In this document: positions 1-64,000 of the stretch, in pieces
Position numbering within the stretch: position 1 is the stretch's first letter
Layout of the letters: each line of letters opens with the position of its first letter
IMG/VR virus record: IMGVR_UViG_3300034111_001103
Coordinates: 1-64,000 of that record
Strand: one strand, 5' to 3'
DNA length: 64,000 nt
DNA from: a virus
Notes under the pieces: generated by a model
Database searches by the model: none
Seen by the model: the letters and a program-made list of their open reading frames with translations, nothing else
Told to the model about the DNA's origin: nothing
Position numbers and translations under genes: made by a program

Positions 1-259
1 CACCATTACCTACTACTAATAATCTATCTGTTGGCTCAAATGAAGTTGCGGATATTGGAGTATAGTCTGTATTTAAAGAACCTAATGATGTTTCTGAAAA
101 TGATTTTGCAGTTGTTTCAGTACCCATTGCAGTAGAATTAACTCCACTAGCAATAGCACCTAGACCACCCATAGCTATACTATTTAATCCTGTAGCACTT
201 TGAGGAGTAAAAGTTCCTGCATCATAGTTTTCAGAGTATAGGTAGTAAGAATCTCCTCC
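1..259 (+). repeat. Direct repeat copy 1 (partner 43351-43609)
   Basis: 1-121 identical to 43351-43471; 122-259 has 9 substitutions and no indels vs 43472-43609; similarity ends at poly-Gly codons. Confidence 0.97.
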
Positions 260-517
260 ACCTCCACTATCACAACCTACGATACTAGTATCAATTAAAT
301 CGGCTAAGTCCTGCATAGTATTTAATCCACCAATAGGGAAAGCAGTAGAATATAATTGCCAACTAGTTTCTGTATCTCGTATAAATATCCTATCTGAAAA
401 TAAAGTGTAAGTAGTATTACCAAGTAAAAATTGAGCAACTATTTCACTATCTTGATTAGTTAATGTCAATCTGCAATTATCTATCGATATATCTGTAATT
501 ATGTTACAACCTGACAT
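1..517 (-). CDS. Fibre/decoration protein, 5' part (runs off window; joins in frame to 43350-42938 if circular, 309 aa)
   Basis: Not in ORF track; ATG at 517 reads MSGCNIITDISIDNCRLTLTNQDSEIVAQF...GCDSGGGGDSYYLYSENYDAGTF...DRLLVVGNG; N-terminus paralogous to 41029..42126. Confidence 0.85.
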   Translation of the reverse strand, partial: MSGCNIITDISIDNCRLTLTNQDSEIVAQFLLGNTTYTLFSDRIFIRDTETSWQLYSTAFPIGGLNTMQDLADLIDTSIVGCDSGGGGDSYYLYSENYDAGTFTPQSATGLNSIAMGGLGAIASGVNSTAMGTETTAKSFSETSLGSLNTDYTPISATSFEPTDRLLVVGNG

Positions 518-532
518 ATTTAATATTGATTT

Positions 533-562
533 TAAAAAATAGGCTGAGATAAACCCAGCCTA
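533..562 (-). terminator. Intrinsic terminator after major capsid gene
   Basis: TAGGCTG...CAGCCTA stem followed by a T-run on the minus strand. Confidence 0.7.
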
Positions 563-592
563 TATATAAACAAAACAAACGAACTCTTTTTA

Positions 593-1684
593 TTATGATA
601 CTACTGCTGGACAGAAATTGAAATCTGAACAACTAATATCTCCACAACCTAATAGGTATTTCAATTTGAAGTTACCCTCCCCACCTGTACAAGTGTACTT
701 AGCAGTTGGAATATAGAATAAATCAAAATGTTTTGATAAAGTTACAGTCCATTGTCCACCATCTACACACGTATCAAACTCCATTGCATAATCATATTTA
801 ATTCCATTGATTACCATTGTAGTTCTTACTGAATTTTCTTTGAACCACTCCCAATTACCTGTATATCTGTAAGGCTCTATAATTTGGATAGCTCCTTTTG
901 CCCATGTAAGCGCCGCACATTCATTTAAAACTGCATCACTATTTGAATCATAGTAATATTGTAAGTCTGGTAATTGTGTTGCATCTAATCCTATTGCAGT
1001 ATTTCCGATTGATAATTTCAATAATTGATTGTACATTTTTAACCAACGACCACCTACTACCATATAGCCATCATTCGCACCGATACCATCATATTCAGCA
1101 TCTACGAGTGGGAATGTTGCTACATTCACAGCTCCAGAACTATTTACTAAGTTCAATGTTTTAGGACTTGTCAAAGATGAAGTTCCATCTGTGTAATTAC
1201 CCATTAAAGCATTCGCTCTTGATATTAATTCTTTGTCCATATCTCTTAAAACTGCTTTACTAGCTCTTTCAAGTTCTTTTGCCAAATAAGGGTCTTTATT
1301 ATAACAAACGTCCTCAAATTGAGCATTACTTAAAGTAAATTTCTTAGCTATATATCCGGTTACAGTTACATCTATTTGTTCATATTGCGCTCCACCCTCT
1401 GCAACTGGTGTACATGGGTTAGTATATGAATCACTTGTAGTATCTGTACAAAATGATTTTGGTATATTTACTCTTATTTTTGGGAATGAAGTATTAGGAA
1501 GTGCCTTATCTCTAAGTTCTTGCTCCATTTTCATCAAAATATCTTCGTAACCATTTCTGTTTTGATTACTTATTAAAGCGAAATATGCGCCTGAAGCATC
1601 TACATAATTTTCAGGCATACTTGGTTTTGCATTTAAGTCATATATTAGACTATTGCAAAGCGTTGCTACTGGTGTTACAGCCAT
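593..1684 (-). CDS. Major capsid protein (phage A), Cys-rich
   Basis: 363 aa, HK97-like size and features (E-loop-like GGAQYEQIDVTVTGYIAKKFTL, helix ELERASKAVLRDMDKELI), followed by a terminator. Confidence 0.7.
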   Translation of the reverse strand: MAVTPVATLCNSLIYDLNAKPSMPENYVDASGAYFALISNQNRNGYEDILMKMEQELRDKALPNTSFPKIRVNIPKSFCTDTTSDSYTNPCTPVAEGGAQYEQIDVTVTGYIAKKFTLSNAQFEDVCYNKDPYLAKELERASKAVLRDMDKELISRANALMGNYTDGTSSLTSPKTLNLVNSSGAVNVATFPLVDAEYDGIGANDGYMVVGGRWLKMYNQLLKLSIGNTAIGLDATQLPDLQYYYDSNSDAVLNECAALTWAKGAIQIIEPYRYTGNWEWFKENSVRTTMVINGIKYDYAMEFDTCVDGGQWTVTLSKHFDLFYIPTAKYTCTGGEGNFKLKYLLGCGDISCSDFNFCPAVVS

Positions 1685-1888
1685 TGTTTTTATATTTAAA
1701 AATTTGAATAATAATTTTTTTGTGTAATTGCAAAGGCTACAACCTCGAAAGTTATTTTAGAAAGGATAACCAACCTCAAAAAGATTTCATATTTCTATGA
1801 TAAAATTAAATATAATTGTTTTTTTTTAATTTGCAAGTTTTATTTAAAATATTTTTATTTTTTAAATATTTATTAATATATTTGCAAT

Positions 1889-2464
1889 ATGTTGAAATTC
1901 ATAAAAAAATACTTTAAAAAAGATAGAAAAGAATTAATAGGAAACAAAGATGTAATTCTTAAGTTAGTTTATACGGATGTGTTTAATAACAAATGGTATG
2001 CACCAGAAGAACTTAGCGATTATCCATTTATAAGACTTAACCAAATACAAACCTATTCAAGATATACAGAATTAAAACTAGATAATTCAAGGCTTGTTAA
2101 AATTGCAGATACTTGCATGGAAGCATTAAAAGAGGGTCGCAATCAAGATGCAATGATATTGATTAATGAGATTAAAGTAGCAGAGCAGTTGTTTTGTGAA
2201 AAGAATACATTATTAAAATTAGCAAGTTCAATGTTCTTGATAAATGATGAACGTGCAAATAGTTTAAATGAGCAAATAGAAGCACAAAAGATTGAAATAA
2301 TGCTCAATGATGCAGATGCAATGGCTTTTTTTTTGCCCATTGCTTACCAAACCTTACAAGGCTACAAAAACAACTCGGACTTGCAGGTAGTAGAATATTT
2401 ACAAAAGACACTTCCAATTATAGAAAGATTGAATTATCTTATATCGAATACTTCAATAGAGTAG
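1889..2464 (+). CDS. Putative tail assembly chaperone (gpG-like)
   Basis: Helical 191 aa protein with T9 slippery run at 2326-2334 leading into a long open -1 frame. Confidence 0.55.
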   Translation: MLKFIKKYFKKDRKELIGNKDVILKLVYTDVFNNKWYAPEELSDYPFIRLNQIQTYSRYTELKLDNSRLVKIADTCMEALKEGRNQDAMILINEIKVAEQLFCEKNTLLKLASSMFLINDERANSLNEQIEAQKIEIMLNDADAMAFFLPIAYQTLQGYKNNSDLQVVEYLQKTLPIIERLNYLISNTSIE

Positions 2465-2634
2465 TAGATGAAGTAAATATGAGCTTATTATCTATAAGTG
2501 AACACTCAAATATGAGTATAAGTGATTTGACATATAATGTTACTACTTTAGAGTTGTTTAGCTTATGGAATAGTATAATACATAAAGTCGAATTACAAAA
2601 TAAGGCAATAGAAGAACAAAATAATAAATTATAA
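2326..2634 (+). other. -1 programmed frameshift site and gpT-like extension
   Basis: GCT TTT TTT TTG; -1 frame is open from 2311 to TAA 2632-2634, ending ...VTTLELFSLWNSIIHKVELQNKAIEEQNNKL. Confidence 0.6.
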
Positions 2635-2670
2635 TTTTGTTTTTTCAAAAAGTTTATTATATTTAATACT

Positions 2671-3498
2671 ATGATAAATTGCTTTGAAAATATTATTGGT
2701 GTCATTGGATGCAAAGGAGCTGAATCTACTAGTGGACTTTATTTGAATGGAACGGAAGGAATCGAAGGTATTAGTATTAAAACGGCTTCACTAAGTGCAG
2801 ATAGTGAAACTATAACTGGACATGACCTATTAAAAGGATGTATAAAAAAAGCATCTACTGAAATTATTTTACAAGCAAGTGAAAAACTAAGTAGGTACTT
2901 TCAATTTAATACAATACTTGATAACTATACTTACTTAAATAACGGAGTAGTTACAACCAACCCACCTGCTTTATTGTTCCCATTCGATAGCTACAATCTT
3001 TATTCATGCTATTACATAGATACTTTAGTATTTAAAAGCTCTGATAGTCAAACTGCAATACTCACAATAAATGGAGTTAATCAAAATATTATTTTAGTTG
3101 CAAATACTGATTATGTTTTGCAAGTAAACAAAGAGTATTACGATAGCTTAACTATTCAAATAACAGGAACTAACATATATACAAATACATCATTCTTTAA
3201 CGGCATCATACAAAAAAGATGTAGTGAAGATAAGTTTTGGTGTATGTATAAAAAGGAATTAGCCATGCCTATAAAGTATTTAGCTGGTTCAATGTTCTTT
3301 GCTGAAGTAATCAATAGTGATAGATATAACCTAGTTACTTTTACAAATAAAGAATTAGCTAGTGATAATTATACTCGATGCGATGCAATGGCTAAAAAAT
3401 ATTTAACATCTGCTATTGAAAAAATAAAAAATTCAATACCTAATAGTTGCGGATGTTTGAAATGTACTGATATTAATTATTCATACGCTAAACCTTAA
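2671..3498 (+). CDS. Cys-rich virion protein, possible head-tail adaptor
   Basis: 275 aa, 10 Cys, helical C-terminus (LAMPIKYLAGSMFFAE...) typical of connector proteins; among morphogenesis genes. Confidence 0.45.
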   Translation: MINCFENIIGVIGCKGAESTSGLYLNGTEGIEGISIKTASLSADSETITGHDLLKGCIKKASTEIILQASEKLSRYFQFNTILDNYTYLNNGVVTTNPPALLFPFDSYNLYSCYYIDTLVFKSSDSQTAILTINGVNQNIILVANTDYVLQVNKEYYDSLTIQITGTNIYTNTSFFNGIIQKRCSEDKFWCMYKKELAMPIKYLAGSMFFAEVINSDRYNLVTFTNKELASDNYTRCDAMAKKYLTSAIEKIKNSIPNSCGCLKCTDINYSYAKP

Positions 3499-3501
3499 TA
3501 A

Positions 3502-3765
3502 ATGATTTGTTGTGATACATATATAGACTTAGGATGCCTTAATGGTTGCGCTCCATTGGATTTTGGATTAGCTACTATGGATGGTGTATATACTTTACTT
3601 TTAGAATACAACGACGCTGTAAGTTTTTATGAACTTGATGTATTGACTGGTGAGCAATTAGAATTTGATGTAAAATTAAATGAAAGCTACTTTTATACTG
3701 CAAAATTAATAGACCCTGATGGTGATTCTGTTTGCTATAAATTTAAAACTAAAATATATGTTTAA
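3502..3765 (+). CDS. Small Cys-rich beta-rich putative virion protein
   Basis: MICCDTYIDLGCLNGC; coupled to neighbours. Confidence 0.55.
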   Translation: MICCDTYIDLGCLNGCAPLDFGLATMDGVYTLLLEYNDAVSFYELDVLTGEQLEFDVKLNESYFYTAKLIDPDGDSVCYKFKTKIYV

Positions 3766-4069
3766 TAGTTTATTTCTTATACTATTCACTTATTGTCTTT
3801 CTACTATTATAGATGAATTTATGAATCCAAACATGATATTGAATTTGTATTATACATGGCTTACTAAAATAGGTAATGTAGTAAATGATGAGTTAGGCAA
3901 TGTTATAAGTGCAAAATGGTTTATTTATCCGATTGGATTTTGTAAAATTTGCACGAATATTTGGCTAACTTTCTTTATATGCTTATTCGCTTGTTTATTT
4001 GGCTATATCGAGACTTTTTATATACTTCCTATATTAGTATTTAGTAATTATCTTACTATTAAATTTTAA
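3758..4069 (+). CDS. Three-TM membrane protein with CxxC (PIGFCKICTNIW); DUF1360/VKOR-like motif
   Basis: Start moved to ATG 3758 overlapping the upstream stop; hydrophobic segments; C62-K-I-C65 at the start of the second helix. Confidence 0.55.
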   Translation: MFNSLFLILFTYCLSTIIDEFMNPNMILNLYYTWLTKIGNVVNDELGNVISAKWFIYPIGFCKICTNIWLTFFICLFACLFGYIETFYILPILVFSNYLTIKF

Positions 4070-4305
4070 GGACATTTATAAGCCTTGCATAATTGCTTAG
4101 GAGTGTAATAAGTCTTTTTAATAACTGCCACTCCATTATTATCTGTGAATGTTTCTGTATATGGATATGTAATTTTATACAATCCGTTATCTTTCATATT
4201 TTTATATGTACACTCATCACAATCTTTTGAGCATGAACATAAATAAACTATCAAAGTAAATAAGAATAAAAAATGAATAACCAAAGTAATAAATAATCGT
4301 TTCAT
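4066..4305 (-). CDS. Lipoprotein (superinfection-exclusion or spanin candidate)
   Basis: MKR + hydrophobic stretch + lipobox-like LCSC; own TAnnTTTG promoter near 4323-4330 (minus). Confidence 0.6.
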   Translation of the reverse strand: MKRLFITLVIHFLFLFTLIVYLCSCSKDCDECTYKNMKDNGLYKITYPYTETFTDNNGVAVIKKTYYTPKQLCKAYKCP

Positions 4306-4342
4306 ATTGTTTAATATTTTTACAAATATGTAAATATTTTAA

Positions 4343-4768
4343 TTAACAACAACATGGTTTTTCAATTTCACAATTATTAAAGTGTCCAAACAAGTTAAAC
4401 TCAAACGTGTTTACTATTAGATTTGTTCTAATATATTCCTCTGTAAAATTAGTTATAGTAAATTTAGCATTGCTTATACTTCCAGTATCTTGTAGTTTAG
4501 TATCTAAGAATGCACGTAGCAACCAAGCTGTATAAGAACATTGAGTAATAAATTTAAAAGTATAATTTTGATTTACTTTATTTATATCACAACTTATCTG
4601 CTCAAATTCTGCATCACTTTTAATAGCAAAAAAATAGTTCCCTTTGCCATCCTCAATTCCTACTTCATCAAGTGACTTTTCTTTGTAGTATCTTCCATCT
4701 TTTTCAAATACAACTCCGTAATTATCAAAGTCCTCAATTACTATCTTATCAATAATTTCTCCAAACAT
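4343..4768 (-). CDS. Putative tail completion/terminator protein
   Basis: 141 aa, position in morphogenesis operon, ends CEIEKPCCC. Confidence 0.4.
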   Translation of the reverse strand: MFGEIIDKIVIEDFDNYGVVFEKDGRYYKEKSLDEVGIEDGKGNYFFAIKSDAEFEQISCDINKVNQNYTFKFITQCSYTAWLLRAFLDTKLQDTGSISNAKFTITNFTEEYIRTNLIVNTFEFNLFGHFNNCEIEKPCCC

Positions 4769-4780
4769 GATTCTATAATT

Positions 4781-5254
4781 TTATTTGCTAGTAAATTCTG
4801 CAACTTTTCTATTGATGAATTTTGTACCAATCTCAATTGCTTTTTGTTTTTCGCTTTCTTTTGGTGAAAATGTTTCTCCATATTGTTTATCTAAGTATTC
4901 AGATACTTTAACTGTATTTTGTCCTGTTGGATATTTAACATCTGAAACTGCTATATATGTATTGCCTTTATCTTGAACTTGTTTTGTGCTTCCGAATAAT
5001 GTGCCACTTGCATATAAATTTACTTTTGATGCTAACTTAGCCCCATACTTTTTTTCTTTTGCCTTTGCATAAGCTGGTGTATAAGTTCCTAAATTAGTAC
5101 CAAAGCTATTCTCACTACCTTGTTGATTATTGAATATTCTTTTTGTCATAGTTCCAAGCATTGCACCACTTACAAGCACTTGCATTTCTTGTTGTGATTC
5201 TTGAATGAACTTTGCCATTTTATTAAGATATTCAATTACATCATCTGGTTTCAT
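4781..5254 (-). CDS. Putative neck/tail-completion protein (Mu gpG/HK97 gp10-like)
   Basis: LGTYTPAYAKAK...VNLYASGTLFGS motif typical of virion morphogenesis proteins. Confidence 0.55.
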   Translation of the reverse strand: MKPDDVIEYLNKMAKFIQESQQEMQVLVSGAMLGTMTKRIFNNQQGSENSFGTNLGTYTPAYAKAKEKKYGAKLASKVNLYASGTLFGSTKQVQDKGNTYIAVSDVKYPTGQNTVKVSEYLDKQYGETFSPKESEKQKAIEIGTKFINRKVAEFTSK

Positions 5255-5364
5255 TTGATACTTATTACAATAGTATTTGCATTAGGTTTTACCACTCCTA
5301 AGCTATTTGTTTTAATTTGCTTAGGTGTGCTTACTACATTTTTATTCGTTCCACAACATCCCAT
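5251..5364 (-). CDS. 37 aa MGCCG microprotein
   Basis: Fills the gap exactly: starts 2 nt after the scaffold stop, its TGA overlaps the next ATG (ATGA). Confidence 0.6.
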   Translation of the reverse strand: MGCCGTNKNVVSTPKQIKTNSLGVVKPNANTIVISIK

Positions 5365-5366
5365 AG

Positions 5367-6152
5367 TTATTGATTTGTTTTAGCTTCTAATTCTTTTATT
5401 CTAGCTTCAGCAATAGGATTAAGTTTTACTGCTCCTGCTGGTGGTGTAAATGGTTGTCCATTGTTTGCAGGTGGATTTTGTCCGCCCCCATTTGACTTTT
5501 GATTATATGGTTCTAGTACTGCCGAAAATACTCCATCTAAATCATTTAATTGATATGTTTTATCACCTATTTGTGGTAATAATCCTGTTTCTTTTTGCTT
5601 TACTATTACAGATTTCTTTTCACCATCATATCCTAATTCCAAACCCATTGACTGCAGTTTACTTTTACCAATTAATATTCTATCCTCAATTGGTAAGATG
5701 CTTTTTTCTAATTTAGATGCACTAGTATTTAAAGCCAAATCTATGTAAACTTGATTTACTTTGCTTTGCTCTTCAACTCTTATTGCAGGGATTATTTCCT
5801 TTTCAAATTGAATTAATTTACCCTCTGCATCTGCTAGTTTTGTTTGTAATTCTTGAGCAGTTAATTCACTATTACTTATTAATTGCTTTCTGCCTTTTTC
5901 AAGTAAACTATCTACATTGTCAGTATCTTCAATAGTTACTCCAAGTATCTTAGCTATTTTCTTTTCAGCTACTTTTATAGCTCCTAATTTTTCTTTATCT
6001 GCTATTGCTTTGTAATTTGCTGGATTGTTTATTACGGATTCTTTTATTGAATCTTTGTAAGTGTCTGCAATTTCTTGTTGTTCTTCAGCCGTTCCACTTG
6101 TTGCCTTTGTAATTTGGTCTTCACTTAGACCTAGTAGTTTTAAAAATTCCAT
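5367..6152 (-). CDS. Capsid scaffolding protein
   Basis: MEFLKLLGLSEDQI start, coiled coil, Gly/Pro/Asn-rich C-terminal linker; no Cys. Confidence 0.7.
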   Translation of the reverse strand: MEFLKLLGLSEDQITKATSGTAEEQQEIADTYKDSIKESVINNPANYKAIADKEKLGAIKVAEKKIAKILGVTIEDTDNVDSLLEKGRKQLISNSELTAQELQTKLADAEGKLIQFEKEIIPAIRVEEQSKVNQVYIDLALNTSASKLEKSILPIEDRILIGKSKLQSMGLELGYDGEKKSVIVKQKETGLLPQIGDKTYQLNDLDGVFSAVLEPYNQKSNGGGQNPPANNGQPFTPPAGAVKLNPIAEARIKELEAKTNQ

Positions 6153-6179
6153 TTGTTTTTTTTGTTTATGATTAAAAAA

Positions 6180-6617
6180 TTATTTTTTAGCTGGTCTGCC
6201 TGATTTCTTTTTAGGTGTTATTGTTTCTTCTTTGGATTCTTTTATTGCATCTTCTATCGATTGGTTTCTGTCTATGCCTCGTGTACCTTTAAAATGGTTG
6301 TCAAAACCAATAGGTTCTCTTTTTTCTAACTCTTCTAAAATATCATTAATAGGTTCTTCTGTAGTTTCAATAGGTGATTCTACTTCATCTAAATTGATGC
6401 CTTTAGTAGCCAAATATTCTCTTACTCCTTGTTCATCTAAGTACTCCCAATCATTTGTATTGAATTTTACAACCTTATCAAATTGTATTGTTTTAGGATA
6501 ACTTACAATAGCTATCACATTTTTACGCTTGTCAAATAATACCTTTTCGTTTCCTTTGATTTCATCAACTTGATTCGGATTTTCAAGTGTCTTTAATTTT
6601 TTTAATAGTTCTATCAT
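6180..6617 (-). CDS. Hypothetical protein with acidic middle and KKSGRPAKK tail
   Basis: ORF in operon. Confidence 0.6.
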   Translation of the reverse strand: MIELLKKLKTLENPNQVDEIKGNEKVLFDKRKNVIAIVSYPKTIQFDKVVKFNTNDWEYLDEQGVREYLATKGINLDEVESPIETTEEPINDILEELEKREPIGFDNHFKGTRGIDRNQSIEDAIKESKEETITPKKKSGRPAKK

Positions 6618-6691
6618 TGTGTTTTATTTATGAGTTTTTTAAATATAACATTTTAAAAACAAAATGCAAATATTTTTTATAGTTTATAAAA

Positions 6692-7522
6692 TTATATCAA
6701 AGTGCCATAAGCCTTATGTATGCAATTATAACCACCTCTATTACGGATAAATTCGCTTACTGTTTTAGTTGGAACTATCATACCTTGTCCAAATCCTTTG
6801 GGGTCTTTATCTGCTTTATTTAGTAATAACAATAACTCTTCATTACTTATTTCAGCTTTGTAAGTGTCTATTATTTTTGTGCATATAGGTCTTGAACGCT
6901 CAATTAAAATGTTTGGAGTGTATATAATTCCATTTAATCCTAATTCATCGTAAATACCTGCGTTTAACTCACCAGTGTATTGATATAAACTATCCTGTGC
7001 AACTTGTTTAGTGTATTTGTATAAGTCGCCTGTATCATCTGTTGCATCAAAGTACTTTTCTAAATTAGCTTTTAACTCTAATACTGATACATTATTTTTT
7101 AATGAATTATATATTAAACTTTGCACTCGATTAACCACATTTACTTCGTAACCACCAGCTGTTAAACCCTCATAAAATATTCCTGTATTGTTTAGTAGCT
7201 TGTTAGTCACATTAGATGCAACCTTATTGCCAAGCTCCTTATTGATTGTAATATCTTTACTTGCTACTCCTTTGCTATTATCTACAAACTTTAAAACATT
7301 TGCTTTGTAGTTAGTTTTTATTGTGGCTTGTATAACGTATTCTCTTATAAGATTAACTAAGTTATCATTGTATTGAACTTGTCCATCTTTTACATCGATT
7401 TTACCTAATATCTTTTTGTAAACTTCATCATAAACCTCGTTAAAATCTCCTACGATTGATTTTAAAAAGTCTTTGATTACATCACTAGATTCTTGTTGGC
7501 TCTCTTGGAATAATTTTTTCAT
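6692..7522 (-). CDS. Minor head protein (SPP1 gp7/Mu F-like)
   Basis: Follows portal; SRPIC...NRGGYNCIH C-terminal motif. Confidence 0.7.
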   Translation of the reverse strand: MKKLFQESQQESSDVIKDFLKSIVGDFNEVYDEVYKKILGKIDVKDGQVQYNDNLVNLIREYVIQATIKTNYKANVLKFVDNSKGVASKDITINKELGNKVASNVTNKLLNNTGIFYEGLTAGGYEVNVVNRVQSLIYNSLKNNVSVLELKANLEKYFDATDDTGDLYKYTKQVAQDSLYQYTGELNAGIYDELGLNGIIYTPNILIERSRPICTKIIDTYKAEISNEELLLLLNKADKDPKGFGQGMIVPTKTVSEFIRNRGGYNCIHKAYGTLI

Positions 7523-9188
7523 AAGCCAAAGTTACAAGTTCTGAATTTGTTTTGCTCATATTACTTTCAACTTCTAGTAATTCACTTAACCATTTGTAGC
7601 CGTTCATGTGAAATTCAAAAGCATTATTATCTAATCTTTGCATAGCCTGTAGTGTAGATAAATCTTGTAATGAATAATCATAGTAAATATCATTCTCGAT
7701 AAGTATTTCTAATATTCTTTTTTCATTACCATCATACTCCATTTCTACATACTCCAGTGATAATGGCTTTGCAAGGCTTTTATTTACTGCATTTAATTCA
7801 GTTATTTCTTTTACTACACTTTCTTTGTTTCGTATTTCGTAACGTATAGGCTCAATTACTCTTACTTCAGTATCATCAAATTTATATTTAGATATACATT
7901 TAACTGAAAACTCTAATAAGCTAAATAAATTATTACCTATTACAGAAATAAAATCACGTTTTTGTTCTCTATCAATTTCTTTTGCAACTCCACTTTGATT
8001 ATCAAATGACTGATAAATAGATATTGATTGTTCTGCTTTATCCATCATTTCATACCAATATTCTTTATTGATAGCTATTGCATCCATTGGCGGTGAATAG
8101 TATCTTATTGTTGGTATATCGGTTGCCACTTCTCCATTGATAGGATTTGGTGGTGATTTTAATATTTCACTATAAGGTGATAATGCTATCTCAACCCCTA
8201 AGCCATTGCAATTAGGACATCTTATGTCTTTGCAATCGTTATTATTACAATTTGGCTCTGGTATTTCTTTTCTACCTTTACAAGTATTACATACTGTTGC
8301 TAATCTTTCTGTAACTGGAAAACCATATCTAACTTTAACTGCATCGGTTTCACTTGATGCAATTATAGCTTTATTTGCCCATGAATTATATGCTGTAAAG
8401 TAAGTATCAAATAATCTATATTCTTTATTTACTTTTTTATTTTTTTCTTTTACTTCTGCACTTTTAATTGTGTCTAAACCGCCTAAAACTCTAAATGGTA
8501 TAAATCCAAAGTTATGATTATAGTATGGTCTTAACTCATATATTAATTCATTTTTATCATTGAATTTTGTAGGGTGGTATATCCAAATATCTGTATCGTT
8601 TACTATTTTGTAAATTATACATTCTACTTCATCTACATAAGTTGTTTTATAATTATAGACTAAGATATTTTCATCTATGTATCGAATATTTTTGCTTGGT
8701 ATATATTTGATTTCAATATCTACTTCACTTGTTTTATCTACGTTATCAGGGATGTCATTTTTATCAAATGGATTAACCGCTTCAACAAATATTACAGCGT
8801 TTGGGTCTTCCGTATTTAATTGCAAAAAAGACTTAAATATCAAATCATAAATATTTAATTTATTGATTGATACAACGCTTTCAAATTTCTTTTCTTTTAG
8901 ATATTCTTTGATGTTATCACTACAAATTAACTTATAATCACTTTGTTTAATTAAGTGATAAGTTGAATTTAAAGCCTTTAAAATAGGGTCTTTTGTAATA
9001 GGAAAATAAGTATCAACTCGATACTTAATTATTTCTTTTGGCTCGTTTGGTCTATTGATTTCTAGTAGTTCTTTTGGTTGCTCACCTCTAGTGTGAACTA
9101 TCATGCTATTATAGATAGAAACCCACAACTTTCTCAATTGTGGGTCTATCTCTAAATTTGTATATTTTAATAGTTCCTCAACTAGCAT
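7485..9188 (-). CDS. Portal protein with inserted DnaJ-type Zn finger
   Basis: 567 aa; HNFGFIPFRVLGG and QSGVAKEIDRE portal motifs; CNTCKG...CPNCNGLG insert. Confidence 0.8.
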   Translation of the reverse strand: MLVEELLKYTNLEIDPQLRKLWVSIYNSMIVHTRGEQPKELLEINRPNEPKEIIKYRVDTYFPITKDPILKALNSTYHLIKQSDYKLICSDNIKEYLKEKKFESVVSINKLNIYDLIFKSFLQLNTEDPNAVIFVEAVNPFDKNDIPDNVDKTSEVDIEIKYIPSKNIRYIDENILVYNYKTTYVDEVECIIYKIVNDTDIWIYHPTKFNDKNELIYELRPYYNHNFGFIPFRVLGGLDTIKSAEVKEKNKKVNKEYRLFDTYFTAYNSWANKAIIASSETDAVKVRYGFPVTERLATVCNTCKGRKEIPEPNCNNNDCKDIRCPNCNGLGVEIALSPYSEILKSPPNPINGEVATDIPTIRYYSPPMDAIAINKEYWYEMMDKAEQSISIYQSFDNQSGVAKEIDREQKRDFISVIGNNLFSLLEFSVKCISKYKFDDTEVRVIEPIRYEIRNKESVVKEITELNAVNKSLAKPLSLEYVEMEYDGNEKRILEILIENDIYYDYSLQDLSTLQAMQRLDNNAFEFHMNGYKWLSELLEVESNMSKTNSELVTLAYEKIIPREPTRI

Positions 9189-9189
9189 A

Positions 9190-9792
9190 TTAAGATACTA
9201 CTGTGTCAAACAATGCTGAATCCATACCTGCTACATAACGTCCAATTATTACTGGCTCATCATATACAAATGTAAAAGCAAGTTTATATGTTTGTAGTTC
9301 TTTGATTGCATCTGTTGTAATATCTAAACCACCACTTACTACCATTTGCAAACCACTTTGAATAGTAGCTGACCCTGTTGTATAGTGATTGTTATAGTAT
9401 ATCAAACCATTACAATCTACATAAAACCATCTATATCCTAATGGATTTTTTAATATTTTATTGTAGTATTCAAAATCTGTATTTAATGTTTTATCTACAA
9501 ATGAACTTTCAAAAGTAGCAGTATGTGTCCATACACCTATTGGCATATCTGGAAGACATGAAGCTAATTTTTTATTCTCACTTGACGGAACTGGTTTTGC
9601 ACCAATACCTATAGGCAACATTTGGATTATTCCATTTGCTACAGCAGTAGTAACGTCTGCAACATCTGTTAAATCTATATTTTCGTTACATGGAAAAAAT
9701 CCATAACTTTTTATACCTGCACTTCTAGTTTCATTTTTACATGAAGTAAATGGAGTTGGCATATCTGGAGCGCACAATGAATTACAAATCAT
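9190..9792 (-). CDS. Putative major tail (tube) protein
   Basis: 200 aa beta-rich, RSAGIKSYGFF start and terminal YKLAFTF strand. Confidence 0.55.
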   Translation of the reverse strand: MICNSLCAPDMPTPFTSCKNETRSAGIKSYGFFPCNENIDLTDVADVTTAVANGIIQMLPIGIGAKPVPSSENKKLASCLPDMPIGVWTHTATFESSFVDKTLNTDFEYYNKILKNPLGYRWFYVDCNGLIYYNNHYTTGSATIQSGLQMVVSGGLDITTDAIKELQTYKLAFTFVYDEPVIIGRYVAGMDSALFDTVVS

Positions 9793-10033
9793 CTTTTTTC
9801 TTTTTTTTAGTGTTAATTAATGGCTCGTCTGTTTTGTTTATAGTATCTTCAGGCGTTTCATAATCGCCATTTAATTTTTCTTTTAGTTCATCTTCCAATT
9901 CTGTAACTAATTTCTTAGTATCTACAAGCCTTGTATAGTTAGGGAATGTTTGACCTAAACTAATCATTTTATTATACTGCTTTTCGTTCATGTTGTGAAC
10001 TTTACCAGTAATATTATGCTTTAATTGTACCAT
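9782..10033 (-). CDS. Hypothetical protein
   Basis: ORF overlapping tail tube gene start. Confidence 0.55.
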   Translation of the reverse strand: MVQLKHNITGKVHNMNEKQYNKMISLGQTFPNYTRLVDTKKLVTELEDELKEKLNGDYETPEDTINKTDEPLINTKKKKKDDL

Positions 10034-10090
10034 ACTTTTAAATATAATATTTATTTTTATAAATGCAAATAATATTTAAAATAAATTTGA

Positions 10091-10960
10091 TTAACAATTT
10101 TTATTAATAATCTCGCAACTTTTTTCAAGTTTAACAATAGGAAACCAAAGCGAACCCTTTTCATTGCCCTTTTCAAATCCACTCTTAACTTGTAGTGTAT
10201 AAATTCTACCATTTGTAGCTGTAATTGTCAAGTTTTTACCAGCTAAAACTGCCTTAATTCTATCAACTTGCCACTCTGGAATACCCCATATTCTCAACTC
10301 ATATTGGTCTATTGTTTTACTTTTAGTGTGTACTATTCTAGTTGATAGACTTGTATTTATTTCATCATAGGTATTTTCTTCTGCAACTCCTTTACGTTCT
10401 ATTACTGCCTTTAATCTCATACAATTAGAGTAAACAACCGCAGGTAATGTACTTGTATTGTGAATTACTGAATAATTATATATAGTTCCATTACAATCTT
10501 TTTTAGTGTAATCACTACAAAATAACAATGTTGGTTCTTCACATTGTACTTTACAAAAACCACCACTCATATAAGTTATAGTTCCATAAGTTACTTGTAC
10601 TTTGAAACAATCTACACCTGCCAAAGTGCTATATGTACTCATATCAAATTCTAAATTCGTAAAAGCTCCAAACTCTGTTAGTAATGAAGTTGCATCAAAT
10701 AATGGGACGTTTGCAATAAATACTTCATTGAGTGTATATAAATCTACACTTTTAACAACATCATAGCTTTCTAATGGTATTTGAAATATAAATTTATCAC
10801 CATCAATAAATGGTTGGCAATAACAAGCACCACACTCGTCTTCTTCATTAAACCCTAATAGTCTGGCACAATCACCAAAGATTAATTGCAATCTTTCAGT
10901 TCTTGAATCATTGCTTGTTTCCGTTCCTACTAAACATAAAGGATATGTATGTATTATCAT
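10091..10960 (-). CDS. Cys-rich tail tip protein
   Basis: 289 aa, ~14 Cys, third gene after tape measure. Confidence 0.55.
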   Translation of the reverse strand: MIIHTYPLCLVGTETSNDSRTERLQLIFGDCARLLGFNEEDECGACYCQPFIDGDKFIFQIPLESYDVVKSVDLYTLNEVFIANVPLFDATSLLTEFGAFTNLEFDMSTYSTLAGVDCFKVQVTYGTITYMSGGFCKVQCEEPTLLFCSDYTKKDCNGTIYNYSVIHNTSTLPAVVYSNCMRLKAVIERKGVAEENTYDEINTSLSTRIVHTKSKTIDQYELRIWGIPEWQVDRIKAVLAGKNLTITATNGRIYTLQVKSGFEKGNEKGSLWFPIVKLEKSCEIINKNC

Positions 10961-10961
10961 C

Positions 10962-12704
10962 TTATACTTTTTTAATTATTACTTCTAAACTCCATGATAA
11001 AGTCTTATCTAAACTACTTGTATCTAAATAAAACTCTGCACAACTAGACCCTGCAAAAGTAGAAGGAACTCCTACAAAATAACTATTGGTTAATTGTGGC
11101 ATAACTGCACTGCTATAAGGGTCGTATTCAAAATTATTAACACCTTGTTTTAAGACTGGTATTATATTAAATTCATCTGTGTCTAACTTACAAATCTTTA
11201 CTTTAAAATAGTCTAAACAAGTTGAATTTAAAGTTACTATATTGTCAATTATTGAAGTTATTACATCGCCCGTATCTGGATTAATTAATTCGATGCTATG
11301 AATTTTTGGAACTGCTAAAGCCATATCATAATTTAATATATGATTTAACGAACTACATTGTATTGTTTCAGTATGTGTACTTGAATAGATTATATCAAGT
11401 TCAAACTCTGCTAATATGTACTCCCCTAACCATTCATTTCTCATTGTGAATAAGAATTGATACGATAAAGCCGTTGTGTTTATAGTCATTGAGCCTGTGC
11501 CAAATACTGGTACTGCTGTCCACGTTCCCAAACTATAAACTGCTGTTGATTCATGGACTACTACACCTGTACTTTGAATACTTAATTTTAATCTTGCTAC
11601 TTTATCATAATTTTCATATCCTAAAGGAAAACAATCTGGAGTTAATACATCTATCTTATTAAAATCTGTTCTACTTACCCTAAACCCATATAAAACCCTT
11701 TCACTCATTGTAGATTCTAAACAAGCACCTATATAAGAATTATTGTAATCACCATATCTAGGTTCAATAGTTGGATAACATCCATATATTACTTCTGGTG
11801 CATTCAATTTTGCACTATAAACAAGCGAACCTGCATCATCATAAACTATTGCTAATATATCTTTTGTAGATGGAGTTAATGCAGTTAAATCAGCTTCTAA
11901 TGTGTAACTACTACCTACATTTGACATTGTGGCAATCTGTGAATCTTCAATTATCGAATCATTAAAACTTCCTGTACTTTCACCATTCTTATTTATTAAC
12001 ATTATTTTTGCACTACTCGGAGTTGTAGCTCCACTATCAAATTCTATAGTAGTTGTAACTGGTGTATTAATTATTAATTGTTGAGGTGTAGTTAAAGTCC
12101 ATCCATCTGTTATAAATGTAGTAACTTCGTTTTCGTAAAATCTAGCATAGGCAATATCATAATCTAAATACCTTTCATTTGCATTTGTGTTTATTCCGTC
12201 AATACTAAGAAACTTAGTAAAATACTTAGTACTATCATATACGCTTGTTTGATTGTTATTATTAGCACTTGTAGATTTATTTTGCAACCAATTACTAAAA
12301 CTATTTGCACCATTTTGACCTATGAAAGTATTTGTATCATCAGTTACATAAAATTTATGTCTGATTGTGAAAGTATTTAAACTATCTTTTGTAAAATAGA
12401 CTTCATAATTTTTTCCTTGATAGTAATTGCTATCTTGCGAACTTCCATCAACTTCTAAGCTCATAGGATATTCAACTCCTATAGTAAGATTACTAGTTGA
12501 TATTTTCCAACTATTATCTGTTGTAGGTTCTATTGGTACATCTAAAGCAAATGCACTATTATATTTGACTATAACATCATCTAAACAAGTATCACAACCA
12601 TATTGTGCTTCCATTTGTTTATTTTCACCTATTGCACAAATTAAATCGGTACTTGAAGTTAATCCGCTTATATCATCAGTATATGCTATGCTTATTCTTT
12701 TCAT
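10962..12704 (-). CDS. Tail tip/baseplate protein
   Basis: 580 aa Ser/Thr-rich beta protein downstream of tape measure. Confidence 0.55.
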   Translation of the reverse strand: MKRISIAYTDDISGLTSSTDLICAIGENKQMEAQYGCDTCLDDVIVKYNSAFALDVPIEPTTDNSWKISTSNLTIGVEYPMSLEVDGSSQDSNYYQGKNYEVYFTKDSLNTFTIRHKFYVTDDTNTFIGQNGANSFSNWLQNKSTSANNNNQTSVYDSTKYFTKFLSIDGINTNANERYLDYDIAYARFYENEVTTFITDGWTLTTPQQLIINTPVTTTIEFDSGATTPSSAKIMLINKNGESTGSFNDSIIEDSQIATMSNVGSSYTLEADLTALTPSTKDILAIVYDDAGSLVYSAKLNAPEVIYGCYPTIEPRYGDYNNSYIGACLESTMSERVLYGFRVSRTDFNKIDVLTPDCFPLGYENYDKVARLKLSIQSTGVVVHESTAVYSLGTWTAVPVFGTGSMTINTTALSYQFLFTMRNEWLGEYILAEFELDIIYSSTHTETIQCSSLNHILNYDMALAVPKIHSIELINPDTGDVITSIIDNIVTLNSTCLDYFKVKICKLDTDEFNIIPVLKQGVNNFEYDPYSSAVMPQLTNSYFVGVPSTFAGSSCAEFYLDTSSLDKTLSWSLEVIIKKV

Positions 12705-14368
12705 TATATTATTCCTGTTATTCTAGCTGTTCTATCTTTAAAATTAAATTCTATACTTTCTATTATTGCTTTTGTTGGAGTTCCAAATACTTTAATCATT
12801 ATTGCACTATCATTTTGGTAAGATAAATATTCAGCACAACTAAAATCAATAGTTAGTGAGTATTTTAACCATTTTCTTTGATACTTACCATAAACTCCTC
12901 TGTGGTTTGGTACATTTCTAGGATTCTCTATGAAGTGGAAATTATCATATAAATTGCAATCCTCATAATTTGCTATATTGTTTGGGAATATAGAAGTAGT
13001 TGAACCAAATGAGCTATACCCTGTATCTAAACTAGCTTGTGCATAATTACCATTAAACCATAATGCACTATTAGCTTTATGAACCGCAGTAGCATATAAT
13101 GAAGCATCATAACGACCTACATTAATAGGAGTATATTCTCCACCTGAATAAACCCCATTAAATCCTGCAATACATATTGTAGGAGTAGAAATTAATGTTT
13201 TCTTTTTCATATCCAAACAATCTTCTAAACTTCCAACTGCATAATCTGAAAACCCAAATAATGGTATCCACGCTAAAGAACAATAAGCTCCATATTCATC
13301 TTTTTGAATAGGATTAACTGGATTATTCCATTCTACAATATCATTGTACAATTCTTTATATAAAGAAACATCTGGTTGGTCTTCACCAAATGGTAAAGTA
13401 GACCATTGCATATTTGCATAAGCATACATATTCCTATTATCAATCTCAAAGCATAATTGATAATCTGTGCAATCCTTCCATATTACAGAATTATAATAAA
13501 AATAATCTTTACGTTCAAATATGAATTGAACTACACCTCCTACACTTTTCAATAGATAATCAGCATTGAAAATAGGTTTTAGTTGTTCTAAGAATTGCTT
13601 TGTCGTTTTAATATACCTATTCTCCCATCTTATTTTATTGCCTATTTCAGATTCTTTTAATGGTTTTGCTATATCAGAGTTAAGCAAATAAGCATGATAA
13701 TAAGGGTTTAAATTACTTTGAAAGCTCGAAGTTGCAGGAGTGTAATTATAATTATCTCCTGTCCATCCATTTAATGAATTTCTACTATTTAATATTCCAG
13801 ATGCAAATATAAAGTTTGGTTGGTTGGCTATTGTAGCACTTAATAAACCACCTATTCTAGCACCCTCTACGTATCTAAAATTAGGACCTACTCCTGTTGA
13901 AAATCTAATTGGGAAATTCAAAAAATGCTCACCTATTATTTTATAAGCATCATAATCTAATACATTATTTAAACTCAAATAAGCATCAGTAACCTCATCA
14001 TATTCTGTTGCTCTAGCTAATATATAACACTCATCTGTACACCATTCTATCTTATCTCTTGTAATTTGTCCTTTGAATATCCAAACTCCGCACTCACAAT
14101 CATAAAACCGAACCCACATATATTGAGCATTATTATCATAGAAATTAGTAAGTAGTAAGTCTTTAGTTGCATTGTAAAACTTAATATCACCACTCATTTT
14201 CCTCATTACTTGGTTACCATCTTGACGCTCACAATTTAATGTAAGTTCTTCAAGTCCTTCAACATCTTGCTCTGGAACATCAAACCATGTAACTGGCAAT
14301 GAAGCTAAGTTATAGACTGGCTTTGCTGTTACTGGTTGTACTGATTGATATGCTAATTGTAACTTCAT
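12704..14368 (-). CDS. Tail hub (Tal-like) protein
   Basis: 554 aa directly after tape measure; GVWIFKGQI and terminal AIIESIEFNFKDRTARITG hub-like strands. Confidence 0.55.
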   Translation of the reverse strand: MKLQLAYQSVQPVTAKPVYNLASLPVTWFDVPEQDVEGLEELTLNCERQDGNQVMRKMSGDIKFYNATKDLLLTNFYDNNAQYMWVRFYDCECGVWIFKGQITRDKIEWCTDECYILARATEYDEVTDAYLSLNNVLDYDAYKIIGEHFLNFPIRFSTGVGPNFRYVEGARIGGLLSATIANQPNFIFASGILNSRNSLNGWTGDNYNYTPATSSFQSNLNPYYHAYLLNSDIAKPLKESEIGNKIRWENRYIKTTKQFLEQLKPIFNADYLLKSVGGVVQFIFERKDYFYYNSVIWKDCTDYQLCFEIDNRNMYAYANMQWSTLPFGEDQPDVSLYKELYNDIVEWNNPVNPIQKDEYGAYCSLAWIPLFGFSDYAVGSLEDCLDMKKKTLISTPTICIAGFNGVYSGGEYTPINVGRYDASLYATAVHKANSALWFNGNYAQASLDTGYSSFGSTTSIFPNNIANYEDCNLYDNFHFIENPRNVPNHRGVYGKYQRKWLKYSLTIDFSCAEYLSYQNDSAIMIKVFGTPTKAIIESIEFNFKDRTARITGII

Positions 14369-17300
14369 TTATCTTTTCCAAGCGTTTTCTTTGTCAATTA
14401 TTTGTTTCATTCTAAAACTTAAACCTCTACTATCTGCATTGAATGAAGCCTGTGGCATCCTATTAGGTAAATCAATTATAGCCTTTTCAACTTGTTTTAG
14501 TCTGTCTTCTAATTGCCCATTTTGATTTACAAATGTAGTGGATAATATCGGATTTAATTGCATTGAATCTAATCTTACACTTGCTAATAAATTATCCAAA
14601 TCAATTTTTTCATTGTTAATTTTGTCAAACCATTTTTGATTCTTTAATGAAGTTTCACGATTGAAAATAAACTCATCTCCTTCCATTTCGTACAACTCAT
14701 TTCTACCTTGAACACCAAACTTGATACCTCCTTGTTCATGTGATGCACCTTTCATCATTCCTGTTGGTACTTTACCACCTTTTCTGAATTGTTGGCTAGA
14801 TACTACTCCAATTTGCACCGCAGTAAGCGCCGCTAAAAGTCCAGTTAGTACTCCAGCTATTATTGGTCCTGCAGGAGCTTGTGAACCCCATTGCGCCCAT
14901 ATATTAGCTATACCAACCGCATTATTAATAAGTATTTCAGCTATTGCAATAGCTTTCTTTTTACGTGCTTGTTCACGTCTTAATTCCTCTAACTTAGCTT
15001 CTTTTTTTAATTCAGCATCATATAACTGTGAATTACCTTTATCTGCTATTTGTTTAGCTTCTGCTACATTTACTTTTTGTTTTTCAATTAGCTTATCTAG
15101 GTTTGCAATATTCCTATCTATTGAGTTAGATATTATTTGAGTGAATCCTAAAAATATATCACCAACATATGTTGCTATTTGTCCAGCTGCTTTTTTTAAT
15201 CCTTCTTCTAATGTTAATAATGTACTTTCTTGTTTCTTTATATTGCTTTGTTGTTCTTGTACACTCTTATCATAATCTTGTGTTAATTTATCCCTAGTTC
15301 TTTTAGCTTCTTTTATCCTTTCTTCATTGCCATCTTTTTCAGCGTCTGCTAATTGCTTATTAGCTTCTTTCATCTTATTATTAAAATCTATTTTTGTAGA
15401 TTCTAATTGTTTGTATGCAAATTCTACAACTAATCTTTGTTCTTGAATAGCTTTTTTAGTTGCATTTAAGTCAAATAAACTTGTAGTTAATCCACCTAAG
15501 CCACTAGTTACACCGCTAAAATCTCCGCCTATACTTGCTGTAGCGCTTAAAAATGCGCTTTTAAGTCTTTCTGTATAATCTAATACATCATCAATATTCA
15601 CATCTTCTAATCTTAATGGAACGCTTAAATCAATTTCTTTTAAAGTTAAAGTTTCTTGTAAAAATTCTATTTCTTTTGTAAATACAGCAATTAAATTTAA
15701 TAACGACCCCGCTCTTTCTTTTTCTTTTTGCGCTTTTTCTTTTTCTTTTTGCGCTTTTACCTTTTCAGCATTTTCTTTTAATCGTTCTTTATGCTTTTCA
15801 GCTAGTTCACGTTCTCTATTTGCATAGAAAATATCACGCTCATTTTCAGCTTTTAAAATTTCAGTTATCTTTTCAGATTTTTCATTATATAATTTAGCTT
15901 CATCATTACTTAATGCTATCTTTTGTTTGAGTTTTAATTCAATGCCTTCTATATTTCTTAGTTCTTCTTTTTCCTTTTCATCAAGTCCATTTTTAAGAAT
16001 ATTAACGCTTCTATTTACTTGTTCAGCTTCTAAATTATAAGTGTCTTTGCCCTGTGCTTTTAGTAATAGTATTTGTCTATTTTTGAACTCCTGTGATGCC
16101 TTTGCAAATTCATTAAGTCTTTTCTGTGCATTGATTTGTTCTTGTCCTATATAAGCTTGGGTATAAGAATCACTAGTTTGTTTGCCTAAGTCCTTAAATT
16201 TATTTACAATACCTTTAAATCCATCATTTAATCCACCGCTTACAATATCACCAATGCCTTCAAATGCAGTTGAAAATGCACTGCTTAAACCTGCTATAGT
16301 GGATTTTATGTTATCAATATTTTTAGATAAGAATTGTATTGCTTCAATTATTAATGCAATAACTGGAAGTACAACAAATAATACTTCTTTGAATTTTTGG
16401 AAACCCTCTGAATTTTCTTCAACTGCTTTTTTTAATTTATCGTAATTAGCTATTAAAGTAGCTATAGCTATAACTGCTAATCCTATACCTGTCGCCGCTA
16501 AAGCTATTCTAAACAACTTCATAGCTCCTGTACTAGCTCCAACAACAAAAGTATATAATTCTAGTGCTAATGATTGCGCACCTATTAAAAATATACTATC
16601 TTTTTTTAATGCGTTTTGGACTTGTTCTAATCCTTGAAGCACAGCCATAGCACCATTAACCTTTAACAATGCTTGTTGCACTTTGTCATTTTCAACTCCA
16701 AATAGAGCAGAAGCACCTTGCAATGATGCAAATATCCCAACACCTAAACTAAGACCAGACATCGCAGTAGATAATAGCTTAGTATCACTACTTAGTAATT
16801 TTATTTCTTTATTGGTATCATTTGCAGTCTTAGTCATTTCAACTAATCTTTGCTTTGCTATAACTAACTCATCACCTGTTAATTTACCACTATTAATTAA
16901 GTTTTTTAACTCATTCATTTCCGTACGGAAAGACTTAGTTTTAACGGTCATTTCTTCCGTTCTTTTGCCTAATTCAGTTGCACTATTAACCCCTTTATTA
17001 ATTGCATCTTCTAAGATTTCAAAAGCCTGTGCATTACTTATTGCACCCTTTTCAACTGCCTTTGCGACTTCACCTGCTACTTTCATAAACTCCTTATCTT
17101 TCATTAAGACGTTTTGAAGCTCATTTGCTAATTCTTTTACTTCCTTAGTACTTGATGCAATAGAAATGTCATTGAATTGCTTTTTAGCCTGTGCTAAGTT
17201 TTTTAAACCATCCGCACCACCTTTGATATTCTTATCAAATTCAGATAGTTCTTTTTGTGTTGTGTTTAATGATAGATTAAGTTCATCAGTAGCTTTAGTA

Positions 17301-17392
17301 GTGTTTTGCATAACCTTATCAAGGTTCTTTGCGCTTGGTACTGCTTCCGATGTATCGAATAAAACTTTTAAAACTACATTCTCATTTGCCAT
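14369..17392 (-). CDS. Tail tape measure protein
   Basis: 1007 aa helical Ala/Lys-rich, TM-like segments (ALAATGIGLAVIAI), C-terminal FRKGG...GASHEQGG...EGDEFI. Confidence 0.85.
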   Translation of the reverse strand: MANENVVLKVLFDTSEAVPSAKNLDKVMQNTTKATDELNLSLNTTQKELSEFDKNIKGGADGLKNLAQAKKQFNDISIASSTKEVKELANELQNVLMKDKEFMKVAGEVAKAVEKGAISNAQAFEILEDAINKGVNSATELGKRTEEMTVKTKSFRTEMNELKNLINSGKLTGDELVIAKQRLVEMTKTANDTNKEIKLLSSDTKLLSTAMSGLSLGVGIFASLQGASALFGVENDKVQQALLKVNGAMAVLQGLEQVQNALKKDSIFLIGAQSLALELYTFVVGASTGAMKLFRIALAATGIGLAVIAIATLIANYDKLKKAVEENSEGFQKFKEVLFVVLPVIALIIEAIQFLSKNIDNIKSTIAGLSSAFSTAFEGIGDIVSGGLNDGFKGIVNKFKDLGKQTSDSYTQAYIGQEQINAQKRLNEFAKASQEFKNRQILLLKAQGKDTYNLEAEQVNRSVNILKNGLDEKEKEELRNIEGIELKLKQKIALSNDEAKLYNEKSEKITEILKAENERDIFYANRERELAEKHKERLKENAEKVKAQKEKEKAQKEKERAGSLLNLIAVFTKEIEFLQETLTLKEIDLSVPLRLEDVNIDDVLDYTERLKSAFLSATASIGGDFSGVTSGLGGLTTSLFDLNATKKAIQEQRLVVEFAYKQLESTKIDFNNKMKEANKQLADAEKDGNEERIKEAKRTRDKLTQDYDKSVQEQQSNIKKQESTLLTLEEGLKKAAGQIATYVGDIFLGFTQIISNSIDRNIANLDKLIEKQKVNVAEAKQIADKGNSQLYDAELKKEAKLEELRREQARKKKAIAIAEILINNAVGIANIWAQWGSQAPAGPIIAGVLTGLLAALTAVQIGVVSSQQFRKGGKVPTGMMKGASHEQGGIKFGVQGRNELYEMEGDEFIFNRETSLKNQKWFDKINNEKIDLDNLLASVRLDSMQLNPILSTTFVNQNGQLEDRLKQVEKAIIDLPNRMPQASFNADSRGLSFRMKQIIDKENAWKR

Positions 17393-17440
17393 ACTTTTAA
17401 ATATAGTAAATTTTTTGATTTATGCAAATTTTAAAGTCTA

Positions 17441-18730
17441 TTAATTAAAATCTAACTTATCTTTAAAATTATTAATTAAAAGATACTTCAAGCAATCCAT
17501 TAAGTGTGAGAGTTCAGAGCCTGTGCCTGTAGTTTTCTTTAATAACTTACCATCACTACCCACTTCACAATAAGTCAAGTCATTTATCATAAGTTTACAA
17601 TTCGGATTTATAAAGCACAAATCAGTATGGAACGCCCTGCTAATTAACTCCCTACTATTCAAATTAGAATGATTAACACTAGGTATTACAAATTGATAAC
17701 CAGATAATTTTAACTTATCAGCAATCACTTGATAATAAGTTATTCCACCTTTACTAATTGCTTGTCTATTTTTGCCTGTGGCATCACCTGTTACCATTAT
17801 ATTATTAGACTTTGGCAGTCTCATTCTTATATGGTCGCATAGTTCGTAAATATCACTATCACGTAAAACAAACTCTTCAATTACTACAATCTTATTGCCT
17901 TGTAATTGCCCTGCAATACAAGTCATAGGGTTGACATTAAAGTCAAATGATAGATATATAGTTCCGTTATTATATTCACAATCTTTTACGTGCTTTTCTT
18001 TTCTGAATGTAGGTATAAATGGTTTATCTACTTCAGCTTTACCCCACTTACCATATAAATTGACATCGAGTAAATTTTGATTATGTGAATAATTGAGCCT
18101 TAAAGTTTCCTCATATTTTTCTCTATCTATAAATTCGTTATTGGCAAATGTAGAATGATTAACATAAGAATCTAAGAAGTCTATTTTTATTTTACTATCA
18201 TTATTTTCATCAAAGAAATAAGTTCTTAACCAACTATTGACATCTACTGGATTAAAGCTAATTATAAATTGATGATTTTTATTTAATGGAGTTCTTAAAA
18301 GTGCATTCAAAGTAGTAAAGTCATCTTGACTACCTTTGTTTATTTCATCCCACCATATAATAGTAGGGTCTGAAAGTCCTTTGGTATTTTCTGCATTATC
18401 CATTCCGAGTGCAGTAAATTCAGTACCTGTTATTAGGTTCTTAAAGCCATAATTTGTTTTATTAATACTAAAGTACTTAGTAAGTCCAAGTGCTTTTAAT
18501 ACTTTAATTATATCTTTGAATTGATTTTTTCTTATGTCACCAAATACCTTATTGACATATACTATATGATTATACTCTTGTAGAAATGATATTGCAATAA
18601 GTTTAAGTATAATATTATGTGTTTTACCACCACCTCGACCACCCCATAGTATTTGATACCTATTTTTAGATTGTAGGAAGGATTTGAAATGTTCACTATA
18701 CCATTCTCGTTTTATCTTGAATTTCTGCAT
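17441..18730 (-). CDS. terL: Terminase large subunit (PBSX-like)
   Basis: Walker A WGGRGGGKT, Walker B IIWWDE, SFNP, nuclease SFDFN and HLMDCLKY. Confidence 0.93.
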   Translation of the reverse strand: MQKFKIKREWYSEHFKSFLQSKNRYQILWGGRGGGKTHNIILKLIAISFLQEYNHIVYVNKVFGDIRKNQFKDIIKVLKALGLTKYFSINKTNYGFKNLITGTEFTALGMDNAENTKGLSDPTIIWWDEINKGSQDDFTTLNALLRTPLNKNHQFIISFNPVDVNSWLRTYFFDENNDSKIKIDFLDSYVNHSTFANNEFIDREKYEETLRLNYSHNQNLLDVNLYGKWGKAEVDKPFIPTFRKEKHVKDCEYNNGTIYLSFDFNVNPMTCIAGQLQGNKIVVIEEFVLRDSDIYELCDHIRMRLPKSNNIMVTGDATGKNRQAISKGGITYYQVIADKLKLSGYQFVIPSVNHSNLNSRELISRAFHTDLCFINPNCKLMINDLTYCEVGSDGKLLKKTTGTGSELSHLMDCLKYLLINNFKDKLDFN

Positions 18731-19053
18731 TATTCCTCAATGAATAAATCATCTGCACCTTTGTTAATTGTGATGTCTTGTTTTGTAGAAGCATTCCACC
18801 CGAATACATCAATTAGTAGTTTTATTGCTTGTAAGTCGCCTTTATTTGCCTTATCCATTAATACATAAGCGATATTGCTTTCTAGTGTTAATTCAGTACC
18901 TCCAACATTACTTTTGACTACTTCTCCAAAGTGATTTAAAGCATCTTTAAACCTAGTTATTCTTTTAGGAACTCTTTTAGCTTCATTTGGTGGTTGATTT
19001 GTGCTACTGAATAACTTACCACCTTTACCTTTTAAATTTTCTCCTTTTGGCAT
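18730..19053 (-). CDS. terS: Terminase small subunit
   Basis: Directly upstream of TerL; ENLK..FSSTNQP and KANKGDLQAIKLLID motifs. Confidence 0.75.
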   Translation of the reverse strand: MPKGENLKGKGGKLFSSTNQPPNEAKRVPKRITRFKDALNHFGEVVKSNVGGTELTLESNIAYVLMDKANKGDLQAIKLLIDVFGWNASTKQDITINKGADDLFIEE

Positions 19054-19123
19054 TTTATATCGTTTTTACATGGTTTTATCGAATTATTAATTCTACTCCA
19101 TCTGTTTTACTTAGTTTTGGCAT

Positions 19124-20164
19124 TTATATTAATTTATCTAACCATTGTAGTTTTATTTGATTAGCTATTTGTGCGGTCATTACTGGAGGTACACTCATAC
19201 CAATTAAATATTTTGGTTCTACATCTTGAAAGTCGTAATCGAGTGGGTAAGTGCCTATTTGGATATATTCGTTATCAGTTAAATAACCTTTTCCGCTACT
19301 ATGCAAATGAATACCGCCACCACTATCAGCAATTAAAGTATTGCTTATTTCTTTTGGGTGTTGTTTGTAAGTTCCAAAATAATGCCCTTTAGGGTGTACA
19401 CTTGAAACACTTTTACCCATAGGACAAATTTCAGCATAATCTTTTATTCCATCTCTTATTTCTTTTCTTTTTACATTTAATCCTTCATCTATTAATCCAA
19501 AAGGTATTGCGTCCTCACTAAACTCCAATTTCAATTTAGGTAAATTCAAATCCTTTCTTTGACAAATAAAAAACACACGTTCACGTTTTTGAGGTACTCC
19601 CATAGATGCTGCATTAAGTAAAAACAATTGTACATTATACCCTGCTTCATCAAATGCTTTAAATATCTTTTTTACATAAAGTTTAGCGTTACCTTGAATT
19701 AATCCTTTTACGTTTTCAGCTAATACTATTTTAGGTTGTAATTTCTTTGCAAGTGCTATGTATTCAAAAAACAAATCGTCTAAAACTTGTTCGGCTTGAC
19801 CCTCTTTAAATACCTTTTTTTTGCCCCAATCTTTTTCACGATTTCCAGCCATTGAAAAACTTGAACAAGGTGGAGAACCATCTAATAAATCCAAATTATA
19901 AAGTTCTTGAGGTATATCGGAACGCTTTACAAATTCTCTTATATCTTCTAAAAATAAATGTTTTGGTTTATGGTTTAATTGATAAACCTTTGCAATTTTA
20001 GGGTCTATTTCAACACCCCCTAAATGATTAAACCCTGCTAATTTATAACCCATAGTAGAGCCACCACCACAAATGAAAGTTCCAAAAACATTATAATCGT
20101 TTTTAGGTATTCCTTTTGAAGGATAGCCATCTGCTAAATTCCATTTATAGGGAAACAAGTGCAT
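19124..20164 (-). CDS. DNA (cytosine-5) methyltransferase
   Basis: FICGGG (motif I), GSPPCSSFS (IV), AENVKG (VI), PQKRERVF (VIII), IGMSVPP (X). Confidence 0.93.
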   Translation of the reverse strand: MHLFPYKWNLADGYPSKGIPKNDYNVFGTFICGGGSTMGYKLAGFNHLGGVEIDPKIAKVYQLNHKPKHLFLEDIREFVKRSDIPQELYNLDLLDGSPPCSSFSMAGNREKDWGKKKVFKEGQAEQVLDDLFFEYIALAKKLQPKIVLAENVKGLIQGNAKLYVKKIFKAFDEAGYNVQLFLLNAASMGVPQKRERVFFICQRKDLNLPKLKLEFSEDAIPFGLIDEGLNVKRKEIRDGIKDYAEICPMGKSVSSVHPKGHYFGTYKQHPKEISNTLIADSGGGIHLHSSGKGYLTDNEYIQIGTYPLDYDFQDVEPKYLIGMSVPPVMTAQIANQIKLQWLDKLI

Positions 20165-20717
20165 CGTATAATGTTTTTTCAGGACTTTGTCCGAGTTGCT
20201 GTAATTTGTCTTTTACGAAATTATAATCTTCTTCTGTAAATTCTAATTTGATTGTGTAATTTTGGTTTTCAAAATCGTTTGCATCAAATTCTTTGTTTTT
20301 ATCTGAATAGTCCTTTTCCTCCAATACCTCCACAAAAACCTCACTAACTTCAAACTCAAACTCATCTGCAAGTACTTCTACTAATTCAACATCAATGTTT
20401 TGATTTTTTTGTGCTACTGTATTTGCAAGTATCGAAGCCTTATGAAATTCTTTTGTACCGCTTTCAATATCCGTTCTTTTTATTACAACTGGAGTAGTTC
20501 CATCTGTTTCTACTATAATAGCATCATTTGTGAATTTTTGCCCTATTTTCTCGTGCCTAGCATTTCCGCTTATAATTACATTATCGTTGCTTATAGTTAC
20601 ACTTTCAATAATTCCTACTTGTTCTAGTGAATTATCTAGTGTGTGCATACCATACTCGGTGTGCTTGTTTGTATTCCTGCTATCAGGTTTTATATCTTTA
20701 AATTTTATTTTTGCCAT
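20145..20717 (-). CDS. ParB/Srx N-terminal domain protein
   Basis: DIKPDSRNTNKH...IISGNARH; common partner of phage MTases. Confidence 0.7.
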   Translation of the reverse strand: MAKIKFKDIKPDSRNTNKHTEYGMHTLDNSLEQVGIIESVTISNDNVIISGNARHEKIGQKFTNDAIIVETDGTTPVVIKRTDIESGTKEFHKASILANTVAQKNQNIDVELVEVLADEFEFEVSEVFVEVLEEKDYSDKNKEFDANDFENQNYTIKLEFTEEDYNFVKDKLQQLGQSPEKTLYDALVSL

Positions 20718-20845
20718 CACTTAATCTATTTTGAGCCATAATCAAATATAGTACTTTTTAATCTATTACAATTCACACTATCCCACACTTCATCACCTAC
20801 TTTAAATTTTGTTTTTTGCATTTTGTTTGTTTTTAGTTTATTTGT

Positions 20846-21142
20846 TTAAAATGGCAATCCATCCTCTATTTCACTTTTAGTTGGTTCAGCTGGTGCTTTG
20901 GCAGTTCAGTTACTACCATTACTTTTTGGCTCGTATGTATTTAATACTAAGCTCAAAGCGTTTTCATCTTTCTTTTGCTTTAATATGTCAAAGTTTACAT
21001 ACCCACTACTATTTGCATTTTCTTTTAAAAATGTGATAGCATCCTCTACTTTTATATTTAGAGTGCCTAATACGTATTCAGGAGCGCCCTGTCTAGGCAT
21101 CTTACCATAAAATCCTTTGCCATATACTTTTTCGTTTGCCAT
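20846..21142 (-). CDS. SSB-like protein with in-frame TGA before acidic DGLPF tail
   Basis: 78 aa ORF stops at TGA 20906-20908; the same frame continues TAKAPAEPTKSEIEDGLPF-TAA (20846). Confidence 0.55.
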
Positions 21143-21145
21143 TGT

Positions 21146-21514
21146 TTAATTATTTAATCGTTCTTTTAATTTAATATTGTCTATTTTTATTATGTTTAAC
21201 AAGTGGTCTGGTAGGTTTGAATTGATAATACAACTTGTATTATGTGATTCGTTTTCGTATTTTCCACTCCTGCAACCTATTAACTCTAATTTAATGTCGT
21301 CTATTGTCATGCCTTTAATTGTCAATAAACTACCATCTATTACAAGTGAAGCACCTATATCATTATTCTCAAACACTAGATTTTTACCTGTGTGAAAGTA
21401 ATTTACAGGGCAATTTATAAATTGTCTTATCTTGTTATCATATATTGCATATACTCTGCAAAATGCAGTTTTTCTAGTATTTATAATCTGTAAGACCTCT
21501 AAATGATATTGCAT
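21146..21514 (-). CDS. Hypothetical protein
   Basis: Start moved to MQYHLEV just downstream of a promoter-like motif. Confidence 0.55.
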   Translation of the reverse strand: MQYHLEVLQIINTRKTAFCRVYAIYDNKIRQFINCPVNYFHTGKNLVFENNDIGASLVIDGSLLTIKGMTIDDIKLELIGCRSGKYENESHNTSCIINSNLPDHLLNIIKIDNIKLKERLNN

Positions 21515-21646
21515 AATGCAAAAATAGTACTTTTTTATTAATTTACAAATTAAATTATATGAATTATTTAAACTAAATTTTATTGACTTAATTATCAATG
21601 ATTTACGATTTATTTTGCATATTTGTAAAAATTAATTTTTATTTTC

Positions 21647-21669
21647 GTAAAAAGGTTATATATTTGCAT
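21647..21669 (+). promoter_or_regulatory. Bacteroidota-type promoter, copy 1
   Basis: GTAAAAAGGTTATATATTTGCAT contains TAnnTTTG; 22/23 match to 35138-35160. Confidence 0.7.
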
Positions 21670-21691
21670 ATAATTTAAAACAAACAATATT

Positions 21692-21850
21692 ATGACAACT
21701 AAATTAAATCAATCAGCACCTATTTTTTGGAAAGGAAAACTTTGCAAGTTTATTAAATGGGAAACATTAAACTTTGGTGGTAAACTTAAAATCAAAATTG
21801 ATAAAAAGTTTATTGAGGCGGATATTTCAGAATTAACTAATAAAAACTAA
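21692..21850 (+). CDS. Small hypothetical protein (52 aa)
   Basis: First ORF after promoter, A-rich leader; not in ORF track. Confidence 0.5.
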   Translation: MTTKLNQSAPIFWKGKLCKFIKWETLNFGGKLKIKIDKKFIEADISELTNKN

Positions 21851-21856
21851 AAAATC

Positions 21857-22066
21857 ATGCTAACATACTACACACTAGAATATTATCCCACTACTTCAAA
21901 TATTGGAGTTAGAAATATAAGTAGCACAGGAATATTTAAAGGCTCATTTGAACCTTTAAAACCTTATAATCTTAGCAATTCAGATTATGTAAGATTGCCT
22001 CATATTGATTATGAGCTATTAGGTAGAGTGCTGGAAGCTAAAAAAAATAAACTAAATAATAATTAA
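21857..22066 (+). CDS. Hypothetical protein
   Basis: ORF in operon. Confidence 0.5.
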   Translation: MLTYYTLEYYPTTSNIGVRNISSTGIFKGSFEPLKPYNLSNSDYVRLPHIDYELLGRVLEAKKNKLNNN

Positions 22067-22069
22067 AAT

Positions 22070-23434
22070 ATGGACTATTTAGAATTTATTAATAACAAAA
22101 AACATTCAATAGGAAACTTTGGATTTAAAGCAAATTATATTCCTGATATAGCTTTTGACTTTCAAAAATTCGTTATTGAAAAAGCTATTTTAAAAGGTCG
22201 TAGCGCTGTATTTTTAGATACAGGATTAGGAAAGACTTTAGTTCAATTATCATTAGCAAAAAACATTGTAAATCATACTAATAAAAAAGTATTGATTTTA
22301 ACACCTTTAGCGGTTGCTTTTCAATTTATTTTAGAAGCTGAAAAGTTAGGAATAGATGATATTGAATACTCAAAGGATGGTAAGCATACAAAAAAGATAG
22401 TAGTATGTAATTACGAGCGTTTACATTACTTTAATGAATCAGATTTTGTAGGAGTTATTTTAGACGAAAGTTCAATACTTAAAAATTTTGATGGTAAAAT
22501 AAAACAAGAGGTTACAAGCTTTGTTAAAAAGATACCTTATAGATTTTTATCTACTGCAACACCCTCTCCAAATGATTTTATAGAATTGGGAACAAGTAGT
22601 GAAGCTTTGGGTTATATGGGTTACATGGATATGTTAGGTAAGTTTTTTAAAAATAATCAAAACGATACAGGAGGAAATAACAATATAGGAGAAAAGTTCT
22701 ATTTAAAACCACACGCTGAAAGTGATTTCTTTGCGTGGGTTAATCAATGGTCAATTATGGCAAAGATGCCTAGTGATTTAGGATTTAGTAATGATAGGTA
22801 TAATTTACCTGAATTAATAATTAATAGACACGTTGTAGAAAATCAAAGTTTAATAGATGTTAACGGACAGATTCAAATGTTTACACCTATTGCAAAATCA
22901 ATGACAGAGGTTAGGCACGAACAAAATCAGACTGAAGAAAAAAGATGCGAAAAGGCTATAGAATTAGCAAATGGCAAAACATCAGTATATTGGTGTAATA
23001 CAAACAATGAAAGCAGTATATTAAAATCAAGCGACAAAGAAGCAGTAGAAATTATAGGAAGTCAAAGCATTGATAAAAAAGAAGAAATACTACTAGCATT
23101 TGCAAATGGCGAAATTAAAAGATTAATAACAAAGGCAAAAATGACCTCAATGGGTTTAAATTGGCAACACTGTAATCATTCAGTATTTTTTCCTACTTGG
23201 AGCTATGAGCAATATTATCAAGCTATAAGGCGTTTTTGGAGGTTCGGACAAAAAAACGATGTAACTATAGATATTGTAATTTCAGACGGACAAACTAGAG
23301 TTATTGAGGCATTGGAGCAAAAAACAAAAAAAGCAATAGAATTGCATAAAAATTTAACTCAAAATGTAAATAGAAGTTTTGAGAATAAAACAAAAGAATT
23401 TAATAAACAAATAATAAAACCTAAATTTATTTAA
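22070..23434 (+). CDS. SNF2-like SF2 helicase
   Basis: DTGLGKT, ILDESS, STATP, GLNWQ, QAIRRFWRFGQ. Confidence 0.92.
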   Translation: MDYLEFINNKKHSIGNFGFKANYIPDIAFDFQKFVIEKAILKGRSAVFLDTGLGKTLVQLSLAKNIVNHTNKKVLILTPLAVAFQFILEAEKLGIDDIEYSKDGKHTKKIVVCNYERLHYFNESDFVGVILDESSILKNFDGKIKQEVTSFVKKIPYRFLSTATPSPNDFIELGTSSEALGYMGYMDMLGKFFKNNQNDTGGNNNIGEKFYLKPHAESDFFAWVNQWSIMAKMPSDLGFSNDRYNLPELIINRHVVENQSLIDVNGQIQMFTPIAKSMTEVRHEQNQTEEKRCEKAIELANGKTSVYWCNTNNESSILKSSDKEAVEIIGSQSIDKKEEILLAFANGEIKRLITKAKMTSMGLNWQHCNHSVFFPTWSYEQYYQAIRRFWRFGQKNDVTIDIVISDGQTRVIEALEQKTKKAIELHKNLTQNVNRSFENKTKEFNKQIIKPKFI

Positions 23435-23435
23435 C

Positions 23436-24455
23436 ATGGTAAAAGAACAAGTAATAACAGAAAATTATGCAATATACAATAGCGATTGTATGTTAGTATT
23501 ACCTACACTAGAAAATGAAAGTATTGACTTATCAATATATAGCCCCCCTTTTGCAAATCTTTATACATATTCAAGTTCAGAACGTGATATGAGTAATGTT
23601 TCAAGTAATGAGGAGTTTTTTACTCAATATGAATTTCTTGTAAAAGAGATGGCAAGAGTTACAAAAAATGGTAGAATTAACGCTATCCATGTTACTGATT
23701 TGTTTAAATATAACGGTGCTTTAAGCGATTTTCCGGCTGATATAATTAAACTACATGAAAAGCATGGTTTTACTTATATGAGCCGAATTACAATATGGAA
23801 AGAACCATTAAGAGTAAGGCTTAAAACTATGGTACAGTCTTTAATGCACAAATTTATAGTTGAAGATAGTACCAAGAATTACCCAGCAATGCCTGACTAT
23901 ATTTTATTATTTAAGAAAAAAGGAGATAATAAAGTACCCGTAACTCATCCGTTTGGATTTACACACTATGCAGGCACTACGCCAATTTTACCTGAAACTG
24001 TTGGTATTTATAACCGTGCAAATGACACAGATTTTAAAAATGGTGCTGATTTATGGGAATATATTTGTAAAAAATATGAAAACCATAAAGAAGCAGGAAC
24101 AAACAAAAAAAGTCATATTATTTGGCAAAGATACGCGTCAGCAGTATGGGATGATATAAGGGCGGAAAATTGCCTACCTTATAAAGATTCAAAAGAAGAC
24201 GATGACGAAAAACATATTACACCTACTCAATTAGATGTTTTAGATAGAATAGTAGATTTATATTCAAATCCTAATGAGGTTGTGTTAAGTCCTTTTATGG
24301 GATGCGGTAGTGATGTTTTTAGTCCTGTTTCTATGGGTCGTAAAGCTATTGGTATTGAGTTAAAAGATAGCTATTTTAAACAAGCTAAATTGAATTTAAA
24401 AGAAGCTGAAAAACGATTTAATACCTATAAATTAGAAAATTCTTTACTATTTTAA
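23436..24455 (+). CDS. DNA N4-C/N6-A methyltransferase (beta class)
   Basis: YSPPF catalytic motif N-terminal, VLSPFMGCGS SAM motif C-terminal. Confidence 0.9.
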   Translation: MVKEQVITENYAIYNSDCMLVLPTLENESIDLSIYSPPFANLYTYSSSERDMSNVSSNEEFFTQYEFLVKEMARVTKNGRINAIHVTDLFKYNGALSDFPADIIKLHEKHGFTYMSRITIWKEPLRVRLKTMVQSLMHKFIVEDSTKNYPAMPDYILLFKKKGDNKVPVTHPFGFTHYAGTTPILPETVGIYNRANDTDFKNGADLWEYICKKYENHKEAGTNKKSHIIWQRYASAVWDDIRAENCLPYKDSKEDDDEKHITPTQLDVLDRIVDLYSNPNEVVLSPFMGCGSDVFSPVSMGRKAIGIELKDSYFKQAKLNLKEAEKRFNTYKLENSLLF

Positions 24456-24608
24456 TTTGCAAAATCAAATATTATTTATTACTTTTGCAGTAAATCCACA
24501 AATCAATGTACAATTTTATTAACAATATAGCACCTGAAAACACATACCTCCGTATGTGGGTTAGTGGATTATCCAGAGGGTGCTTTTTTTCTTTAAAAAA
24601 TCCACTAA
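24456..24608 (+). promoter_or_regulatory. Promoter plus structured leader of replication initiator
   Basis: TTTG (24456) and TACTTTTG (24480); hairpins CACATAC/GTATGTG and AGCACC/GGTGCT+T-run; TTAGTGGATT complementary to AATCCACTAA abutting the ATG. Confidence 0.6.
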
Positions 24609-25385
24609 ATGGCTAAAAGATTTACAGATACTGAATTATGGGATAAAGAATGGTTTATGACCTTATCTTTAAAGCAAAAATGTATAGTCAAATTTATTCG
24701 AGATAAAGCTGATTTATGCGGTGTTTGGTCGCCTAATTTTGTTATTGCATCTGCTTATATAGGTGAAAAAATAACTGAAAAAGACATATTAACAATAGAT
24801 AAAGGAAATCAATTTAGAAAATTAGATAATGGTAAAATTTATTGCATTGGATTTGTTGAATTTCAATATGGAAATATTTTGAGCGAAAAAAGTCCAATTC
24901 ATAAAAAAATTATTGGATTATTAGAAAATAATGGAATTTTAGAAAATTACAAGAAAGACTATTTATACCCTATCAATAGGGTATCAAATACCCTGCAAGA
25001 AGAAGAAGAAGTAAAAGAAGAATATAAAGTAAAAGAAAAAGAAGAAGTAAAAGAAATAAAACTTGCAAAAATTGAAAAAAATGAAATTGAACTACTTTTT
25101 GATGAATTTTTAAAGATGCGAGTTAAGATAAAAAAACCTGCTACTGATAAAGCTATTGATTTATTAAAAAAGAAACTCAATGAATTATCTGGTGGAAATG
25201 AATACAAGGCTATAAAAATAATTGAGCAATCAATAGTTGGTGGATGGCAGGATTTTTATGAATTAAAAAATGATACTAATACTGAAAGTAAAATAAGTAA
25301 GCTCAAATCAGTTTCAGACGAACTAGACATAAAATTAGGAATAAGCCAAAATAATCAATTAAAAACAAATGAGCAGAGTAATTAA
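24609..25385 (+). CDS. Phage replication initiator
   Basis: MAKRFTDTELWDKEWF N-terminus, E/K-rich linker, C-terminal IIEQSIVGGWQDFY. Confidence 0.75.
   Translation: MAKRFTDTELWDKEWFMTLSLKQKCIVKFIRDKADLCGVWSPNFVIASAYIGEKITEKDILTIDKGNQFRKLDNGKIYCIGFVEFQYGNILSEKSPIHKKIIGLLENNGILENYKKDYLYPINRVSNTLQEEEEVKEEYKVKEKEEVKEIKLAKIEKNEIELLFDEFLKMRVKIKKPATDKAIDLLKKKLNELSGGNEYKAIKIIEQSIVGGWQDFYELKNDTNTESKISKLKSVSDELDIKLGISQNNQLKTNEQSN
24965..25060. other. Candidate replication origin inside initiator gene
   Basis: ATACCCTAT-CA-ATAGGGTAT palindrome plus third ATACCCT, followed by an A/G-rich tract. Confidence 0.4.
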
Positions 25386-25719
25386 ATTTAGAGCTTGGTC
25401 AAAAGAAGCAGAAAAAATGAGTGATTGGGATTTTATCCATTCAGTTAGAAACCTTCATAAACTTATGACATTAAATCATATTGAATTAATGCAATTCACA
25501 GGACTTACTGATAAAAACGGAAAAGAAATTTATGAGGGGGATATTATTAAGTATTATGACAGAATTTCACAAATTAATTATAGTGATTTATATGCTTGTT
25601 TTATTATGTATAGTGAATTTGATAAACAAAGTTTTTCTTTATGTGGTTCTATAAATGATTCCAAAAGAGACTTAGAAGTAATTGGAAACATATTTGCAAA
25701 TCCAGAATTAATAAAATAA
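25369..25719 (+). CDS. yopX: YopX family protein
   Basis: IKFRAW, LMQFTGLTDKNGKEIYEGDI, LEVIGNIFANPEL. Confidence 0.92.
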   Translation: MSRVIKFRAWSKEAEKMSDWDFIHSVRNLHKLMTLNHIELMQFTGLTDKNGKEIYEGDIIKYYDRISQINYSDLYACFIMYSEFDKQSFSLCGSINDSKRDLEVIGNIFANPELIK

Positions 25720-25720
25720 T

Positions 25721-26461
25721 ATGAAATATCAAATTAAAGAAATTAAAGAATTTATTTTAAGATGCTATGCAAGTGCAGGGCAAAATTCAAATAGTGAGGA
25801 CGCAGCACTTTTAATAAATCTATTTTGTAGAGAGGTTGAAACGAATTGGAAAAGACATATAAGAATTACAAACAAAGGTCAAGAAAATGAAAACTGGAAC
25901 TTGAATGAGATATTTTACTTCATTGACTTAGGATTATCTAAAGTGTTTGGCGATTACTTTGGGATTAATTTAATCACTTTTAAGCAATTTGAACACGCTT
26001 ATAGCAAAAATGAAAATAGTTATTACAGAAAGCAATATTTGCTTAAGAATCCATTGCCAGTATTAGAAGCAATAGAACAACATACAGAAAGTGGCAAAGA
26101 TGAAATAGTAATTGATGCAATGATAAGTAAGCTAAAATCAAAGAATTATACAGATGCCGATTTGAATGTTTGGTATGACTTTTTAGAGCAAAAAGGAGCA
26201 ATAAAATTAGATAGATGGAAACAATATGAAACGGATGGAGCTGAAAAATACACACAGGAGTTACACAAACGCTCAAATTTTGCACAAAATAATAATTTGA
26301 AGGATTTATATAATGAAATAAAAAAAGCATTAGATTTGGCAAAAGAATTAAAATATGATGTAATTGAATTAGCTTACCACTCAAAGGTTCATTTTATGGA
26401 ATTAACTTTTTGCACAGATGAAAATATTAATAAACTAGAAACTTTTTTAAAAATTAAATAA
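25721..26461 (+). CDS. Hypothetical protein (replication module)
   Basis: 246 aa ORF in operon. Confidence 0.6.
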   Translation: MKYQIKEIKEFILRCYASAGQNSNSEDAALLINLFCREVETNWKRHIRITNKGQENENWNLNEIFYFIDLGLSKVFGDYFGINLITFKQFEHAYSKNENSYYRKQYLLKNPLPVLEAIEQHTESGKDEIVIDAMISKLKSKNYTDADLNVWYDFLEQKGAIKLDRWKQYETDGAEKYTQELHKRSNFAQNNNLKDLYNEIKKALDLAKELKYDVIELAYHSKVHFMELTFCTDENINKLETFLKIK

Positions 26462-26466
26462 ACTAA

Positions 26467-26646
26467 ATGGAAAAAGAACTCAAAGAACTTTTAAAGCTAA
26501 AAGAAAATGTAGTAAGATGGAATATGTGCGCTGAACTCGATGAAAGGCTAGGAGTAGACCCAACTAAATCAAATGAAAGTGCATTGTTTTACGAGCAGGA
26601 ATTGAATAGTAAATTGAAAAAGATTATTGAAACTTATGGGAAATAA
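26467..26646 (+). CDS. Hypothetical 59 aa protein; stop codon is the TAA of the first attC-like TAAC
   Basis: MEKELKELL...IIETYGK; not in ORF track. Confidence 0.55.
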   Translation: MEKELKELLKLKENVVRWNMCAELDERLGVDPTKSNESALFYEQELNSKLKKIIETYGK

Positions 26647-26762
26647 CGCCTACGGCTTGGCGAAGTTGCCGTATTCCAAATGCCAAATTGAAAAACAAAT
26701 GATAAATTTTAGTACAAATGTTAAATAGTAGTACAGAACGGCAATTTAGCCAAACCGATGTT
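26645..26762 (+). repeat. attC-like site 1 (118 bp AAC to GTT)
   Basis: AAC-GCCTA-CGGCTTGGCGAAGTTGCCGT ... ACGGCAATTTAGCCAAACCG-AT-GTT; 17/20 complementary. Confidence 0.8.
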
Positions 26763-27440
26763 ACAGGAAGCCCTTTTAGAGTGCTTAATCTTTACGCTTG
26801 TTTAGGTGGTAACAGATATAAATGGACTGATTGCGAAGTTACAGCAGTTGAATTAGATAGTGAGCTGGCACGAATGTATCAAGAGAGATTTCCAAATGAT
26901 AAAGTGATAATAGCAGATGCACACCAATATCTACTTGAACATTATAAAGAATTCGATTTCATTTGGACTTCGCCACCTTGCCCAAGCCATAGCAGAGTAA
27001 GATTTACACAAAAAAATAAAGACTTTTATAATCCTATTTACCCGGAAATGACTTTGTATCAAGAAATCATTTTTTTAGAAAATCATTTTGAAGGTAAATA
27101 TGTAGTTGAAAATGTGATACCATACTATGAGCCTTTAATAACTGCACAACAAAGAGGAAGGCATTTATATTGGTGCAATTTTAAATTACCTAATAATATT
27201 GATAGAGAAGAATTAAAAGGATTAGTTGGTGGGAATACAAAATATGAAGTAAAAAAACTTTGTAAGCTACACGATATTGATATTGACTTTTTAAAATCGT
27301 ATAAAGGCGAACAAAGATTAGATAAAGTGATTAGAAATCTTGTTGATTATGAAGCTGGCTTAAACATTTTCAATACAGCAAGAGGAATTATTAATAGGTC
27401 AAATGTTAAAAGTCCTTCACTCTTTGATGGTGTCTTTTAG
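26718..27440 (+). CDS. DNA (cytosine-5) methyltransferase-like, cassette 1
   Basis: VLNLYACLGG, WTSPPCPSHS, VVENV; first 14 codons lie inside attC-like site 1. Confidence 0.85.
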   Translation: MLNSSTERQFSQTDVTGSPFRVLNLYACLGGNRYKWTDCEVTAVELDSELARMYQERFPNDKVIIADAHQYLLEHYKEFDFIWTSPPCPSHSRVRFTQKNKDFYNPIYPEMTLYQEIIFLENHFEGKYVVENVIPYYEPLITAQQRGRHLYWCNFKLPNNIDREELKGLVGGNTKYEVKKLCKLHDIDIDFLKSYKGEQRLDKVIRNLVDYEAGLNIFNTARGIINRSNVKSPSLFDGVF

Positions 27441-27450
27441 GGTTTCCTGT

Positions 27451-27574
27451 AACGTTTGAGAATATGAGAAGTGGCGGGAAAAAAGGTTTGTAGTACCGAG
27501 TGTAAATCTGAAACCTTGAAATACCCATTAAGCTCGACAGTAGCCACTCTTAGCCATTTCTTATATTCTTTGTT
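27451..27574 (+). repeat. attC-like site 2 (124 bp)
   Basis: AAC-GTTTG-AGAATATGAGAAGTGGC ... GCCATTTCTTATATTCT-TT-GTT; 15/17 complementary. Confidence 0.8.
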
Positions 27575-27597
27575 ATAAAATCGTTTTAATGTTTTAT

Positions 27598-27721
27598 AAC
27601 GTAAAATAATAAAAGCAGTAGCGATATGAAAGAACAAATTGAAAATATATTGATAAAGGTTGATGAAGGCACGATGCCTGTTCAACAAGCACTAAGCGAG
27701 CTATTGCTTTTATTTAGTGTT
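27598..27721 (+). repeat. attC-like site 3 (124 bp)
   Basis: AAC-GTAAA-ATAATAAAAGCAGTAGC ... GCTATTGCTTTTATTTA-GT-GTT; 14/17 complementary. Confidence 0.8.
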
Positions 27722-27877
27722 AGCGGTTCGTTGCCATCTATTGACCCATTAGATGACGAGAATAGCGAAATACATAAAATAGGTAGAGAAATAGCTGAAA
27801 TGTCCGATGAAGAGTTTGATAATAATTGTAAAGCAATAACAGATATGCTGTCAAGGTCGAAAGGCAATGACCGCTAA
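27626..27877 (+). CDS. Hypothetical protein: 31 codons from attC-like site 3 fused to cassette 3
   Basis: ATG in hairpin loop, GTT = Val32, stop is the TAA of the next TAAC. Confidence 0.7.
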   Translation: MKEQIENILIKVDEGTMPVQQALSELLLLFSVSGSLPSIDPLDDENSEIHKIGREIAEMSDEEFDNNCKAITDMLSRSKGNDR

Positions 27878-27997
27878 CGTATGGGTATTGGCGAAGGGCA
27901 AGAATAGTAGTACCGATGTTCAACCTTTGCACAATGCTAAATAGTAGTACAACTGCTCAATTTATTACTTCTGCTTGCCTTTTGCCAATACATTGTT
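27876..27997 (+). repeat. attC-like site 4 (122 bp)
   Basis: AAC-GTATG-GGTATTGGCGAAGGGCAAG ... CTTGCCTTTTGCCAATACA-TT-GTT; 16/19 complementary. Confidence 0.8.
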
Positions 27998-28071
27998 GTA
28001 CGCTGTTTTTCTTTGGTATTCAGTACTTTACAAAGTATCTAAAAATAAATAATAAAATTTTAATAAAATTA

Positions 28072-28102
28072 TTTGGAAATTAAAATAAATGTTGTATATT
28101 TG
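28072..28102 (+). promoter_or_regulatory. Promoter internal to cassette 4
   Basis: TTTG (28072) + 19 nt + TATATTTG (28095). Confidence 0.65.
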
Positions 28103-28145
28103 TACTTGATAAGCAATTAAGCATATCACTAAAAAAAATAAAAAA

Positions 28146-28331
28146 ATGACAGCAAATTCAGTAGTATCAAGAGAAACATTCAATAATGATTTGAATAATT
28201 GCTTAACTATTTTAAGCAACTTGACAGAAAAAGAAAATATAAAAAGTGAAACTTATACTTACTACAAATGTGAGTATATATCTCCTGCGTTATACAAAAA
28301 AACAATAATTGTAGCTGTTTATGAAAATTAA
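28146..28331 (+). CDS. Hypothetical protein, cassette 4 gene 1
   Basis: ORF after internal promoter with A-rich leader. Confidence 0.6.
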   Translation: MTANSVVSRETFNNDLNNCLTILSNLTEKENIKSETYTYYKCEYISPALYKKTIIVAVYEN

Positions 28332-28479
28332 GAAAAAAAGCCCTGCTGGTAGAAAGCCTGTTGAAGATAAAAAAGTGGTTGTAAACTTATTTATTCGTCA
28401 GTCAGAATTAGACAAACGAGGTGGCAAAGAAGAAGTCCAAAAGTCTTGTTATGAGTTTTTGGGTGTGTCCGCAAAATAG
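28321..28479 (+). CDS. Small DNA-binding (RHH-like) protein, cassette 4 gene 2
   Basis: MKIKKKSPAGRKPVEDKKVVVNLFIRQSELDK...; stop TAG inside the cassette's right inverted repeat; not in ORF track. Confidence 0.6.
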   Translation: MKIKKKSPAGRKPVEDKKVVVNLFIRQSELDKRGGKEEVQKSCYEFLGVSAK

Positions 28480-28532
28480 CGTACAACTAGTAGATTGTAG
28501 AAATTAATTGTACAATAAAACATTAATTATCA

Positions 28533-28751
28533 ATGCAAATTTATACAAAATGGATAGCTTATGATGGATTAGTAGGAGTAACTGAAATTTACGAATACTA
28601 TGATTTAACAACTTGCAAAAGATTAATTAAAGAAGTGCATCAAGGCTCAATTTACTATAGAGAAAATGGAAGTAAAAAAAGGTATTCTTTTAACAAAATA
28701 AATAAAACTAAGAAATTAGAAAAAATTGAAATTATTAATTTACCATTTTAA
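28533..28751 (+). CDS. Hypothetical protein
   Basis: ORF in operon. Confidence 0.55.
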   Translation: MQIYTKWIAYDGLVGVTEIYEYYDLTTCKRLIKEVHQGSIYYRENGSKKRYSFNKINKTKKLEKIEIINLPF

Positions 28752-28762
28752 AATAAATAAAA

Positions 28763-29059
28763 ATGAAACTATCAAAACCAACAACTGCACTAACAGAGGT
28801 GCTTTATGAACTGCTCACAAAGAAAAGTATAAGCAATGCAGATTTGCCTTATATGTGGGGTTTCCGTTCAAGAATAAGCAATTTAACTACTAAGTATGGT
28901 ATTCAGTTAAATTCTACTATGATAACTGCTAAAAATAAGCATGGTAGAGCTTATTCATACGTACAACATCAGTTAATGAAAAGAAAAGATGCTTTAAAAA
29001 CCTATAATAAACTTATAGGAAATGAAAAAAAAGAAATTATCAAATATTTTAAAAAATAA
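28763..29059 (+). CDS. Winged-HTH protein
   Basis: GFRSRISNL..KYGI...KNKHGR pattern. Confidence 0.55.
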   Translation: MKLSKPTTALTEVLYELLTKKSISNADLPYMWGFRSRISNLTTKYGIQLNSTMITAKNKHGRAYSYVQHQLMKRKDALKTYNKLIGNEKKEIIKYFKK

Positions 29060-29124
29060 CCGATAGGGTATAAAATCGTACTAAATCATATAATTAACAC
29101 CCTTTAGGGTACAAACTAAAACAA

Positions 29125-29775
29125 ATGAAACAAGAAAATTACTCACAAGTTAAAATGATAGGAGAATGGCTTATCAGAGGTCGCAAGAATGGACAAGAAT
29201 ATAATATAGACCATTTTATAAATGATGTACACTTAGTATTCAATAATAAATTAAGTCCAGATATACTAGTTTTTGAACAACATATAGACTATCTTATACA
29301 TCTATGTTGTATTGAATTTAATTGCACTATTGATGAAATAAAAGGCAAAACAAGATTAAGACACATAGTATTAGCTAGACATATTGCAATGTATATACTA
29401 AAAATGAATAGAGCAGGAACGCTTTATGCTATTGGTAAAATGTTTGGAATGCGTGACCACTCGACTGTTATTCATGCTTGTAATCAAATAGAAGTATTAT
29501 TAGACTTAAAAGATACTGGGTACTTGCATTATTTGAATATCTTAGAAAAATTCAATGCTTATATAGGAGAAGAACAAATACAAGTAGATGAGAATACTGA
29601 AATACAAAAACCTGTTGTAGCGTTCCCTATTGATAATTTAAAGTATGATATTATGGATAAAATTCAGTACATCGAAAATTTAAATACAAAGGATGTTGAA
29701 ATAAAAAGAATGACTGGTGTTGAAAAATCTACCTATGAAAATGTACTTGAAATGATTAAAAATAATGAACAATAG
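29125..29775 (+). CDS. DnaA C-terminal HTH domain protein
   Basis: RLRHIVLARHIAMY...IGKMFGMRDHSTVIHA. Confidence 0.85.
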   Translation: MKQENYSQVKMIGEWLIRGRKNGQEYNIDHFINDVHLVFNNKLSPDILVFEQHIDYLIHLCCIEFNCTIDEIKGKTRLRHIVLARHIAMYILKMNRAGTLYAIGKMFGMRDHSTVIHACNQIEVLLDLKDTGYLHYLNILEKFNAYIGEEQIQVDENTEIQKPVVAFPIDNLKYDIMDKIQYIENLNTKDVEIKRMTGVEKSTYENVLEMIKNNEQ

Positions 29776-30028
29776 GCAACTATACTACCAAGCTAATAAA
29801 GAACAAATAAAAGCAAAGCAAAAGGAATGGAGAGCTAAAAATCCAGACTTAGTATATGCTAGTAAAGTTCATTTTAGAGCTAAGTATCAAAAAGAATTGC
29901 ACGATATTTACATTAAGGAAGTGCTAGTGAATAGAAAAGGATACAAACGCTCTGAAATAACTCCAGAACTTATCGAAATTCAAAGAAATATTATAAAACT
30001 AAGTAGATATGCTAAACGAACTAAATAA
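29765..30028 (+). CDS. Hypothetical basic protein
   Basis: YYQANKEQIKAKQKEWRAKN repeat-like motif. Confidence 0.55.
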   Translation: MNNRQLYYQANKEQIKAKQKEWRAKNPDLVYASKVHFRAKYQKELHDIYIKEVLVNRKGYKRSEITPELIEIQRNIIKLSRYAKRTK

Positions 30029-30212
30029 AGCCTTATTAGGGCAAATAAAGAAAATTGAATCTGAAAAGAATTTAGATACAGAGGTGTTAAAATCAAAAGA
30101 AATTTGTAGGTTGAGCAATCAAGTTATAAATTTGCATAAGTTAAATTTAGAAGCGCAAAAGCTGGAAAATTTGGGAGATGTGAAAGTATTGCATGAATTT
30201 TTTAAAAAGTAA
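30009..30212 (+). CDS. Hypothetical helical phage protein
   Basis: Overlapping ORF in operon. Confidence 0.55.
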   Translation: MLNELNKALLGQIKKIESEKNLDTEVLKSKEICRLSNQVINLHKLNLEAQKLENLGDVKVLHEFFKK

Positions 30213-30475
30213 ATTCGTGATTCGCGAATTGCGAATTGTAGGATAAAATACTCATAGATAGGTTATAAATTCTACAATGATGCTTAATATCTACATAAAG
30301 GTAAATATAGTAAGTAATAATCAACAAATTTCTAAAAAATAAAATGAAACAACTATATAATTACATCATCACAAAAATAGCTTTTTACTTATATGCAGGA
30401 AAAGACAATAAAAAACTAACTGCCGAAAGTTTTGCAAAGGCTATTAAATTCTGCGAAAAACATCAAAAATAAAAT

Positions 30476-30877
30476 ATGCAAATAAATAATATTAAAAAAG
30501 AAGATGTAAAAAAGATATATAGTGATGCTATCTTAAATTCTTATAGTCATCATATAGATATATTCGACCCCAAAAAACACTACAACAGAAGTCCATCAGA
30601 TATAGGATTTAAAGAATTTTTAGATATGTTTTCAAAAGAAAAATTTAAACATATAACAATAATATACAGAGAAGCTAGAACCGATTGGGAGTATGAGCAT
30701 TGGGAGTTTGGTCTGTGTAATACTAGTGTCTATCTAAACATCAAAGTATCCTTAAAACAAGCTGAATTAATTTTTAAAAAATACAATTTAACATACCCAA
30801 AATGCAAGTGCAATATATCTAATACTGAATTTGTACAAATGTGTGATAAGTGCATAGATACTATTAAGCTAGGTTAA
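30476..30877 (+). CDS. Hypothetical protein with C-terminal CxC...CxxC
   Basis: ORF 133 aa. Confidence 0.55.
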   Translation: MQINNIKKEDVKKIYSDAILNSYSHHIDIFDPKKHYNRSPSDIGFKEFLDMFSKEKFKHITIIYREARTDWEYEHWEFGLCNTSVYLNIKVSLKQAELIFKKYNLTYPKCKCNISNTEFVQMCDKCIDTIKLG

Positions 30878-30912
30878 GATATAGTAATAAATATCTTTTC
30901 AGTTTTACTAAT

Positions 30913-31434
30913 TTATATTTTTTTGCTTTCCATTCCAGTAACACTACACCAGCTATAACCTCTTTTTATATCTGATATAGTAGGAATAGATATATTATAT
31001 TTTTTAGCAATTATACTATATTTTGAATTATCTTTAAATATTTCCAACACTTTGTTATTCGTTAATTTAGATTGACTATTTTTTTCTCCTTTTGCTGACC
31101 TAAGTCCTATTTTTATAGCATGTTTTTGATTTTCACTTTGAGTATTCCATTCTAAATTTTCAAGTCTATTATCACTCTTTAATCCGTTAATATGGTTTAC
31201 TTGTGGCTTTGATGATTTATTATCTATAAATGTATTAGCAATCAATCTATGCACTAAAAATCGTTTAACTTTTTTATCTTTTACCAAATCAACAGCATAA
31301 TAACCAAAAGTTACTTTTATAGGTTTTAATATCCTAGTGCCTTTTCTTGTTTTTTTAGGTAAACTAATAATATCTCCATTTGAACATGCTGAATATAATC
31401 CCTCATATCCAGTAATTTGTTTAAAAATATTCAT
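30913..31434 (-). CDS. NUMOD4-HNH homing endonuclease
   Basis: FKQITGYEGLYSACSNGDI, VHRLIA, VNHINGLKSDNRLENLEW. Confidence 0.92.
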   Translation of the reverse strand: MNIFKQITGYEGLYSACSNGDIISLPKKTRKGTRILKPIKVTFGYYAVDLVKDKKVKRFLVHRLIANTFIDNKSSKPQVNHINGLKSDNRLENLEWNTQSENQKHAIKIGLRSAKGEKNSQSKLTNNKVLEIFKDNSKYSIIAKKYNISIPTISDIKRGYSWCSVTGMESKKI

Positions 31435-31489
31435 TTTATTTTACTTGATTACGACCACAAATATAATAAATTAAATATTAATATATAGA

Positions 31490-31909
31490 TTATTTTATCC
31501 TTAATACTTGCTTTCTGTTTTTGCCATGATTATAACTTATATGTACCCATTCAGGACCACTATTATCCCCATATTCAAAAATTAGTTGGTCAAATTCTAA
31601 ATTATCCTTAGCAAAATCAAATAATTTTTTATTTTCAATCTTACTTCCAGCATCAATATCAATAGCTTGACCTTTCAAATGTTGCGAATTTTTAGCACCG
31701 CCTACTTTTCTATTTAATTCTAAAGACCTAAAAAAACTACTAACTCTTAATGGTTTGCCATAAAATTCTCTAATTGGGTCGAAACATTTAGTACCAACTA
31801 TTTTCATATTTCGTAACTGCTCATCATTAGGCTCGTTTTTAATTCCGTGTCTTATTGCCGTTTGGCTTTTAGTTGCTTCGTTGTATGATATATATTTAGA
31901 TATTTGCAT
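31490..31909 (-). CDS. Endolysin, peptidase M15A family
   Basis: SFFRS..LN..VGG..SQHLKGQAIDI...WVHISY. Confidence 0.9.
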   Translation of the reverse strand: MQISKYISYNEATKSQTAIRHGIKNEPNDEQLRNMKIVGTKCFDPIREFYGKPLRVSSFFRSLELNRKVGGAKNSQHLKGQAIDIDAGSKIENKKLFDFAKDNLEFDQLIFEYGDNSGPEWVHISYNHGKNRKQVLRIK

Positions 31910-31948
31910 TTGATTTTATTTTGTAACAAATTTAGCACATATTTGTTA

Positions 31949-32104
31949 CTAATTTTTAATATTTTTCAATTCTAGTAGGCATTTTTCTAAGTTTAATTTA
32001 GAACGCTCCATAGCTTCATAGTCATTCTTTTCTTCAAACATTGCTATTAATTGCTTATAGGTTGCAATATCCTTTTCAATTTCTTTTTTAGTTCTTTTTT
32101 TCAT
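31949..32104 (-). CDS. Small hypothetical protein (51 aa)
   Basis: MKKRTKKEIEK...; packed between neighbours; not in ORF track. Confidence 0.45.
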   Translation of the reverse strand: MKKRTKKEIEKDIATYKQLIAMFEEKNDYEAMERSKLNLEKCLLELKNIKN

Positions 32105-32107
32105 ATT

Positions 32108-32302
32108 TTACTTCATTCCAAACATATTCTTTAAATTCTCAAGTACATCATCATCATTTATTCCCTCATTTATTCCCCCATTTATTTTGATAATGTTTAT
32201 CTTGTTTTTCAATTTATTGATAGCGTCATTTTTGCTTTCAGCTTCTACTTCGTACTTCATCTTTTTGCCAAAAATTTCAAAGTAAATTTTATATGTTTTC
32301 AT
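32108..32302 (-). CDS. Hypothetical protein
   Basis: ORF in operon. Confidence 0.55.
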   Translation of the reverse strand: MKTYKIYFEIFGKKMKYEVEAESKNDAINKLKNKINIIKINGGINEGINDDDVLENLKNMFGMK

Positions 32303-32312
32303 TTTATATAAT

Positions 32313-32546
32313 TTAAGCGTAAATACTACCGATTATTTCTATTTTGCTCATTACTTTGCTATCTTCTACTATTATTTTATTCATAACCTCATCTATTCCA
32401 TATTCGCTCCATAAGTAGTGATACAAGTACTTTATAAATTCAATACTGCATTGACTATTATTCAAATTCAAATAAATACTATCGTATGAATCATAAATAG
32501 TGCTTATTCCGTTAAATAATTCAACTGAATCTACTTGGTTAAGCAT
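32313..32546 (-). CDS. Hypothetical protein (start uncertain)
   Basis: Start moved to MLNQVD; upstream part overlaps divergent promoter region. Confidence 0.4.
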   Translation of the reverse strand: MLNQVDSVELFNGISTIYDSYDSIYLNLNNSQCSIEFIKYLYHYLWSEYGIDEVMNKIIVEDSKVMSKIEIIGSIYA

Positions 32547-32712
32547 CCCAGTTTTGAAGTATTTTATTTTTATAATTTTCACAAAGCAAATATAAATATT
32601 AATTATTATATTTACACGTTCATTTTTATTGTTTTGGTTTGGGGAGTATTTATACTCCCTATTTTGTTTTTCGCAAATAATGTTTATATTTGCGAAACCA
32701 ATAGTCAAAAAA

Positions 32713-33687
32713 ATGACAAAAACAGATATATGTAGAACTTATTTAAAGAAATTTCCAAATTTTCCAAACGCTAAATTGGCGAGGATAATAGTCAAAGATA
32801 ATCCGTTAATGTTTGATAGCATAGAAGCTACTAGAAGCATAATTAGAGGAATAACAGGCAATATGGGTAAGCGAGTTGTAAAAATAGATGCTGAAAATAA
32901 AACTCCACCAAAACCAATGAATCCATATAAACTTCCTGCATCCGATGAAACAAGTTTTACTCCATTTGTTATTAAAGCTAGTAAAGTATTAGTACTTTCT
33001 GATATTCACATACCTTATCATTCCATTAGTGCATTAACTGCCGTATTTGACTACACAAAGAAAATGAAAATAGATGCTATTTTACTTAATGGTGATGTAC
33101 TAGATTTCTTTGGATTAAGTCGATATTGCAAAGACCCAAAGAAAAGAAATTTTGCAGAGGAATTGAAATCTTTTGAAGAATTTATGGATATACTTAACAA
33201 TATCTATAAATGCAAAATTTATTTGAAAATTGGAAACCATGAAGAAAGATATAATCACTTCCTTTGGCAAAAGGCAGGTGAGATAGCAGATGTAGAGGAA
33301 TTTCAACTTGAAGAAATAATTAAAAAACGTGCTAAAAATGTAACTATAATTGGTGAAAAAAGAATTATCAAATTAGGACATTTAAACGTATTGCATGGAC
33401 ATGAATTTGCAGGAGGTGTATTTAGTCCAGTAAACATTGCAAGGGGTTTATTTTTAAAAGCTAAGGTATCAGCTATGCAAGGGCATAACCACCAAACAAG
33501 TGAACATTCAGAAAGTAATTTGGAGGGCAAATTGACTACAACATTTAGTTTAGGATGTTTATGTGAATTGAATCCTGAATATATGCCTATAAACAAATGG
33601 AATCACGGCTTTGCAATAGTAGATATAGATGCTAAAGGCAATTTTGAAGTTCAAAACAAAAGAATATTAAAAGGTAAAGTACTATAA
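32713..33687 (+). CDS. Calcineurin-like metallophosphoesterase
   Basis: SDIHIP, NGDVLD, GNHE, HGHE, GHNH; start moved to MTKTD after promoter. Confidence 0.9.
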   Translation: MTKTDICRTYLKKFPNFPNAKLARIIVKDNPLMFDSIEATRSIIRGITGNMGKRVVKIDAENKTPPKPMNPYKLPASDETSFTPFVIKASKVLVLSDIHIPYHSISALTAVFDYTKKMKIDAILLNGDVLDFFGLSRYCKDPKKRNFAEELKSFEEFMDILNNIYKCKIYLKIGNHEERYNHFLWQKAGEIADVEEFQLEEIIKKRAKNVTIIGEKRIIKLGHLNVLHGHEFAGGVFSPVNIARGLFLKAKVSAMQGHNHQTSEHSESNLEGKLTTTFSLGCLCELNPEYMPINKWNHGFAIVDIDAKGNFEVQNKRILKGKVL

Positions 33688-34019
33688 TGATACTATCATT
33701 AATAATATTATCTATTTGGGTTTTAGGGCTAACTTACTTTATATTTACTAGAAAATATCAAGATGACGAGGTTATTGACGAAGAGTTGGAAGAAGATATA
33801 GAGTTTGAATTTGAAGCTCCTACTAGAGCTGAAAATATGCAAGTAATATCTTTGGCACATGAATTATTTGAGCAAAGCGACCCTATGATTAAAAGCCAAC
33901 AAGCTACTAAGGAGCGCACAATTAAGAAGTGTAAAAAGATTGCAAAAAGGTATGTAGATGAGATTTATGATGAAACTTTTTATGTAGAAAAAACAGAAGA
34001 AAATGGAACAGAAAGCTAA
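33687..34019 (+). CDS. Membrane-anchored acidic protein
   Basis: N-terminal TM helix. Confidence 0.55.
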   Translation: MILSLIILSIWVLGLTYFIFTRKYQDDEVIDEELEEDIEFEFEAPTRAENMQVISLAHELFEQSDPMIKSQQATKERTIKKCKKIAKRYVDEIYDETFYVEKTEENGTES

Positions 34020-34365
34020 AACAAAAGAAAAAGAATTAATTGCTTTTAGGAAGCATAAATTATTCGCAGGTAGGATAATTTCATTTTCAAAGAGTGGATA
34101 TAGAAAAGCATACCCAAACAATGAAATAATATTTAACTCATTTATTTACACTCCTAAAGGTAGAGTAGTGTGGTATGGCGATATTGATTTAACTACAAGT
34201 TGGAAGCAAGTATGGAAAGCTATGCAAGATTTAGGACTTAAAGAATTGCACATACAGTATGAAAATAGCGAATATCAAAAAGAAGCATCAATGTATATAA
34301 TACGTGATAATAAATTATTTAGATACGTACGAGTAGCAAGTAATTTTACATATAGAATATTTTAA
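34003..34365 (+). CDS. Hypothetical protein
   Basis: GRIISFSKSGYR...WYGDIDLT. Confidence 0.6.
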   Translation: MEQKAKTKEKELIAFRKHKLFAGRIISFSKSGYRKAYPNNEIIFNSFIYTPKGRVVWYGDIDLTTSWKQVWKAMQDLGLKELHIQYENSEYQKEASMYIIRDNKLFRYVRVASNFTYRIF

Positions 34366-34460
34366 TTTTGATTTAAGAATATTTGTATATATTTGCAATA
34401 TTATTCACCAGTTTTTGGGTAATTCTGTGGATTTTCATTTTATTGTTTGGTTTAAAGGTG

Positions 34461-34715
34461 CTAATAATTAGCACCTTTTTTATTTTTCAAAGATTGATTA
34501 AAGTCTTTATCATTGTGTGCCTTATCATGGCATATTCTACATAGTGCAATTAAATTACTATGATGGTCTTGCTCATCTTTTTTATTCTTACCAAACTTAC
34601 TTCTAAATTCTATGTGGTGTATATCAACTGCCTTGCATCCGCAGACCTCACAGGCTATAAATTCAAATCCAGTATATCCATGATGACTAAGATAATTTTT
34701 GATATGTTTTTGCAT
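34461..34715 (-). CDS. Small HNH endonuclease
   Basis: CEVC...DIHHI...NLIALCRICH. Confidence 0.85.
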   Translation of the reverse strand: MQKHIKNYLSHHGYTGFEFIACEVCGCKAVDIHHIEFRSKFGKNKKDEQDHHSNLIALCRICHDKAHNDKDFNQSLKNKKGANY

Positions 34716-35019
34716 TAATTTCTATAAATTCTTTTCCTATGTTTACAATTTCTTTTGTTAAAATTAATTCAAAAATATCTCTATCATTGAATTTATATTT
34801 TTTCTGCATTATATCAATTACTAATTTAGTAGGATTATCAATATCACTCAATGGACTGCTAAACCCATAATGAATAGACAAGCTAATAGGTGCTTCTGGT
34901 ATCTTAAATTTAGGCAACAATAACAACATATCACGCTCAAATTTTAAATATTCTTTTGTCTTAAACCTCTTGCCCTGCCATGCTTTATTCACCGATAATG
35001 GCACTATATTTATTCTCAT
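34687..35019 (-). CDS. rusA: RusA-like Holliday junction resolvase
   Basis: PLSVN...SDIDNPTK...FNDRDI. Confidence 0.85.
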   Translation of the reverse strand: MRINIVPLSVNKAWQGKRFKTKEYLKFERDMLLLLPKFKIPEAPISLSIHYGFSSPLSDIDNPTKLVIDIMQKKYKFNDRDIFELILTKEIVNIGKEFIEINAKTYQKLS

Positions 35020-35137
35020 TTTACAAATTTACTATAAAATTATCACTTTTTATGCAATTTTTTCTATTTGATAATCAATACTTTATAAAAATAATGCTTT
35101 TTTATTTGCATTTTTGTACAAATAAATTTGCATAGTT

Positions 35138-35160
35138 GTAAAAAGGTTGTATATTTGCAT
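35138..35160 (+). promoter_or_regulatory. Bacteroidota-type promoter, copy 2
   Basis: GTAAAAAGGTTGTATATTTGCAT; 22/23 match to 21647-21669. Confidence 0.7.
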
Positions 35161-35186
35161 CATTAATTAAACAAACAAAATAAAAA

Positions 35187-35483
35187 ATGAATAATCAATT
35201 AGCAAACAAAAAAATAACAATGGCAACTCTTAAATCTTTTATTAAAAAAAGTAACAATTTATTTGTTGAAGAATTAAGCAGTTTTGATGGTATGATAGAT
35301 GGTATTTCAATGAATCATGATAGAAGATTAATAGAGGTTAGTAAAGAAAAAGCAATAGGACATGATGGCGTTTGGTGTGTTGGTCAATCAAGAGATTACT
35401 TTACTTATGTAGAAAATGAAAACTATTTTGGTATTGAAGTATATAATTGTTGTGGCAATTCTGTATTATGGACAAAAAAATAA
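35187..35483 (+). CDS. Hypothetical early protein
   Basis: First ORF after promoter. Confidence 0.6.
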   Translation: MNNQLANKKITMATLKSFIKKSNNLFVEELSSFDGMIDGISMNHDRRLIEVSKEKAIGHDGVWCVGQSRDYFTYVENENYFGIEVYNCCGNSVLWTKK

Positions 35484-35489
35484 CAAAAA

Positions 35490-35518
35490 AAGTGGTGTAT
35501 TATAATAATGCACCACTT
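35490..35518. terminator. Intergenic hairpin/terminator
   Basis: AAGTGGTGTATTA / TAATGCACCACTT, preceded by an A-run. Confidence 0.5.
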
Positions 35519-35548
35519 AAATTTTAATAATTAAATAAAAAATAAAAA

Positions 35549-35767
35549 ATGAAAAATTCAATAAGTATATCAGATTTTAATTTAAAAAGAGTAGGTTATG
35601 GACAATATAATGTAACATATATTAGTCCAAATACAGGCAAAGAATACACATCAAGAACCACAGACAGTAGTTTAATAGACGCTACATTTAATTCAGATAG
35701 TGCGAAAATAAAAGACTTAAATTTATTAAAAAAGATAGCAAAATATAGTTGCACACATAATTGGTAA
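35549..35767 (+). CDS. Hypothetical early protein
   Basis: ORF with A-rich leader. Confidence 0.6.
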   Translation: MKNSISISDFNLKRVGYGQYNVTYISPNTGKEYTSRTTDSSLIDATFNSDSAKIKDLNLLKKIAKYSCTHNW

Positions 35768-35812
35768 TACTCACACTTAAATTTCAATAATTAAACAAAC
35801 AAAACAAAAAAA

Positions 35813-36454
35813 ATGAATACTTACACTAAATATTGCCCAAATGTATGGGTTGCAAAATGCACACAAAAACATCAAAAAGATGATATAATTATATTAACAA
35901 CAAAATATGGTAAAGAAAATGAGTGTTATGTGCATAATCTTTTATTTGAAAAAGATGGTTTTTTTTATTATTCAATTACTAGAGTAGATGGTTTAAACTC
36001 TCAAGAAAGAGCAAAACAAAAAGCAAAAAAATTACAAAATTGGGCTAATAATGCAGAAAAAAGAAGTACATCATATTGGGAAGCATCACAAGAAGGCAAA
36101 GATTTTTTAGTATTAGCTGAACCTATAAAAATAGGACATCACAGCGAAAAAAAACATAGGTCTTTAATCGAACGTAACCATAATCGAATGAAAAAGTGTG
36201 TAGAAGAAAGTAATAAGTCAAAAGAATACGAATCAAGAGCAGAATATTGGGCAAAACTCGAAAATAAAATAGATTTATCAATGCCAGAAAGTTTAGAATA
36301 TTTAGAATATAAACTAGAAAATGCTATCGAAAAACACGCAGAATATAAAAATGGCAAACGTAATCAAGAGCATTCTTTTTCAATTACTTACGCAAAAAAA
36401 GAAGTAAATGAATTAACAAAGAAACTTGAAATAGCTAAAAAACTTTGGTTATAA
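35813..36454 (+). CDS. DUF3560-like protein
   Basis: EPIKIGHHSEKKHR motif. Confidence 0.75.
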   Translation: MNTYTKYCPNVWVAKCTQKHQKDDIIILTTKYGKENECYVHNLLFEKDGFFYYSITRVDGLNSQERAKQKAKKLQNWANNAEKRSTSYWEASQEGKDFLVLAEPIKIGHHSEKKHRSLIERNHNRMKKCVEESNKSKEYESRAEYWAKLENKIDLSMPESLEYLEYKLENAIEKHAEYKNGKRNQEHSFSITYAKKEVNELTKKLEIAKKLWL

Positions 36455-36505
36455 ATTTTAATAATTAAATAAAATTAATTATATTTGCATTAAAATAAAA
36501 TTACA

Positions 36506-36721
36506 ATGATAAGAAAAGAATTAAGTAAACTAGACAAACAAAAATTAGCAATATTTGTTCACATGAGGAATAAATTAAAGCTAGGTAATACTTTAAAACG
36601 TAAAGGTATAAGCATCTACAAACAAAATCAAATAGTTGAAACTGGATTGTGTGATGATATAGAATTAAATATTATTAATGATGTGTGGGAAACTGTACAA
36701 CATCCAGAAGGAGTAGAATAA
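36506..36721 (+). CDS. Small hypothetical (possible HTH) protein
   Basis: Follows TATATTTG promoter near 36480. Confidence 0.5.
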   Translation: MIRKELSKLDKQKLAIFVHMRNKLKLGNTLKRKGISIYKQNQIVETGLCDDIELNIINDVWETVQHPEGVE

Positions 36722-37005
36722 TGAATAAGTTTGTACAAATCGAGTATGATGCAGTCGAGGAATTGCTTACATACTACCTAAATACAGAGGATAGTGAACA
36801 AGAAAGTTTCTATATAAGTAAACAAGAAATTATCTATGAACTTGGATATGAGCAAAGAAATGGATTTGATGAAATTGAGTTTACGGATGGTTCAGTAATT
36901 GATAAATTCAATGGTGAACACTCACAAGATGAATGTTGGCAGATACTATCTGAATATGAGCCTACTGATGAAGAATTATATAAAATAATCGAAATAAAAC
37001 ACTAA
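36721..37005 (+). CDS. Acidic hypothetical protein
   Basis: Start moved to ATG 36721 (TAATG coupling). Confidence 0.55.
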   Translation: MNKFVQIEYDAVEELLTYYLNTEDSEQESFYISKQEIIYELGYEQRNGFDEIEFTDGSVIDKFNGEHSQDECWQILSEYEPTDEELYKIIEIKH

Positions 37006-37009
37006 ACAA

Positions 37010-37450
37010 ATGAATGAACTAGAACAATTAACAGAAGAAATCAAAAAAGAACTTCCTAGATTAATGGAGCTTACTGATGGATGTATAATTAAAACACCTC
37101 ATTGGAATATTTTTATTCAAATGTATGAAAAAAATAAATATGACGATTATTATATTTTTGGTTCATCTATTTTTAATGACAACTATGATAAGATTTGTAG
37201 TGTTGCAAACATATACAAAGAATTTAGCAAAGAAACTTCTATAATAGGACACCCAATATTACTAAGTGATGTTTTGGAGTGGTTAAAAGGAATTAATACA
37301 GAAATACATTCAATAAATAAATATGGGCTTTTTCATGATAGAAATTGGAATGGTGCTAAAGATTTAAAGTGCGCTTGGGATTTATCCAAACCATATTTAA
37401 AAGACCAATCACAAGAACTTATTGATTATTTACATTCATTAATTAAATAA
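37010..37450 (+). CDS. Hypothetical protein
   Basis: ORF in operon. Confidence 0.6.
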   Translation: MNELEQLTEEIKKELPRLMELTDGCIIKTPHWNIFIQMYEKNKYDDYYIFGSSIFNDNYDKICSVANIYKEFSKETSIIGHPILLSDVLEWLKGINTEIHSINKYGLFHDRNWNGAKDLKCAWDLSKPYLKDQSQELIDYLHSLIK

Positions 37451-37452
37451 AT

Positions 37453-37635
37453 ATGAACGAACTATTAGATTTATTAATCCAATATGCTAAGTTGCAAAAA
37501 GGATATGAGGACATGGCTGAAAATGCAAAAAGAATGGAGCAATGGGAGTTTTACGATGAACATATAGCTTCATCTATTGCTCTAAAAGAAAAGGTAGAAA
37601 ATATTAAACAAGAAATTCTAAGACTAATACCATGA
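37453..37635 (+). CDS. Hypothetical protein
   Basis: ORF in operon. Confidence 0.5.
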   Translation: MNELLDLLIQYAKLQKGYEDMAENAKRMEQWEFYDEHIASSIALKEKVENIKQEILRLIP

Positions 37636-37766
37636 AGCAAACAATTAACTTACTAATAGACTTTATAAAGTCTTTAGATTTATACAAAGTATTTATTTAT
37701 AGTGCATTTACAATATGTGCATTAATAGTGGCATATCAATTATTTAATTAAACAAACAAAAACAAA

Positions 37767-38279
37767 ATGAACGAACAAAACAAACATTGGAGAGATGTGT
37801 ATAAATCTGACTACTTAGCTAGTTGGGACTTAGACAAAAAAGCTACACTAACTATTAAGGAGTGCAAAGCTGAAATGTGCAAACTTTCAAAAGGCAAAGA
37901 ATTAAAAGTAGTTGCATACTTTGAAGAGTTAGAAATGGCAAACAGAGTAAAAGTAAAACCTATGATTTTAAACCCTACAAATTGCAAGTTCATACAGGGT
38001 CGCACAAATTTACCAAAATATGCAGATTGGAGCGGATTATTAGTAGATATTTCAGTAGAAGAAAATAAAGGTGGTATTGGTGAAAAGTTTGGATTAAGAA
38101 TTGTAAATGTAGAATTTAAAGACAAGTCTAGAAAATTACTACCAGAGCTTAAATTTGAAACTCCACAATACAAACAAACGTACGAAAAGATATTAGCTGG
38201 TACTGTTACTATTGCAAAAGTAAAAGAATTTTACACACTAAGTAGTGAAGTTGAAAATGCTCTAAAATCTATAAAATAA
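37767..38279 (+). CDS. Putative ssDNA-binding/annealing protein
   Basis: KPMILNPTN...WSG..V...GLRI motif; coupled to exonuclease. Confidence 0.5.
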   Translation: MNEQNKHWRDVYKSDYLASWDLDKKATLTIKECKAEMCKLSKGKELKVVAYFEELEMANRVKVKPMILNPTNCKFIQGRTNLPKYADWSGLLVDISVEENKGGIGEKFGLRIVNVEFKDKSRKLLPELKFETPQYKQTYEKILAGTVTIAKVKEFYTLSSEVENALKSIK

Positions 38280-38896
38280 TGTTAGCAGAACAAAGATTTG
38301 GAAAATTTACTGCATCTGAAAATTGGAAGTTGCTAGTAAGTGGCAAAAATAAAGGTGATGTATTTGGCGAAACAGCAAAAACTTACATTAAAGAAAAGGC
38401 AGTTGAAATATTAACACAAAGACGAAAAGAAAGTTTTTCATCACGTGCTACCGATTGGGGCAATGAATATGAATATAAAGCCGTTCAAGAATACAATAGA
38501 TTTAATTTTGTAGATGTTGAATACTTTGGAAGTACAAATCCTAAGTTTTTTACTTGTCCTGAATTTGAGCAGTATGCAGGTGGCAGTCCAGACTTTTTAG
38601 CAGGGGCAACAGTTGGCGAAGTTAAGTGTCCATACGATAGTGTTAATCATTTAGACAACTTACTACTAAGAAATGTAGATGAATTTAAAAAATTGCATAA
38701 AGAATATTACACTCAAATACAATTTAACATCCATTGCACAGGCTCGGAAGTAGGACACTTTGTAAGCTATGATTGGAGATTTCAAGATGAAAAGCAACTA
38801 TTCATTTTAGAAATACCAAAAGACAAAGAACACATAGAATTGATACTTGATAGGCTAAAAATAGCTATTGATAATTTGAATGAATTGATAAATTAA
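38279..38896 (+). CDS. YqaJ/lambda-type exonuclease
   Basis: RFGKFTASE, WGNEYE, GSPD, EVKCP, YYTQIQ. Confidence 0.9.
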   Translation: MLAEQRFGKFTASENWKLLVSGKNKGDVFGETAKTYIKEKAVEILTQRRKESFSSRATDWGNEYEYKAVQEYNRFNFVDVEYFGSTNPKFFTCPEFEQYAGGSPDFLAGATVGEVKCPYDSVNHLDNLLLRNVDEFKKLHKEYYTQIQFNIHCTGSEVGHFVSYDWRFQDEKQLFILEIPKDKEHIELILDRLKIAIDNLNELIN

Positions 38897-39124
38897 ATGC
38901 AAATAAAAGTAAGCCACAAATTAGATGGTATAGAAGAATACGATGTAGAAAAGTTTTATAAATCAGAAAAAGAACTTATATCTATTATTAAAAAAGCTAT
39001 TAAAAGCGGAGTAAGTCCACAAGTAGGCAATAGATTAATAACTAATGATGATGGAAATATTTATGAAATAACTTCAATACTTTTTGGAAATTACATAATT
39101 TATGATTTAATAGATGTAAATTGA
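38897..39124 (+). CDS. Hypothetical protein
   Basis: ORF in operon. Confidence 0.5.
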   Translation: MQIKVSHKLDGIEEYDVEKFYKSEKELISIIKKAIKSGVSPQVGNRLITNDDGNIYEITSILFGNYIIYDLIDVN

Positions 39125-39552
39125 AATACACATCAACTATAAGATTAGACAATGGAGTTTTAAAGCTCGTAAACAAAGCTGAAATGCTTAAATTTGCATT
39201 ATCTTTGAATTGTAAGGAGTTTGCATTTACTTTGGAAAAGAAACGAAGTAAACGAAGCAATGAACAGAATAGATATTATTGGGGTGTAGTAGTTCCACTA
39301 GTAAAACAAGGTCTTACAGAATTAGGGAATGTAGTTAGTTTAGAAAGTACGCATGATTTTATAAAATCTGAATTTAACTATAAAGAAATTGTAAATGAAA
39401 CGACTGGTGAAGTAAAAAAGTTGCCTAATAGTACAACACAACTAAACAAAACAGAGTTTAGTGAAATGATTGAACGAGTTAAAATATGGAGTGCTGAATG
39501 GTGCAATATTTATATACCAGATGCAGGAGAACAAATAAGTTTTGAATTATGA
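39121..39552 (+). CDS. NinB/Orf-like recombination mediator
   Basis: KRSNEQNRYYWG...STTQLNKTEFSEMIERV. Confidence 0.8.
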   Translation: MKYTSTIRLDNGVLKLVNKAEMLKFALSLNCKEFAFTLEKKRSKRSNEQNRYYWGVVVPLVKQGLTELGNVVSLESTHDFIKSEFNYKEIVNETTGEVKKLPNSTTQLNKTEFSEMIERVKIWSAEWCNIYIPDAGEQISFEL

Positions 39553-40178
39553 TAACAATATTCTCATACCAACGCAAAGAAATGCTTACTAATTTACTTA
39601 GTGAGTTAGAAAAATATGAACCTATTATATTAGATGATGGTAGTGATTTTAAATTAGAATCATCAAACTTTCATCAATTTGAGCATGGTGGTAAAGAAAA
39701 TTTCTATAAACTTTGGCAATTTGCATTTAGTGAAGCACAAAAAAGCAATGATGATTTTTTTATGTTTTTACCTAGTGATTTTAGCAATATTGACTTATAT
39801 AGAATTTATGATTACTACAATCAATTAAGGCATGAATCTTTTGTTTGTAATATTATAAATGATAATCGTAAATCTTGCTGGGGGTCGTACCATCCTATGA
39901 AATACAATAGCGAATTAAATAGAGTTTTCTTTACTGATTGCGGATTTTTCTGTAATAGATTAGCACTCGAAAAAATAGACTTCCATATAAAAGAAGTACC
40001 AAAAAGTAGATTTAATAGAACTAATATATCAAGTGGAGTAGGTCAATACTTAACTTATATATTTAATAAAAAAAATGTAAAGATATACACTCCTATAAGC
40101 TCATTAGCTTTTCATGGTGAGCATGAAAGTTTAATGCACCCAGAGGAACGAATTAAAACACCATTAATAAGTAAATGA
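39549..40178 (+). CDS. Glycosyltransferase (GT-A/family 2-like)
   Basis: IFSYQR..ML..LL, IILDDGS, FMFLPSD. Confidence 0.75.
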   Translation: MITIFSYQRKEMLTNLLSELEKYEPIILDDGSDFKLESSNFHQFEHGGKENFYKLWQFAFSEAQKSNDDFFMFLPSDFSNIDLYRIYDYYNQLRHESFVCNIINDNRKSCWGSYHPMKYNSELNRVFFTDCGFFCNRLALEKIDFHIKEVPKSRFNRTNISSGVGQYLTYIFNKKNVKIYTPISSLAFHGEHESLMHPEERIKTPLISK

Positions 40179-40417
40179 AAAAAAGAGATTTAAAAGAAAT
40201 AAAAAAACTTGCCGATAATTTACCACCTAGTAAATCATTGCAAAAATTTTCTGTAATTTTAAATGGCAAAAAAGAATATAAGTTTAGGCTTGTAGATATA
40301 GACCATTATAGTAGATTAAAACACGCTCATTCAACTAATAAACAAACAGGTATGCAAGATTACATAATTTGGTTAAAAGCTAATAATGAAAAGATAAATA
40401 AAATGTTTAATCAATGA
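40175..40417 (+). CDS. Hypothetical protein
   Basis: ATGA-coupled between the two GTs. Confidence 0.55.
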   Translation: MKKRDLKEIKKLADNLPPSKSLQKFSVILNGKKEYKFRLVDIDHYSRLKHAHSTNKQTGMQDYIIWLKANNEKINKMFNQ

Positions 40418-41040
40418 AAATAATAGTAGGCATTGCCACAATGAACGGACGTGAAGAGCAATTAAAAGAAACTTTTGAAAGTCTTTGCCCTTATGTTGAT
40501 GAAATAAACATTTACCACAACGGAATAGAACCAATAGATTATACAGATAATGCTAAGTTTGAAAGCCTACAAAGATACAATGAACCGATTTATTTTTTTT
40601 CATGTGATGATGATATAATATATCCAAAAGACTATATAAGTAAAACTATTGAATTAATAGAAGAGTATAAATGTATCATAACTTATCATGGTAGAATTTT
40701 AAAAGGAAAAGGATTAAACTACTACAAAGGACATCAAGCGTTTCATTGCAAAGGTGCTAATTATGTAAATAGATATATTGATGTAACAGGAACTGGTGTA
40801 AGTGCTTTTAGAACTGATTATTTTAATCCAATAGAAATTTATAAAAGCAAATACAAAAGAATGTTTGATTTGGTATTTAGTTTAGAAGCTAAAAAACAAG
40901 GCAAAAAAATATTATTAGGTAAGCACGATGCAAATTGGATTAAAGTCCAAAATATTCCACTAGAAAAAACTATTTATGGTATGGAAGTCAAAGACTGCTC
41001 AATGCAAAATAGTTTAGCAGATGAAATATTAAGGTTTTAA
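40414..41040 (+). CDS. Glycosyltransferase (GT-A/family 2-like)
   Basis: IATMNGREEQL, FFSCDDDIIYP, GTGVSAF. Confidence 0.8.
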   Translation: MKIIVGIATMNGREEQLKETFESLCPYVDEINIYHNGIEPIDYTDNAKFESLQRYNEPIYFFSCDDDIIYPKDYISKTIELIEEYKCIITYHGRILKGKGLNYYKGHQAFHCKGANYVNRYIDVTGTGVSAFRTDYFNPIEIYKSKYKRMFDLVFSLEAKKQGKKILLGKHDANWIKVQNIPLEKTIYGMEVKDCSMQNSLADEILRF

Positions 41041-42126
41041 TTTTAAGAAAACACCCCATGCACTATCACCACTATTTGCTAAAGTTATAGAAACTACCAA
41101 ATATTTATTTGTTGTAAAATCTGGTGTAATTGTAGATGGAGATGTAGTAGATGAAACACCTACATCTATTAGTGATGTAGAACTTGTTGGCAATATTTTA
41201 GTACCTGCACCTGTACCATCTTTCTTTTTAATATTGATGTATCTTTGAGCTGTTGCATTTTTAGTAGTAGCCCCTAATGCAGCACTTTGAAAAACTAATA
41301 TAGGACTGCCAGATAAATTAGGAGTAGAATTTATGTACATTTTTAATGTTACAGTTCCTGCACTACCTGTCTTTTCTATTTTAAAACTTGCATCCAAACT
41401 TAAATCATCTTTAATTAAGGAACTTGATATTAGTTCTGCATAAGTAACAGTTTCAGATGTTGTGCCTGTTACTATTGTGCCATCTGCACCTTGATTAATA
41501 ATAGGCAATAAATAATCTAATCCTAAATTTGTTCTAGCAGTTGTAGCACTTGCTAAATCGCTTAGATTATTAGCTTTTAATAAAGCTAGTCCTGTTGCTT
41601 CATATAGTGTATCAAAATAAGTTTTTAGAAAAGATTTAACATTTGCAAAAGTAACTTTCTTTTGTTTATTAGTGTCTGCTGTATCTACAATATTTATTAA
41701 GTCTGCATCTAATGGAGTTGTTTTTGCAGTTAATCCGTTTGCAAAAGCTCCAAAATTAACATCTGTTAAATCATCTTGCTTACCATCTAAAGCAGTTTGT
41801 AAATCTGTTTGGTCTGCTAAAATTCCTGTAATATCACCCCATATAGCAGAACCACCTCCACCTCCACCACATTCACACCTGCAATCTGTTCTTAATCCTA
41901 CTAAATAAGTATATAATAAATCAAATGTAGTGTAAGTACCACCATTAATCAAAGTAACATCATCTAATTTTATTTCATAGGTATTTCTATAATCCTTAAT
42001 AGTAAAAGTATATTCACTATATGCAAATGTTGTTTCAGTTGCATTAAATTCAGCAATTACATTACCATTACTGTCTTTTAAAACTAAAAGACAATCCGAT
42101 TTACTTATGTCGGTTACTATACACAT
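41029..42126 (-). CDS. Fibre protein (anchor domain + poly-Gly + fibre body)
   Basis: CRCECGGGGGGS linker; WGDITG..QTDLQTALDGKQ and NNLSDLASATTARTNLGL fibre motifs. Confidence 0.75.
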   Translation of the reverse strand: MCIVTDISKSDCLLVLKDSNGNVIAEFNATETTFAYSEYTFTIKDYRNTYEIKLDDVTLINGGTYTTFDLLYTYLVGLRTDCRCECGGGGGGSAIWGDITGILADQTDLQTALDGKQDDLTDVNFGAFANGLTAKTTPLDADLINIVDTADTNKQKKVTFANVKSFLKTYFDTLYEATGLALLKANNLSDLASATTARTNLGLDYLLPIINQGADGTIVTGTTSETVTYAELISSSLIKDDLSLDASFKIEKTGSAGTVTLKMYINSTPNLSGSPILVFQSAALGATTKNATAQRYINIKKKDGTGAGTKILPTSSTSLIDVGVSSTTSPSTITPDFTTNKYLVVSITLANSGDSAWGVFLKLKP

Positions 42127-42302
42127 TATTTACCTGAAACATTAAAATCTTTTGCAACTACTCCTAATACTGCAATTGATACAGCTATTATTAATTGTGC
42201 TACTTGTTCTTTGCTACCTGTAAATCCTTCCGAAATAAATGTTTGAGCTACTAATAAGCCTGATGCTATTGCACCTATTAATGTCGTTTTCCAATTTTTC
42301 AT
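42126..42302 (-). CDS. Holin (58 aa, 2 TM)
   Basis: MKNWKTTLIGAI...LGVVAKDFNVSGK; coupled to both neighbours; not in ORF track. Confidence 0.75.
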   Translation of the reverse strand: MKNWKTTLIGAIASGLLVAQTFISEGFTGSKEQVAQLIIAVSIAVLGVVAKDFNVSGK

Positions 42303-42667
42303 AATTTATTTTTTTTAATGTTATTAAATGATTTTAACCTTTTTTTATTTTGTTTTAAATTTTCAAATTCACTATTTACAATTTGTTCAACTTGTTCAGC
42401 ATTGTAATCATCTTTTAATATTAATATATATTGATTAATTACATCTTTTTGAGAATATTTTTTTAAATCAGTTCTTATATTTTTTCTTATTAAATTATCT
42501 TTTTTTATTTCTTTTCTAGTTGCATCTTTTTTTGCTTCTACAATTTGAACTGGAGTACGAATTTCTTGTTTTTTTTCTATAACTGGCACTAATTCCTTAG
42601 TCGTGTCTGAAACGCTAGAAATTGACTTAAAAAACTGAATTATTAATTCAATAATTGATTGCCACAT
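42299..42667 (-). CDS. Hypothetical protein in lysis cluster
   Basis: Amphipathic N-terminus, basic. Confidence 0.5.
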   Translation of the reverse strand: MWQSIIELIIQFFKSISSVSDTTKELVPVIEKKQEIRTPVQIVEAKKDATRKEIKKDNLIRKNIRTDLKKYSQKDVINQYILILKDDYNAEQVEQIVNSEFENLKQNKKRLKSFNNIKKNKL

Positions 42668-42912
42668 TTTTTTTCTTCTTTTAATTCAGGTTCTTCACTT
42701 TTATTTATGAAAAGATAGCTAAAAAAATTAATTGGATTAATGTCATCTTTTGCAATGCCAAGTTTATTATTTATTACTGCAACTTGACTTTCTAGCTTAT
42801 TTGTCTTTTCTACATATTTGTCAATTTTGAAATAAGTTTGACTTGTAAAAAAGCAAACAATAGTAAACATTATTCCTGTTATTGTCTTATAAAAAAAATC
42901 TTGGTTTTTCAT
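42643..42912 (-). CDS. Single-TM coiled-coil protein (lysis accessory candidate)
   Basis: TITGIMFTIVCFF TM then coiled coil. Confidence 0.5.
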   Translation of the reverse strand: MKNQDFFYKTITGIMFTIVCFFTSQTYFKIDKYVEKTNKLESQVAVINNKLGIAKDDINPINFFSYLFINKSEEPELKEEKKCGNQLLN

Positions 42913-42937
42913 ACAAAATTAAAAATATTTTATGGCT

Positions 42938-43762
42938 TTAAAGTTTATACCAATTAGTTCCGTCTGTTACAAATTCAAATGCTTTATCATTTCCTGTATA
43001 ATCATAATGAGTAGCACCATCAATATTGCTCCCAGATTGTGGATTAATTATAATATTATGATTTTTTGATTTTCTTTTTATAATAATTCTTGCAGTCATG
43101 CCATTAAAAAACATTTCAGATGCAATTGGCAAAGTTATAGTTTTGCTTGATGCAGAATTATCAACGATTGTAATCGATGCACAACTAGAAGCATTTAATG
43201 TAGTATTAGAGTTTATAACCTCAATAGATGTTGCATAGAATCCATTTACTTGTAATTTTGCTTCATTTGTAGTAGTTTCAAAGTTATCTATTCCAATAGC
43301 AGTTTTACCATTTTTAAGGATTGTAAATGCGTCTGATGGATTGCCACTTCCACCATTACCTACTACTAATAATCTATCTGTTGGCTCAAATGAAGTTGCG
43401 GATATTGGAGTATAGTCTGTATTTAAAGAACCTAATGATGTTTCTGAAAATGATTTTGCAGTTGTTTCAGTCCCCATTGCAGTAGAATAATCCCCACTAG
43501 CAATAGCACCTAGACCACTCATAGCTATACTATTTAATCCTGCAGCACTTTGAGGAGTAAAAGTTCCTGCATCATAGTTTTCAGAATATAGGTAATAAGA
43601 ACCTCCTCCTCCATTATTAACCCATTCTCCTTGTTGATTTAAAACAAGATCAGGATCTCCAGTAGTACTAGATATACCAAGACAAGCTCGAAGATAGCAA
43701 CAAAGTTTATTCCATCTACTTTCTAGTTTTTTTACTCTACTTTCTAATTCAAATAATCCCAT
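42938..43762 (-). CDS. Fibre protein with YadA/Hep-Hag-like head repeats; hybrid across the A/B junction
   Basis: ASGDYSTAMGTETTAKS, DRLLVVGNG..SDAFTILKNG; N-terminal ~54 aa differs from the 1..517 copy. Confidence 0.8.
   Translation of the reverse strand: MGLFELESRVKKLESRWNKLCCYLRACLGISSTTGDPDLVLNQQGEWVNNGGGGSYYLYSENYDAGTFTPQSAAGLNSIAMSGLGAIASGDYSTAMGTETTAKSFSETSLGSLNTDYTPISATSFEPTDRLLVVGNGGSGNPSDAFTILKNGKTAIGIDNFETTTNEAKLQVNGFYATSIEVINSNTTLNASSCASITIVDNSASSKTITLPIASEMFFNGMTARIIIKRKSKNHNIIINPQSGSNIDGATHYDYTGNDKAFEFVTDGTNWYKL
43351..43609 (+). repeat. Direct repeat copy 2 (partner 1-259); junction between phage A and phage B
   Basis: Same alignment, offset 43,350 bp. Confidence 0.97.
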
Positions 43763-43802
43763 ATTATTATAATTCTATATTTTTTATTTATTGTTTGATT
43801 TG

Positions 43803-43840
43803 AAAAACTACTCCCTCCCTTTTTAGGGGGAGGATTGTAG
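43803..43840 (-). terminator. Intrinsic terminator
   Basis: CCTCCCT-TTTT-AGGGGGAGG stem with T-run on the minus strand. Confidence 0.6.
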
Positions 43841-43883
43841 AAAAACTCACTGAAACCAAAAAACAGGAAGTTTTGTAAAATTT

Positions 43884-44819
43884 TTATATTACTCTTTCCA
43901 CTATTAGAGAAAGGATACCCTTTCCTCCTACAGTTGTTTTAGCAGCTAAACACATTATTGTATCATCTGCTACAAAATCCCAAGTAGATGGAGTAAATGT
44001 TAGAGAAACAGTATCATTTACAGCACTAGATAAAGGTACAGTTAAAATACCCATAGATGTAAAAGGAGAGGTGTTGTATTTAAAATTAATAGTCCCATTA
44101 TCTGTAGCAGATAAAACTTTTGTAACACAGAAGTAAGCTTCTTTCATAAAACCAGCAAAAGGTAGTTTTATAATATTAGCACTTTGTTCCCCTGATTCAA
44201 AAGAAATTGGGATATTTATTACTTCATATAAAGAAGATAATACAAAAGCAGATTTATTTATAGTGGTAACAGTAGTACCATTGCCTATAGGAATTTCATT
44301 GTTTGCTAAAGCTAAATCAGCTGGATTTCCTGAAGCATCTCCTATCTTAACAGAAGAAACTGTCATTGTAGCTAATTTGGCATTAGTTACTGAATCATCA
44401 GCTAAACTAGAAGTAGAGATAGCACCAGGAGCAATCTTAGAAGAAGTAATAGCATTGTTCTGTATATTAGAGGTAGAAACAATATTACTATCATCAAAAG
44501 AAGATTGAATATCTACATCCCAAGTGGAACCATTATAAGTACATAGTATTTCTTGAGAGTTAAGAGCTTGAGGAGCTGTTAGAGCTTGACCAAATATTGT
44601 TACAGATGTAGAGTTAGTAGTTATATCTAGTATAGCTTTATAGTTAAAAACATAAGTTAGACCTGTGATGGCTGTATTTATAGGAGCTATAGTAACATTA
44701 GAAATCATTGTAGCTGTTCCTATTATGTTATATATTTCTGTAGAGGCTGTAGTATCTAAAGTGAAAGAACCTCCAGATGCTGTTATAGTTATTGTATCTT
44801 GTACTTTTAAAAAAGGCAT
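43884..44819 (-). CDS. Fibre protein (phage B)
   Basis: NAITSSKIAPGAISTSSLADDSVTNAKLA decapeptide repeats, Ser/Thr-rich. Confidence 0.7.
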   Translation of the reverse strand: MPFLKVQDTITITASGGSFTLDTTASTEIYNIIGTATMISNVTIAPINTAITGLTYVFNYKAILDITTNSTSVTIFGQALTAPQALNSQEILCTYNGSTWDVDIQSSFDDSNIVSTSNIQNNAITSSKIAPGAISTSSLADDSVTNAKLATMTVSSVKIGDASGNPADLALANNEIPIGNGTTVTTINKSAFVLSSLYEVINIPISFESGEQSANIIKLPFAGFMKEAYFCVTKVLSATDNGTINFKYNTSPFTSMGILTVPLSSAVNDTVSLTFTPSTWDFVADDTIMCLAAKTTVGGKGILSLIVERVI

Positions 44820-44820
44820 A

Positions 44821-45777
44821 TTATATTTTTTTAAGTAATTCTATTCTAAATAAATCATTTTTAGCAGGGACTGCAACAGTAGAACCAGTACATTGTGCTT
44901 GTATATTTAAAGTAGTCCAATCTATTGTGTCATAGAAACTATAAGTATGTGCTACTTGTTGAGTTGTGTAAGAAGTTACATTGTTAGGAGTATAAGTTAA
45001 ATTTGTTTCTCCTAGTGTTTTATGTACAGTTCCTGTGATTAGAGCATTGTTGGAACCTGATAAAGCAACTACATTTATGTCTAAATCAAAAAGAAAAGAG
45101 TAAGCTTCAGTATCTTGTCCATCATTTCTACCAGATAAGTTTGTGCCAGAAGAAAGTAATATTGAACAAAACCCAGTACTACCAAAATCCTTTATAGTAG
45201 GTAATTGAAAACTAGATCTTACTTTAATTACATCTCCTACTGCTAAAGAGTAAGTTGTTATGTAGTTAGCTAAAAAAGACTTAGTAGTTGCTAAAGTAGC
45301 AGCATTAGGTCTAGTTAAAGGAGCATTATTAGCATATATAACTCCAGATAAAGCTAAGTTTGAAATAGTATCACAACAATCTTCTATAGCTGTAACTCTT
45401 GTATCTAAATCTCCTATTAAAAGAAGATTTGTTTGGTCTCCAGAAGTTATAGTATTCTGAAGATGTACAAAAGTAGAATTAATGTAATCTTGATAAACAT
45501 CAGCTATATCTACATAATAAGTAGTTGTAGTTCCAGAAGTAGCTGAAGTTACTGTTATTTTAGTAGGATCAGCAGAAGCTACTACTGTAGTAGTCACTCC
45601 ACTAGGACTATTAGTACAGATAAAATCATTTATTCTACTTAAAATAACTTCTAAAGAATCTCCACTAACAGCAGGAATACAATCTAAAGTTTCTGACTTA
45701 TAAAAAATGCATTGGGCATCTAGCTGTATTTCACAACCACATTGATTTAAAGAAGTATTTTCACAACCACAAGCCAT
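44821..45777 (-). CDS. Cys-rich tail fibre protein
   Basis: MACGCEN...; N-domain shared with the next two genes; coiled coil DLDTRVTAIEDCC. Confidence 0.65.
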   Translation of the reverse strand: MACGCENTSLNQCGCEIQLDAQCIFYKSETLDCIPAVSGDSLEVILSRINDFICTNSPSGVTTTVVASADPTKITVTSATSGTTTTYYVDIADVYQDYINSTFVHLQNTITSGDQTNLLLIGDLDTRVTAIEDCCDTISNLALSGVIYANNAPLTRPNAATLATTKSFLANYITTYSLAVGDVIKVRSSFQLPTIKDFGSTGFCSILLSSGTNLSGRNDGQDTEAYSFLFDLDINVVALSGSNNALITGTVHKTLGETNLTYTPNNVTSYTTQQVAHTYSFYDTIDWTTLNIQAQCTGSTVAVPAKNDLFRIELLKKI

Positions 45778-45798
45778 ATTATTAATTTTTTTTATATT

Positions 45799-46428
45799 TT
45801 AATTTGTTTCTATTGAAAAACCATCTAAAGAGAATCTAAAATTACCTATGGGAGATGCTTCTCCTGTAGATTCATATCTTACTCCTGGAATAAATACTCC
45901 TGTTGAGGGAATAGATATGACTGCATTTAACCAATTAGATACATCATAACCTGTTATATTTGGAAATCTAAAAGCACAAGAATGAAATTCTCTAGTTAAA
46001 AGAGGTCTTATTGTAGAAGGTAATGTTAGAGGAGAAGAGTTATTAGTTGGATCAGGATTTGCTACAAAAGTATTATTGTTACAAATTCCTCTAAAATGTA
46101 CTTTACCTATTATAGAAGGATCTAAAGCATATTGAGGTTTTTGGAAACCTGAAGGAACAGTCCATCCTTCATTTAAAGTTAAATCTACCCAAGTTAAACT
46201 TTCTGTTGCAGGTCTGTTACAAATATAGTCTAACATCAATTCTGCAAATTCTTGCATATTATCTGGTATACTAGATAAACAAGATTCAGGTACAGTTAAA
46301 GATACACATTTTGCTTGTACAACATTTACACAATCAAATTCATCAGGACAATCTGTACAATTAGGTTGACCTATTCTAGTACCTTGATTATTATATATTG
46401 GAGTTCCTCCACAATTAGTTGATGACAT
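45799..46428 (-). CDS. Cys-rich tail fibre protein with receptor-binding-like C-terminus
   Basis: WVDLTLNEGW...GKVHFRG...LPSTIRP...FSLDGFS. Confidence 0.7.
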   Translation of the reverse strand: MSSTNCGGTPIYNNQGTRIGQPNCTDCPDEFDCVNVVQAKCVSLTVPESCLSSIPDNMQEFAELMLDYICNRPATESLTWVDLTLNEGWTVPSGFQKPQYALDPSIIGKVHFRGICNNNTFVANPDPTNNSSPLTLPSTIRPLLTREFHSCAFRFPNITGYDVSNWLNAVISIPSTGVFIPGVRYESTGEASPIGNFRFSLDGFSIETN

Positions 46429-46446
46429 ATTTATTTATTTTTTGTA

Positions 46447-47076
46447 TTACACACAAGATCCTCCTCCAAGTGTTAGAGTTTTTAGACAATTTACTTGTCT
46501 TATTAGAACTCCTATTTGGGCAGATTGTAAAGCTAAACTAGTTTGTAAATTAGCTATTGTAGTAGCTTGTTCTTGTACCATACAAGATAAAGATTTACCT
46601 GTAGGAACAGGACATAATTCAAATCCTAAATTAGATTTTAACTCACATAAACAATTTAATACATTTTGTATAGCTTCAGATACTGTAACAGTCCCTACAG
46701 TAACACAAGGGCTATCTGCACAACATTTATAGTCTACAGTTACCATTGGTTCAAAAGTAGATAAATCTGTATTTAGAGTATCTATTTGAGATTGTAGATT
46801 ACAAGATTCTTCTAAAAGAAAAAGTATAAACTCAAGGATAGTTTTATCTCTAGTACCCCAAGCTGTCACTAGACAAGGAGGAAGAACAATAGTAGAAACA
46901 TTTGTTGCTCCCACTAATTCACATAACTTTTCAGCTATAGAAACCTGAACTGTAGTTAGTTTCATTCCAGGACAAATTTCTAAACAAGGTATTTCTGGTC
47001 CTTGATATGAAACACAGTCAGAAGTAATTACATCTGGACAATTATAAAAGGAATCTTGGCAAGTCTTACAGCTCAT
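46447..47076 (-). CDS. Cys-rich tail fibre protein (18 Cys/209 aa)
   Basis: Cys motifs alternating with coiled coils. Confidence 0.65.
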   Translation of the reverse strand: MSCKTCQDSFYNCPDVITSDCVSYQGPEIPCLEICPGMKLTTVQVSIAEKLCELVGATNVSTIVLPPCLVTAWGTRDKTILEFILFLLEESCNLQSQIDTLNTDLSTFEPMVTVDYKCCADSPCVTVGTVTVSEAIQNVLNCLCELKSNLGFELCPVPTGKSLSCMVQEQATTIANLQTSLALQSAQIGVLIRQVNCLKTLTLGGGSCV

Positions 47077-47344
47077 TTAATTTATTTTTTATAACACTAA
47101 AAATATCTTCTATTTTGTAATCTTTAAAACAAGTATCACAATTTTTAATCTTTTCTAAGAGTTCTTTATATTTAGCTACTTTAAAAACTAAATCTTTATT
47201 TATAGTACCTCCTAAATCAAATCTTTGAGAAGAATGAAAAGCATTTATTTTTTTTGAAAGTTTTTTATCTATGGTTCTTTGTAATTTTTCTATATCTTCA
47301 CAAGAATAACCACAATCACAATTATTTGGTGTCATTACAATCAC
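47066..47344 (-). CDS. Putative tail hub B-like protein
   Basis: Small helical Cys protein after hub A-like gene; crAss-like synteny. Confidence 0.4.
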   Translation of the reverse strand: MIVMTPNNCDCGYSCEDIEKLQRTIDKKLSKKINAFHSSQRFDLGGTINKDLVFKVAKYKELLEKIKNCDTCFKDYKIEDIFSVIKNKLNEL

Positions 47345-47876
47345 AGTTTATTAGATTATCCAATATTTTACTTGCTTTAGAATATAAAGAATTAGCTTCT
47401 TTAAGATTACAGTCATTAGTATTTGCTAATACTCCTTCCATATATAATCCAGCTAATTTTAGTTTTTCTAGTTTATCTTTAGAATAACAAGCAGAACATT
47501 GTGCAAAATCTAATTCTAAGAGAGCTTTAAAGTAAAGACACTCTAGTTTACACATTCTGTAGAAAGTTCTTTCTTTATAGAATTGATCATGAGGACATAT
47601 ACTGATTTTAATAGTATAAGGACCATCTGGTAATTCTATATAGTCAGCAGGATCTAAAACTTTCTTTATATTTAGATTAGAACTGTTTAGAATAGTTACT
47701 CCTTCTTTATAGTAAGTTAATTCTACAGGGTTTGTATAACCTGGAGCTAATACTTGCATAATAGGTTCTGTAATAGTTTGAGCAGGATTATAATAAGATA
47801 TATCCATAACACCTATAGTATTACAAGTATGAGTATTTACAAAAGAAAAATCTAAAAAAGTATTATTAAAAGCCAT
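47322..47876 (-). CDS. Putative tail hub A-like protein
   Basis: Ig-like N-terminus with LPDGPYTI plus helical C-terminus; crAss-like synteny. Confidence 0.5.
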   Translation of the reverse strand: MAFNNTFLDFSFVNTHTCNTIGVMDISYYNPAQTITEPIMQVLAPGYTNPVELTYYKEGVTILNSSNLNIKKVLDPADYIELPDGPYTIKISICPHDQFYKERTFYRMCKLECLYFKALLELDFAQCSACYSKDKLEKLKLAGLYMEGVLANTNDCNLKEANSLYSKASKILDNLINCDCNDTK

Positions 47877-47989
47877 TATTTTTTATTTATAAGTTCCCTG
47901 CACATTCTACAGATACCATTTATTATACCAAGACTACAAGCTTTTCCAGCTTTTCCACATTTGGTACATTTTGTTTGACCACAAGACAT
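47876..47989 (-). CDS. 37 aa Cys-rich microprotein (6 Cys)
   Basis: MSCGQTKCTKCGKAGKACSLGIINGICRMCRELINKK; TAATG-coupled to next gene; not in ORF track. Confidence 0.65.
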   Translation of the reverse strand: MSCGQTKCTKCGKAGKACSLGIINGICRMCRELINKK

Positions 47990-48024
47990 GATTTATTTTG
48001 GTTTTTTTGGTTTAAAAAAGAATA

Positions 48025-48462
48025 TTAATCACAATTATCTACTCCTGTTAAAGAAGTTACATCGGATTTATATACTACTCTAGACTTAAAAGCTAAAAGC
48101 AATAATTGTACATTTATTGTTGAAGGAGAATTATACCAAGAAGTTTGTAAATTTCCAGTCCAATTACCTAAAGAATCTAATGTTATAGTATTAATAACTC
48201 CTCCTTCTGGTTCTGTAGAACTTACTATAAATACTTTACAAGTGTTTCCAGCTAATTTAGGAAATGATATAGATACATTTTCAAATATAACACCTGTTAC
48301 ATTAGTATTACTTCCACAAGTAAATGTATCATATGTTACAGAAGGAATACAACAAGGTTCTAAAATAGTTTTGAAATCATTATACATAGTTTTAGAAACT
48401 ATATGTTTTAATTGAGCTAAAAGAGAGGTTTTATAATTAGAAGGTTGTTTTAAGAAAGCCAT
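48025..48462 (-). CDS. Putative virion decoration protein
   Basis: EPCC then Ig-like beta domain. Confidence 0.5.
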   Translation of the reverse strand: MAFLKQPSNYKTSLLAQLKHIVSKTMYNDFKTILEPCCIPSVTYDTFTCGSNTNVTGVIFENVSISFPKLAGNTCKVFIVSSTEPEGGVINTITLDSLGNWTGNLQTSWYNSPSTINVQLLLLAFKSRVVYKSDVTSLTGVDNCD

Positions 48463-48492
48463 TTTATTTTAATTTTTATATTTTTAAACAAT

Positions 48493-48531
48493 AAAAAAGG
48501 GAGGTTCAAGGAAGTTTCCTTATTCCTCCCT
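48493..48531 (-). terminator. Intrinsic terminator
   Basis: AGGGAGG..AAGGAA/TTCCTT..CCTCCCT stem, T6 on the minus strand. Confidence 0.75.
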
Positions 48532-48560
48532 AATAATAGGTTATTTATTTAGAGTATTTT

Positions 48561-50495
48561 TTAGATAACTATAGGTGATACTATTGAACCTGGGAAAGAA
48601 ACAAAAGCATTGATAGCATTTACAAAACTAGAACCTTGTCCAGCAGGAAAGTACACTGTTAATGAATGTTCTTCAAATTGAGAGTGTCCAAAACCTGAAG
48701 CCATACCAGAGTTTCCTACTTCTGAAGTATATGTCAAAACATATTCATCATAGTATCCTTGTAAATCTATTCCTAATTCATATCCCATAGCATCTCTTGT
48801 TGCAGGATCACTATTCCAGTTTCTGTTAAAGTAGAAGTTAGATAATACTACTCTTTCAGAAAGTACACTAGAACCATATCCTTTTGCATATTTAACTCCT
48901 TGAACAACTGTTACAGGGAAATCAGAAGAGCAAAGTTCACTATAATCCATATCATTAGGGTTTTTACTAGATACAGATATAAACAAAGGTTCAACTTCAT
49001 AAGAAACTGCTTCAAAAAAACATTCTTTTCTATCTCTTTGTACATAAGCACTTTCTAATTGTACTCCACATACACAACCTACACCAGTAACATCAGTAGC
49101 TACTAAAGTCCATATAGAACCATTAAAAGGTTGAGGAGCTGTAAAAGTATAAGTAGGGTCAGAACAATCATCACAATAAATATTATCACTTTCTATTTCT
49201 ATGAAATATTGAGTAGTACAAGTACCAGTGTTAGTAGTTCCTTGAGTTACAGTACCAATTCCATCATAAGCTGCTTGTAATTCTGTTAAGAATCCATCTC
49301 CACAAACATTATTTTTAAGAGATATAGAGTAGCTTTGTAAAGCTCTAGTACAAGTAACACCTTCAGTCCATGCTATAGAAGTAGCAGTATCTTGAGTACA
49401 AACTGCTTGAACATCTCCTATAAGAGTAACCACATCCCCAGCTGTAGCAGCAGCTAAAGTTGCACTTGTAGAATATATTTCATAAGTAGAAGTACCAAAT
49501 GCTCGAGATAATCTTATTGCTGTATTTTCTTCTGCTGTTGCAGTATAGTCAGTTTTAAAAGTAGCTAATGCTGTTGGAGTACCATCATCTGTTCTTGTTA
49601 CAGTATAAGCATACAAACCATCTACTAAAGTATATCCAGAAGGACAAGTAGTACAATTAGGAATTGTAGGAGTAACAGAAGAATCAAAAGCTGTTGGAGT
49701 AGAACTATCACATACAACTAATTTATAAGTTGAGTAAACTCCTGATCTAGATAATCTAGATACAGCTGTACCAATATACTGAGCTTGAACTCTTCCTAGT
49801 GCTTCTTGATTACCTGCATCAGCTACAACCAAAGTAAATTCTGTACAGTTTACAGTAGCATAACCACTTGGAGTATCACAAGATACAACTTTAGAAGCTC
49901 TTACATATTTAGAAAGTAATTCTCCACCTATAGTTTTTCTTTTATTGATTGCATCAATCATTGCATCTGCAACTACATTACAATCTACTAAAGCTCCACA
50001 ATTATCTGCACATTCATCAGTACAAGGTAACTGAATAGTAAATGCTTCAGTTAATGTATTGTAGTGAGTAGTAGAACTAGCTCCTAAAAGATTTCCTATA
50101 GGTGCTCCAGATAATGTTAGGTAGAAATTCATATCTTTACCTTCTTGTAAAGATAAAGTTTTAGTAGCATCCACACCATCATAACCAATTCTTACAATCA
50201 TATTCTGAGGTGCTTGGCTTTTATTACCAACCCAAGATTTAATACTTGATGCTTTAATTGGAAGAGATTTTGGTGTTTCATTTGTTAGACCAATTCCCAT
50301 AGGAAAAGATCTAACATCTCTACCCCAAGCTATTATAATAGCATTGTTTGTAGGATATGAAGGAGTAGTTACTGCTTGATAAGTTCTAGCATCGAAAACT
50401 CCAATTTGAAAATCACCTAAATCATAAGTTGATCCTGTAGAAGGAATAGAACCTAAGTTTGTGATAAATGCATTTCTGTACGGTTGTGTTGCCAT
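48561..50495 (-). CDS. Auxiliary capsid protein-like (crAss gene 73-like), Cys-rich
   Basis: Position after ring-like gene, followed by strong terminator; C-terminal AKGYG...YYDEYVLTY...LTVYFP. Confidence 0.55.
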   Translation of the reverse strand: MATQPYRNAFITNLGSIPSTGSTYDLGDFQIGVFDARTYQAVTTPSYPTNNAIIIAWGRDVRSFPMGIGLTNETPKSLPIKASSIKSWVGNKSQAPQNMIVRIGYDGVDATKTLSLQEGKDMNFYLTLSGAPIGNLLGASSTTHYNTLTEAFTIQLPCTDECADNCGALVDCNVVADAMIDAINKRKTIGGELLSKYVRASKVVSCDTPSGYATVNCTEFTLVVADAGNQEALGRVQAQYIGTAVSRLSRSGVYSTYKLVVCDSSTPTAFDSSVTPTIPNCTTCPSGYTLVDGLYAYTVTRTDDGTPTALATFKTDYTATAEENTAIRLSRAFGTSTYEIYSTSATLAAATAGDVVTLIGDVQAVCTQDTATSIAWTEGVTCTRALQSYSISLKNNVCGDGFLTELQAAYDGIGTVTQGTTNTGTCTTQYFIEIESDNIYCDDCSDPTYTFTAPQPFNGSIWTLVATDVTGVGCVCGVQLESAYVQRDRKECFFEAVSYEVEPLFISVSSKNPNDMDYSELCSSDFPVTVVQGVKYAKGYGSSVLSERVVLSNFYFNRNWNSDPATRDAMGYELGIDLQGYYDEYVLTYTSEVGNSGMASGFGHSQFEEHSLTVYFPAGQGSSFVNAINAFVSFPGSIVSPIVI

Positions 50496-50527
50496 TTTAT
50501 TTTATTTGTTTAAATTTATTTTTATAA

Positions 50528-51190
50528 TTAGTTTTGTTTAACTTTCCTACTATCTGCTAGTTGATAACCTATTGAATTTTCTGAACTTCTAAAGAATTCT
50601 TCTACAGCATAGTTTATGATTTCATCCATAAACCTATCATCTATAGGTAGAGGTTGGTTTGTTGAATTTGTGTTGTCTATATTAATGTATCCTTCTATAT
50701 CAAAAGTTGGAAGATTTAAATAATAAGTAACAGTTATTTTAGGTATAGTAAAATCTGTTTTATATACTTTTATAGAGTTAGATGCTATTTGGTGAAATGT
50801 CCATTCCCAATCAAAGTCTGGTTTTTGGTTTTCATCAAATTCTAAAAGGTTTTTATTTTGACCTTTAGAGGGTCTAGAAAAGATTACCTTTTTGCATTTG
50901 TCTTTTACAGCTTCACAAGTTACAGATATACATTCAAAAAAGTTTGAGTCTATTGGAAATTCTATAAAATCTCCTTTATCTATACCATTTATTTTTGAGG
51001 TTGTAACTACTAAAGATTGTATGTCATCTATTAGGATAGAGTCTTTATTCTTTAGTTTATCATTCTCCCAGATATTTTTAACTTCATTTATGATTAAAGC
51101 AAATCTGGCTTTATCACATTGAATGTTAAATTCTGTATTACCTTTATTTATTTTTAATAAAAACTTCTGATATGCTATTTCTGGATTCAT
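50528..51190 (-). CDS. Tail ring/adaptor protein (crAss gene 74-like)
   Basis: FLLKINK...IDDIQSLV...FMDEIINYAV. Confidence 0.65.
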   Translation of the reverse strand: MNPEIAYQKFLLKINKGNTEFNIQCDKARFALIINEVKNIWENDKLKNKDSILIDDIQSLVVTTSKINGIDKGDFIEFPIDSNFFECISVTCEAVKDKCKKVIFSRPSKGQNKNLLEFDENQKPDFDWEWTFHQIASNSIKVYKTDFTIPKITVTYYLNLPTFDIEGYINIDNTNSTNQPLPIDDRFMDEIINYAVEEFFRSSENSIGYQLADSRKVKQN

Positions 51191-51206
51191 TTTAAACCTT
51201 TAGTTT

Positions 51207-52172
51207 TTAGCCAAGGTTTTTCATAGTCTTAGCTTTTTTATCAACTGCTTCTCTCAACTGTGCTAATTCTGTAGAAAAAGAATCAGATTTTAATAATTCA
51301 ATAGAACCTTCTTCAGTATCTCTATAATTAACTCCACCTCTAAAATAACATTTATCTGTAGGATTAAACTTAACTATATTTAAGATTACAGCTTTTTTGA
51401 AAAGATTTGCTGTCATTATATCTTCATTCTTTAAAGAACAAGCATTATTGAATTTTTCTGCTTGAGCAACAATCATTGTTTTTTCATATAACAACTCTTG
51501 TAAAAGATCTTCAGACATATTTCTCTTAGGTTTGTACCCTAAGTAATAAGCAATTTCCCAAGCTCTATCATAATTTACTTTATCTCCAAATAACTCAGAT
51601 AAGTGTTTACCTTTAGCTATATCTATTCTTACTCTTTGTCTAGCATCTTTGTTTATTTCATCTTCAGTTGTTAAGAGGTATTTAGCTTCTCTGAACTTAG
51701 GATCTCCAGCTTCTTCTTTAGTGCCTGGTACTAGATTGTTAAACTTTAAGAAAATAAGAGCTACTTTATGATAAGGATTATCTGTAGGACTTAAATTATA
51801 ACTTTTACCTTTGATGTCCATGTATGCATTACCAAATGCATCATCTCCAAGAACTACACAAAAATCATCCCAGAATTCAGATTTAGGAGATAAGTCAACA
51901 CCTAAAGTATCTTCTAGGTCTTGTTTTAACTCTGTAATTTCTTTAATTTTTTGTTCTTTTTCTTTACCTTTTAAAACCAATACACTTGGATGAGTTACAT
52001 CTAAACCTGTAGAGAATTTTTTTAAGTTATGATTGTAAGGACAAAAAATTAATTTACTAGTATCTGGGTAAGAACTTTTTTTGTAATCAGAAAGTCCTGA
52101 AGGATCTTTCTCAATGTATCTTTGTTTTACTTGATATGACTTAGATAAGTCAATAGTTGAATCAGTGTTCAT
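51207..52172 (-). CDS. crAss gene 75-like protein
   Basis: Directly after MCP; DLSPKSEFWDDF motif. Confidence 0.6.
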   Translation of the reverse strand: MNTDSTIDLSKSYQVKQRYIEKDPSGLSDYKKSSYPDTSKLIFCPYNHNLKKFSTGLDVTHPSVLVLKGKEKEQKIKEITELKQDLEDTLGVDLSPKSEFWDDFCVVLGDDAFGNAYMDIKGKSYNLSPTDNPYHKVALIFLKFNNLVPGTKEEAGDPKFREAKYLLTTEDEINKDARQRVRIDIAKGKHLSELFGDKVNYDRAWEIAYYLGYKPKRNMSEDLLQELLYEKTMIVAQAEKFNNACSLKNEDIMTANLFKKAVILNIVKFNPTDKCYFRGGVNYRDTEEGSIELLKSDSFSTELAQLREAVDKKAKTMKNLG

Positions 52173-52214
52173 TTTGGTTTTTTGGTTTTTGGTTTTTTAA
52201 AAATTTAGTATATC

Positions 52215-53912
52215 TTAGTAAGGAGCAGACAATTCAAATAAGATTGATTTTGTAGGATCTTTCAACCAGATATTAGATTGATTTTCCATGATAGTTGTAG
52301 AACCATCAAATCTACTTGAAGCTACATTACCTCTACCTGCTGAAGGAGCATATGGAGATGTTCTACCTGCAATATAAGTTACTTTAGTACCTGGCATTCC
52401 TGCATTTCTTACTAAGTAAATATTTGCTCCAGTATCTACACCTTTAGCCCATTCTACTTGAGAAGTTACTTGAGCAGCATTTGTTGATGCTGAGTCTGTA
52501 ACATCAAATATAGCAGAAGTGTAAGAATGTTTAGGGAAACCTCCAATATAAGGTTCATCTTCAGTTCTTGAGAACTGTGAATCAAATGCTGGGTTATGTT
52601 CTATTTCAAGAGTACCTAAACCAGAGATGAATACAGATTGCATTCTATAACCAGAAGATAATTGAGATATACCATTTATTTCACCTACTTTTTTAACTAT
52701 ACCAAGATCAGCTGCTTGTAATACTGCACCAGCTTGATTAGCTGTTCTATTTAATTCTTCATTAAAGATTCTTTGAAGTTCATTAACTGCACCTCTACCA
52801 CCTTGTAATTTGAATTTTCTCATATAATCAGGAATGTCTGGTCTGTTTCTGAAAACTTGTCCAAATACATTCATTAAAGCTTGTTTAGAGTATCTAGGGA
52901 TTTTAGCCCAGTTACCTCTTTTCATTTGTTGGTATAAACCTTCACCTATGATTTGAGATTTGTTTCTAGCACCTTGTATAACACCTCCTTTTGCCCACAT
53001 AAGATCTCTTTCTTCATCTAACATTAATTGTTTCATGATAAGAGCATCAGCCATAGACATCCAAGAAGCTGTACCAGGTTTAATACCTTGCATACCATCA
53101 GTACCTAATTTACCATTACCTTCACCAATAACCATATAGAAATTAGGGTCATTTGGATTTAAAAGGTTAGAGTTACCTCCTACAAAGTCTACAGGAGTAG
53201 TACCATTATTTTTATTGAATTGTAGATTCAATCTTTGAGCATTACCTGTGATAGTATACTCAACACCTCTTCTACCTCCCAATTGATGTTTTAATTTCAT
53301 CATACCAAAAGAGTTCTCAATACCTGCAAAGTTTTCTGTGAATTCTCCACCTGTACCTGAAATTCTAAAGTATTGTGTACCTACAGATAAATATTTTTTA
53401 TCAAAGTATTCATCTCTATTGTTAGTTACTAGTCTTACTTTGTAAATAAAACCTTGACCACTTTGAGCAGATGCTACATCCACAATGTAAAGATTTTGTC
53501 CATCTCTGAAGTCTGGAGTAATTCTTGTTCCAATTTGGAAAGTTGGTTCTAGATTACCATCACCTAAACAGATTTCAAATAATTGACCATCTTGACCTGG
53601 TTTAGCTATATCAGTACTCATTTCCTCTTTTACAGTAACACCATCTAATTGGTAAGGCATGTTGAAAGTTAATTCTCCATCATCTCCATTTAAATAGATA
53701 GTATTTTTTTGTAATTCTGTCATTGACAATAATGGTGTAGAGATAAGAGACCATTGATTCCATGCTGAGAGAACTCCCATATGAGTAGATCTAATATCAT
53801 CTCCAAACATCTTTAATAAGTTGTTTGAGTCTGTAAAAACTCCAGACATTCTATAATCTGCTTTTTTTACTACTAAGTTATTGCCAAAATTCTGAAAAGT
53901 AGGTGTTGCCAT
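52215..53912 (-). CDS. Major capsid protein (crAss-like)
   Basis: 565 aa, GEGLYQQM, IEHNPAFD, IWLKDPTKS; synteny. Confidence 0.85.
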   Translation of the reverse strand: MATPTFQNFGNNLVVKKADYRMSGVFTDSNNLLKMFGDDIRSTHMGVLSAWNQWSLISTPLLSMTELQKNTIYLNGDDGELTFNMPYQLDGVTVKEEMSTDIAKPGQDGQLFEICLGDGNLEPTFQIGTRITPDFRDGQNLYIVDVASAQSGQGFIYKVRLVTNNRDEYFDKKYLSVGTQYFRISGTGGEFTENFAGIENSFGMMKLKHQLGGRRGVEYTITGNAQRLNLQFNKNNGTTPVDFVGGNSNLLNPNDPNFYMVIGEGNGKLGTDGMQGIKPGTASWMSMADALIMKQLMLDEERDLMWAKGGVIQGARNKSQIIGEGLYQQMKRGNWAKIPRYSKQALMNVFGQVFRNRPDIPDYMRKFKLQGGRGAVNELQRIFNEELNRTANQAGAVLQAADLGIVKKVGEINGISQLSSGYRMQSVFISGLGTLEIEHNPAFDSQFSRTEDEPYIGGFPKHSYTSAIFDVTDSASTNAAQVTSQVEWAKGVDTGANIYLVRNAGMPGTKVTYIAGRTSPYAPSAGRGNVASSRFDGSTTIMENQSNIWLKDPTKSILFELSAPY

Positions 53913-53948
53913 TTTTTATAATTTTTTTTATTATTTGTTTATTTAAGT

Positions 53949-55124
53949 TTATTTAAACCTATCAAATGTGGTAGGTCTGTTAAAAGTTTGTTTTTGTTTT
54001 TTAGTTTCTTCAGGAAACTCAGTATTTTTTCTAGTAATATTACCTTCTCTTATAAGTTGGAAAGTTTTTTTATTAGTTTCCTTTTCTATTTCTTTTTTAT
54101 CTCCCACAGAATCAAAGTCTTTAACCATTTTAACAAGTTTTAAAAACTTTGCAGGATCAGATTGGATTTCTTGTATTTTTAAAAGATAATCAGAAGCTTT
54201 TCTTCCACCTTCAATTACATGTTTAGTATCAAAATAAAACTTTTCTAATTCTTTTTTTTCTCTATCAGGAGTAGAATCTTTGTAGATAGCTTCTTTGAAA
54301 GTTTTTATGTATTTTTCTTGAGATTCTCTTTGATATTTAGCTTGTCTTTCTTGTTCTTGTAAAAGAGTTTGTCTATCTTCTTGTATAGCTTTCACTAGTG
54401 CTTCTTTTGCTTCTTCAGCAGCTTCTGATAAAGCTTCAGCTCCTTGATCTTTTAAGAACTCGATGTATTTTTTTGTATTTTTATCAGAAGCACCTAAAGC
54501 TTCTTGATAATTTTTTATTAATTCTTCAGCATGATCAGGATCTTCAGGATCATAAGAATCTATATTTTTTTGGTCAGCTTCAAATTTTGCTAAATCTTCA
54601 ACTCTACCTCCATTTTTTATAAACTCATAAAAAGACTTATATTGTTCTCCTAGTTCTTCTTCTTTTTGTTGTAGAACAGATTCAGCTTTCCACTGTGCTT
54701 GTTTGATAGCTAGTTCTTGAAAAGATTCATCATCTAGCTCTAAATCTTCTATAGGTTGACCTTTTTCATCTTCTACAGGAAACCATTCTCCAGATTCTAC
54801 TAACATCTTATAGTATTGAGTTCTATCTAGACCTGTTGATTTTGTATTCTCAGTAGTAGGTTTATTATCTTTACTTTTACCAGAGTCTTTTTGAGTATCT
54901 TCTGTAGTAGTAGGTTCTGCACCTAAAACAGATAATTCCTCCTCTGTCATACTTGGGATTTCTCCAGGTATTAAAGTTTGATTGGGAATTACTGTGGTTT
55001 CAGTTTTGGTGTTTTCTACAGTTTCTGTTGTTTCTGTAGTAGCTCCAGGAGCATTATCTAAAGACTCTCCTGACAAAGCTTGAATCTCATCATCAGATAA
55101 TGAGGCAACTTGAAAATCAGACAT
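53949..55124 (-). CDS. Acidic scaffold-like protein (crAss gene 77-like)
   Basis: Acidic disordered N-terminus, FYEFIKNGG, coiled coil; start moved to MSDFQ. Confidence 0.65.
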   Translation of the reverse strand: MSDFQVASLSDDEIQALSGESLDNAPGATTETTETVENTKTETTVIPNQTLIPGEIPSMTEEELSVLGAEPTTTEDTQKDSGKSKDNKPTTENTKSTGLDRTQYYKMLVESGEWFPVEDEKGQPIEDLELDDESFQELAIKQAQWKAESVLQQKEEELGEQYKSFYEFIKNGGRVEDLAKFEADQKNIDSYDPEDPDHAEELIKNYQEALGASDKNTKKYIEFLKDQGAEALSEAAEEAKEALVKAIQEDRQTLLQEQERQAKYQRESQEKYIKTFKEAIYKDSTPDREKKELEKFYFDTKHVIEGGRKASDYLLKIQEIQSDPAKFLKLVKMVKDFDSVGDKKEIEKETNKKTFQLIREGNITRKNTEFPEETKKQKQTFNRPTTFDRFK

Positions 55125-55223
55125 TTTTTTTGGTTTTTTGGTTTTGTGATACAATATTACAAAATATTATTCATATAAAAAAATGAGTATCAATACTTTG
55201 CTTTAATATGTTAAAATGATACT

Positions 55224-55544
55224 TTAAGTTGTAAGTAATCTTTTTATGTGCTCAAAAAGATAAGCTTGTATTTCATGATTGTTAAAATCTATTTCTACTC
55301 CAGCATAATTTAATATATACCAAGTAGCGTGGATTAATTCATGATCTAAAGTAGTATTATTGTTATAAAATAATAGAAAAGAACTTGGACCAGGAAATTG
55401 ATAGAATATACCAAATACATTATCTAGGTCTTCTATTAATTTTGTCTCATTAGGATAATTTAATTTAACCCATTTTTGACATTTTTCTTTATCTTTAAAA
55501 CTAAATATGGGAAAATTAAAAGGTTCAACTATTATTTTTTTCAT
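55224..55544 (-). CDS. Minimal zincin metallopeptidase
   Basis: HELIH...EIQAY. Confidence 0.7.
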   Translation of the reverse strand: MKKIIVEPFNFPIFSFKDKEKCQKWVKLNYPNETKLIEDLDNVFGIFYQFPGPSSFLLFYNNNTTLDHELIHATWYILNYAGVEIDFNNHEIQAYLFEHIKRLLTT

Positions 55545-58438
55545 TATTTAGAAGGTTTTGGTTTAGTTCTAGCATTTTTAAGTTGAACTTTAGCTATATC
55601 TAGTTTTATCTTTCCTAACTTTTCATCATTTTTAGCTTCTTTATCTGCTAGTTTTGATTCTTTGTTTAGAACATCCATATCAGTTTTATGTTTCTTGTTA
55701 GCTAACTGTAACTGATTTTGATTTTGTTCTCTAGAAGTTTGTTGTTTTATTTTCTCTGTTTGAGTTTTAGCTCTAAAAGCATCTTCTTTAGCTTTAATGT
55801 CTCTAGCTTGTAAACTTAATTTTTGTTTCTCTAAAGAATGTTTTCTAGAAGATTCTAAGAATTTATGAGAATTGTCTAAGGTAGAGATATATTGATCATG
55901 GGAAAGTCTAGATTGTTCTATAGCTATTTTACCTTGTTCTATAGCATCTATCATATTATTATCAGCAGTATCTGTGTCAAAACCCATTACTTTTATAGAA
56001 GCTTCTTGTATTTTAGCTTCTCTATTGAGTTGATTTTGTTCTGCTTCAAATGCTTGAGCTTTATCTAAGGCTTCTTGTTGAGCTTTAATTTGTTGTTGTT
56101 GCATTTCTTGCTCATGTTGTCTTTGAGCTTCTACTTCTTTTCTTTGATCTTCTTCTGCAACCTCCAAAGCTTTTTGTATAGCATTGATGTTTTTCAAAGA
56201 TATGATAGATATAAGTTTAGACATAGGTAGGTTAGTAGTATTGTTCTCTACAGCTAATCTTCTAGCTAAATCTAAGTCTTGTAAAGTTTCTTGAGCATTA
56301 TCTACATTTACACCCATATTCTTTAAGAGTAAATCTGTACCTGTAGTTTTTATGAAAGCATTGCCTAGGTCAGAAGTTATATAGTCCAGAGTAATGTCTC
56401 CTTTAGTACTAGCAACATATTGTGCTAGGTCTATAAGCATTGTTAGTTTTCTTCTCTTATAGTTATAGAAGTTTTCATTGTAGGGTTCTGTAATTGCATA
56501 AGAATTCATTACAGCTGCTTGAATACCTGTAGCTGTTTCTGAAGCTTGAGTTTGTCCTTGTCTTTGTGGGGTAATACCTATTTGTTTGAAACCCATATCT
56601 TCTATAATAGCAGCCATTTGTAATAACTGCATAGCTTTTTCAGTTTCTCCTAAGTCTAGAACAGTAGTTTGATTAAATTGCACAGAACCTCCTGTGTTTG
56701 AAACAGATGTATCTAAAGGCACAATTCCTAACTCTCTACCTATAGCTAATCCTTTTTCTAAAGCTTGTTCTCCTCCCCAATCTTTAAAGTTAGATAAAAG
56801 TTTAACATCTAAGAAAGCTATCTTACCATTATTTCTTTGAGCTATACCATAAGCTTGATTTACAAGGGCATTATAAAATATCTGATAAGGTTTTAGTAGA
56901 TCTACAAGGGAATTGGATTTAGCATTTCTATTGTTGAAGATACCTCCTACTACAGGAAGTTTTGGTTCAAAAGGAGTAAAATCCCCTTTGAATTGGAAAG
57001 GACAAGGTTTAACATCAAAGTAAATAGCATTTCTATCTCTATCTTCTGTAGATTGAGAGAAATTAGCATTTATTTTACATCCTTGCCATATTTGAGTATG
57101 CCAAGTCCATACTACACTATTTACAGGAAAGTCTTCGTTATAATTAACAAGAGGGGTGTCTCTTATTTCTTTTATATTGAAAAGTTTTGGGTTAAAAGAT
57201 TCATCTACTATTTGTGTGGTAGCTTCACCAGTTTCAGGATCAGCTATAGTTAAGTAACCTATTCTAGATTGACTTCTCCAATAAGCTTCTGTAACTTGAA
57301 CTAAGTCTCCTGTTGCAAATTGGAAATTAGGAAAACCTGTGTTTAAGTCTTCATAACCCAAAGTAGGAAGATTTCCTACAGGAGTATTATTCCAAGGGTC
57401 AAATCCTATAGAAGTAGTTACATTTGCATAATCTCTGTAAGCAGGAAAAGGATACATTGTAGCATTAAAGAACTCTCCATATACATTTCCTTGTGTCTCT
57501 CTATAGTCTTTAGGGTATAATTTTTTAATTTGCTCTTCAGCCATTCTCCAACCAAATCTATCTATTACTGTAGATTTGTTCATATAGAATACTCTACCTA
57601 CATAATCTCCTTTTTCTATATGTGGAAGATCTGGATGCTGATGGAAAAATACATTTAAAGGGTTCCAATATTCTAGATTATAACCTGTAGGTGTGAGGTA
57701 CATATGTGAAAAGCATCTATCTGCTATCAACATATCTGTAAACTCTACTTTTTCTAGTTCTCTAAAGTTAAATCTTTTTCTATCATTAGAAAGTACAGCT
57801 TGTCCCCATTCTTCAGCAGAAGTTCTGTAGTCATACCTCATATATTTTTCAATATTCTTAGGAGTTAACTCCTGGTATTTTTCTTGAACTTGTTGTTGGT
57901 ATTGTTGAGCTTCTTCTTCTGTTTTGAAGTCTTTCTTGTTAGGGTCTATTCCTTGTTGTTGTAACTTAAGAGTTATTTCTCTTTGGATTTCTTCCATCAT
58001 AAACTGATGTAATAAATCAGTCTTAACTCTTAATCTTTCATTAGTAGCATCTGGTCCACTTTCCACCACAGAAAATATATCAGGTCTCTTAAGGTATTCT
58101 CCTACTAAAAGTTGAACAGCCTTACCTATAATATCATAATGTTTTAAGTGAGAAGGAATTTCAAACTCTTGAGATATAGCAGATACTAAATCTACATACT
58201 CATTCTTTCTCATATAATGGGCTAAATCAAACTCTTTAGATACTATCTTGTAGTTTTCCTTTAAAGCCATATTTTGAGCAAACTGATACCTTCCTACAGC
58301 TTCTAAAGCATCCATAGTATCTTTCATCCATTTGGACACACCAAATTTATCCAACTCTTCTAGTTTCTTAGTAAGAGGTAGTTGTTGTCTGGGTAAAGCT
58401 GCATTTAAAGGTTTGCTTGTATCTATAGCACTTGTCAT
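55544..58438 (-). CDS. Portal protein (crAss-like)
   Basis: 964 aa after TerL; LKHYDII..LLVGEYLKRP, SLVDLLKPYQIFYN, GITPQRQG, long C-terminal coiled coil. Confidence 0.88.
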   Translation of the reverse strand: MTSAIDTSKPLNAALPRQQLPLTKKLEELDKFGVSKWMKDTMDALEAVGRYQFAQNMALKENYKIVSKEFDLAHYMRKNEYVDLVSAISQEFEIPSHLKHYDIIGKAVQLLVGEYLKRPDIFSVVESGPDATNERLRVKTDLLHQFMMEEIQREITLKLQQQGIDPNKKDFKTEEEAQQYQQQVQEKYQELTPKNIEKYMRYDYRTSAEEWGQAVLSNDRKRFNFRELEKVEFTDMLIADRCFSHMYLTPTGYNLEYWNPLNVFFHQHPDLPHIEKGDYVGRVFYMNKSTVIDRFGWRMAEEQIKKLYPKDYRETQGNVYGEFFNATMYPFPAYRDYANVTTSIGFDPWNNTPVGNLPTLGYEDLNTGFPNFQFATGDLVQVTEAYWRSQSRIGYLTIADPETGEATTQIVDESFNPKLFNIKEIRDTPLVNYNEDFPVNSVVWTWHTQIWQGCKINANFSQSTEDRDRNAIYFDVKPCPFQFKGDFTPFEPKLPVVGGIFNNRNAKSNSLVDLLKPYQIFYNALVNQAYGIAQRNNGKIAFLDVKLLSNFKDWGGEQALEKGLAIGRELGIVPLDTSVSNTGGSVQFNQTTVLDLGETEKAMQLLQMAAIIEDMGFKQIGITPQRQGQTQASETATGIQAAVMNSYAITEPYNENFYNYKRRKLTMLIDLAQYVASTKGDITLDYITSDLGNAFIKTTGTDLLLKNMGVNVDNAQETLQDLDLARRLAVENNTTNLPMSKLISIISLKNINAIQKALEVAEEDQRKEVEAQRQHEQEMQQQQIKAQQEALDKAQAFEAEQNQLNREAKIQEASIKVMGFDTDTADNNMIDAIEQGKIAIEQSRLSHDQYISTLDNSHKFLESSRKHSLEKQKLSLQARDIKAKEDAFRAKTQTEKIKQQTSREQNQNQLQLANKKHKTDMDVLNKESKLADKEAKNDEKLGKIKLDIAKVQLKNARTKPKPSK

Positions 58439-58522
58439 TAATACATAAATTATTGTAGCACAATATTACATAAAATATTCCATATTTTAGAATTGATAAC
58501 TAATATCAGTTATTTTGGTTAT

Positions 58523-60628
58523 TTACCAATTTATATTTGTCTTAGGAGTTCTTTGATTTTCTGATCTGAAAGGGGATTTAGACTTAGGTACAATATCTCC
58601 AAAAAAGGTTTGAACTCTAACTTCTGGTTTAGTAGGTTCTGTTGGTTTAGGTTTGTAACCTTCTAGAGGATAAAGAGCATCATAATATTTGGCTAGGGTA
58701 AGGGCATGTCCAGCTGATATGACTCTATCATAGTTACCATCATGCACACCTTTAGAAGAAGAAGGTTTTCCTTTGTACTGTATATATTCTTCTAAAAGCA
58801 TAGGATCTAATATTTTGGATACTCCTAAATATTCTTCTATATTTCCATCTTCATCTATTGTACTAATTTCTTCTTTAGCATCTTCTACTAGGAGAGACAT
58901 ATAGTGATTTTGATTTGGAGTTGAAGCCGAAAGTCCTATTAACCTATTAGATTTAGTTTTTTGATTAATTTGTTTAGAAAGATCTAAAGATTTAGCAAAG
59001 TAATGTCCTTTCTTTTTCATTATGACATATTGTATCATGGTTTTATCTTCATTCTCAGGAAGTGCTCCTTCTATAGCATTATAGTATTCCATAACCATTA
59101 AACATAGTTCATGGAATTCTCCTACAGTTTTACATCTGCCTGTCCAAGAAAACACAAATTTATTAGCAAAAGGATCTCCAGGTTTATAATATCTTTTTCT
59201 GACATGTATAGATCCTAAAGAGTTTACTTTATCAGAAGACTCATTTTCATTGTAAGGGTCAATCCCTATACAGTATGTAGCAAAAGGAGCTTCAGGATCT
59301 GGATGTTCATATACAGAACAAGGTATTTTACCTAAATGTTGTAAGTCTTTAGCACTTACTGGAAATTTAAATATAGGTTTGTTATCAGAATATCTAAAGT
59401 CTACTTTGTTTTTTTGGTTTCTAAATAAATCTACATATTCAGCAGTATAATTTAATTCTAACCATTTTTGTTGAGCTTTACAAGCTTCTACAGGAAAGTT
59501 ATTATGAGATTCTGATAAAAATACATCATCTACATTTAAAGGATAATATGCTTTCCATCTATTGTAAGATTCAATATCACCTTCTTTTTTAAACTCTTCT
59601 AACTCCTCTTCTATTTTTTTAATACCTTTTTCTTTATCAGAAACTCTAATATCAATATCCCAAAGTTCAGAATCCTTAGGTATATCTTTTAAAATTCCCT
59701 GATCTGTAAGATATTTTCCTAGTGATGTAAGATATTTACAATCTTGTCTTAACCAACCAGGTAAAAATAAACCTGTAGTTCTACCATCTTCTTGTAAGTG
59801 CTCTATAAAGGTATGTGCTTTTGGATTAAAAAATAATTTTTTAGCATCTTGAGCTTTTTCTACATTTCCTCCTGTACCTACACAAATGGGAAAACATCTC
59901 CAACCATGTTCAGAAAGCATTGCTGGTTTAGTACCTATAAGAGCTTGTAAAAAATCATTTTTACCTATCTCATCCCAGATATTAGATTTTAAGTTAGAAA
60001 CCCCTGCACCTTTTTCTGTATTTTTACCACCTATTGTGTTTCTTATGACAAAAGTAGAATGTACAATATTATCCCCAGATTTAGTTTTTAGTCCTACTAA
60101 AACCCTTTCTTGTCCCCAATCTTTTGTAATTCTGGGTATTCTAAAATAAGGAGAACAATTTAATAAACCATAATCTAAGTTTTGAGTAAGGTTATTTAAG
60201 TCATCACTAGATGTACCCATTATAAGATTTTGAGAACCTTTAAATAAAATACCTGCTCTCCCTGCATAAGAAGATTCTAAAGTAGTCTTAGCAAATTGTC
60301 TAAGTCCCATAATACTTATTCCTTTTCTTTCTCTTTCAGCAGTTTTTAATTCTTCATTTAAAATGATTTCATTATCCCTCAAACCAGGAGTTACCATATC
60401 AGGTATGATTTCCCCATAGTCAGTCATCTTATCAGCATTAATCTTCCAATGGTTTATATGCCAATATAACCAACCAGTCATTTTATAACCATCTATTTCA
60501 ACACCTCTTTCTACTTTATATTTTTCTTTTTCCCAAAACTCTGCATACCCTGGATCTGTTTTTTTCCAAGGTATGTCCTTATCATTCATTTTGTAAAAAA
60601 GTTCAGTAGTATATGTTTTTTTACTCAT
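58523..60628 (-). CDS. terL: Terminase large subunit (crAss-like)
   Basis: GLRQFAKT (Walker A variant), IWDEIG, VGTGG, IGIDPY, GNYDRV. Confidence 0.88.
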   Translation of the reverse strand: MSKKTYTTELFYKMNDKDIPWKKTDPGYAEFWEKEKYKVERGVEIDGYKMTGWLYWHINHWKINADKMTDYGEIIPDMVTPGLRDNEIILNEELKTAERERKGISIMGLRQFAKTTLESSYAGRAGILFKGSQNLIMGTSSDDLNNLTQNLDYGLLNCSPYFRIPRITKDWGQERVLVGLKTKSGDNIVHSTFVIRNTIGGKNTEKGAGVSNLKSNIWDEIGKNDFLQALIGTKPAMLSEHGWRCFPICVGTGGNVEKAQDAKKLFFNPKAHTFIEHLQEDGRTTGLFLPGWLRQDCKYLTSLGKYLTDQGILKDIPKDSELWDIDIRVSDKEKGIKKIEEELEEFKKEGDIESYNRWKAYYPLNVDDVFLSESHNNFPVEACKAQQKWLELNYTAEYVDLFRNQKNKVDFRYSDNKPIFKFPVSAKDLQHLGKIPCSVYEHPDPEAPFATYCIGIDPYNENESSDKVNSLGSIHVRKRYYKPGDPFANKFVFSWTGRCKTVGEFHELCLMVMEYYNAIEGALPENEDKTMIQYVIMKKKGHYFAKSLDLSKQINQKTKSNRLIGLSASTPNQNHYMSLLVEDAKEEISTIDEDGNIEEYLGVSKILDPMLLEEYIQYKGKPSSSKGVHDGNYDRVISAGHALTLAKYYDALYPLEGYKPKPTEPTKPEVRVQTFFGDIVPKSKSPFRSENQRTPKTNINW

Positions 60629-60942
60629 TATTTCATTATATCAGGAACTTCTTGATCATTTCTCATAGAAACTTTAACTTTTTCATCTTCAGTTCTTAGT
60701 TTATTAATAACTTCTAAAAGAGCTAGGTAATCTTTCATAGTTTCTCTATGGTTTTTTTGTTGAGCTTCTATTGTAGCTACTGTAAGAGGCATAGCTCCTC
60801 CACCCTTAGTTTCTTTCCATTGTATTCTATCCACGAAACTATCATAAGGATTATCTTGTAGAAATTTCTTATAATAAGTTAATTGTTCTTCAGCTAATCC
60901 TAACTCTATTAAAATAAATTTATTTTTACTAGTTACTGCCAT
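60628..60942 (-). CDS. Possible terminase small subunit
   Basis: Coupled upstream of TerL, helical. Confidence 0.4.
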   Translation of the reverse strand: MAVTSKNKFILIELGLAEEQLTYYKKFLQDNPYDSFVDRIQWKETKGGGAMPLTVATIEAQQKNHRETMKDYLALLEVINKLRTEDEKVKVSMRNDQEVPDIMK

Positions 60943-61345
60943 TTGGTTTTATTGTTTTTAAGAATTCTTCTATTTGAGGGTTTACTTCTATTTTATCTCC
61001 CTTAATCTTTAGGTTATCTAATACATGATTATTCATTATATAGTAATGAGAGAGTTGAGAATCATTTAAAAGAGTAGTAAGGTCATATCCTAGGTTGTTA
61101 GATATAATTTGTAATAAGGTAAACATTTGTGCTTCTAAAAAGTTAACTTTATAAGAAACAAATCCTAGTTTGATTTTTAAAGATCTATCTAAGTCTTCTT
61201 GATTAAGATTTCCTTTTCTAGCATTATCTTCTATTACTTTAGCTAATTCATTATACTCTTTTAGTATAGAATTGTATTTACTCAAAAGAGAGTCTTTAAG
61301 GGACTCTCTATCAAGTGTTTGGGTATTTGGGTTTGTATTTTCCAT
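60929..61345 (-). CDS. Hypothetical protein
   Basis: ORF in operon. Confidence 0.55.
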   Translation of the reverse strand: MENTNPNTQTLDRESLKDSLLSKYNSILKEYNELAKVIEDNARKGNLNQEDLDRSLKIKLGFVSYKVNFLEAQMFTLLQIISNNLGYDLTTLLNDSQLSHYYIMNNHVLDNLKIKGDKIEVNPQIEEFLKTIKPNGSN

Positions 61346-61626
61346 TATTCTTCTCCTTCTCCTTCATCATATTTATCAAAAAAAGATACTTTTGGAGGAT
61401 CCATCTCTAGTTCAGCCATATATTTTTCTATCTTAGAGAGAGTTGTTTTGTTAGTCCAAAAGTAAGGACTAGTATCTGATTCTTCTTTTCTAAATATAGT
61501 ACTCATATGTTGAGCAAAAGTCATCATAGGATAAAGATTAGTTAGTTGATCTAGTCTAGAGAGAATCATATTTTTGATTTGTCTGTCTTCTTTAAAGTTT
61601 GGGATAGTGTTTAATCCATTATTCAT
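61345..61626 (-). CDS. Hypothetical protein
   Basis: ORF in operon. Confidence 0.55.
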   Translation of the reverse strand: MNNGLNTIPNFKEDRQIKNMILSRLDQLTNLYPMMTFAQHMSTIFRKEESDTSPYFWTNKTTLSKIEKYMAELEMDPPKVSFFDKYDEGEGEE

Positions 61627-61669
61627 AAAAATTAGTTTTTATTGTTTTAGTTTTATATTTAAAAGATAC

Positions 61670-62032
61670 TTACCATTTTAAGTTTTGGAAGTTATCTGGG
61701 TTTTCATTATTATATTCTTCTAATCCACAATGACAAGTTAAACAAGCTGTTTTCTTAGAGATTATGCAAGAACAAATGGAACAATGTAAGTATTCTACAC
61801 TTGATTTGTAGTTTTCTCCATATAATTCTTTATACTCTTTAGAAGTTTTTGCATTTATAGAGTTTAAAGGACAAGTTTCACATATAACCCTTCTAGATAT
61901 AATTTTCTCTATATCTTTATCAGATAATTGATTGTTATCTAGTTTATATGCATTGATCCAACCCTCAAGGACTTGAGCTGGATGTCCTAACCCTTTAGGA
62001 ATTAGTTTTAAATATTCTGTTAATTTAGACAT
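61670..62032 (-). CDS. Zn-finger protein (DUF6171-like)
   Basis: RRVICETCP...CSICSC...KTACLTCHC...KW. Confidence 0.65.
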   Translation of the reverse strand: MSKLTEYLKLIPKGLGHPAQVLEGWINAYKLDNNQLSDKDIEKIISRRVICETCPLNSINAKTSKEYKELYGENYKSSVEYLHCSICSCIISKKTACLTCHCGLEEYNNENPDNFQNLKW

Positions 62033-62072
62033 TTTTTATTAAATTCAATTTGTAAATATACAACATTTTTAT

Positions 62073-62603
62073 TTAAAAGTCAATAGGGGGTAATTTTTTG
62101 TGTTCTATAAAGTATTCAACAAACGTATAATCTGTTGGTTTATAGTCTATTATGATTCTATGAGATTCCCCCTTCTCTCTTAGTTTTTGGTTCCAAGCTA
62201 TAGTTCTAATGATTATAACTTTTCTTAGAATTTCTAATTGTTGCCAAGCTATTCTAACTTTATTTTGTAGATCTGTGTAAGCTAGGTAAAGTTTATGTTC
62301 TTCAACTACTATATTTTTTTGTTGTTTGAGTCTTCTAACTCTAGGTTTCATCTTCCTCAACTCTATAATAGAAGAATGTAAGAATTTCTTTAAAGGAGAC
62401 ATTGATACATCAAAGACTCCTAATTTTGGTAATTCTATTGTAGTGTAAGGAGAGAATTGTTTTCTCTTTATAACTTCCTTCCAAAATTCTGTATATATAG
62501 CAGTATGTAATTGAGTAGGAGTTTTTTCCCCTATATCTTTACCTATAGGGGAATCACACTCTTTTACTACTTTATATATTAAATCAGGAATATTTCCAAA
62601 CAT
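62073..62603 (-). CDS. IHF/HU-like DNA-binding protein
   Basis: TIELPKLGVFDV motif. Confidence 0.55.
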   Translation of the reverse strand: MFGNIPDLIYKVVKECDSPIGKDIGEKTPTQLHTAIYTEFWKEVIKRKQFSPYTTIELPKLGVFDVSMSPLKKFLHSSIIELRKMKPRVRRLKQQKNIVVEEHKLYLAYTDLQNKVRIAWQQLEILRKVIIIRTIAWNQKLREKGESHRIIIDYKPTDYTFVEYFIEHKKLPPIDF

Positions 62604-62612
62604 ATATTATTT

Positions 62613-62918
62613 TTAAAGTACAGCTATAATTTCAGATTCCTTAATTAGAGCAAATAAAACTTTCTCATTAGCTGTTTCATCTCTCTCACCCCATACTTTA
62701 GGATAAGCATAAGAAGTAAGAACAGTATCTCCTACATTACAGAAAGTAACATCTTCAGCTTTGGTAATAACTTCTCCCTTAAAGAAAGCTTCTTGTGTCT
62801 CTAAAACAGCATCTTCAGCAGAGATAATAATTCCAGATTCTGTTTTTTTAGGGGGCATAATTTGTTTTACTAAGATATGTCCTTTGTTAAATCTGGCATT
62901 TTGATATTTTGATTGCAT
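62613..62918 (-). CDS. groES: Co-chaperonin GroES-like
   Basis: ILVK...KTESGIII...GEVI...VGDTVL...IKESEIIAVL. Confidence 0.85.
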   Translation of the reverse strand: MQSKYQNARFNKGHILVKQIMPPKKTESGIIISAEDAVLETQEAFFKGEVITKAEDVTFCNVGDTVLTSYAYPKVWGERDETANEKVLFALIKESEIIAVL

Positions 62919-62941
62919 AATTTGGTTTTTTATTTATTTAT

Positions 62942-63271
62942 TTATTTAATTAATTTAAAAAATTTCTCAAAAAAATTCTTTTTTGGTTGAGGTTGGGGTT
63001 TATTATTAATAATTCTTTTTAATAGCATTATTTCTTCTTTTAAAGTACTCACTTCATCTAGTAGTCTTTTTTCTTTTTTCCAATTGTCAGCTAATTGTTC
63101 TTCATGTTTTTTCATAAGTTCTAGTAACATATCTTCTTTTGTATAAACAAAGAATTTATCTCCACTACATCTGTTTATATACGCAATGTGATTATGCTCT
63201 AATAAAGTACTATCTCTAAGTAATTTATGATAGTGACTAAGTTCTAATACAACTGTGTTTACTTTTTGCAT
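62942..63271 (-). CDS. Hypothetical coiled-coil protein
   Basis: Ends KKNFFEKFFKLIK. Confidence 0.55.
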   Translation of the reverse strand: MQKVNTVVLELSHYHKLLRDSTLLEHNHIAYINRCSGDKFFVYTKEDMLLELMKKHEEQLADNWKKEKRLLDEVSTLKEEIMLLKRIINNKPQPQPKKNFFEKFFKLIK

Positions 63272-63275
63272 ACTT

Positions 63276-63623
63276 TTATTTATTTAATAATTTTAATTCT
63301 ATTAGGTTTAATTGGGTAGCTAGAGACATATTCAATTCTTTACAGAGAGTTTCAGAATGTGAATCTTTTACTAGTATCCCTAGGGTTCTATATTTAGATA
63401 TACAGTTTGTTAAGACTTGTTTGTTTTTGCAAAGTTTTAACTCCTCTATAATCTTAGTCTTTGTAAACTCATTATATCCTTCTATCATAAAGGTACTTAT
63501 AATCAAGTTATCATTAGAAGTAATTCTTATGTTCTTTATAAGGCAAATCAACTCTATATAGAATCTAACAGAATCTATGTAGGAAGAAGAATATTTTGTA
63601 ATTTGTATCTTTTGGGCTTTCAT
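63276..63623 (-). CDS. Possible winged-HTH protein
   Basis: LTNCISKYRTLGILVK. Confidence 0.5.
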   Translation of the reverse strand: MKAQKIQITKYSSSYIDSVRFYIELICLIKNIRITSNDNLIISTFMIEGYNEFTKTKIIEELKLCKNKQVLTNCISKYRTLGILVKDSHSETLCKELNMSLATQLNLIELKLLNK

Positions 63624-63632
63624 ATTTATATT

Positions 63633-63947
63633 TTATATTCCTAATACTGAATCTATAAGTGCATCTAAAGTATCTACTGATTCTGGAGAAGTAAAAGTAA
63701 TATCTATACCTGGGATAATAATCTCTGTTTGTTCAAAACTTACCTCATCAAATGCATAAGGTATCAAAACTATTCCTTTTATACTATCTCCATATACTAC
63801 TAAGTCTCTAACAGAATAATCTGATGGAGCTATTTCTACCTTTACTATATCACCTTCCTCTTTACCCTCTAATTCTTTTTCTATTTTATCTGAAACTCTT
63901 TTATTGTTACAGAATATAGGAATTCTTACTTTTAATATTTTATCCAT
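63633..63947 (-). CDS. Hypothetical protein
   Basis: ORF in operon. Confidence 0.55.
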   Translation of the reverse strand: MDKILKVRIPIFCNNKRVSDKIEKELEGKEEGDIVKVEIAPSDYSVRDLVVYGDSIKGIVLIPYAFDEVSFEQTEIIIPGIDITFTSPESVDTLDALIDSVLGI

Positions 63948-64000
63948 TATCTAATAATTTTTGGTAAAGTTACAAAGAATTTTTGACATTTAGTATGCTT

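Follow-up and report, generated by a model that had tools for sequence, protein, structure and literature searches.

The window analyzed here is a stretch of 64,000 nucleotides (positions 1 to 64,000 of the 168,934-bp viral record IMGVR_UViG_3300034111_001103, a phage of Flavobacterium type), and one part of it is occupied by four hairpins, each followed by a segment whose two ends are complementary to each other (Table 1). On its left, the array begins at a TAAC that holds the stop codon of a conserved open reading frame (ORF; 26467-26646), and on its right it ends where ...AAC abuts TAGTAG. The neighbours of the array are genes for a DnaA-HTH protein, an HNH endonuclease, an endolysin and a phosphoesterase, together with unknowns. 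A tRNA search of the array region returned none.

Segment S1 carries a 240-aa cytosine-5 DNA methyltransferase (ORF 26718-27440) with its domain from residue 20 (PF00145, 2.4e-8; phrog_363), and the ATG of this ORF lies in the loop of H1, whose stem carries the family core TTGGCGAAG / TTTAGCCAA. The loop of H2 (27478-27545) holds a conserved 67-nt module that is also present elsewhere, and S2 has a homologue in a relative, L119, namely the core of the 48-nt mini-hairpin at the head of its Dam methyltransferase cassette. The loop and right arm of H3 encode the first 31 codons of an 83-aa ORF (27626-27877), the C-terminal part of which is the cargo of S3; the stem of H3 recurs in the relatives L120/L121, there heading a different segment. 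A 55-aa ORF starts in the loop of H4 (ATG at 27916) and opens with the same six residues as the methyltransferase ORF, MLNSST; S4 carries two small ORFs, one of 61 aa at 28146-28331 and the other of 52 aa at 28321-28479. Protein family searches placed neither the 83-aa ORF nor either of the S4 ORFs in a known family. As an earlier note made from the letters of this stretch had observed, stop codons fall at or in the right ends of segments: TAG at 27438-27440, TAA at 27875-27877 inside the TAAC of H4, and TAG at 28477-28479.

Table 1. Features of the array, with hairpins (H) and segments (S) numbered from left to right; bit scores and E-values are those of covariance model R2.
Feature	Position	Strand	Details
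Whole array	26644..28487	+	four units, each a hairpin and the next segment
H1, attC-like hairpin	26644..26763	+	TAAC...GTTA, 20-bp stem; R2 86.7 bits, E 5e-19; scan; fold
S1, segment	26760..27453	+	15-bp mutually complementary ends, G.T at position 11
H2, hairpin	27450..27575	+	family geometry; R2 45.3 bits, E 9.3e-9
S2, 29-bp palindromic "empty" segment	27572..27600	+	9/9 complementary ends
H3, hairpin	27597..27722	+	15-bp stem; R2 51.8 bits, E 2.3e-10
S3, segment	27719..27878	+	complementary ends, 9 + 5 bases around a 1-nt bulge
H4, hairpin	27875..27998	+	18-bp stem (TTGGCGAAG / TTTTGCCAA); R2 96.8 bits, E 1.6e-21; best family match
S4, segment	27995..28487	+	15-bp complementary ends (27995-28009 / 28473-28487), G.T at position 11
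Array-terminal flank TAGTAGATTGTAGAA	28488..28502	+	partial match to the motif T.GT..ATA.ACGCA

The four sites and their family

The hairpins were found at the positions and lengths first described, spanning 26645-26762 (118 nt), 27451-27574 (124 nt), 27598-27721 (124 nt) and 27876-27997 (122 nt) from AAC to GTT. When the entire record (168,934 bp) was scanned for structure, these four were the top matches to TAAC..stem..GTT and no further site of the same geometry was detected, the few AT-rich sequences of similar score being without the TAACG/GTTA geometry. A covariance model (R2) built from 60 sites on other contigs, with the window and its close relatives left out, matched exactly the four sites in the 64 kb, all on the + strand (45.3-96.8 bits, E 1.6e-21 to 9.3e-9), with no other credible match elsewhere in the 64 kb and at most 27.6 bits on the minus strand. 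A model match at 47213-47267 (E 0.03-0.04) was dismissed as AT-rich and without TAAC/GTTA. The geometry, which had been called identical, is approximately so: the supposedly fixed spacers of 5 and 2 nt measure 5, 4, 7 and 6 nt after AAC (G included) and 2, 1, 4 and 3 nt before GTT, and the arms, put at 17-20 bp, are 20, 18, 15 and 18 bp long in H1 to H4. The complementarity of segment ends was recovered for every segment, at 93% over 15 nt in S1 (26760-26774 with 27439-27453) and in S4, over all nine positions in S2 (27572-27580 with 27592-27600), and in the third pair, at 27719 and 27878. Folding of the single sequences was modestly better than that of shuffles (z -1.4 to -2.1), so the strength of the case rests on comparison across the family.

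The four hairpins of the window belong to a large family of Bacteroidota sites, hundreds of which were found when the model was used to search for more sites of the same geometry. The family plan consists of TAAC, a spacer, a co-varying stem of 18-21 bp with an invariant G.T, a loop, a second spacer and GTTA; TAAC and GTTA are nearly invariant, and the spacer modes over the whole family are 5-6 nt after AAC and 1-3 nt before GTT. Across 80 sites, 95.8% of cells were paired, compared to 67.9% in shuffles and 35-48% with the partner slid; as these sites were picked by a pairing-based scanner, the percentage paired is inflated, while the diversity of pair types is not. Both-sided changes occur at 17 of the 19 stem pairs, and one G.U pair is unchanged in all 80 sites. 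The stems align without gaps, and fixed G.T pairs in both the inner stem (80/80) and the outer stem (136/149) make the two strands unequal, the + strand being the stable fold given these wobbles.

The second line of family evidence comes from the DNA between hairpins. In 120 of 290 segments the start is complementary to the segment's own end at no fewer than 13 of 16 positions; among about 5,000 random pairs 17 score as high, and among 470 pairs of flanks of one hairpin 5 do. In 149 cassettes this pairing spans exactly 15 positions, and 136 of them have G.T at position 11. Together, the AAC/GTT core sites and the own-end complementarity support the earlier description of an attC-like cassette array whose cassette ends match as they would in an excised circle.

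Units, polarity and cargo

Four close relatives (L119, L120/L121 and L122) carry a neighbouring gene that is 95-97% identical at the protein level, and different units at the same locus. In the window the units hold the C5 methyltransferase, the empty unit, the 83-aa ORF and the small ORFs; L119 has a segment with two ORFs followed by the Dam methyltransferase cassette, L120/L121 have two small ORFs, and L122 has one extra unit and a C5 methyltransferase, its cassette homologous to S1 residing behind an H1-like hairpin. Homology between the window and these relatives breaks at 26648/26461 and at 28485-28487, and it ends at TAAC cores. Units have been gained, lost or replaced among the related phages precisely at these cores, in line with the earlier note's prediction of gain, loss or reordering at G↓TT.

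The same note had taken the unit to be a segment with the hairpin that follows it, crossing over at the right-hand G↓TT to give a circle in which 27571 is joined to 26760. The evidence favours the opposite polarity. The window array opens with a hairpin and closes with a complete segment, and among viral arrays a complete segment lies after the last hairpin in 26 of 48 cases, compared to 9 of 53 before the first (the rate for internal segments under the same criterion is 125 of 272). These array starts and ends, with G.T wobbles that favour the + strand, argue for a unit made up of a hairpin and the segment that comes after it. Crossover would then occur at TAA↓C of the + strand, which reads G↓TT on the complementary strand, and the predicted excised circle would join 27452 to 26647 for the first unit and 28486 to 27878 for the fourth. 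In eight informative pairs, breakpoints of shared cargo put three left ends where the hairpin starts and none where it ends, too few to fix the crossover. In 26 distinct arrays the last ...AAC is followed by the motif T.GT..ATA.ACGCA, a candidate attI-like primary site; the array-end junction of the window is the same in L122 and has one base changed in L120.

Methyltransferases are the commonest genes neighbouring the arrays, with N6/N4 methyltransferases at 47 loci (71 copies) and C5 methyltransferases at 16 loci. RecT-like genes are present in some array loci. In phages, including the window, an ORF follows the site in 104 of 107 cases, and 47 of these 104 viral cargo ORFs are able to start inside the hairpin, here ORFs 26718, 27626 and 27916. 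Chromosomal cassettes have the mirror-image order, ORF and then site, and in chromosomal arrays the genes lie on the strand opposite the hairpin fold in 61 of 102 cases, with the G.T pairs staying on the same strand. Arrays were also found in cultured phages: Flavobacterium phage hemulen6-1 has 9-10 sites and four methyltransferases, its GenBank annotation placing gene starts inside hairpins, and Polaribacter phage P12002L carries at least six family hairpins.

Recombinases beside chromosomal arrays

Searches of the full record (168,934 bp) detected neither a tyrosine nor a serine recombinase, nor an HUH transposase (for Y1, no PF01797 match), and the phage-type Xer-like protein was likewise absent from it. 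Of the cassette-shuffling "system" that had been proposed, the cassette array therefore stands, the recombinase is not encoded in the record, and the region is in this sense an orphan array. A tyrosine recombinase of any kind is present in only 7 of 50 array-bearing viral records. Since this record and most array phages lack a recombinase, activity on phage DNA must come from elsewhere.

In chromosomes of Flavobacterium and other Bacteroidia, the arrays adjoin an Xer/IntI-like recombinase. Model matches lie within 1.5 kb of the recombinase in 11-12 of 30 Bacteroidia loci and in 16 of 29 Flavobacterium-genus loci, 14 of these 16 having one arrangement in common. In all four Sphingobacteriia/Chitinophagia genomes, the best integron-integrase-like gene abuts the array, which in one genome comprises 24 hairpins over 18.7 kb, and a Mucilaginibacter chromosome holds 24 near-identical sites of 187 nt. 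The solved structure closest to the array-linked recombinase is that of the integron integrase VchIntIA (2A3V, E 8.5e-31). Array-adjacent recombinases from relatives and chromosomes nevertheless score below the TIGR02249 cut-off and match TIGR02249 in two pieces, and the array-linked proteins are short by about 43 residues in the IntI-specific domain, with 23 aa compared to 66 in VchIntIA (IntI4), residues 181-246. According to a 2020 eLife article (PMC7790495), it was this domain that enabled single-strand attC recombination. The same sites fill Bacteroidota chromosomes beside an Xer-like recombinase, which has the look of a largely undescribed integron variant common to these bacteria and their viruses.

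An integron-like reading and its alternatives

Taken with this chromosomal linkage, the region is in our judgement likely to be an orphan, recombinase-less array of four mobile cassettes belonging to an integron-like system widespread in Bacteroidota and their phages, and we infer that its units recombine. A cassette would consist of an attC-like site and then its cargo, with the + strand folding as single-stranded DNA. Once a unit is excised as a circle, the 15 bases at either end of its cargo segment would pair with each other, with G.T at position 11, and so lengthen the hairpin, which would then comprise an outer stem of 15 bp, an internal loop with unequal sides (5-6 nt / 1-3 nt), an inner stem of 18-21 bp that includes the invariant G.T, and a loop that varies. 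The enzyme would be a tyrosine recombinase of the Xer/IntI lineage acting in trans, most likely from a Flavobacterium host and less likely from a co-infecting phage. It would cut at TAA↓C, the inner end of the outer stem, and units would pass from one array to another or be exchanged with an attI-like site where the array ends. The phage cargo gene would read away from its hairpin, the loop often giving the start codon. With DNA methyltransferases as its main cargo, the array probably allows anti-restriction genes to be re-assorted within the phage lineage.

One alternative is a classical CALIN, in which ordinary attC sites would be served by a canonical IntI, the unit would be cargo with the hairpin behind it, and the + strand would cross over at the right-hand G↓TT. 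The AAC/GTT core and the overall attC logic fit this reading, and the window layout, four sites with the integrase absent, fits the definition of a CALIN as at least two attC in a row with no integrase nearby. CALINs in phages have been reported, including that of P12002L with two methyltransferase cassettes, where a family member was flagged as attC by HattCI and the region termed a CALIN by the authors (Front Microbiol 2023, PMC9892861). That member, P12002L_attC1, lies between two methyltransferase genes, shows the family geometry (TAACG, spacer, stem with wobble, AT, GTTA) and is the one family member tested in the literature, yet it was the only tested site to give no verified IntI1 recombinants (PMC9892861). 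In addition, arrays open with a hairpin and close with a complete segment (the window, L119, L120 and L122), the array-side recombinases are without the IntI-specific domain, bulged bases are absent, the outer stem is 15 bp long and the spacer is asymmetric, and IntegronFinder 2.0 reports almost no integrons in Bacteroidetes. We regard a classical CALIN as quite improbable.

Just as improbable is a role in the early transcript of the phage, where the hairpins would act as RNA (leaders controlling translation, RNase III sites or terminators) and the exchange of modules gene by gene would yield the cassette pattern as a by-product. The stable strand with its G.U wobbles is the sense strand in phages, and the many cargo ORFs that can start within a hairpin, three of them here, and the annotated starts of hemulen6-1 point the same way, but chromosomal genes are mostly on the opposite strand while the G.T pairs stay where they are, no Rfam family matched the hairpins at gathering or permissive thresholds, and the exact 15-bp end pairing, the array-end motif and the tyrosine recombinase linkage are left unexplained. 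Hairpins could instead serve as portable homology patches in the style of T4-type phages, with general or phage homologous recombination shuffling genes and no site-specific enzyme. Most array phages are without a site-specific recombinase, RecT-like genes occur in some loci, and in 1027 of 1111 pairs of hairpins at least 80% alike neither flank is alike (63 pairs share the downstream flank only and 18 the upstream only, a linkage that is suggestive but weak because the hairpins fall into few sequence types). The shared cores are only about 9 nt long, however, stem differences are compensatory, breakpoints lie at the 4-nt core and not within the hairpin, and 15-bp cassette-specific inverted ends with a fixed G.T and array polarity are not predicted, leaving this reading if anything less probable than the RNA one. 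The elements are also small, repeated and hairpin-forming with a TTAC-like end motif, as non-autonomous transposable elements (MITE or IS200/IS605-type palindromic) inserted between genes would be, but the record has no Y1 HUH transposase, the arms co-vary instead of keeping one sequence, there are no target duplications (flanks of one hairpin are unmatched, while the ends of inter-hairpin segments match), and regular arrays lie beside a tyrosine recombinase, which makes insertion of such elements very improbable indeed. Because the + strand is the mRNA strand in phages, G.U RNA hairpins around start codons may nonetheless be an additional or alternative function of the sites.

The orphan-array reading can be placed among known systems. 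Sedentary chromosomal integrons have uniform attC sites, as in the Vibrio cholerae repeats, and resemble the present arrays in their single-gene cassettes between imperfect palindromes conserved in structure and not in sequence, in an AAC/GTT core at the inner end of the outer stem, in first cassette bases that complete the cassette's own site in the circle, in one strand that folds better and, for the "inverted-intI" layout, in an Xer-related recombinase at one end of the chromosomal array, co-oriented with the cassettes. Integrons differ in having a 7-bp R box where the outer stem here is 15 bp with a fixed G.T, extrahelical bases and a central spacer of similar lengths where no base is bulged here and the spacer is 5-6 / 1-3 nt, and an IntI-specific domain that is missing from the array-linked recombinases; most phage arrays have no recombinase at all. 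The order in integrons is ORF and then attC, whereas in phages here the gene follows the site and often starts inside it. XerCD recombines the folded single-stranded attP of CTX-phi-type phages, which is a precedent for an Xer-type enzyme without the IntI helix acting on a strand-specific hairpin, although that system has a single integration site into dif and no cassette arrays, matched ends or dedicated array-linked recombinase. The double-stranded Xer/dif core (two arms of about 11 bp and a 6-8 bp centre) was not found, the features here being about 120 nt apart and pairing only in the folded strand. T4-type phages have mobile promoter/stem-loop regulatory cassettes, and these too are short structured elements at gene boundaries with modular shuffling in phage accessory regions, but they are homology-driven and carry promoters, with no AAC/GTT core, cassette-specific inverted ends or recombinase linkage. 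The P12002L CALIN, from a phage of Flavobacteriaceae, is a locus of this very kind; its description treats two sites as ordinary attC, compared to the at least six family hairpins found here, and does not contain the family, the matched 15-bp ends, the polarity or the Xer-like recombinase (PMC9892861). In the literature on this site family, only that paper and general integron papers were found, and these hold published fragments only.

A broader proposal, to which we give about an even chance, is that a second kind of integron is common to Bacteroidota and their phages, many of them integrase-less, in which an Xer-like recombinase that never acquired the IntI helix would recombine strand-specific hairpins with a 15-bp, G.T-marked outer stem. 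The phage cassettes would be mirror images in which the site starts the gene, and host enzymes would re-assort anti-restriction methyltransferases during infection. With hemulen6-1, P12002L and genetically tractable Flavobacterium hosts, this is directly testable. What has been found is a structured cassette system, abundant both in the chromosomes of Flavobacterium, Sphingobacteriia and Chitinophagia and in their phages, whose linked recombinase is without the IntI helix. If active, it would widen the definition of the integron, provide a natural test of strand-specific hairpin recombination without the IntI domain, and amount to a large cassette pool overlooked by present integron finders. 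It would also explain how Bacteroidota phages, including those without a recombinase, assemble and exchange their arsenal of methyltransferases against restriction.

Hairpin sites of the window and their family

All four hairpins that an earlier note had described as part of an integron-like cassette array are present where it placed them. Each begins with TAACG, as claimed, and continues through 4-7 unpaired nt, an arm of 15-20 bp, a loop of 60-85 nt, the complementary arm and 1-4 nt to GTT(A/G), so that the fixed spacers of the original description did not hold. When the full record (168,934 bp) was scanned for this structure, these sites ranked at the top and no further site of this geometry appeared. 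Folding energies of the single sequences were only ~2 sd better than shuffles, and the single window sequence alone is therefore weak evidence.

Coordinates of the array, its hairpins (H1-H4), the 29-bp segment after H2 (S2) and other features of the record
Feature	Positions	Remark
Array as proposed	26644-28487
H1	26644-26763
H2	27450-27575
H3	27597-27722
H4	27875-27998
S2	27572-27600	29-bp "empty" segment
Module in H2 loop	27478-27545	67 nt
Left TAAC	26645-26648	homology with relatives ends
Right border	28485-28488	homology with relatives restarts
Flank after terminal AAC	28488-28502	TAGTAGATTGTAGAA
Methyltransferase ORF, start	26718	MLNSST at 26718-26735
83-aa ORF, start	27626
55-aa hydrophobic ORF, start	27916	MLNSST at 27916-27933
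59-aa ORF left of array	26462-26647
N6/N4 methyltransferase	23436-24455	339 aa
Repeat copies	1-260 and 43351-43610	250/260 identical
Siphovirus-like part	1-43350

Further sites of the same kind, for which the earlier note had proposed a search, were found across IMG/VR and GTDB. More than 118 IMG/VR contigs contained a pattern based on the H1 and H4 left arms, and in about 60 of them the complementary arm and GTTA follow at the distance expected; a stricter pattern matched 86 stretches of GTDB genomes, nearly all Bacteroidota. Family sites (n=388) have a left spacer of mostly 5-6 nt, a right spacer of 1-3 nt and a stem of 18-21 bp, with lengths clustering near 85, 116, 123 and 187 nt. When 80 sites were aligned, 95.8% of cells paired, compared with 67.9% in shuffles and 35-48% when the partner was slid; as these sites were chosen by a pairing-based scanner, the percentage paired is inflated, while the variety of pair types is not. 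Both sides change in 17 of the 19 stem pairs, and one G.U pair is invariant (80/80). A covariance model trained on 60 sites from other contigs, with the window and its close relatives left out, matched exactly H1-H4 on the plus strand (E 5e-19 for H1, 9.3e-9 for H2, 2.3e-10 for H3 and 1.6e-21 for H4), with no other credible match within the 64-kb window and far lower scores on the minus strand. No Rfam family matches the hairpins.

Two small elements of the array have homologues elsewhere. S2 shares homology with the interior of a 48-nt mini-hairpin (L119:8333-8380) that heads a Dam methyltransferase cassette in a related phage; one compensatory stem pair differs, GCTATAAAA/TTTTATAGC against GTTATAAAA/TTTTATAAC, giving new GTTA/TAAC cores, and S2 may be a captured or decayed mini-site instead of true cargo. 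The module in the H2 loop is 94% identical to a stretch of another viral contig (L032:507-575), there forming the cargo of a GTTA...TAAC segment instead of a hairpin loop, and ~80% identical to the unannotated tRNA-His/tRNA-Cys gap of KVP40-like Vibrio phages (L251:701-771, KVP40), with compensatory changes in a 5-bp stem. It matched no tRNA and no Rfam family, and may be a site bound by protein or a small structured RNA.

Cassette ends, polarity and cargo

The mutually complementary ends reported for the inter-hairpin segments were borne out in the window, as two 15-bp pairs with one G.T in each, one 9/9 pair (S2) and one pair broken by a 1-nt bulge. Across the family, the start of a segment is complementary to its own end at ≥13/16 positions in 120 of 290 inter-hairpin segments, compared with 17 of ~5,000 random pairs and 5 of 470 comparisons between the two flanks of one hairpin. 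In the 149 clearest segments this pairing spans exactly 15 positions and then stops, with G.T at position 11 in 136; the segments following H1 and H4 have exactly this form. Such pairing points to a complete site that, in a putative excised circle, would comprise an outer stem of 15 bp and an inner stem, each with one fixed wobble, separated by an asymmetric internal loop and capped by a variable loop. The two wobbles share one strand, the window plus strand, which folds well; its complement would have A.C mismatches instead.

The earlier note had taken each cassette to be a segment and the hairpin after it, and this polarity is reversed by the way arrays start and end. The window array opens with a hairpin, and its last element is a complete segment, meaning one with a matching inverted end. 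Such a segment follows the last hairpin in 26 of 48 viral arrays, similar to internal segments by the same test (125/272), and one stands ahead of the first hairpin in only 9 of 53. Directly after the terminal AAC, 26 distinct array ends from unrelated contigs have in common the motif T.GT..ATA.ACGCA, a candidate primary (attI-like) site, to which the window flank is a partial match. On this pattern and the common motif, the unit consists of a hairpin and the segment following it, with crossover predicted between TAA and C on the plus strand (G and TT on the complement).

Cargo ORFs lie on the hairpin plus strand in 104 of 107 viral segments, whereas 61 of 102 genome segments have them on the minus strand. 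Chromosomal arrays, when read on that strand, have the canonical ORF-then-site order, the folding strand being the "bottom" strand, and phage arrays are their mirror image. A start is possible inside the hairpin for 47 of the 104 phage cargo ORFs, including the methyltransferase, 83-aa and 55-aa ORFs of the window, and the GenBank annotation of phage hemulen6-1 likewise puts ORF starts inside hairpins. The window methyltransferase and 55-aa ORFs have the same first six residues, MLNSST, encoded in hairpin loops by the motif AATAGTAGTAC, which recurs in many family loops and may serve as a coding leader, as a promoter or as a repeat bound by protein. N6/N4 and C5 DNA methyltransferases are the commonest proteins near family sites; the window array has one, of the C5 type, in unit 1, and its remaining cargo matched no family.

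Turnover among close relatives

A neighbouring gene is common to the window and four IMG/VR phages at 95-97% protein identity. When these phages were aligned, as the earlier note had proposed, their units differed, with homology ending at the left TAAC and restarting at the right border; in L120/L121 it ends one gene earlier. One relative (L122) carries one additional hairpin-plus-ORF unit, followed by an H1-like hairpin and a C5 methyltransferase whose nucleotide identity to the segment after H1 is 74%; in L120/L121 there are two small units, of which one starts with a hairpin resembling H3; and L119 has a segment with two ORFs and the Dam cassette behind its mini-hairpin. In the window, L120 and L122 the array ends in AAC, after which comes the same flank (L120 differs at one base). 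L120/L121, whose array starts one gene earlier, lack the 59-aa ORF. A short AAAT repeat bounds this difference, so even the left edge of the variable region is not constant.

Outside the array, the N6/N4 methyltransferase gene directly follows a helicase gene and belongs to a conserved replication module, not to a cassette. The first 121 bases of the repeat copies are identical, and close relatives of the left part of the window are contigs of 42-43.5 kb; positions 1-43350 therefore resemble an entire siphovirus-like genome, which the record would combine with a crAss-like genome, either through chimeric assembly or as a cointegrate. The terminal repeat of the record itself measures 44 bp.

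An Xer-like recombinase and the relation to integrons

No homologue of a tyrosine recombinase, serine recombinase, Y1 transposase or phage-type Xer-like protein was found in the whole record, and only 7 of 50 array-bearing viral records carry a tyrosine recombinase of any kind. An Xer-like recombinase cluster directly adjoins arrays in several loci. The best integron-integrase-like gene lies immediately beside an array in four Sphingobacteriia/Chitinophagia genomes, and in a Mucilaginibacter chromosome (L210/L211) a run of 24 near-identical 187-nt hairpins over 18.7 kb stops at the recombinase gene. Long arrays of such 187-nt hairpins, their genes all on one strand and their end marked by a recombinase of 366 aa, occur in Sphingobacteriaceae chromosomes (L210/L211, L136, L141, L191) and resemble the sedentary chromosomal integrons of Vibrio. 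Model matches lay ≤1.5 kb from the recombinase in 11-12 of 30 loci sampled from 201 Bacteroidia genomes (a tally that counts one unpublished genome, G148, from which no locus was used). In the genus of a Flavobacterium genome, 16 of 29 recombinase loci had model matches within this distance, 14 of the 16 in one common arrangement, and Flavobacterium MAGs contain 40-66 family sites each. The array-linked recombinase scored below the cut-offs of the XerA, XerC/D and integron-integrase models, the last matching it in two pieces. Its closest solved structure is the integron integrase VchIntIA (2A3V), and it lacks the IntI-specific domain, since it has 23 residues where IntI4 has 66.

IntegronFinder 2.0 reported almost no integrons in Bacteroidetes. 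Clusters of attC sites lacking an integrase (CALINs) were reported in phages in 2023, including Polaribacter phage P12002L with two methyltransferase cassettes, whose P12002L_attC1 was the one site without verified IntI1 recombinants (PMC9892861). This site, between two methyltransferase genes, has the geometry of the present Bacteroidota family. A literature search turned up no account of the hairpin family or the Xer-like enzyme, nor of the matched 15-bp ends or the mirror-image cassettes of phages.

The window array is a real, orphan, integron-like cassette array. By every comparative signature tested it appears to behave like an integron, but it falls outside the classical integrons, from which the integrase domain and the site details differ. 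Recombination itself is inferred, as are the place of the cut, the circular intermediate and where phage arrays obtain their enzyme. The same sites occur in two cultured phages, P12002L (NC_028924; at least 6 family hairpins) and Flavobacterium phage vB_FspS_hemulen6-1 (MN812208; 9-10 family sites and four methyltransferases), which are ready experimental systems.

Follow-up and report, generated by a model that had tools for sequence, protein, structure and literature searches.

Classical integron attC sites, acted on by IntI integrases such as the class 1 IntI1 and the Vibrio VchIntIA, carry AAC...GTT core boxes that pair as an R box and an imperfect hairpin with an L box that is a weak copy of the R box, together with an unpaired centre and a variable terminal loop (Bouvier 2009, PMC2727003; Nivina 2016, PMC5027507). 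One strand is favoured by nucleotide skew, the start of each cassette is complementary to the inverse core of its own site, crossover is at the AAC of the folded strand, and the arrays lie next to a tyrosine recombinase and a constant attI site. Recombination of this kind, in which the recombinase reads DNA shape rather than sequence, is thought to need the IntI-specific domain and extrahelical bases. Clusters of attC sites lacking an integrase (CALINs) occur in phage genomes, and the closest described example is Polaribacter phage P12002L, a Flavobacteriia phage in which DNA methyltransferase genes lie between attC-like sites and no integrase is present (Qi et al. 2023, PMC9892861). Only two sites were recognised there using classical attC models, and one of these, P12002L_attC1, gave no recombinants with IntI1.

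Given an initial annotation of four hairpins sharing a G·T mismatch at arm position 13, we analysed a 64,000-nucleotide window, comprising positions 1 to 64,000 of the 168,934-bp IMG/VR virus record IMGVR_UViG_3300034111_001103, and compared it with other viral and bacterial loci. The hairpins are attC-like sites that bound small cassettes, and the G·T pair is a hallmark of a large, essentially undescribed family of such sites in Bacteroidota phages and chromosomes, most likely read by a Xer-like recombinase on folded single-stranded DNA. The sites share the R box, the weak L-box copy, the unpaired centre, the variable loop and the cassette-end complementarity of classical attC sites. They differ in having no single extrahelical bases, the asymmetry instead being a 3–4-nt excess in the spacer on the AAC-bearing arm plus G·T wobbles at base pair 11 of both arms, and in having an R arm of 11–15 bp, not 7. 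The same G·T-type sites were found on the minus strand of P12002L, and P12002L_attC1 is the short TCGTTTTAATG-loop member of this family. The long G·T hairpins, the wobble, its R-arm twin and the Xer-like recombinase were not described in that study, and our literature searches found no description of the system.

Architecture of the hairpin array

The record has 29% G+C, and its nearest cultured relatives are Flavobacterium siphoviruses. Bases 1–121 are identical to 43351–43471 and close relatives are contigs of 42–43.5 kb, and the array therefore lies in a roughly 43-kb phage genome that the record joins to other DNA. Four long imperfect hairpins are found between 26633 and 28487, with AAC at 26645, 27451, 27598 and 27876. 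Each reads, from the + strand, TAACG, a 5-nt spacer, a 19-bp stem with a 67–73-nt loop, a 2-nt spacer and GTT. The features of the region, all on the + strand, are as follows.

26461–26463: left boundary AAC of the variable region, overlapping the stop codon of the 246-aa backbone gene.
26467–26646: 59-aa ORF (unit 0), flanked by AAC on both sides and lacking a hairpin; its stop codon TAA is part of TAAC.
26633–26774: site 1; ext+TAAC 26633–26647, spacer GCCTA 26648–26652, 5' arm 26653–26671 (G at 26665), loop 26672–26738, 3' arm 26739–26757 (T at 26745), spacer AT, GTT+ext 26760–26774.
26718–27440: cassette cargo, a C5 cytosine DNA methyltransferase (PF00145, E 2.4e-08), which can start at the ATG in the site 1 loop (26718) or at GTG 26781; enclosed by the 15-nt R-arm pair 26760–26774/27439–27453 with one T·G at base pair 11.
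27439–27586: site 2; ext+TAAC 27439–27453, spacer GTTTG, 5' arm 27459–27477 (G at 27471), loop 27478–27550, 3' arm 27551–27569 (T at 27557), spacer TT, GTT+ext from 27572.
27572–27600: empty cassette of 29 bp, consisting of GTTATAAAA, the cap TCGTTTTAATG and then TTTTATAAC; R-arm pair 27572–27580/27592–27600 matches 9/9.
27586–27733: site 3, the AT-rich member; TAAC 27597–27600, spacer GTAAA, 5' arm 27606–27624 (G at 27618), loop 27625–27697, 3' arm 27698–27716 (T at 27704), spacer GT, GTT+ext from 27719.
27626–27877: 83-aa ORF of unknown family (no Pfam hit), which starts in the loop of site 3, reads through the 3' arm and ends at the TAA of the next TAAC; R-arm pair 27719–27727/27870–27878 matches 9/9.
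27864–28009: site 4; ext+TAAC 27864–27878, spacer GTATG, 5' arm 27884–27902 (G at 27896), loop 27903–27973, 3' arm 27974–27992 (T at 27980), spacer TT, GTT+ext 27995–28009.
28010–28472: cargo of the last cassette, with small ORFs 28146–28331 (no Pfam hit) and 28321–28479.
28473–28487: terminal R'' arm (ext+AAC), complementary over 15 nt to 27995–28009 with T·G at base pair 11; it marks the right boundary of the variable region and no hairpin follows it.

The sequence after each GTT is thus complementary to the sequence before the next AAC, across the intervening gene, which is the signature of integron cassettes that pass through a circular form. Close relatives (loci L004–L007) share the backbone up to 26461 or 26648 and again from 28475 or 28485 and carry different units in between, so that the breakpoints fall at AAC. 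Homology with L005 and L006 ends at 26461, where a hairpin site starts at the same AAC in those loci, and resumes, as for L007, at 28475/28485. Unit 0 is present in L004 and L007 but absent from L005 and L006, and the site 3 type also occurs in L005 and L006. The methyltransferase has more than 590 viral homologues, and most of the 80 homologue loci examined carry no sites of this type, so the cargo is not tied to the sites.

The elements are intergenic, co-oriented with the genes and have GC-richer stems than the surrounding DNA, as ordinary terminators or repeats sharing a mismatch by descent might. This explanation was rejected: no terminator-like site is predicted, the loops are 67–73 nt long, no T-tract follows, and mean column identity among 30 diverse sites is only 62%, with all other stem pairs varying.

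Conservation of the G·T pair

The G lies exactly 18 nt after the C of AAC, and its T partner exactly 15 nt before the G of GTT, in all four sites. The context is G-A-A-G in three sites and G-C-A-G in site 3, and the 5-versus-2-nt spacer asymmetry described in the initial annotation is present in all four. We scanned for AAC, GTT and ungapped arm pairing with the G·T position left out of the score. Only these four places in the 168,934-bp record reached 14–15 of 17 Watson-Crick pairs, and five shuffles of the genome gave none at 14 or more. A general search for long inverted repeats found only three such elements in 169 kb, the fourth site being AT-rich.

To obtain a larger set of sites, we anchored the scan on GTT and let the left register float. 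Homologous sites were found in L004–L007, in P12002L and in other viral contigs, including a 39.8-kb near-complete phage with 15 sites and a 63.9-kb contig with 17 or more. A seed pattern (GGCGAAG-N65-95-TTTTGCC) used on viral contigs gave mostly chance matches, with true arrays in only five loci, and the seed sites were flagged and the statistics repeated without them. Of 64 unique hits, 54 have G·T, while the other ten have odd offsets or lengths, or stand alone, and look like unrelated hairpins; G·T holds in 54/54 array-type sites from 12 or more viral contigs. TAACG is present in 52/54 and T before GTT in 54/54 of these sites, and T-GTT(A/G) occurs in all four window sites. Loops in the family run from 11 to about 75 nt.

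A second set, collected independently of site sequence through homologues of a recombinase found next to one array, gave 145 unique sites, of which 142 have G·T, one has G-C (in locus L243) and two have other pairs. The position is non-Watson-Crick in 144 of these sites, against at most 31% at any other stem position from d3 to d21, and the pairs on either side (d14, d16, d17) are 97–100% Watson-Crick with three or four pair types each. The initial annotation is corrected in one respect, as some other positions are also often wobble, namely arm position 10 (G·T in 19–48%) and position 8 (20–30%), while position 4 is C·A in 6–30% of sites. On a MAFFT alignment of 30 diverse 124-nt sites from phages and bacteria, 18 of 19 stem pairs show compensatory changes and the only stem pair that never varies is G·U (30/30). 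The covariation score is 0.72, against 0.17 in shuffles and 0.08–0.13 when the partners are slid. A further exception, T·T, is found in four sites of one bacterial array (L322).

Both bases are individually invariant, and Xer, Cre and lambda-type recombinases normally bind duplex arms, with the attI-like partner presumably also duplex. The G and the T might thus be conserved as separate base-specific contacts in two unequal duplex half-sites, and sequence alone cannot tell this from invariance of the pair. We consider this reading unlikely, however, since every flanking stem position keeps pairing through compensatory changes, which requires intrastrand pairing rather than sequence reading, since the R-arm partners lie hundreds of bases apart in the array and meet only across a hairpin in the circular form, and since one strand is systematically the better folder.

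Linkage to a Xer-like recombinase and an attI-like sequence

No tyrosine recombinase (PF00589) and no IS200/IS605-type Y1 transposase was found in the record, and the same is true of three relatives, two of which are 98% complete. The locus resembles a CALIN in this respect. In contrast, the 63.9-kb relative encodes a 265-aa tyrosine recombinase about 700 nt beyond the last site. Homologues of this protein occur in 44 viral loci, and in 36 of the 37 with at least 650 nt of upstream sequence an array of G·T sites lies directly upstream on the same strand. At that end a variable ext-TAAC is followed by a constant TATTATATATAC-type sequence 60–70 nt before the recombinase start codon, which looks like an attI and places the crossover at AAC on the G·T strand. 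No such sequence exists in the present record, where the right boundary, AAC followed by TAGTAGATTGTAG, only loosely resembles it.

The recombinase in relatives scores best to XerA, XerC and XerD models. It scores 159 bits, in two stretches, against the integron-integrase model TIGR02249 (cut-off 265), and is about 40 residues short in the region of the IntI-specific insert. The failure of P12002L_attC1 with IntI1 (PMC9892861) says nothing about the cognate enzyme. In phages the recombinase lies downstream of the array and co-directional with it, rather than divergent as in classical integrons. About 30 of 80 Bacteroidota genome loci, mostly Flavobacterium, that encode a 43–49% identical recombinase also carry arrays of uniform, roughly 124-nt G·T sites just past the 3' end of the gene. 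The family spans phages and chromosomes of several Bacteroidota families.

Whether each hairpin travels with its upstream or its downstream cargo gave a mixed answer. Breakpoints occur at both AAC and GTT, so the crossover point may not be unique, although the clean examples and both array ends favour AAC. A clean cassette of hairpin plus cargo is shared by two loci, L217 and L252, with unrelated flanks on both sides.

Arm symmetry, strand polarity and a proposed mechanism

We paired the GTT-ext of one site with the ext-AAC of the next, both belonging to the same cassette. In 194 cassettes this gives a 15-bp covarying helix, in which base pair 11, counted from the C:G of AAC/GTT, is T·G in 149 and Watson-Crick in only 7, with the T on the AAC strand present in 193 of 194. 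Pairing the two flanks of the same hairpin gives near-random values at the variable positions. Two of the window's cassettes, the methyltransferase cassette and the last cassette, show this T·G as the single mismatch in each 15-nt repeat. The consensus of the hairpin's outer stem is a degenerate inverted copy of the R arm, agreeing at nine of twelve positions when hairpin position d is set to R-arm index plus 4. Position 13 of the initial annotation is therefore base pair 11 of the L arm, and the two wobbles are related by the dyad expected of a tyrosine-recombinase core site. In both arms the T lies on the AAC-type strand, 10 nt 5' of the real or pseudo cleavage C. The folded site has two roughly 11-bp arms and a 7–8-nt centre on one strand, although these arms are formed by intrastrand pairing and no dif-like duplex site was found.

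The G·T strand folds better than its complement in 136 of 145 sites, by a mean of 3.0 kcal/mol with DNA parameters, which parallels the nucleotide skew that favours the recombined strand of classical attC sites (PMC5027507). In phage arrays the cargo genes lie on the G·T strand (102 against 2), whereas in bacterial arrays they lie mostly on the other strand (46 against 11), as confirmed by eye in locus L332. The phage arrays are thus a mirror image of the bacterial and classical layout with respect to cargo orientation. That the wobble-rich strand is the sense strand in phages, as is typical of G·U-rich RNA structures, and that start codons lie in the loops at 26718, 27626 and 27934, could suggest processing or translation-control elements in the phage mRNA. 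This appears improbable, as in bacterial arrays the mRNA would carry C·A mismatches, the sites are linked to a tyrosine recombinase and an attI-like junction, cassette presence and absence breaks at AAC, and a scan of 24000–31000 gave no relevant Rfam match. A secondary RNA role in phages is not excluded. The wobble follows the polarity of the site and its recombinase end, which fits a folded DNA strand cleaved at AAC on its 5' arm, as in attC bottom strands.

The model we consider probable is that each complete site, as it would exist in an excised circular cassette, folds from one DNA strand (the + strand here) into a tyrosine-recombinase core site. The R arm is an 11–15-bp helix of ext-TAAC pairing with GTTA-ext, followed by an asymmetric unpaired centre (5–6 nt on the AAC side against 2 nt on the GTT side) and an L arm forming the outer 11–13 bp of the hairpin stem, beyond which lie a dispensable inner stem and a large loop. 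We infer that a Xer-like recombinase dimer binds with one monomer on each 11-bp arm, and that the terminal wobbles together with the spacer bulge distinguish the correct folded strand from its complement, which would carry C·A, and from ordinary duplex DNA, which carries G-C and A-T. These features would set strand choice and polarity, the role played by extrahelical bases in classical attC sites. The comparative evidence supports the suggestion in the initial annotation that the mismatch and bulge are a landmark for a single-strand-specific recombinase and argue against terminators, although the enzyme in relatives is Xer-like and not IntI, and the asymmetry is a spacer bulge and not extrahelical bases. 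One strand would be exchanged at AAC with the attI-like site or with another hairpin, and replication would resolve the product as in integrons. Since this phage encodes no enzyme, activity here is unproven, and its array is either serviced in trans or is a static product of earlier exchange.

It is about as likely as not that Bacteroidota phages and chromosomes run an integron-like gene-capture system in which two dyad-symmetric wobbles, one at the outer end of each arm, replace the extrahelical-base code, so that only the correctly folded single strand is a substrate. Phages would use it, with inverted cargo orientation, to swap anti-restriction methyltransferases and other small early genes, with recombinase-less phages borrowing the enzyme in trans. 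If confirmed, this would be a second solution to strand and polarity choice on folded DNA, and a T 15 nt before GTT facing G would provide a signature for cassettes that current attC models miss.

The T is also kept at the same distance in the minimal sites and the empty cassettes. The TCGTTTTAATG cap occurs 72 times in 3.56 Mb of the loci examined, against 1.7 expected, and closes both minimal hairpin sites and the R arm of empty cassettes such as 27572–27600, an identical unit of which is present in loci L210, L225 and L233. In both settings the cap places its T at exactly the canonical distance, being base pair 11 from AAC in 10/10 such empty units. The arm evidently ends at the wobble, and what lies beyond is dispensable.

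Cap motif, loop repeats and reading frames in the hairpins
The 11-nt motif TCGTTTTAATG, observed at 27572-27600 in the window and also in the fetched loci L210, L225, L233, L011, L228 and L216, is a recurrent cap, with 72 copies found in 3.56 Mb of fetched loci against about 1.7 expected. The motif forms the loop of minimal TAACG...GTTA sites, including the published P12002L_attC1, and it also forms the whole "cargo" of empty cassettes whose flanking extensions covary.

The loops of sites 1, 2 and 4 carry TAGTAC / AATAGTAGTAC repeats, and the exact 11-mer occurs nowhere else in the 169-kb record. The repeats are positioned as follows:
26710-26734, loop repeats
27489-27496, loop repeats
27905-27913, loop repeats
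27942-27950, loop repeats
Loops of related 124-nt sites carry three to four spaced AGCAC/ACCAC repeats in the same places, with the last one positioned directly before the 3' arm. These repeats could bind an accessory factor, or they could be a promoter or leader element.

ORFs often start inside the hairpin loop and read through the 3' arm, as is observed for 40 of 102 phage cassettes. Examples are found at 26718, 27626 and 27934 in the window and at 2943 (minus strand) in the phage locus L206, and two of the window loops encode the same start, MLNSST. Additionally, the TAA of the TAAC box serves as the cargo stop codon in 16 of 102 phage cassettes, including two in this window.

Boundaries of the array and of the record
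At 26464-26647, a 59-aa ORF unit is bounded by AAC on both sides but has no hairpin of its own. The unit is present in the relatives L004 and L007 and absent from the relatives L005 and L006, and it could be a cassette that lost its hairpin or an element of another origin. The right boundary of the array (28485-28520), AAC followed by TAGTAGATTGTAG, loosely resembles attI-like sequences of relatives (AAC-TAGATTATATC in L244 and L246, and AAC-TAGTTTATAGG in the bacterial locus L332). No recombinase gene follows. It may be a decayed attI.

Bases 1-121 are identical to 43351-43471, and the next 138 bases differ at 9 positions (1-259 compared with 43351-43609). Relatives of the left part are contigs of 42-43.5 kb. 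The 169-kb record with terminal repeats is therefore probably a join of a roughly 43-kb siphovirus-like genome with other phage DNA.

Natural variants and bacterial arrays
Four 121-nt sites in one bacterial array, that of L322 (a Flavobacterium MAG), have T.T instead of G.T at the invariant position and are interleaved with normal G.T sites:
9529, minus strand, T.T site
11440, minus strand, T.T site
12865, minus strand, T.T site
16322, minus strand, T.T site
A Watson-Crick G-C is found at this position in locus L243 (637-720). Many of the bacterial contigs (among the genome contigs L261-L340) end within 1-2 kb of the recombinase gene, on the array side. This suggests that the repeated 124-nt sites break short-read assemblies, so that the arrays are under-represented in draft genomes.

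Follow-up and report, generated by a model that had tools for sequence, protein, structure and literature searches.

A probable integrase-less cassette array in a Bacteroidota phage with genes headed by attC-type hairpins

Introduction

Here, we report that positions 26648-28487 of the window (the whole 64,000-nt stretch of viral DNA that was analysed) probably form an integrase-less integron-type array (CALIN) of hairpin-headed genes, in which the start codon would lie in the hairpin loop and the mobile unit would be set off on the AAC side. This reading is based on a family of related sites, covariation within the family, a strand inversion between bacteria and phages, the edges of the cassettes, the statistics of in-frame ATGs and re-assortment.

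An integron cassette is a promoterless gene followed by its site. The classical integron crossover is written as G/TT, and the canonical bottom-strand cleavage point of attC is the AAC on its 5' side. CALINs in phages are known already: those with methyltransferase cassettes have been described in virulent phages, including the Polaribacter (Flavobacteriia) phage P12002L, and IntI1 recombines several phage attCs, which are other than the present site family (Qi et al., 2023; PMC9892861). Start codons within attC are not mentioned in that study. What we add is the strand inversion between bacteria and phages, together with the link to bacterial arrays that adjoin a recombinase.

The cassette array of the window

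The 64,000 nt are AT-rich (~29% G+C) and phage-like. An inverted-repeat search found four hairpin sites between 26640 and 28000, each with a (T)AAC core before it and a GTT core after it (GTTs at 26760, 27572, 27719 and 27995). The sites, their cassettes and the two genes that begin in a hairpin are listed below.

26639-26768, + strand: site 1 (S1), attC-type hairpin; TAAC core ending at 26647, arms 26653-26672 and 26738-26757, GTT at 26760
26648-27453, + strand: cassette 1, the S1 hairpin plus the methyltransferase body
26718-27440, + strand: C5 DNA methyltransferase ORF, 240 aa; first 14 codons encoded by the hairpin, conserved domain from residue 20
27445-27580, + strand: site 2 (S2), diverged attC-type hairpin; arms 27459-27475 and 27553-27569, GTT at 27572
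27454-27600, + strand: cassette 2, empty; S2 followed by a body of 29 nt (27572-27600) that has inverted ends of 9 nt and lacks an ORF
27592-27727, + strand: site 3 (S3), AT-rich attC-type hairpin; arms 27608-27622 and 27700-27714, GTT at 27719
27601-27878, + strand: cassette 3, S3 followed by a body of 160 nt (27719-27878) whose ends are complementary
27626-27877, + strand: ORF83, 83 residues; 31 hairpin-encoded codons and a 52-codon body, the stop being the TAA of the closing TAAC
27870-28003, + strand: site 4 (S4), attC-type hairpin; arms 27885-27902 and 27974-27991, GTT at 27995
27879-28487, + strand: cassette 4, S4 followed by a body containing two small ORFs (28146-28331 and 28321-28479) with starts of their own

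The sites have the hallmarks of attC, namely an imperfect inverted repeat that forms a single-strand hairpin between AAC (R'') and GTT (R') cores. The inverted repeat of S1 is 85% complementary and its + strand folds at -15.3 kcal/mol; the corresponding energies on the + and - strands are -15.4 and -12.2 kcal/mol for S2 and -19.2 and -14.0 kcal/mol for S4, and the + strand is the better-folding one at each of the four sites. In each of the four cassettes, the stretch starting at the GTT is the reverse complement of the stretch ending at the next AAC; these complementary ends are the cassette logic of integrons. In the body of cassette 1, 26760-26774 and 27439-27453 form 15-nt inverted repeats with 93% complementarity. 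Cassette 4 closes at the AAC of 28485-28487; as no hairpin follows this AAC, the array ends here.

Four sister phages, with backbones 85-98% identical to that of the window, carry different arrays between 26647 and 28485, and backbone homology picks up again at 28485. The array thus occupies a hot spot at which this Bacteroidota phage backbone, roughly 40 kb long, is variable. The sequence homologous to the methyltransferase cassette in the sister phage L343 begins at 26643, at the AAC, and the 29-nt body of cassette 2 is found again, with 96% identity, in the sister phage L340. A search for PF00589 (tyrosine recombinase) gave no match in the 168.9-kb phage record or in phage hemulen; as the record has no integrase match, the array is a CALIN at most. 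An Rfam scan of 26000-29000 returned no family. The loop motif ATAGTAGTAC was considered as a genome-wide promoter-like motif and was rejected, since its three exact copies all lie within S1 and S4. The 168.9-kb record is probably a chimeric assembly because the sister contigs are 36-43 kb long; this leaves the array unaffected.

Structure and covariation of the site family

A search pattern built from the conserved arm sequences matched contigs of viruses and of bacteria, at least 120 in either case, and among the viral matches listed the GTT lies exactly 5 nt past the pattern in 128 of 136. An alignment of 45 diverse sites shows no variation in the TAAC and GTTA cores (45/45), and the stem of ~20 bp is 96.1% paired, with compensatory double changes at 12 of the 19 stem pairs; when the partners were slid by 1-3 columns as a control, pairing fell to 38-52%. 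The stem includes two conserved G.T wobbles, one of which is imposed by the search pattern while the other is independent of it. The spacers are asymmetric (5 nt versus 1 nt), and no classical extrahelical bases were identified in the family sites. An unpaired spacer beside the AAC with a later stem start was rejected, as the family alignment extends the stem further out. The sites are long, with 115-121 nt between the cores, and their loops are conserved; no TAnnTTTG-type motif was apparent by eye in the loop consensus. A matching distal core was present for 100 of 129 family sites, with a median body of 596 nt (among the matches listed).

A covariance model (CM R1) was trained on sites from other phages, with S1 and S4 in the training set and S2 and S3 outside it. 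S1 and S4 score 95.9 and 87.4 bits as training sequences; the non-training sites S2 and S3 score 26.4 and 27.5 bits, with E-values of 8.5e-6 and 4e-6, respectively. Over the 168.9-kb record, nothing scores with CM R1 besides the four window sites. These scores, together with the excess of in-phase ATGs within the sites described below, place the pattern of the window beyond chance.

Bacterial counterparts and strand inversion

The bacterial matches listed belong to Bacteroidota and include Flavobacterium, Chitinophagaceae, Cytophagales and Sphingobacteriales. In all five bacterial genomes examined, the sites cluster beside a tyrosine recombinase, and the five arrays share one layout: the recombinase gene is followed by an attI-like GTT junction and by repeated units of an ORF and then a site, all in one direction. 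The recombinase scores 226 bits against NF040815 ('tyrosine recombinase/integron integrase'; cut-off 220) and 207 bits against TIGR02249 (curated integron integrase), which is below the cut-off of 265, and positions 178-239 of the latter model are unmatched. All five are ordinary co-directional integron arrays, and their recombinase is Xer/IntI-like, not a certified IntI.

Since the ORFs lie on the opposite strand in all five bacterial arrays, the strand bearing the search pattern is the bottom strand of attC. Among the matches listed, ORFs are antisense to the pattern strand at 42 of 50 bacterial sites and sense to it at 92 of 100 viral sites, and this sense orientation places the hairpin at the head of the gene in phages. 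The bacterial arrays show the standard cassette layout with the ORF before attC, whereas the phage arrays do not. Phages use the same site family but place the gene on the bottom strand of attC, the reverse of bacteria.

Start codons inside the hairpins

In the window, the loop of S1 contains an ATG at 26718 and that of S3 an ATG at 27626, with a second in-frame ATG at 27674; the ATGs in the loop of S4 (27916 and 27934) are out of phase with the genes of cassette 4. An earlier note on this DNA had the methyltransferase ORF starting at 26718 in S1 with the GTT at 26760 as codon 15, and ORF83 starting at 27626 in S3 with the GTT at 27719 as codon 32, and both sets of coordinates were confirmed. 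It was also right that the cassette bodies lack an ATG near their 5' ends, the next in-frame ATG lying at residue 53 of the methyltransferase and at residue 58, within the body, of ORF83, and that the loop start of S4 is out of frame with its GTT: the ATG at 27934 lies 61 nt before the GTT at 27995. Both window ORFs read the GTT as a codon and so share one phase, as the note had said; this holds within the window and does not extend to the family, where two phases are mainly used (39, 32 and 5 cases of phases 0, 1 and 2).

The family-wide test set comprised 68 viral sites, among the matches listed, whose GTT is read through by an ORF of 60 codons or more. An ATG within the site, in frame and open to the GTT, was found at 59 of them (87%), compared with 23 of 136 (17%) for the other two phases of the same sites. 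Each of the nine exceptions has its own ATG at most 41 nt past the GTT, and no silent out-of-phase combination of hairpin and body occurs among the 68. The usual ATG lies 42 nt (phase 0) or 41 nt (phase 1) before the GTT, and an ATG at one of these positions is present at 65 of 118 viral versus 11 of 68 bacterial sites (among the matches listed). The same arm DNA read in the two phases gives unrelated peptides. The rule that classical cassettes carry their own start codon, from which the earlier note set out, is followed by the bacterial arrays of the family and is broken in phages, where the ORF comes after attC (92/100) and starts inside it (59/68).

The same arrangement recurs in cultured phages. 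Three successive methyltransferase genes of phage hemulen6-1 start inside covariance-model hits, and a 94%-identical site lies under methyltransferase CDSs in phages mumin, filifjonk and tooticki. DNA methyltransferases account for 28 of the 51 distinct leader-dependent cassette ORFs (20 N6/N4, seven C5 and one D12), and this cargo, most of it orphan DNA methyltransferases, suggests an exchangeable anti-restriction set. From these sequence statistics, we infer that the loop ATG is a genuine translation start.

The methyltransferase of cassette 1 matches PF00145 with 34.2 bits (cut-off 22), its residues 20-133 aligning with positions 1-111 of the 324-position profile, and the PPC motif is present in the translation. 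It is a short variant, as the N-terminal third of the profile is all that matches. It shows 57% identity to gp006 of Flavobacterium phage hemulen6-1, which is built on the same design. Of 82 viral methyltransferase homologues, 78 have their own Met, placed two residues ahead of the first conserved strand and closely preceded by a stop codon. The cassette forms, by comparison, have lost this ATG and carry a fused hairpin leader instead (the window, L012, hemulen/L082 and L343); L160 and L174 represent a second junction type. The leaders of the cassette forms differ, and the sequence from the GTT on is common to them. A GTG at residue 22 of the window methyltransferase is a possible alternative start. 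At this position, L012 reads GTC, L343 reads GTA and both hemulen and L082 read ATA; before the SAM-binding motif (motif I), L012 is also without any ATG, GTG or TTG. Because the internal GTG is not conserved and L012 offers no alternative, the loop ATG appears to be the best candidate start. An internal start at the GTG of VLNLY, which the earlier note had allowed for, is thus not a conserved option, being absent from the five other cassette-form methyltransferases.

ORF83 provides the second case. Among its 103 protein homologues, the N- and C-parts assort independently at the V/SGS junction, with the S3-encoded leader heading at least 12 unrelated C-terminal parts and the C-terminal part of the window protein standing behind at least five different N-terminal parts; hits from a protein database are biased to open, in-frame combinations. 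At the DNA level, the window, L336 and L339 share the 160-nt body at 85-89% identity, and the 125 nt before the GTT are unrelated; in L337, an S3-type hairpin with 94% identity heads a different body. The 31-residue S3 leader was considered as a conserved protein domain and was rejected: the window and L342 leaders differ by 17 non-synonymous codons and one synonymous codon, and their identity is confined to the arm-encoded ends. As it is not conserved as a protein, the leader would act as a start donor and not as a shuffled domain. A conserved TTG four codons past the GTT is a possible alternative start of ORF83. The abrupt exchange of N-termini at a V-(S/T)-G-S junction that the earlier note had anticipated was therefore seen for both the methyltransferase and ORF83.

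Cassette edges and the mobile unit

To follow which segments travel together, linkage was compared over 112 sites (6216 pairs), all matching the search pattern, for three segments: the 200 nt before the AAC, the hairpin and the 200 nt past the GTT. The results are given by body identity.

Body identity at least 95%: 6 pairs, hairpin at least 85% identical in 5
Body identity 85-95%: 10 pairs, hairpin at least 85% identical in 9
Body identity 75-85%: 27 pairs, hairpin at least 85% identical in 12
Body identity 70-75%: 20 pairs, hairpin at least 85% identical in 1
Baseline, all 6216 pairs: hairpin at least 85% identical in 7%

Hairpins are thus at least 85% identical in 14 of the 16 pairs with bodies at least 85% identical. 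A shared upstream flank was found in none of the tabulated body-similar pairs, and an identical upstream flank occurs in one pair alone, whose hairpins are unrelated. Homology within a pair has its left edge just past the upstream AAC and its right edge just past the body's own TAAC, exactly so in ten pairs; hemulen and L082 show the same cassette edges as the other near-identical pairs. At the far end, the arrays of the window (28487), L012, L082 and L343 terminate in an AAC without a hairpin. The mobile unit would consist of hairpin, start codon, gene and closing AAC, with the crossover probably at the 5' AAC. As near-identical cassettes share hairpin and gene, with edges after the AAC, ordinary shuffling appears to keep the start with its own gene, and as the mobile unit includes the hairpin, the start codon belongs to the cassette of that gene. 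The earlier note's proposal that the upstream site donates the start and the N-terminus stands in so far as the hairpin encodes the start and the first 14-31 codons; the hairpin, however, belongs to the gene's own cassette. Its further suggestion, that reordering would create new fusions or an on/off switch, does not hold for normal moves, which carry hairpin and gene together, as near-identical cassettes share both.

Nevertheless, the switching of homologue N-termini at the junction indicates that exchange on the GTT side exists. It is real and, judging from the linkage table, appears to be much rarer, becoming visible once bodies have diverged by ~15-30%; it may be less rare for some cassettes, since the linkage of ORF83 is already broken at 85-89% body identity. 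Such exchange could proceed by occasional top-strand recombination or by short-homology events.

Proposed mechanism and alternative explanations

In the proposed mechanism, the phage cassette would be reversed: its gene would lie on the attC bottom strand, the better-folding strand with the conserved G.T wobbles, and the hairpin would stand at the gene head. In ~60% of phage cassettes, the gene's own start would have been replaced by an ATG of the hairpin loop, usually 42/41 nt before the GTT, so that the 3' arm and the core would be translated as a leader of 14-31 residues. The usual crossover at the AAC 5' of the hairpin would not part a gene from its start, and a rare GTT-side exchange, by a route that we infer, would join a hairpin to another body and so account for the abrupt N-terminal switches among homologues. 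Recombination would presumably be carried out by a host Xer/IntI-like enzyme. A tentative extension, possible and yet clearly short of probable, is that attC hairpins have been co-opted as portable translation-initiation modules in two phase classes, the bottom strand doubling as the mRNA leader. Start-less bodies might then plug in behind any phase-matched hairpin, with a phase mismatch serving as a reversible off state; new cassettes might be made from ordinary phage genes, compatible with the repeated independent loss of the methyltransferase ATG; and chimeric small proteins might arise, compatible with the S3-type leader heading at least 12 unrelated C-terminal modules.

Three other explanations were weighed against that of hairpin-headed cassettes bounded at the AAC. 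The hairpin might instead belong to the upstream cassette, with a crossover at G/TT on the gene-sense strand, so that reshuffling gives a gene a new start and leader and produces fusions or phase-dependent on/off switching. This agrees with the classical G/TT convention, with the existence of two hairpin phase classes and with the N-termini of methyltransferase and ORF83 homologues switching exactly at the junction, the ORF83 body standing behind at least five different N-terminal segments. We consider it unlikely, however: in 14 of the 16 pairs with bodies at least 85% identical it is the hairpin that is shared, beside an unrelated upstream flank, and the only pair sharing an upstream flank has different hairpins. 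Arrays that finish with an AAC and no hairpin (the window, L012, L082 and L343) likewise argue against it, as does the phage gene-sense strand, which is the attC bottom strand with its canonical cut at the 5' AAC. Switching by phase would also sit poorly with the lack of any silent out-of-phase combination, the nine exceptions having their own ATG at most 41 nt past the GTT.

It is very unlikely that the loop ATGs are unused, with translation starting downstream of the GTT (at the GTG of residue 22 or the TTG of ORF83) and the open frames being a by-product of an A-rich, stop-poor loop. An in-site ATG in the ORF phase at 87% of sites, compared with 17% when the other phases are taken, is not what such a by-product predicts, nor is an ATG that is fixed at -42/-41 and enriched in phage over bacterial sites; moreover, the internal start is not conserved, and L012 is without ATG, GTG or TTG before motif I. 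These points outweigh the facts that the Pfam domain begins at residue 20, where most homologues start, that the leader peptides are not conserved as protein and that ~40% of phage cassettes self-start past the GTT. Finally, the hairpins could be RNA elements of an early operon (terminator, processing or translation control), the cassette pattern resulting from PeSL-like homologous recombination. The cassette edges, sharp at the AAC, and the body ends, which are complementary to each other and not to their neighbours (100 of 129 sites among the matches listed), make this highly improbable, and bacterial arrays of the same family adjoin a tyrosine recombinase with their sites antisense to the genes; nor did Rfam yield a match. 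Hairpins on the sense strand with G.U-compatible wobbles, a start codon within an A-rich loop and a phage encoding no recombinase (no PF00589 match) would all suit an RNA element, and an RNA role alongside recombination is possible.

Relation to known systems

The array resembles the CALINs of virulent phages in its imperfect-palindrome sites, AAC/GTT cores, complementary cassette ends, lack of an integrase, bottom-strand bias and methyltransferase cargo (PMC9892861). It differs from them in that attC heads the gene on the bottom strand rather than trailing it, in that a start codon in the loop brings the 3' arm and the core into the reading frame, and in the length of the sites (115-121 nt between cores), which have conserved loops. 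No strong member of the site family was found in Polaribacter phage P12002L, which gave short, weak, intergenic model matches only. In full-text searches of the literature, no account of this reversed design with the start in the hairpin was found.

Chromosomal integrons with a co-directional integrase occur in phyla other than that of Treponema. In the chromosomal integrons of Treponema itself, the integrase is co-directional ('inverted') (PMC3607928); the Bacteroidota arrays are similar in that recombinase and cassettes run in one direction with an attI-like GTT junction past the recombinase. Unlike that of Treponema, the Bacteroidota recombinase is nearer to XerA-type models than to the curated IntI, with the segment 178-239 unmatched, and the phage arrays are without any platform. 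Starts supplied by a site are known from ORF-11 in attI1 and from fused cassettes, in which the sequence of a recombination site gives the start codon or N-terminal residues (PMC8876359; PMC4670013). Those cases are attI-encoded or stem from accidental loss of attC, whereas here the start has a fixed position in the attC loop and is the regular design of most cassettes of the family.

Stem-loops are also associated with gene shuffling in PeSL (promoter-early stem-loop) elements, reportedly described by Arbiol and colleagues in 2010 as mobile regulatory cassettes of T4-type phages. PeSLs combine a promoter and a stem-loop and are thought to act via homologous recombination. In both systems, small accessory genes of hyperplastic phage regions are flanked by stem-loops, which mark the seams of shuffling. 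Unlike PeSLs, the present sites carry AAC/GTT cores; the complementary ends are specific to each body, and the counterparts in bacteria stand beside a tyrosine recombinase.

If our reading is correct, Bacteroidota phages use integron sites in the reversed order, the site leading and the start codon lying inside it, and the phage arrays would be tied to a host recombinase family that adjoins the same sites in bacterial chromosomes. Tightly packed phage operons could in this way swap anti-restriction methyltransferases with their expression kept. Gene callers and integron finders would gain a rule, namely that attC overlaps coding starts and that methyltransferase N-termini are partly site-encoded. 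A tractable test system is at hand in the cultured Flavobacterium phages hemulen, mumin, filifjonk and tooticki, all of which bear such sites.

Sequence elements within the hairpin sites

The array contains four attC-type hairpin sites (S1–S4), each with a (T)AAC core on its 5′ side and a GTT core on its 3′ side. An exact 10-nt motif recurs in the loops of S1 and S4 only, and the TAA of the TAAC core supplies the stop codon of two preceding ORFs:

26725–26734, 10-nt loop motif, first copy
27904–27913, 10-nt loop motif, second copy
27941–27950, 10-nt loop motif, third copy
26644–26646, TAA of the core, stop of the 59-aa ORF
27875–27877, TAA of the core, stop of ORF83, which starts in the S3 loop

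Judged by eye, the position of the 10-nt motif seems to match that of a repeated GAAG-type motif in the loops of the bacterial members of the site family; this suggests a conserved loop element, possibly one that binds a protein. At the core stop position, TAA is present in 92 of 100 viral sites versus 28 of 50 bacterial sites, and the site core may often do double duty as a stop codon.

Borders of the array and its backbone

The 59-aa ORF (in the stretch 26462–26647) lies directly to the left of the array and is missing in the sister-phage contigs L341 and L342, where the first hairpin follows at once after the stop of a 246-aa ORF, at TAAATAAC. Variability thus extends to the hot spot's left border itself. 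The backbone directly to the right of the array (28488–28521) is 95–100% conserved across the sister phages, irrespective of the last cassette; by its position, this is the place where an attI-like remnant would sit. The closest relatives of the array-flanking backbone are contigs of 36–43 kb, whereas the record itself comprises 168,934 bases (168.9 kb) and has terminal repeats; this size gap is consistent with more than one phage having been joined in the record.

Related elements in other genomes

The covariance model of the site family gave three weak matches in Polaribacter phage P12002L:

30003–30061, genes' strand, gap between DNA-modification genes
32218–32286, genes' strand, just upstream of a methyltransferase gene, overlapping small hypothetical ORFs
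38030–38095, genes' strand, gap between DNA-modification genes

These matches are short (59–69 nt) and G+C-richer, and no gene start overlaps any of the three. They are possibly short attC sites, likewise in the sense orientation.

In the bacterial array of Arundinibacter roseus, the associated recombinase (L331, 224–1900; 558 aa) has its recombinase domain at residues 285–548, preceded by an N-terminal extension of about 280 residues with no assigned family. The empty cassette has a 29-nt body (27572–27600), a 96% identical copy of which lies in the sister phage L340 (6843–6870), within an array that otherwise differs from that of the window.
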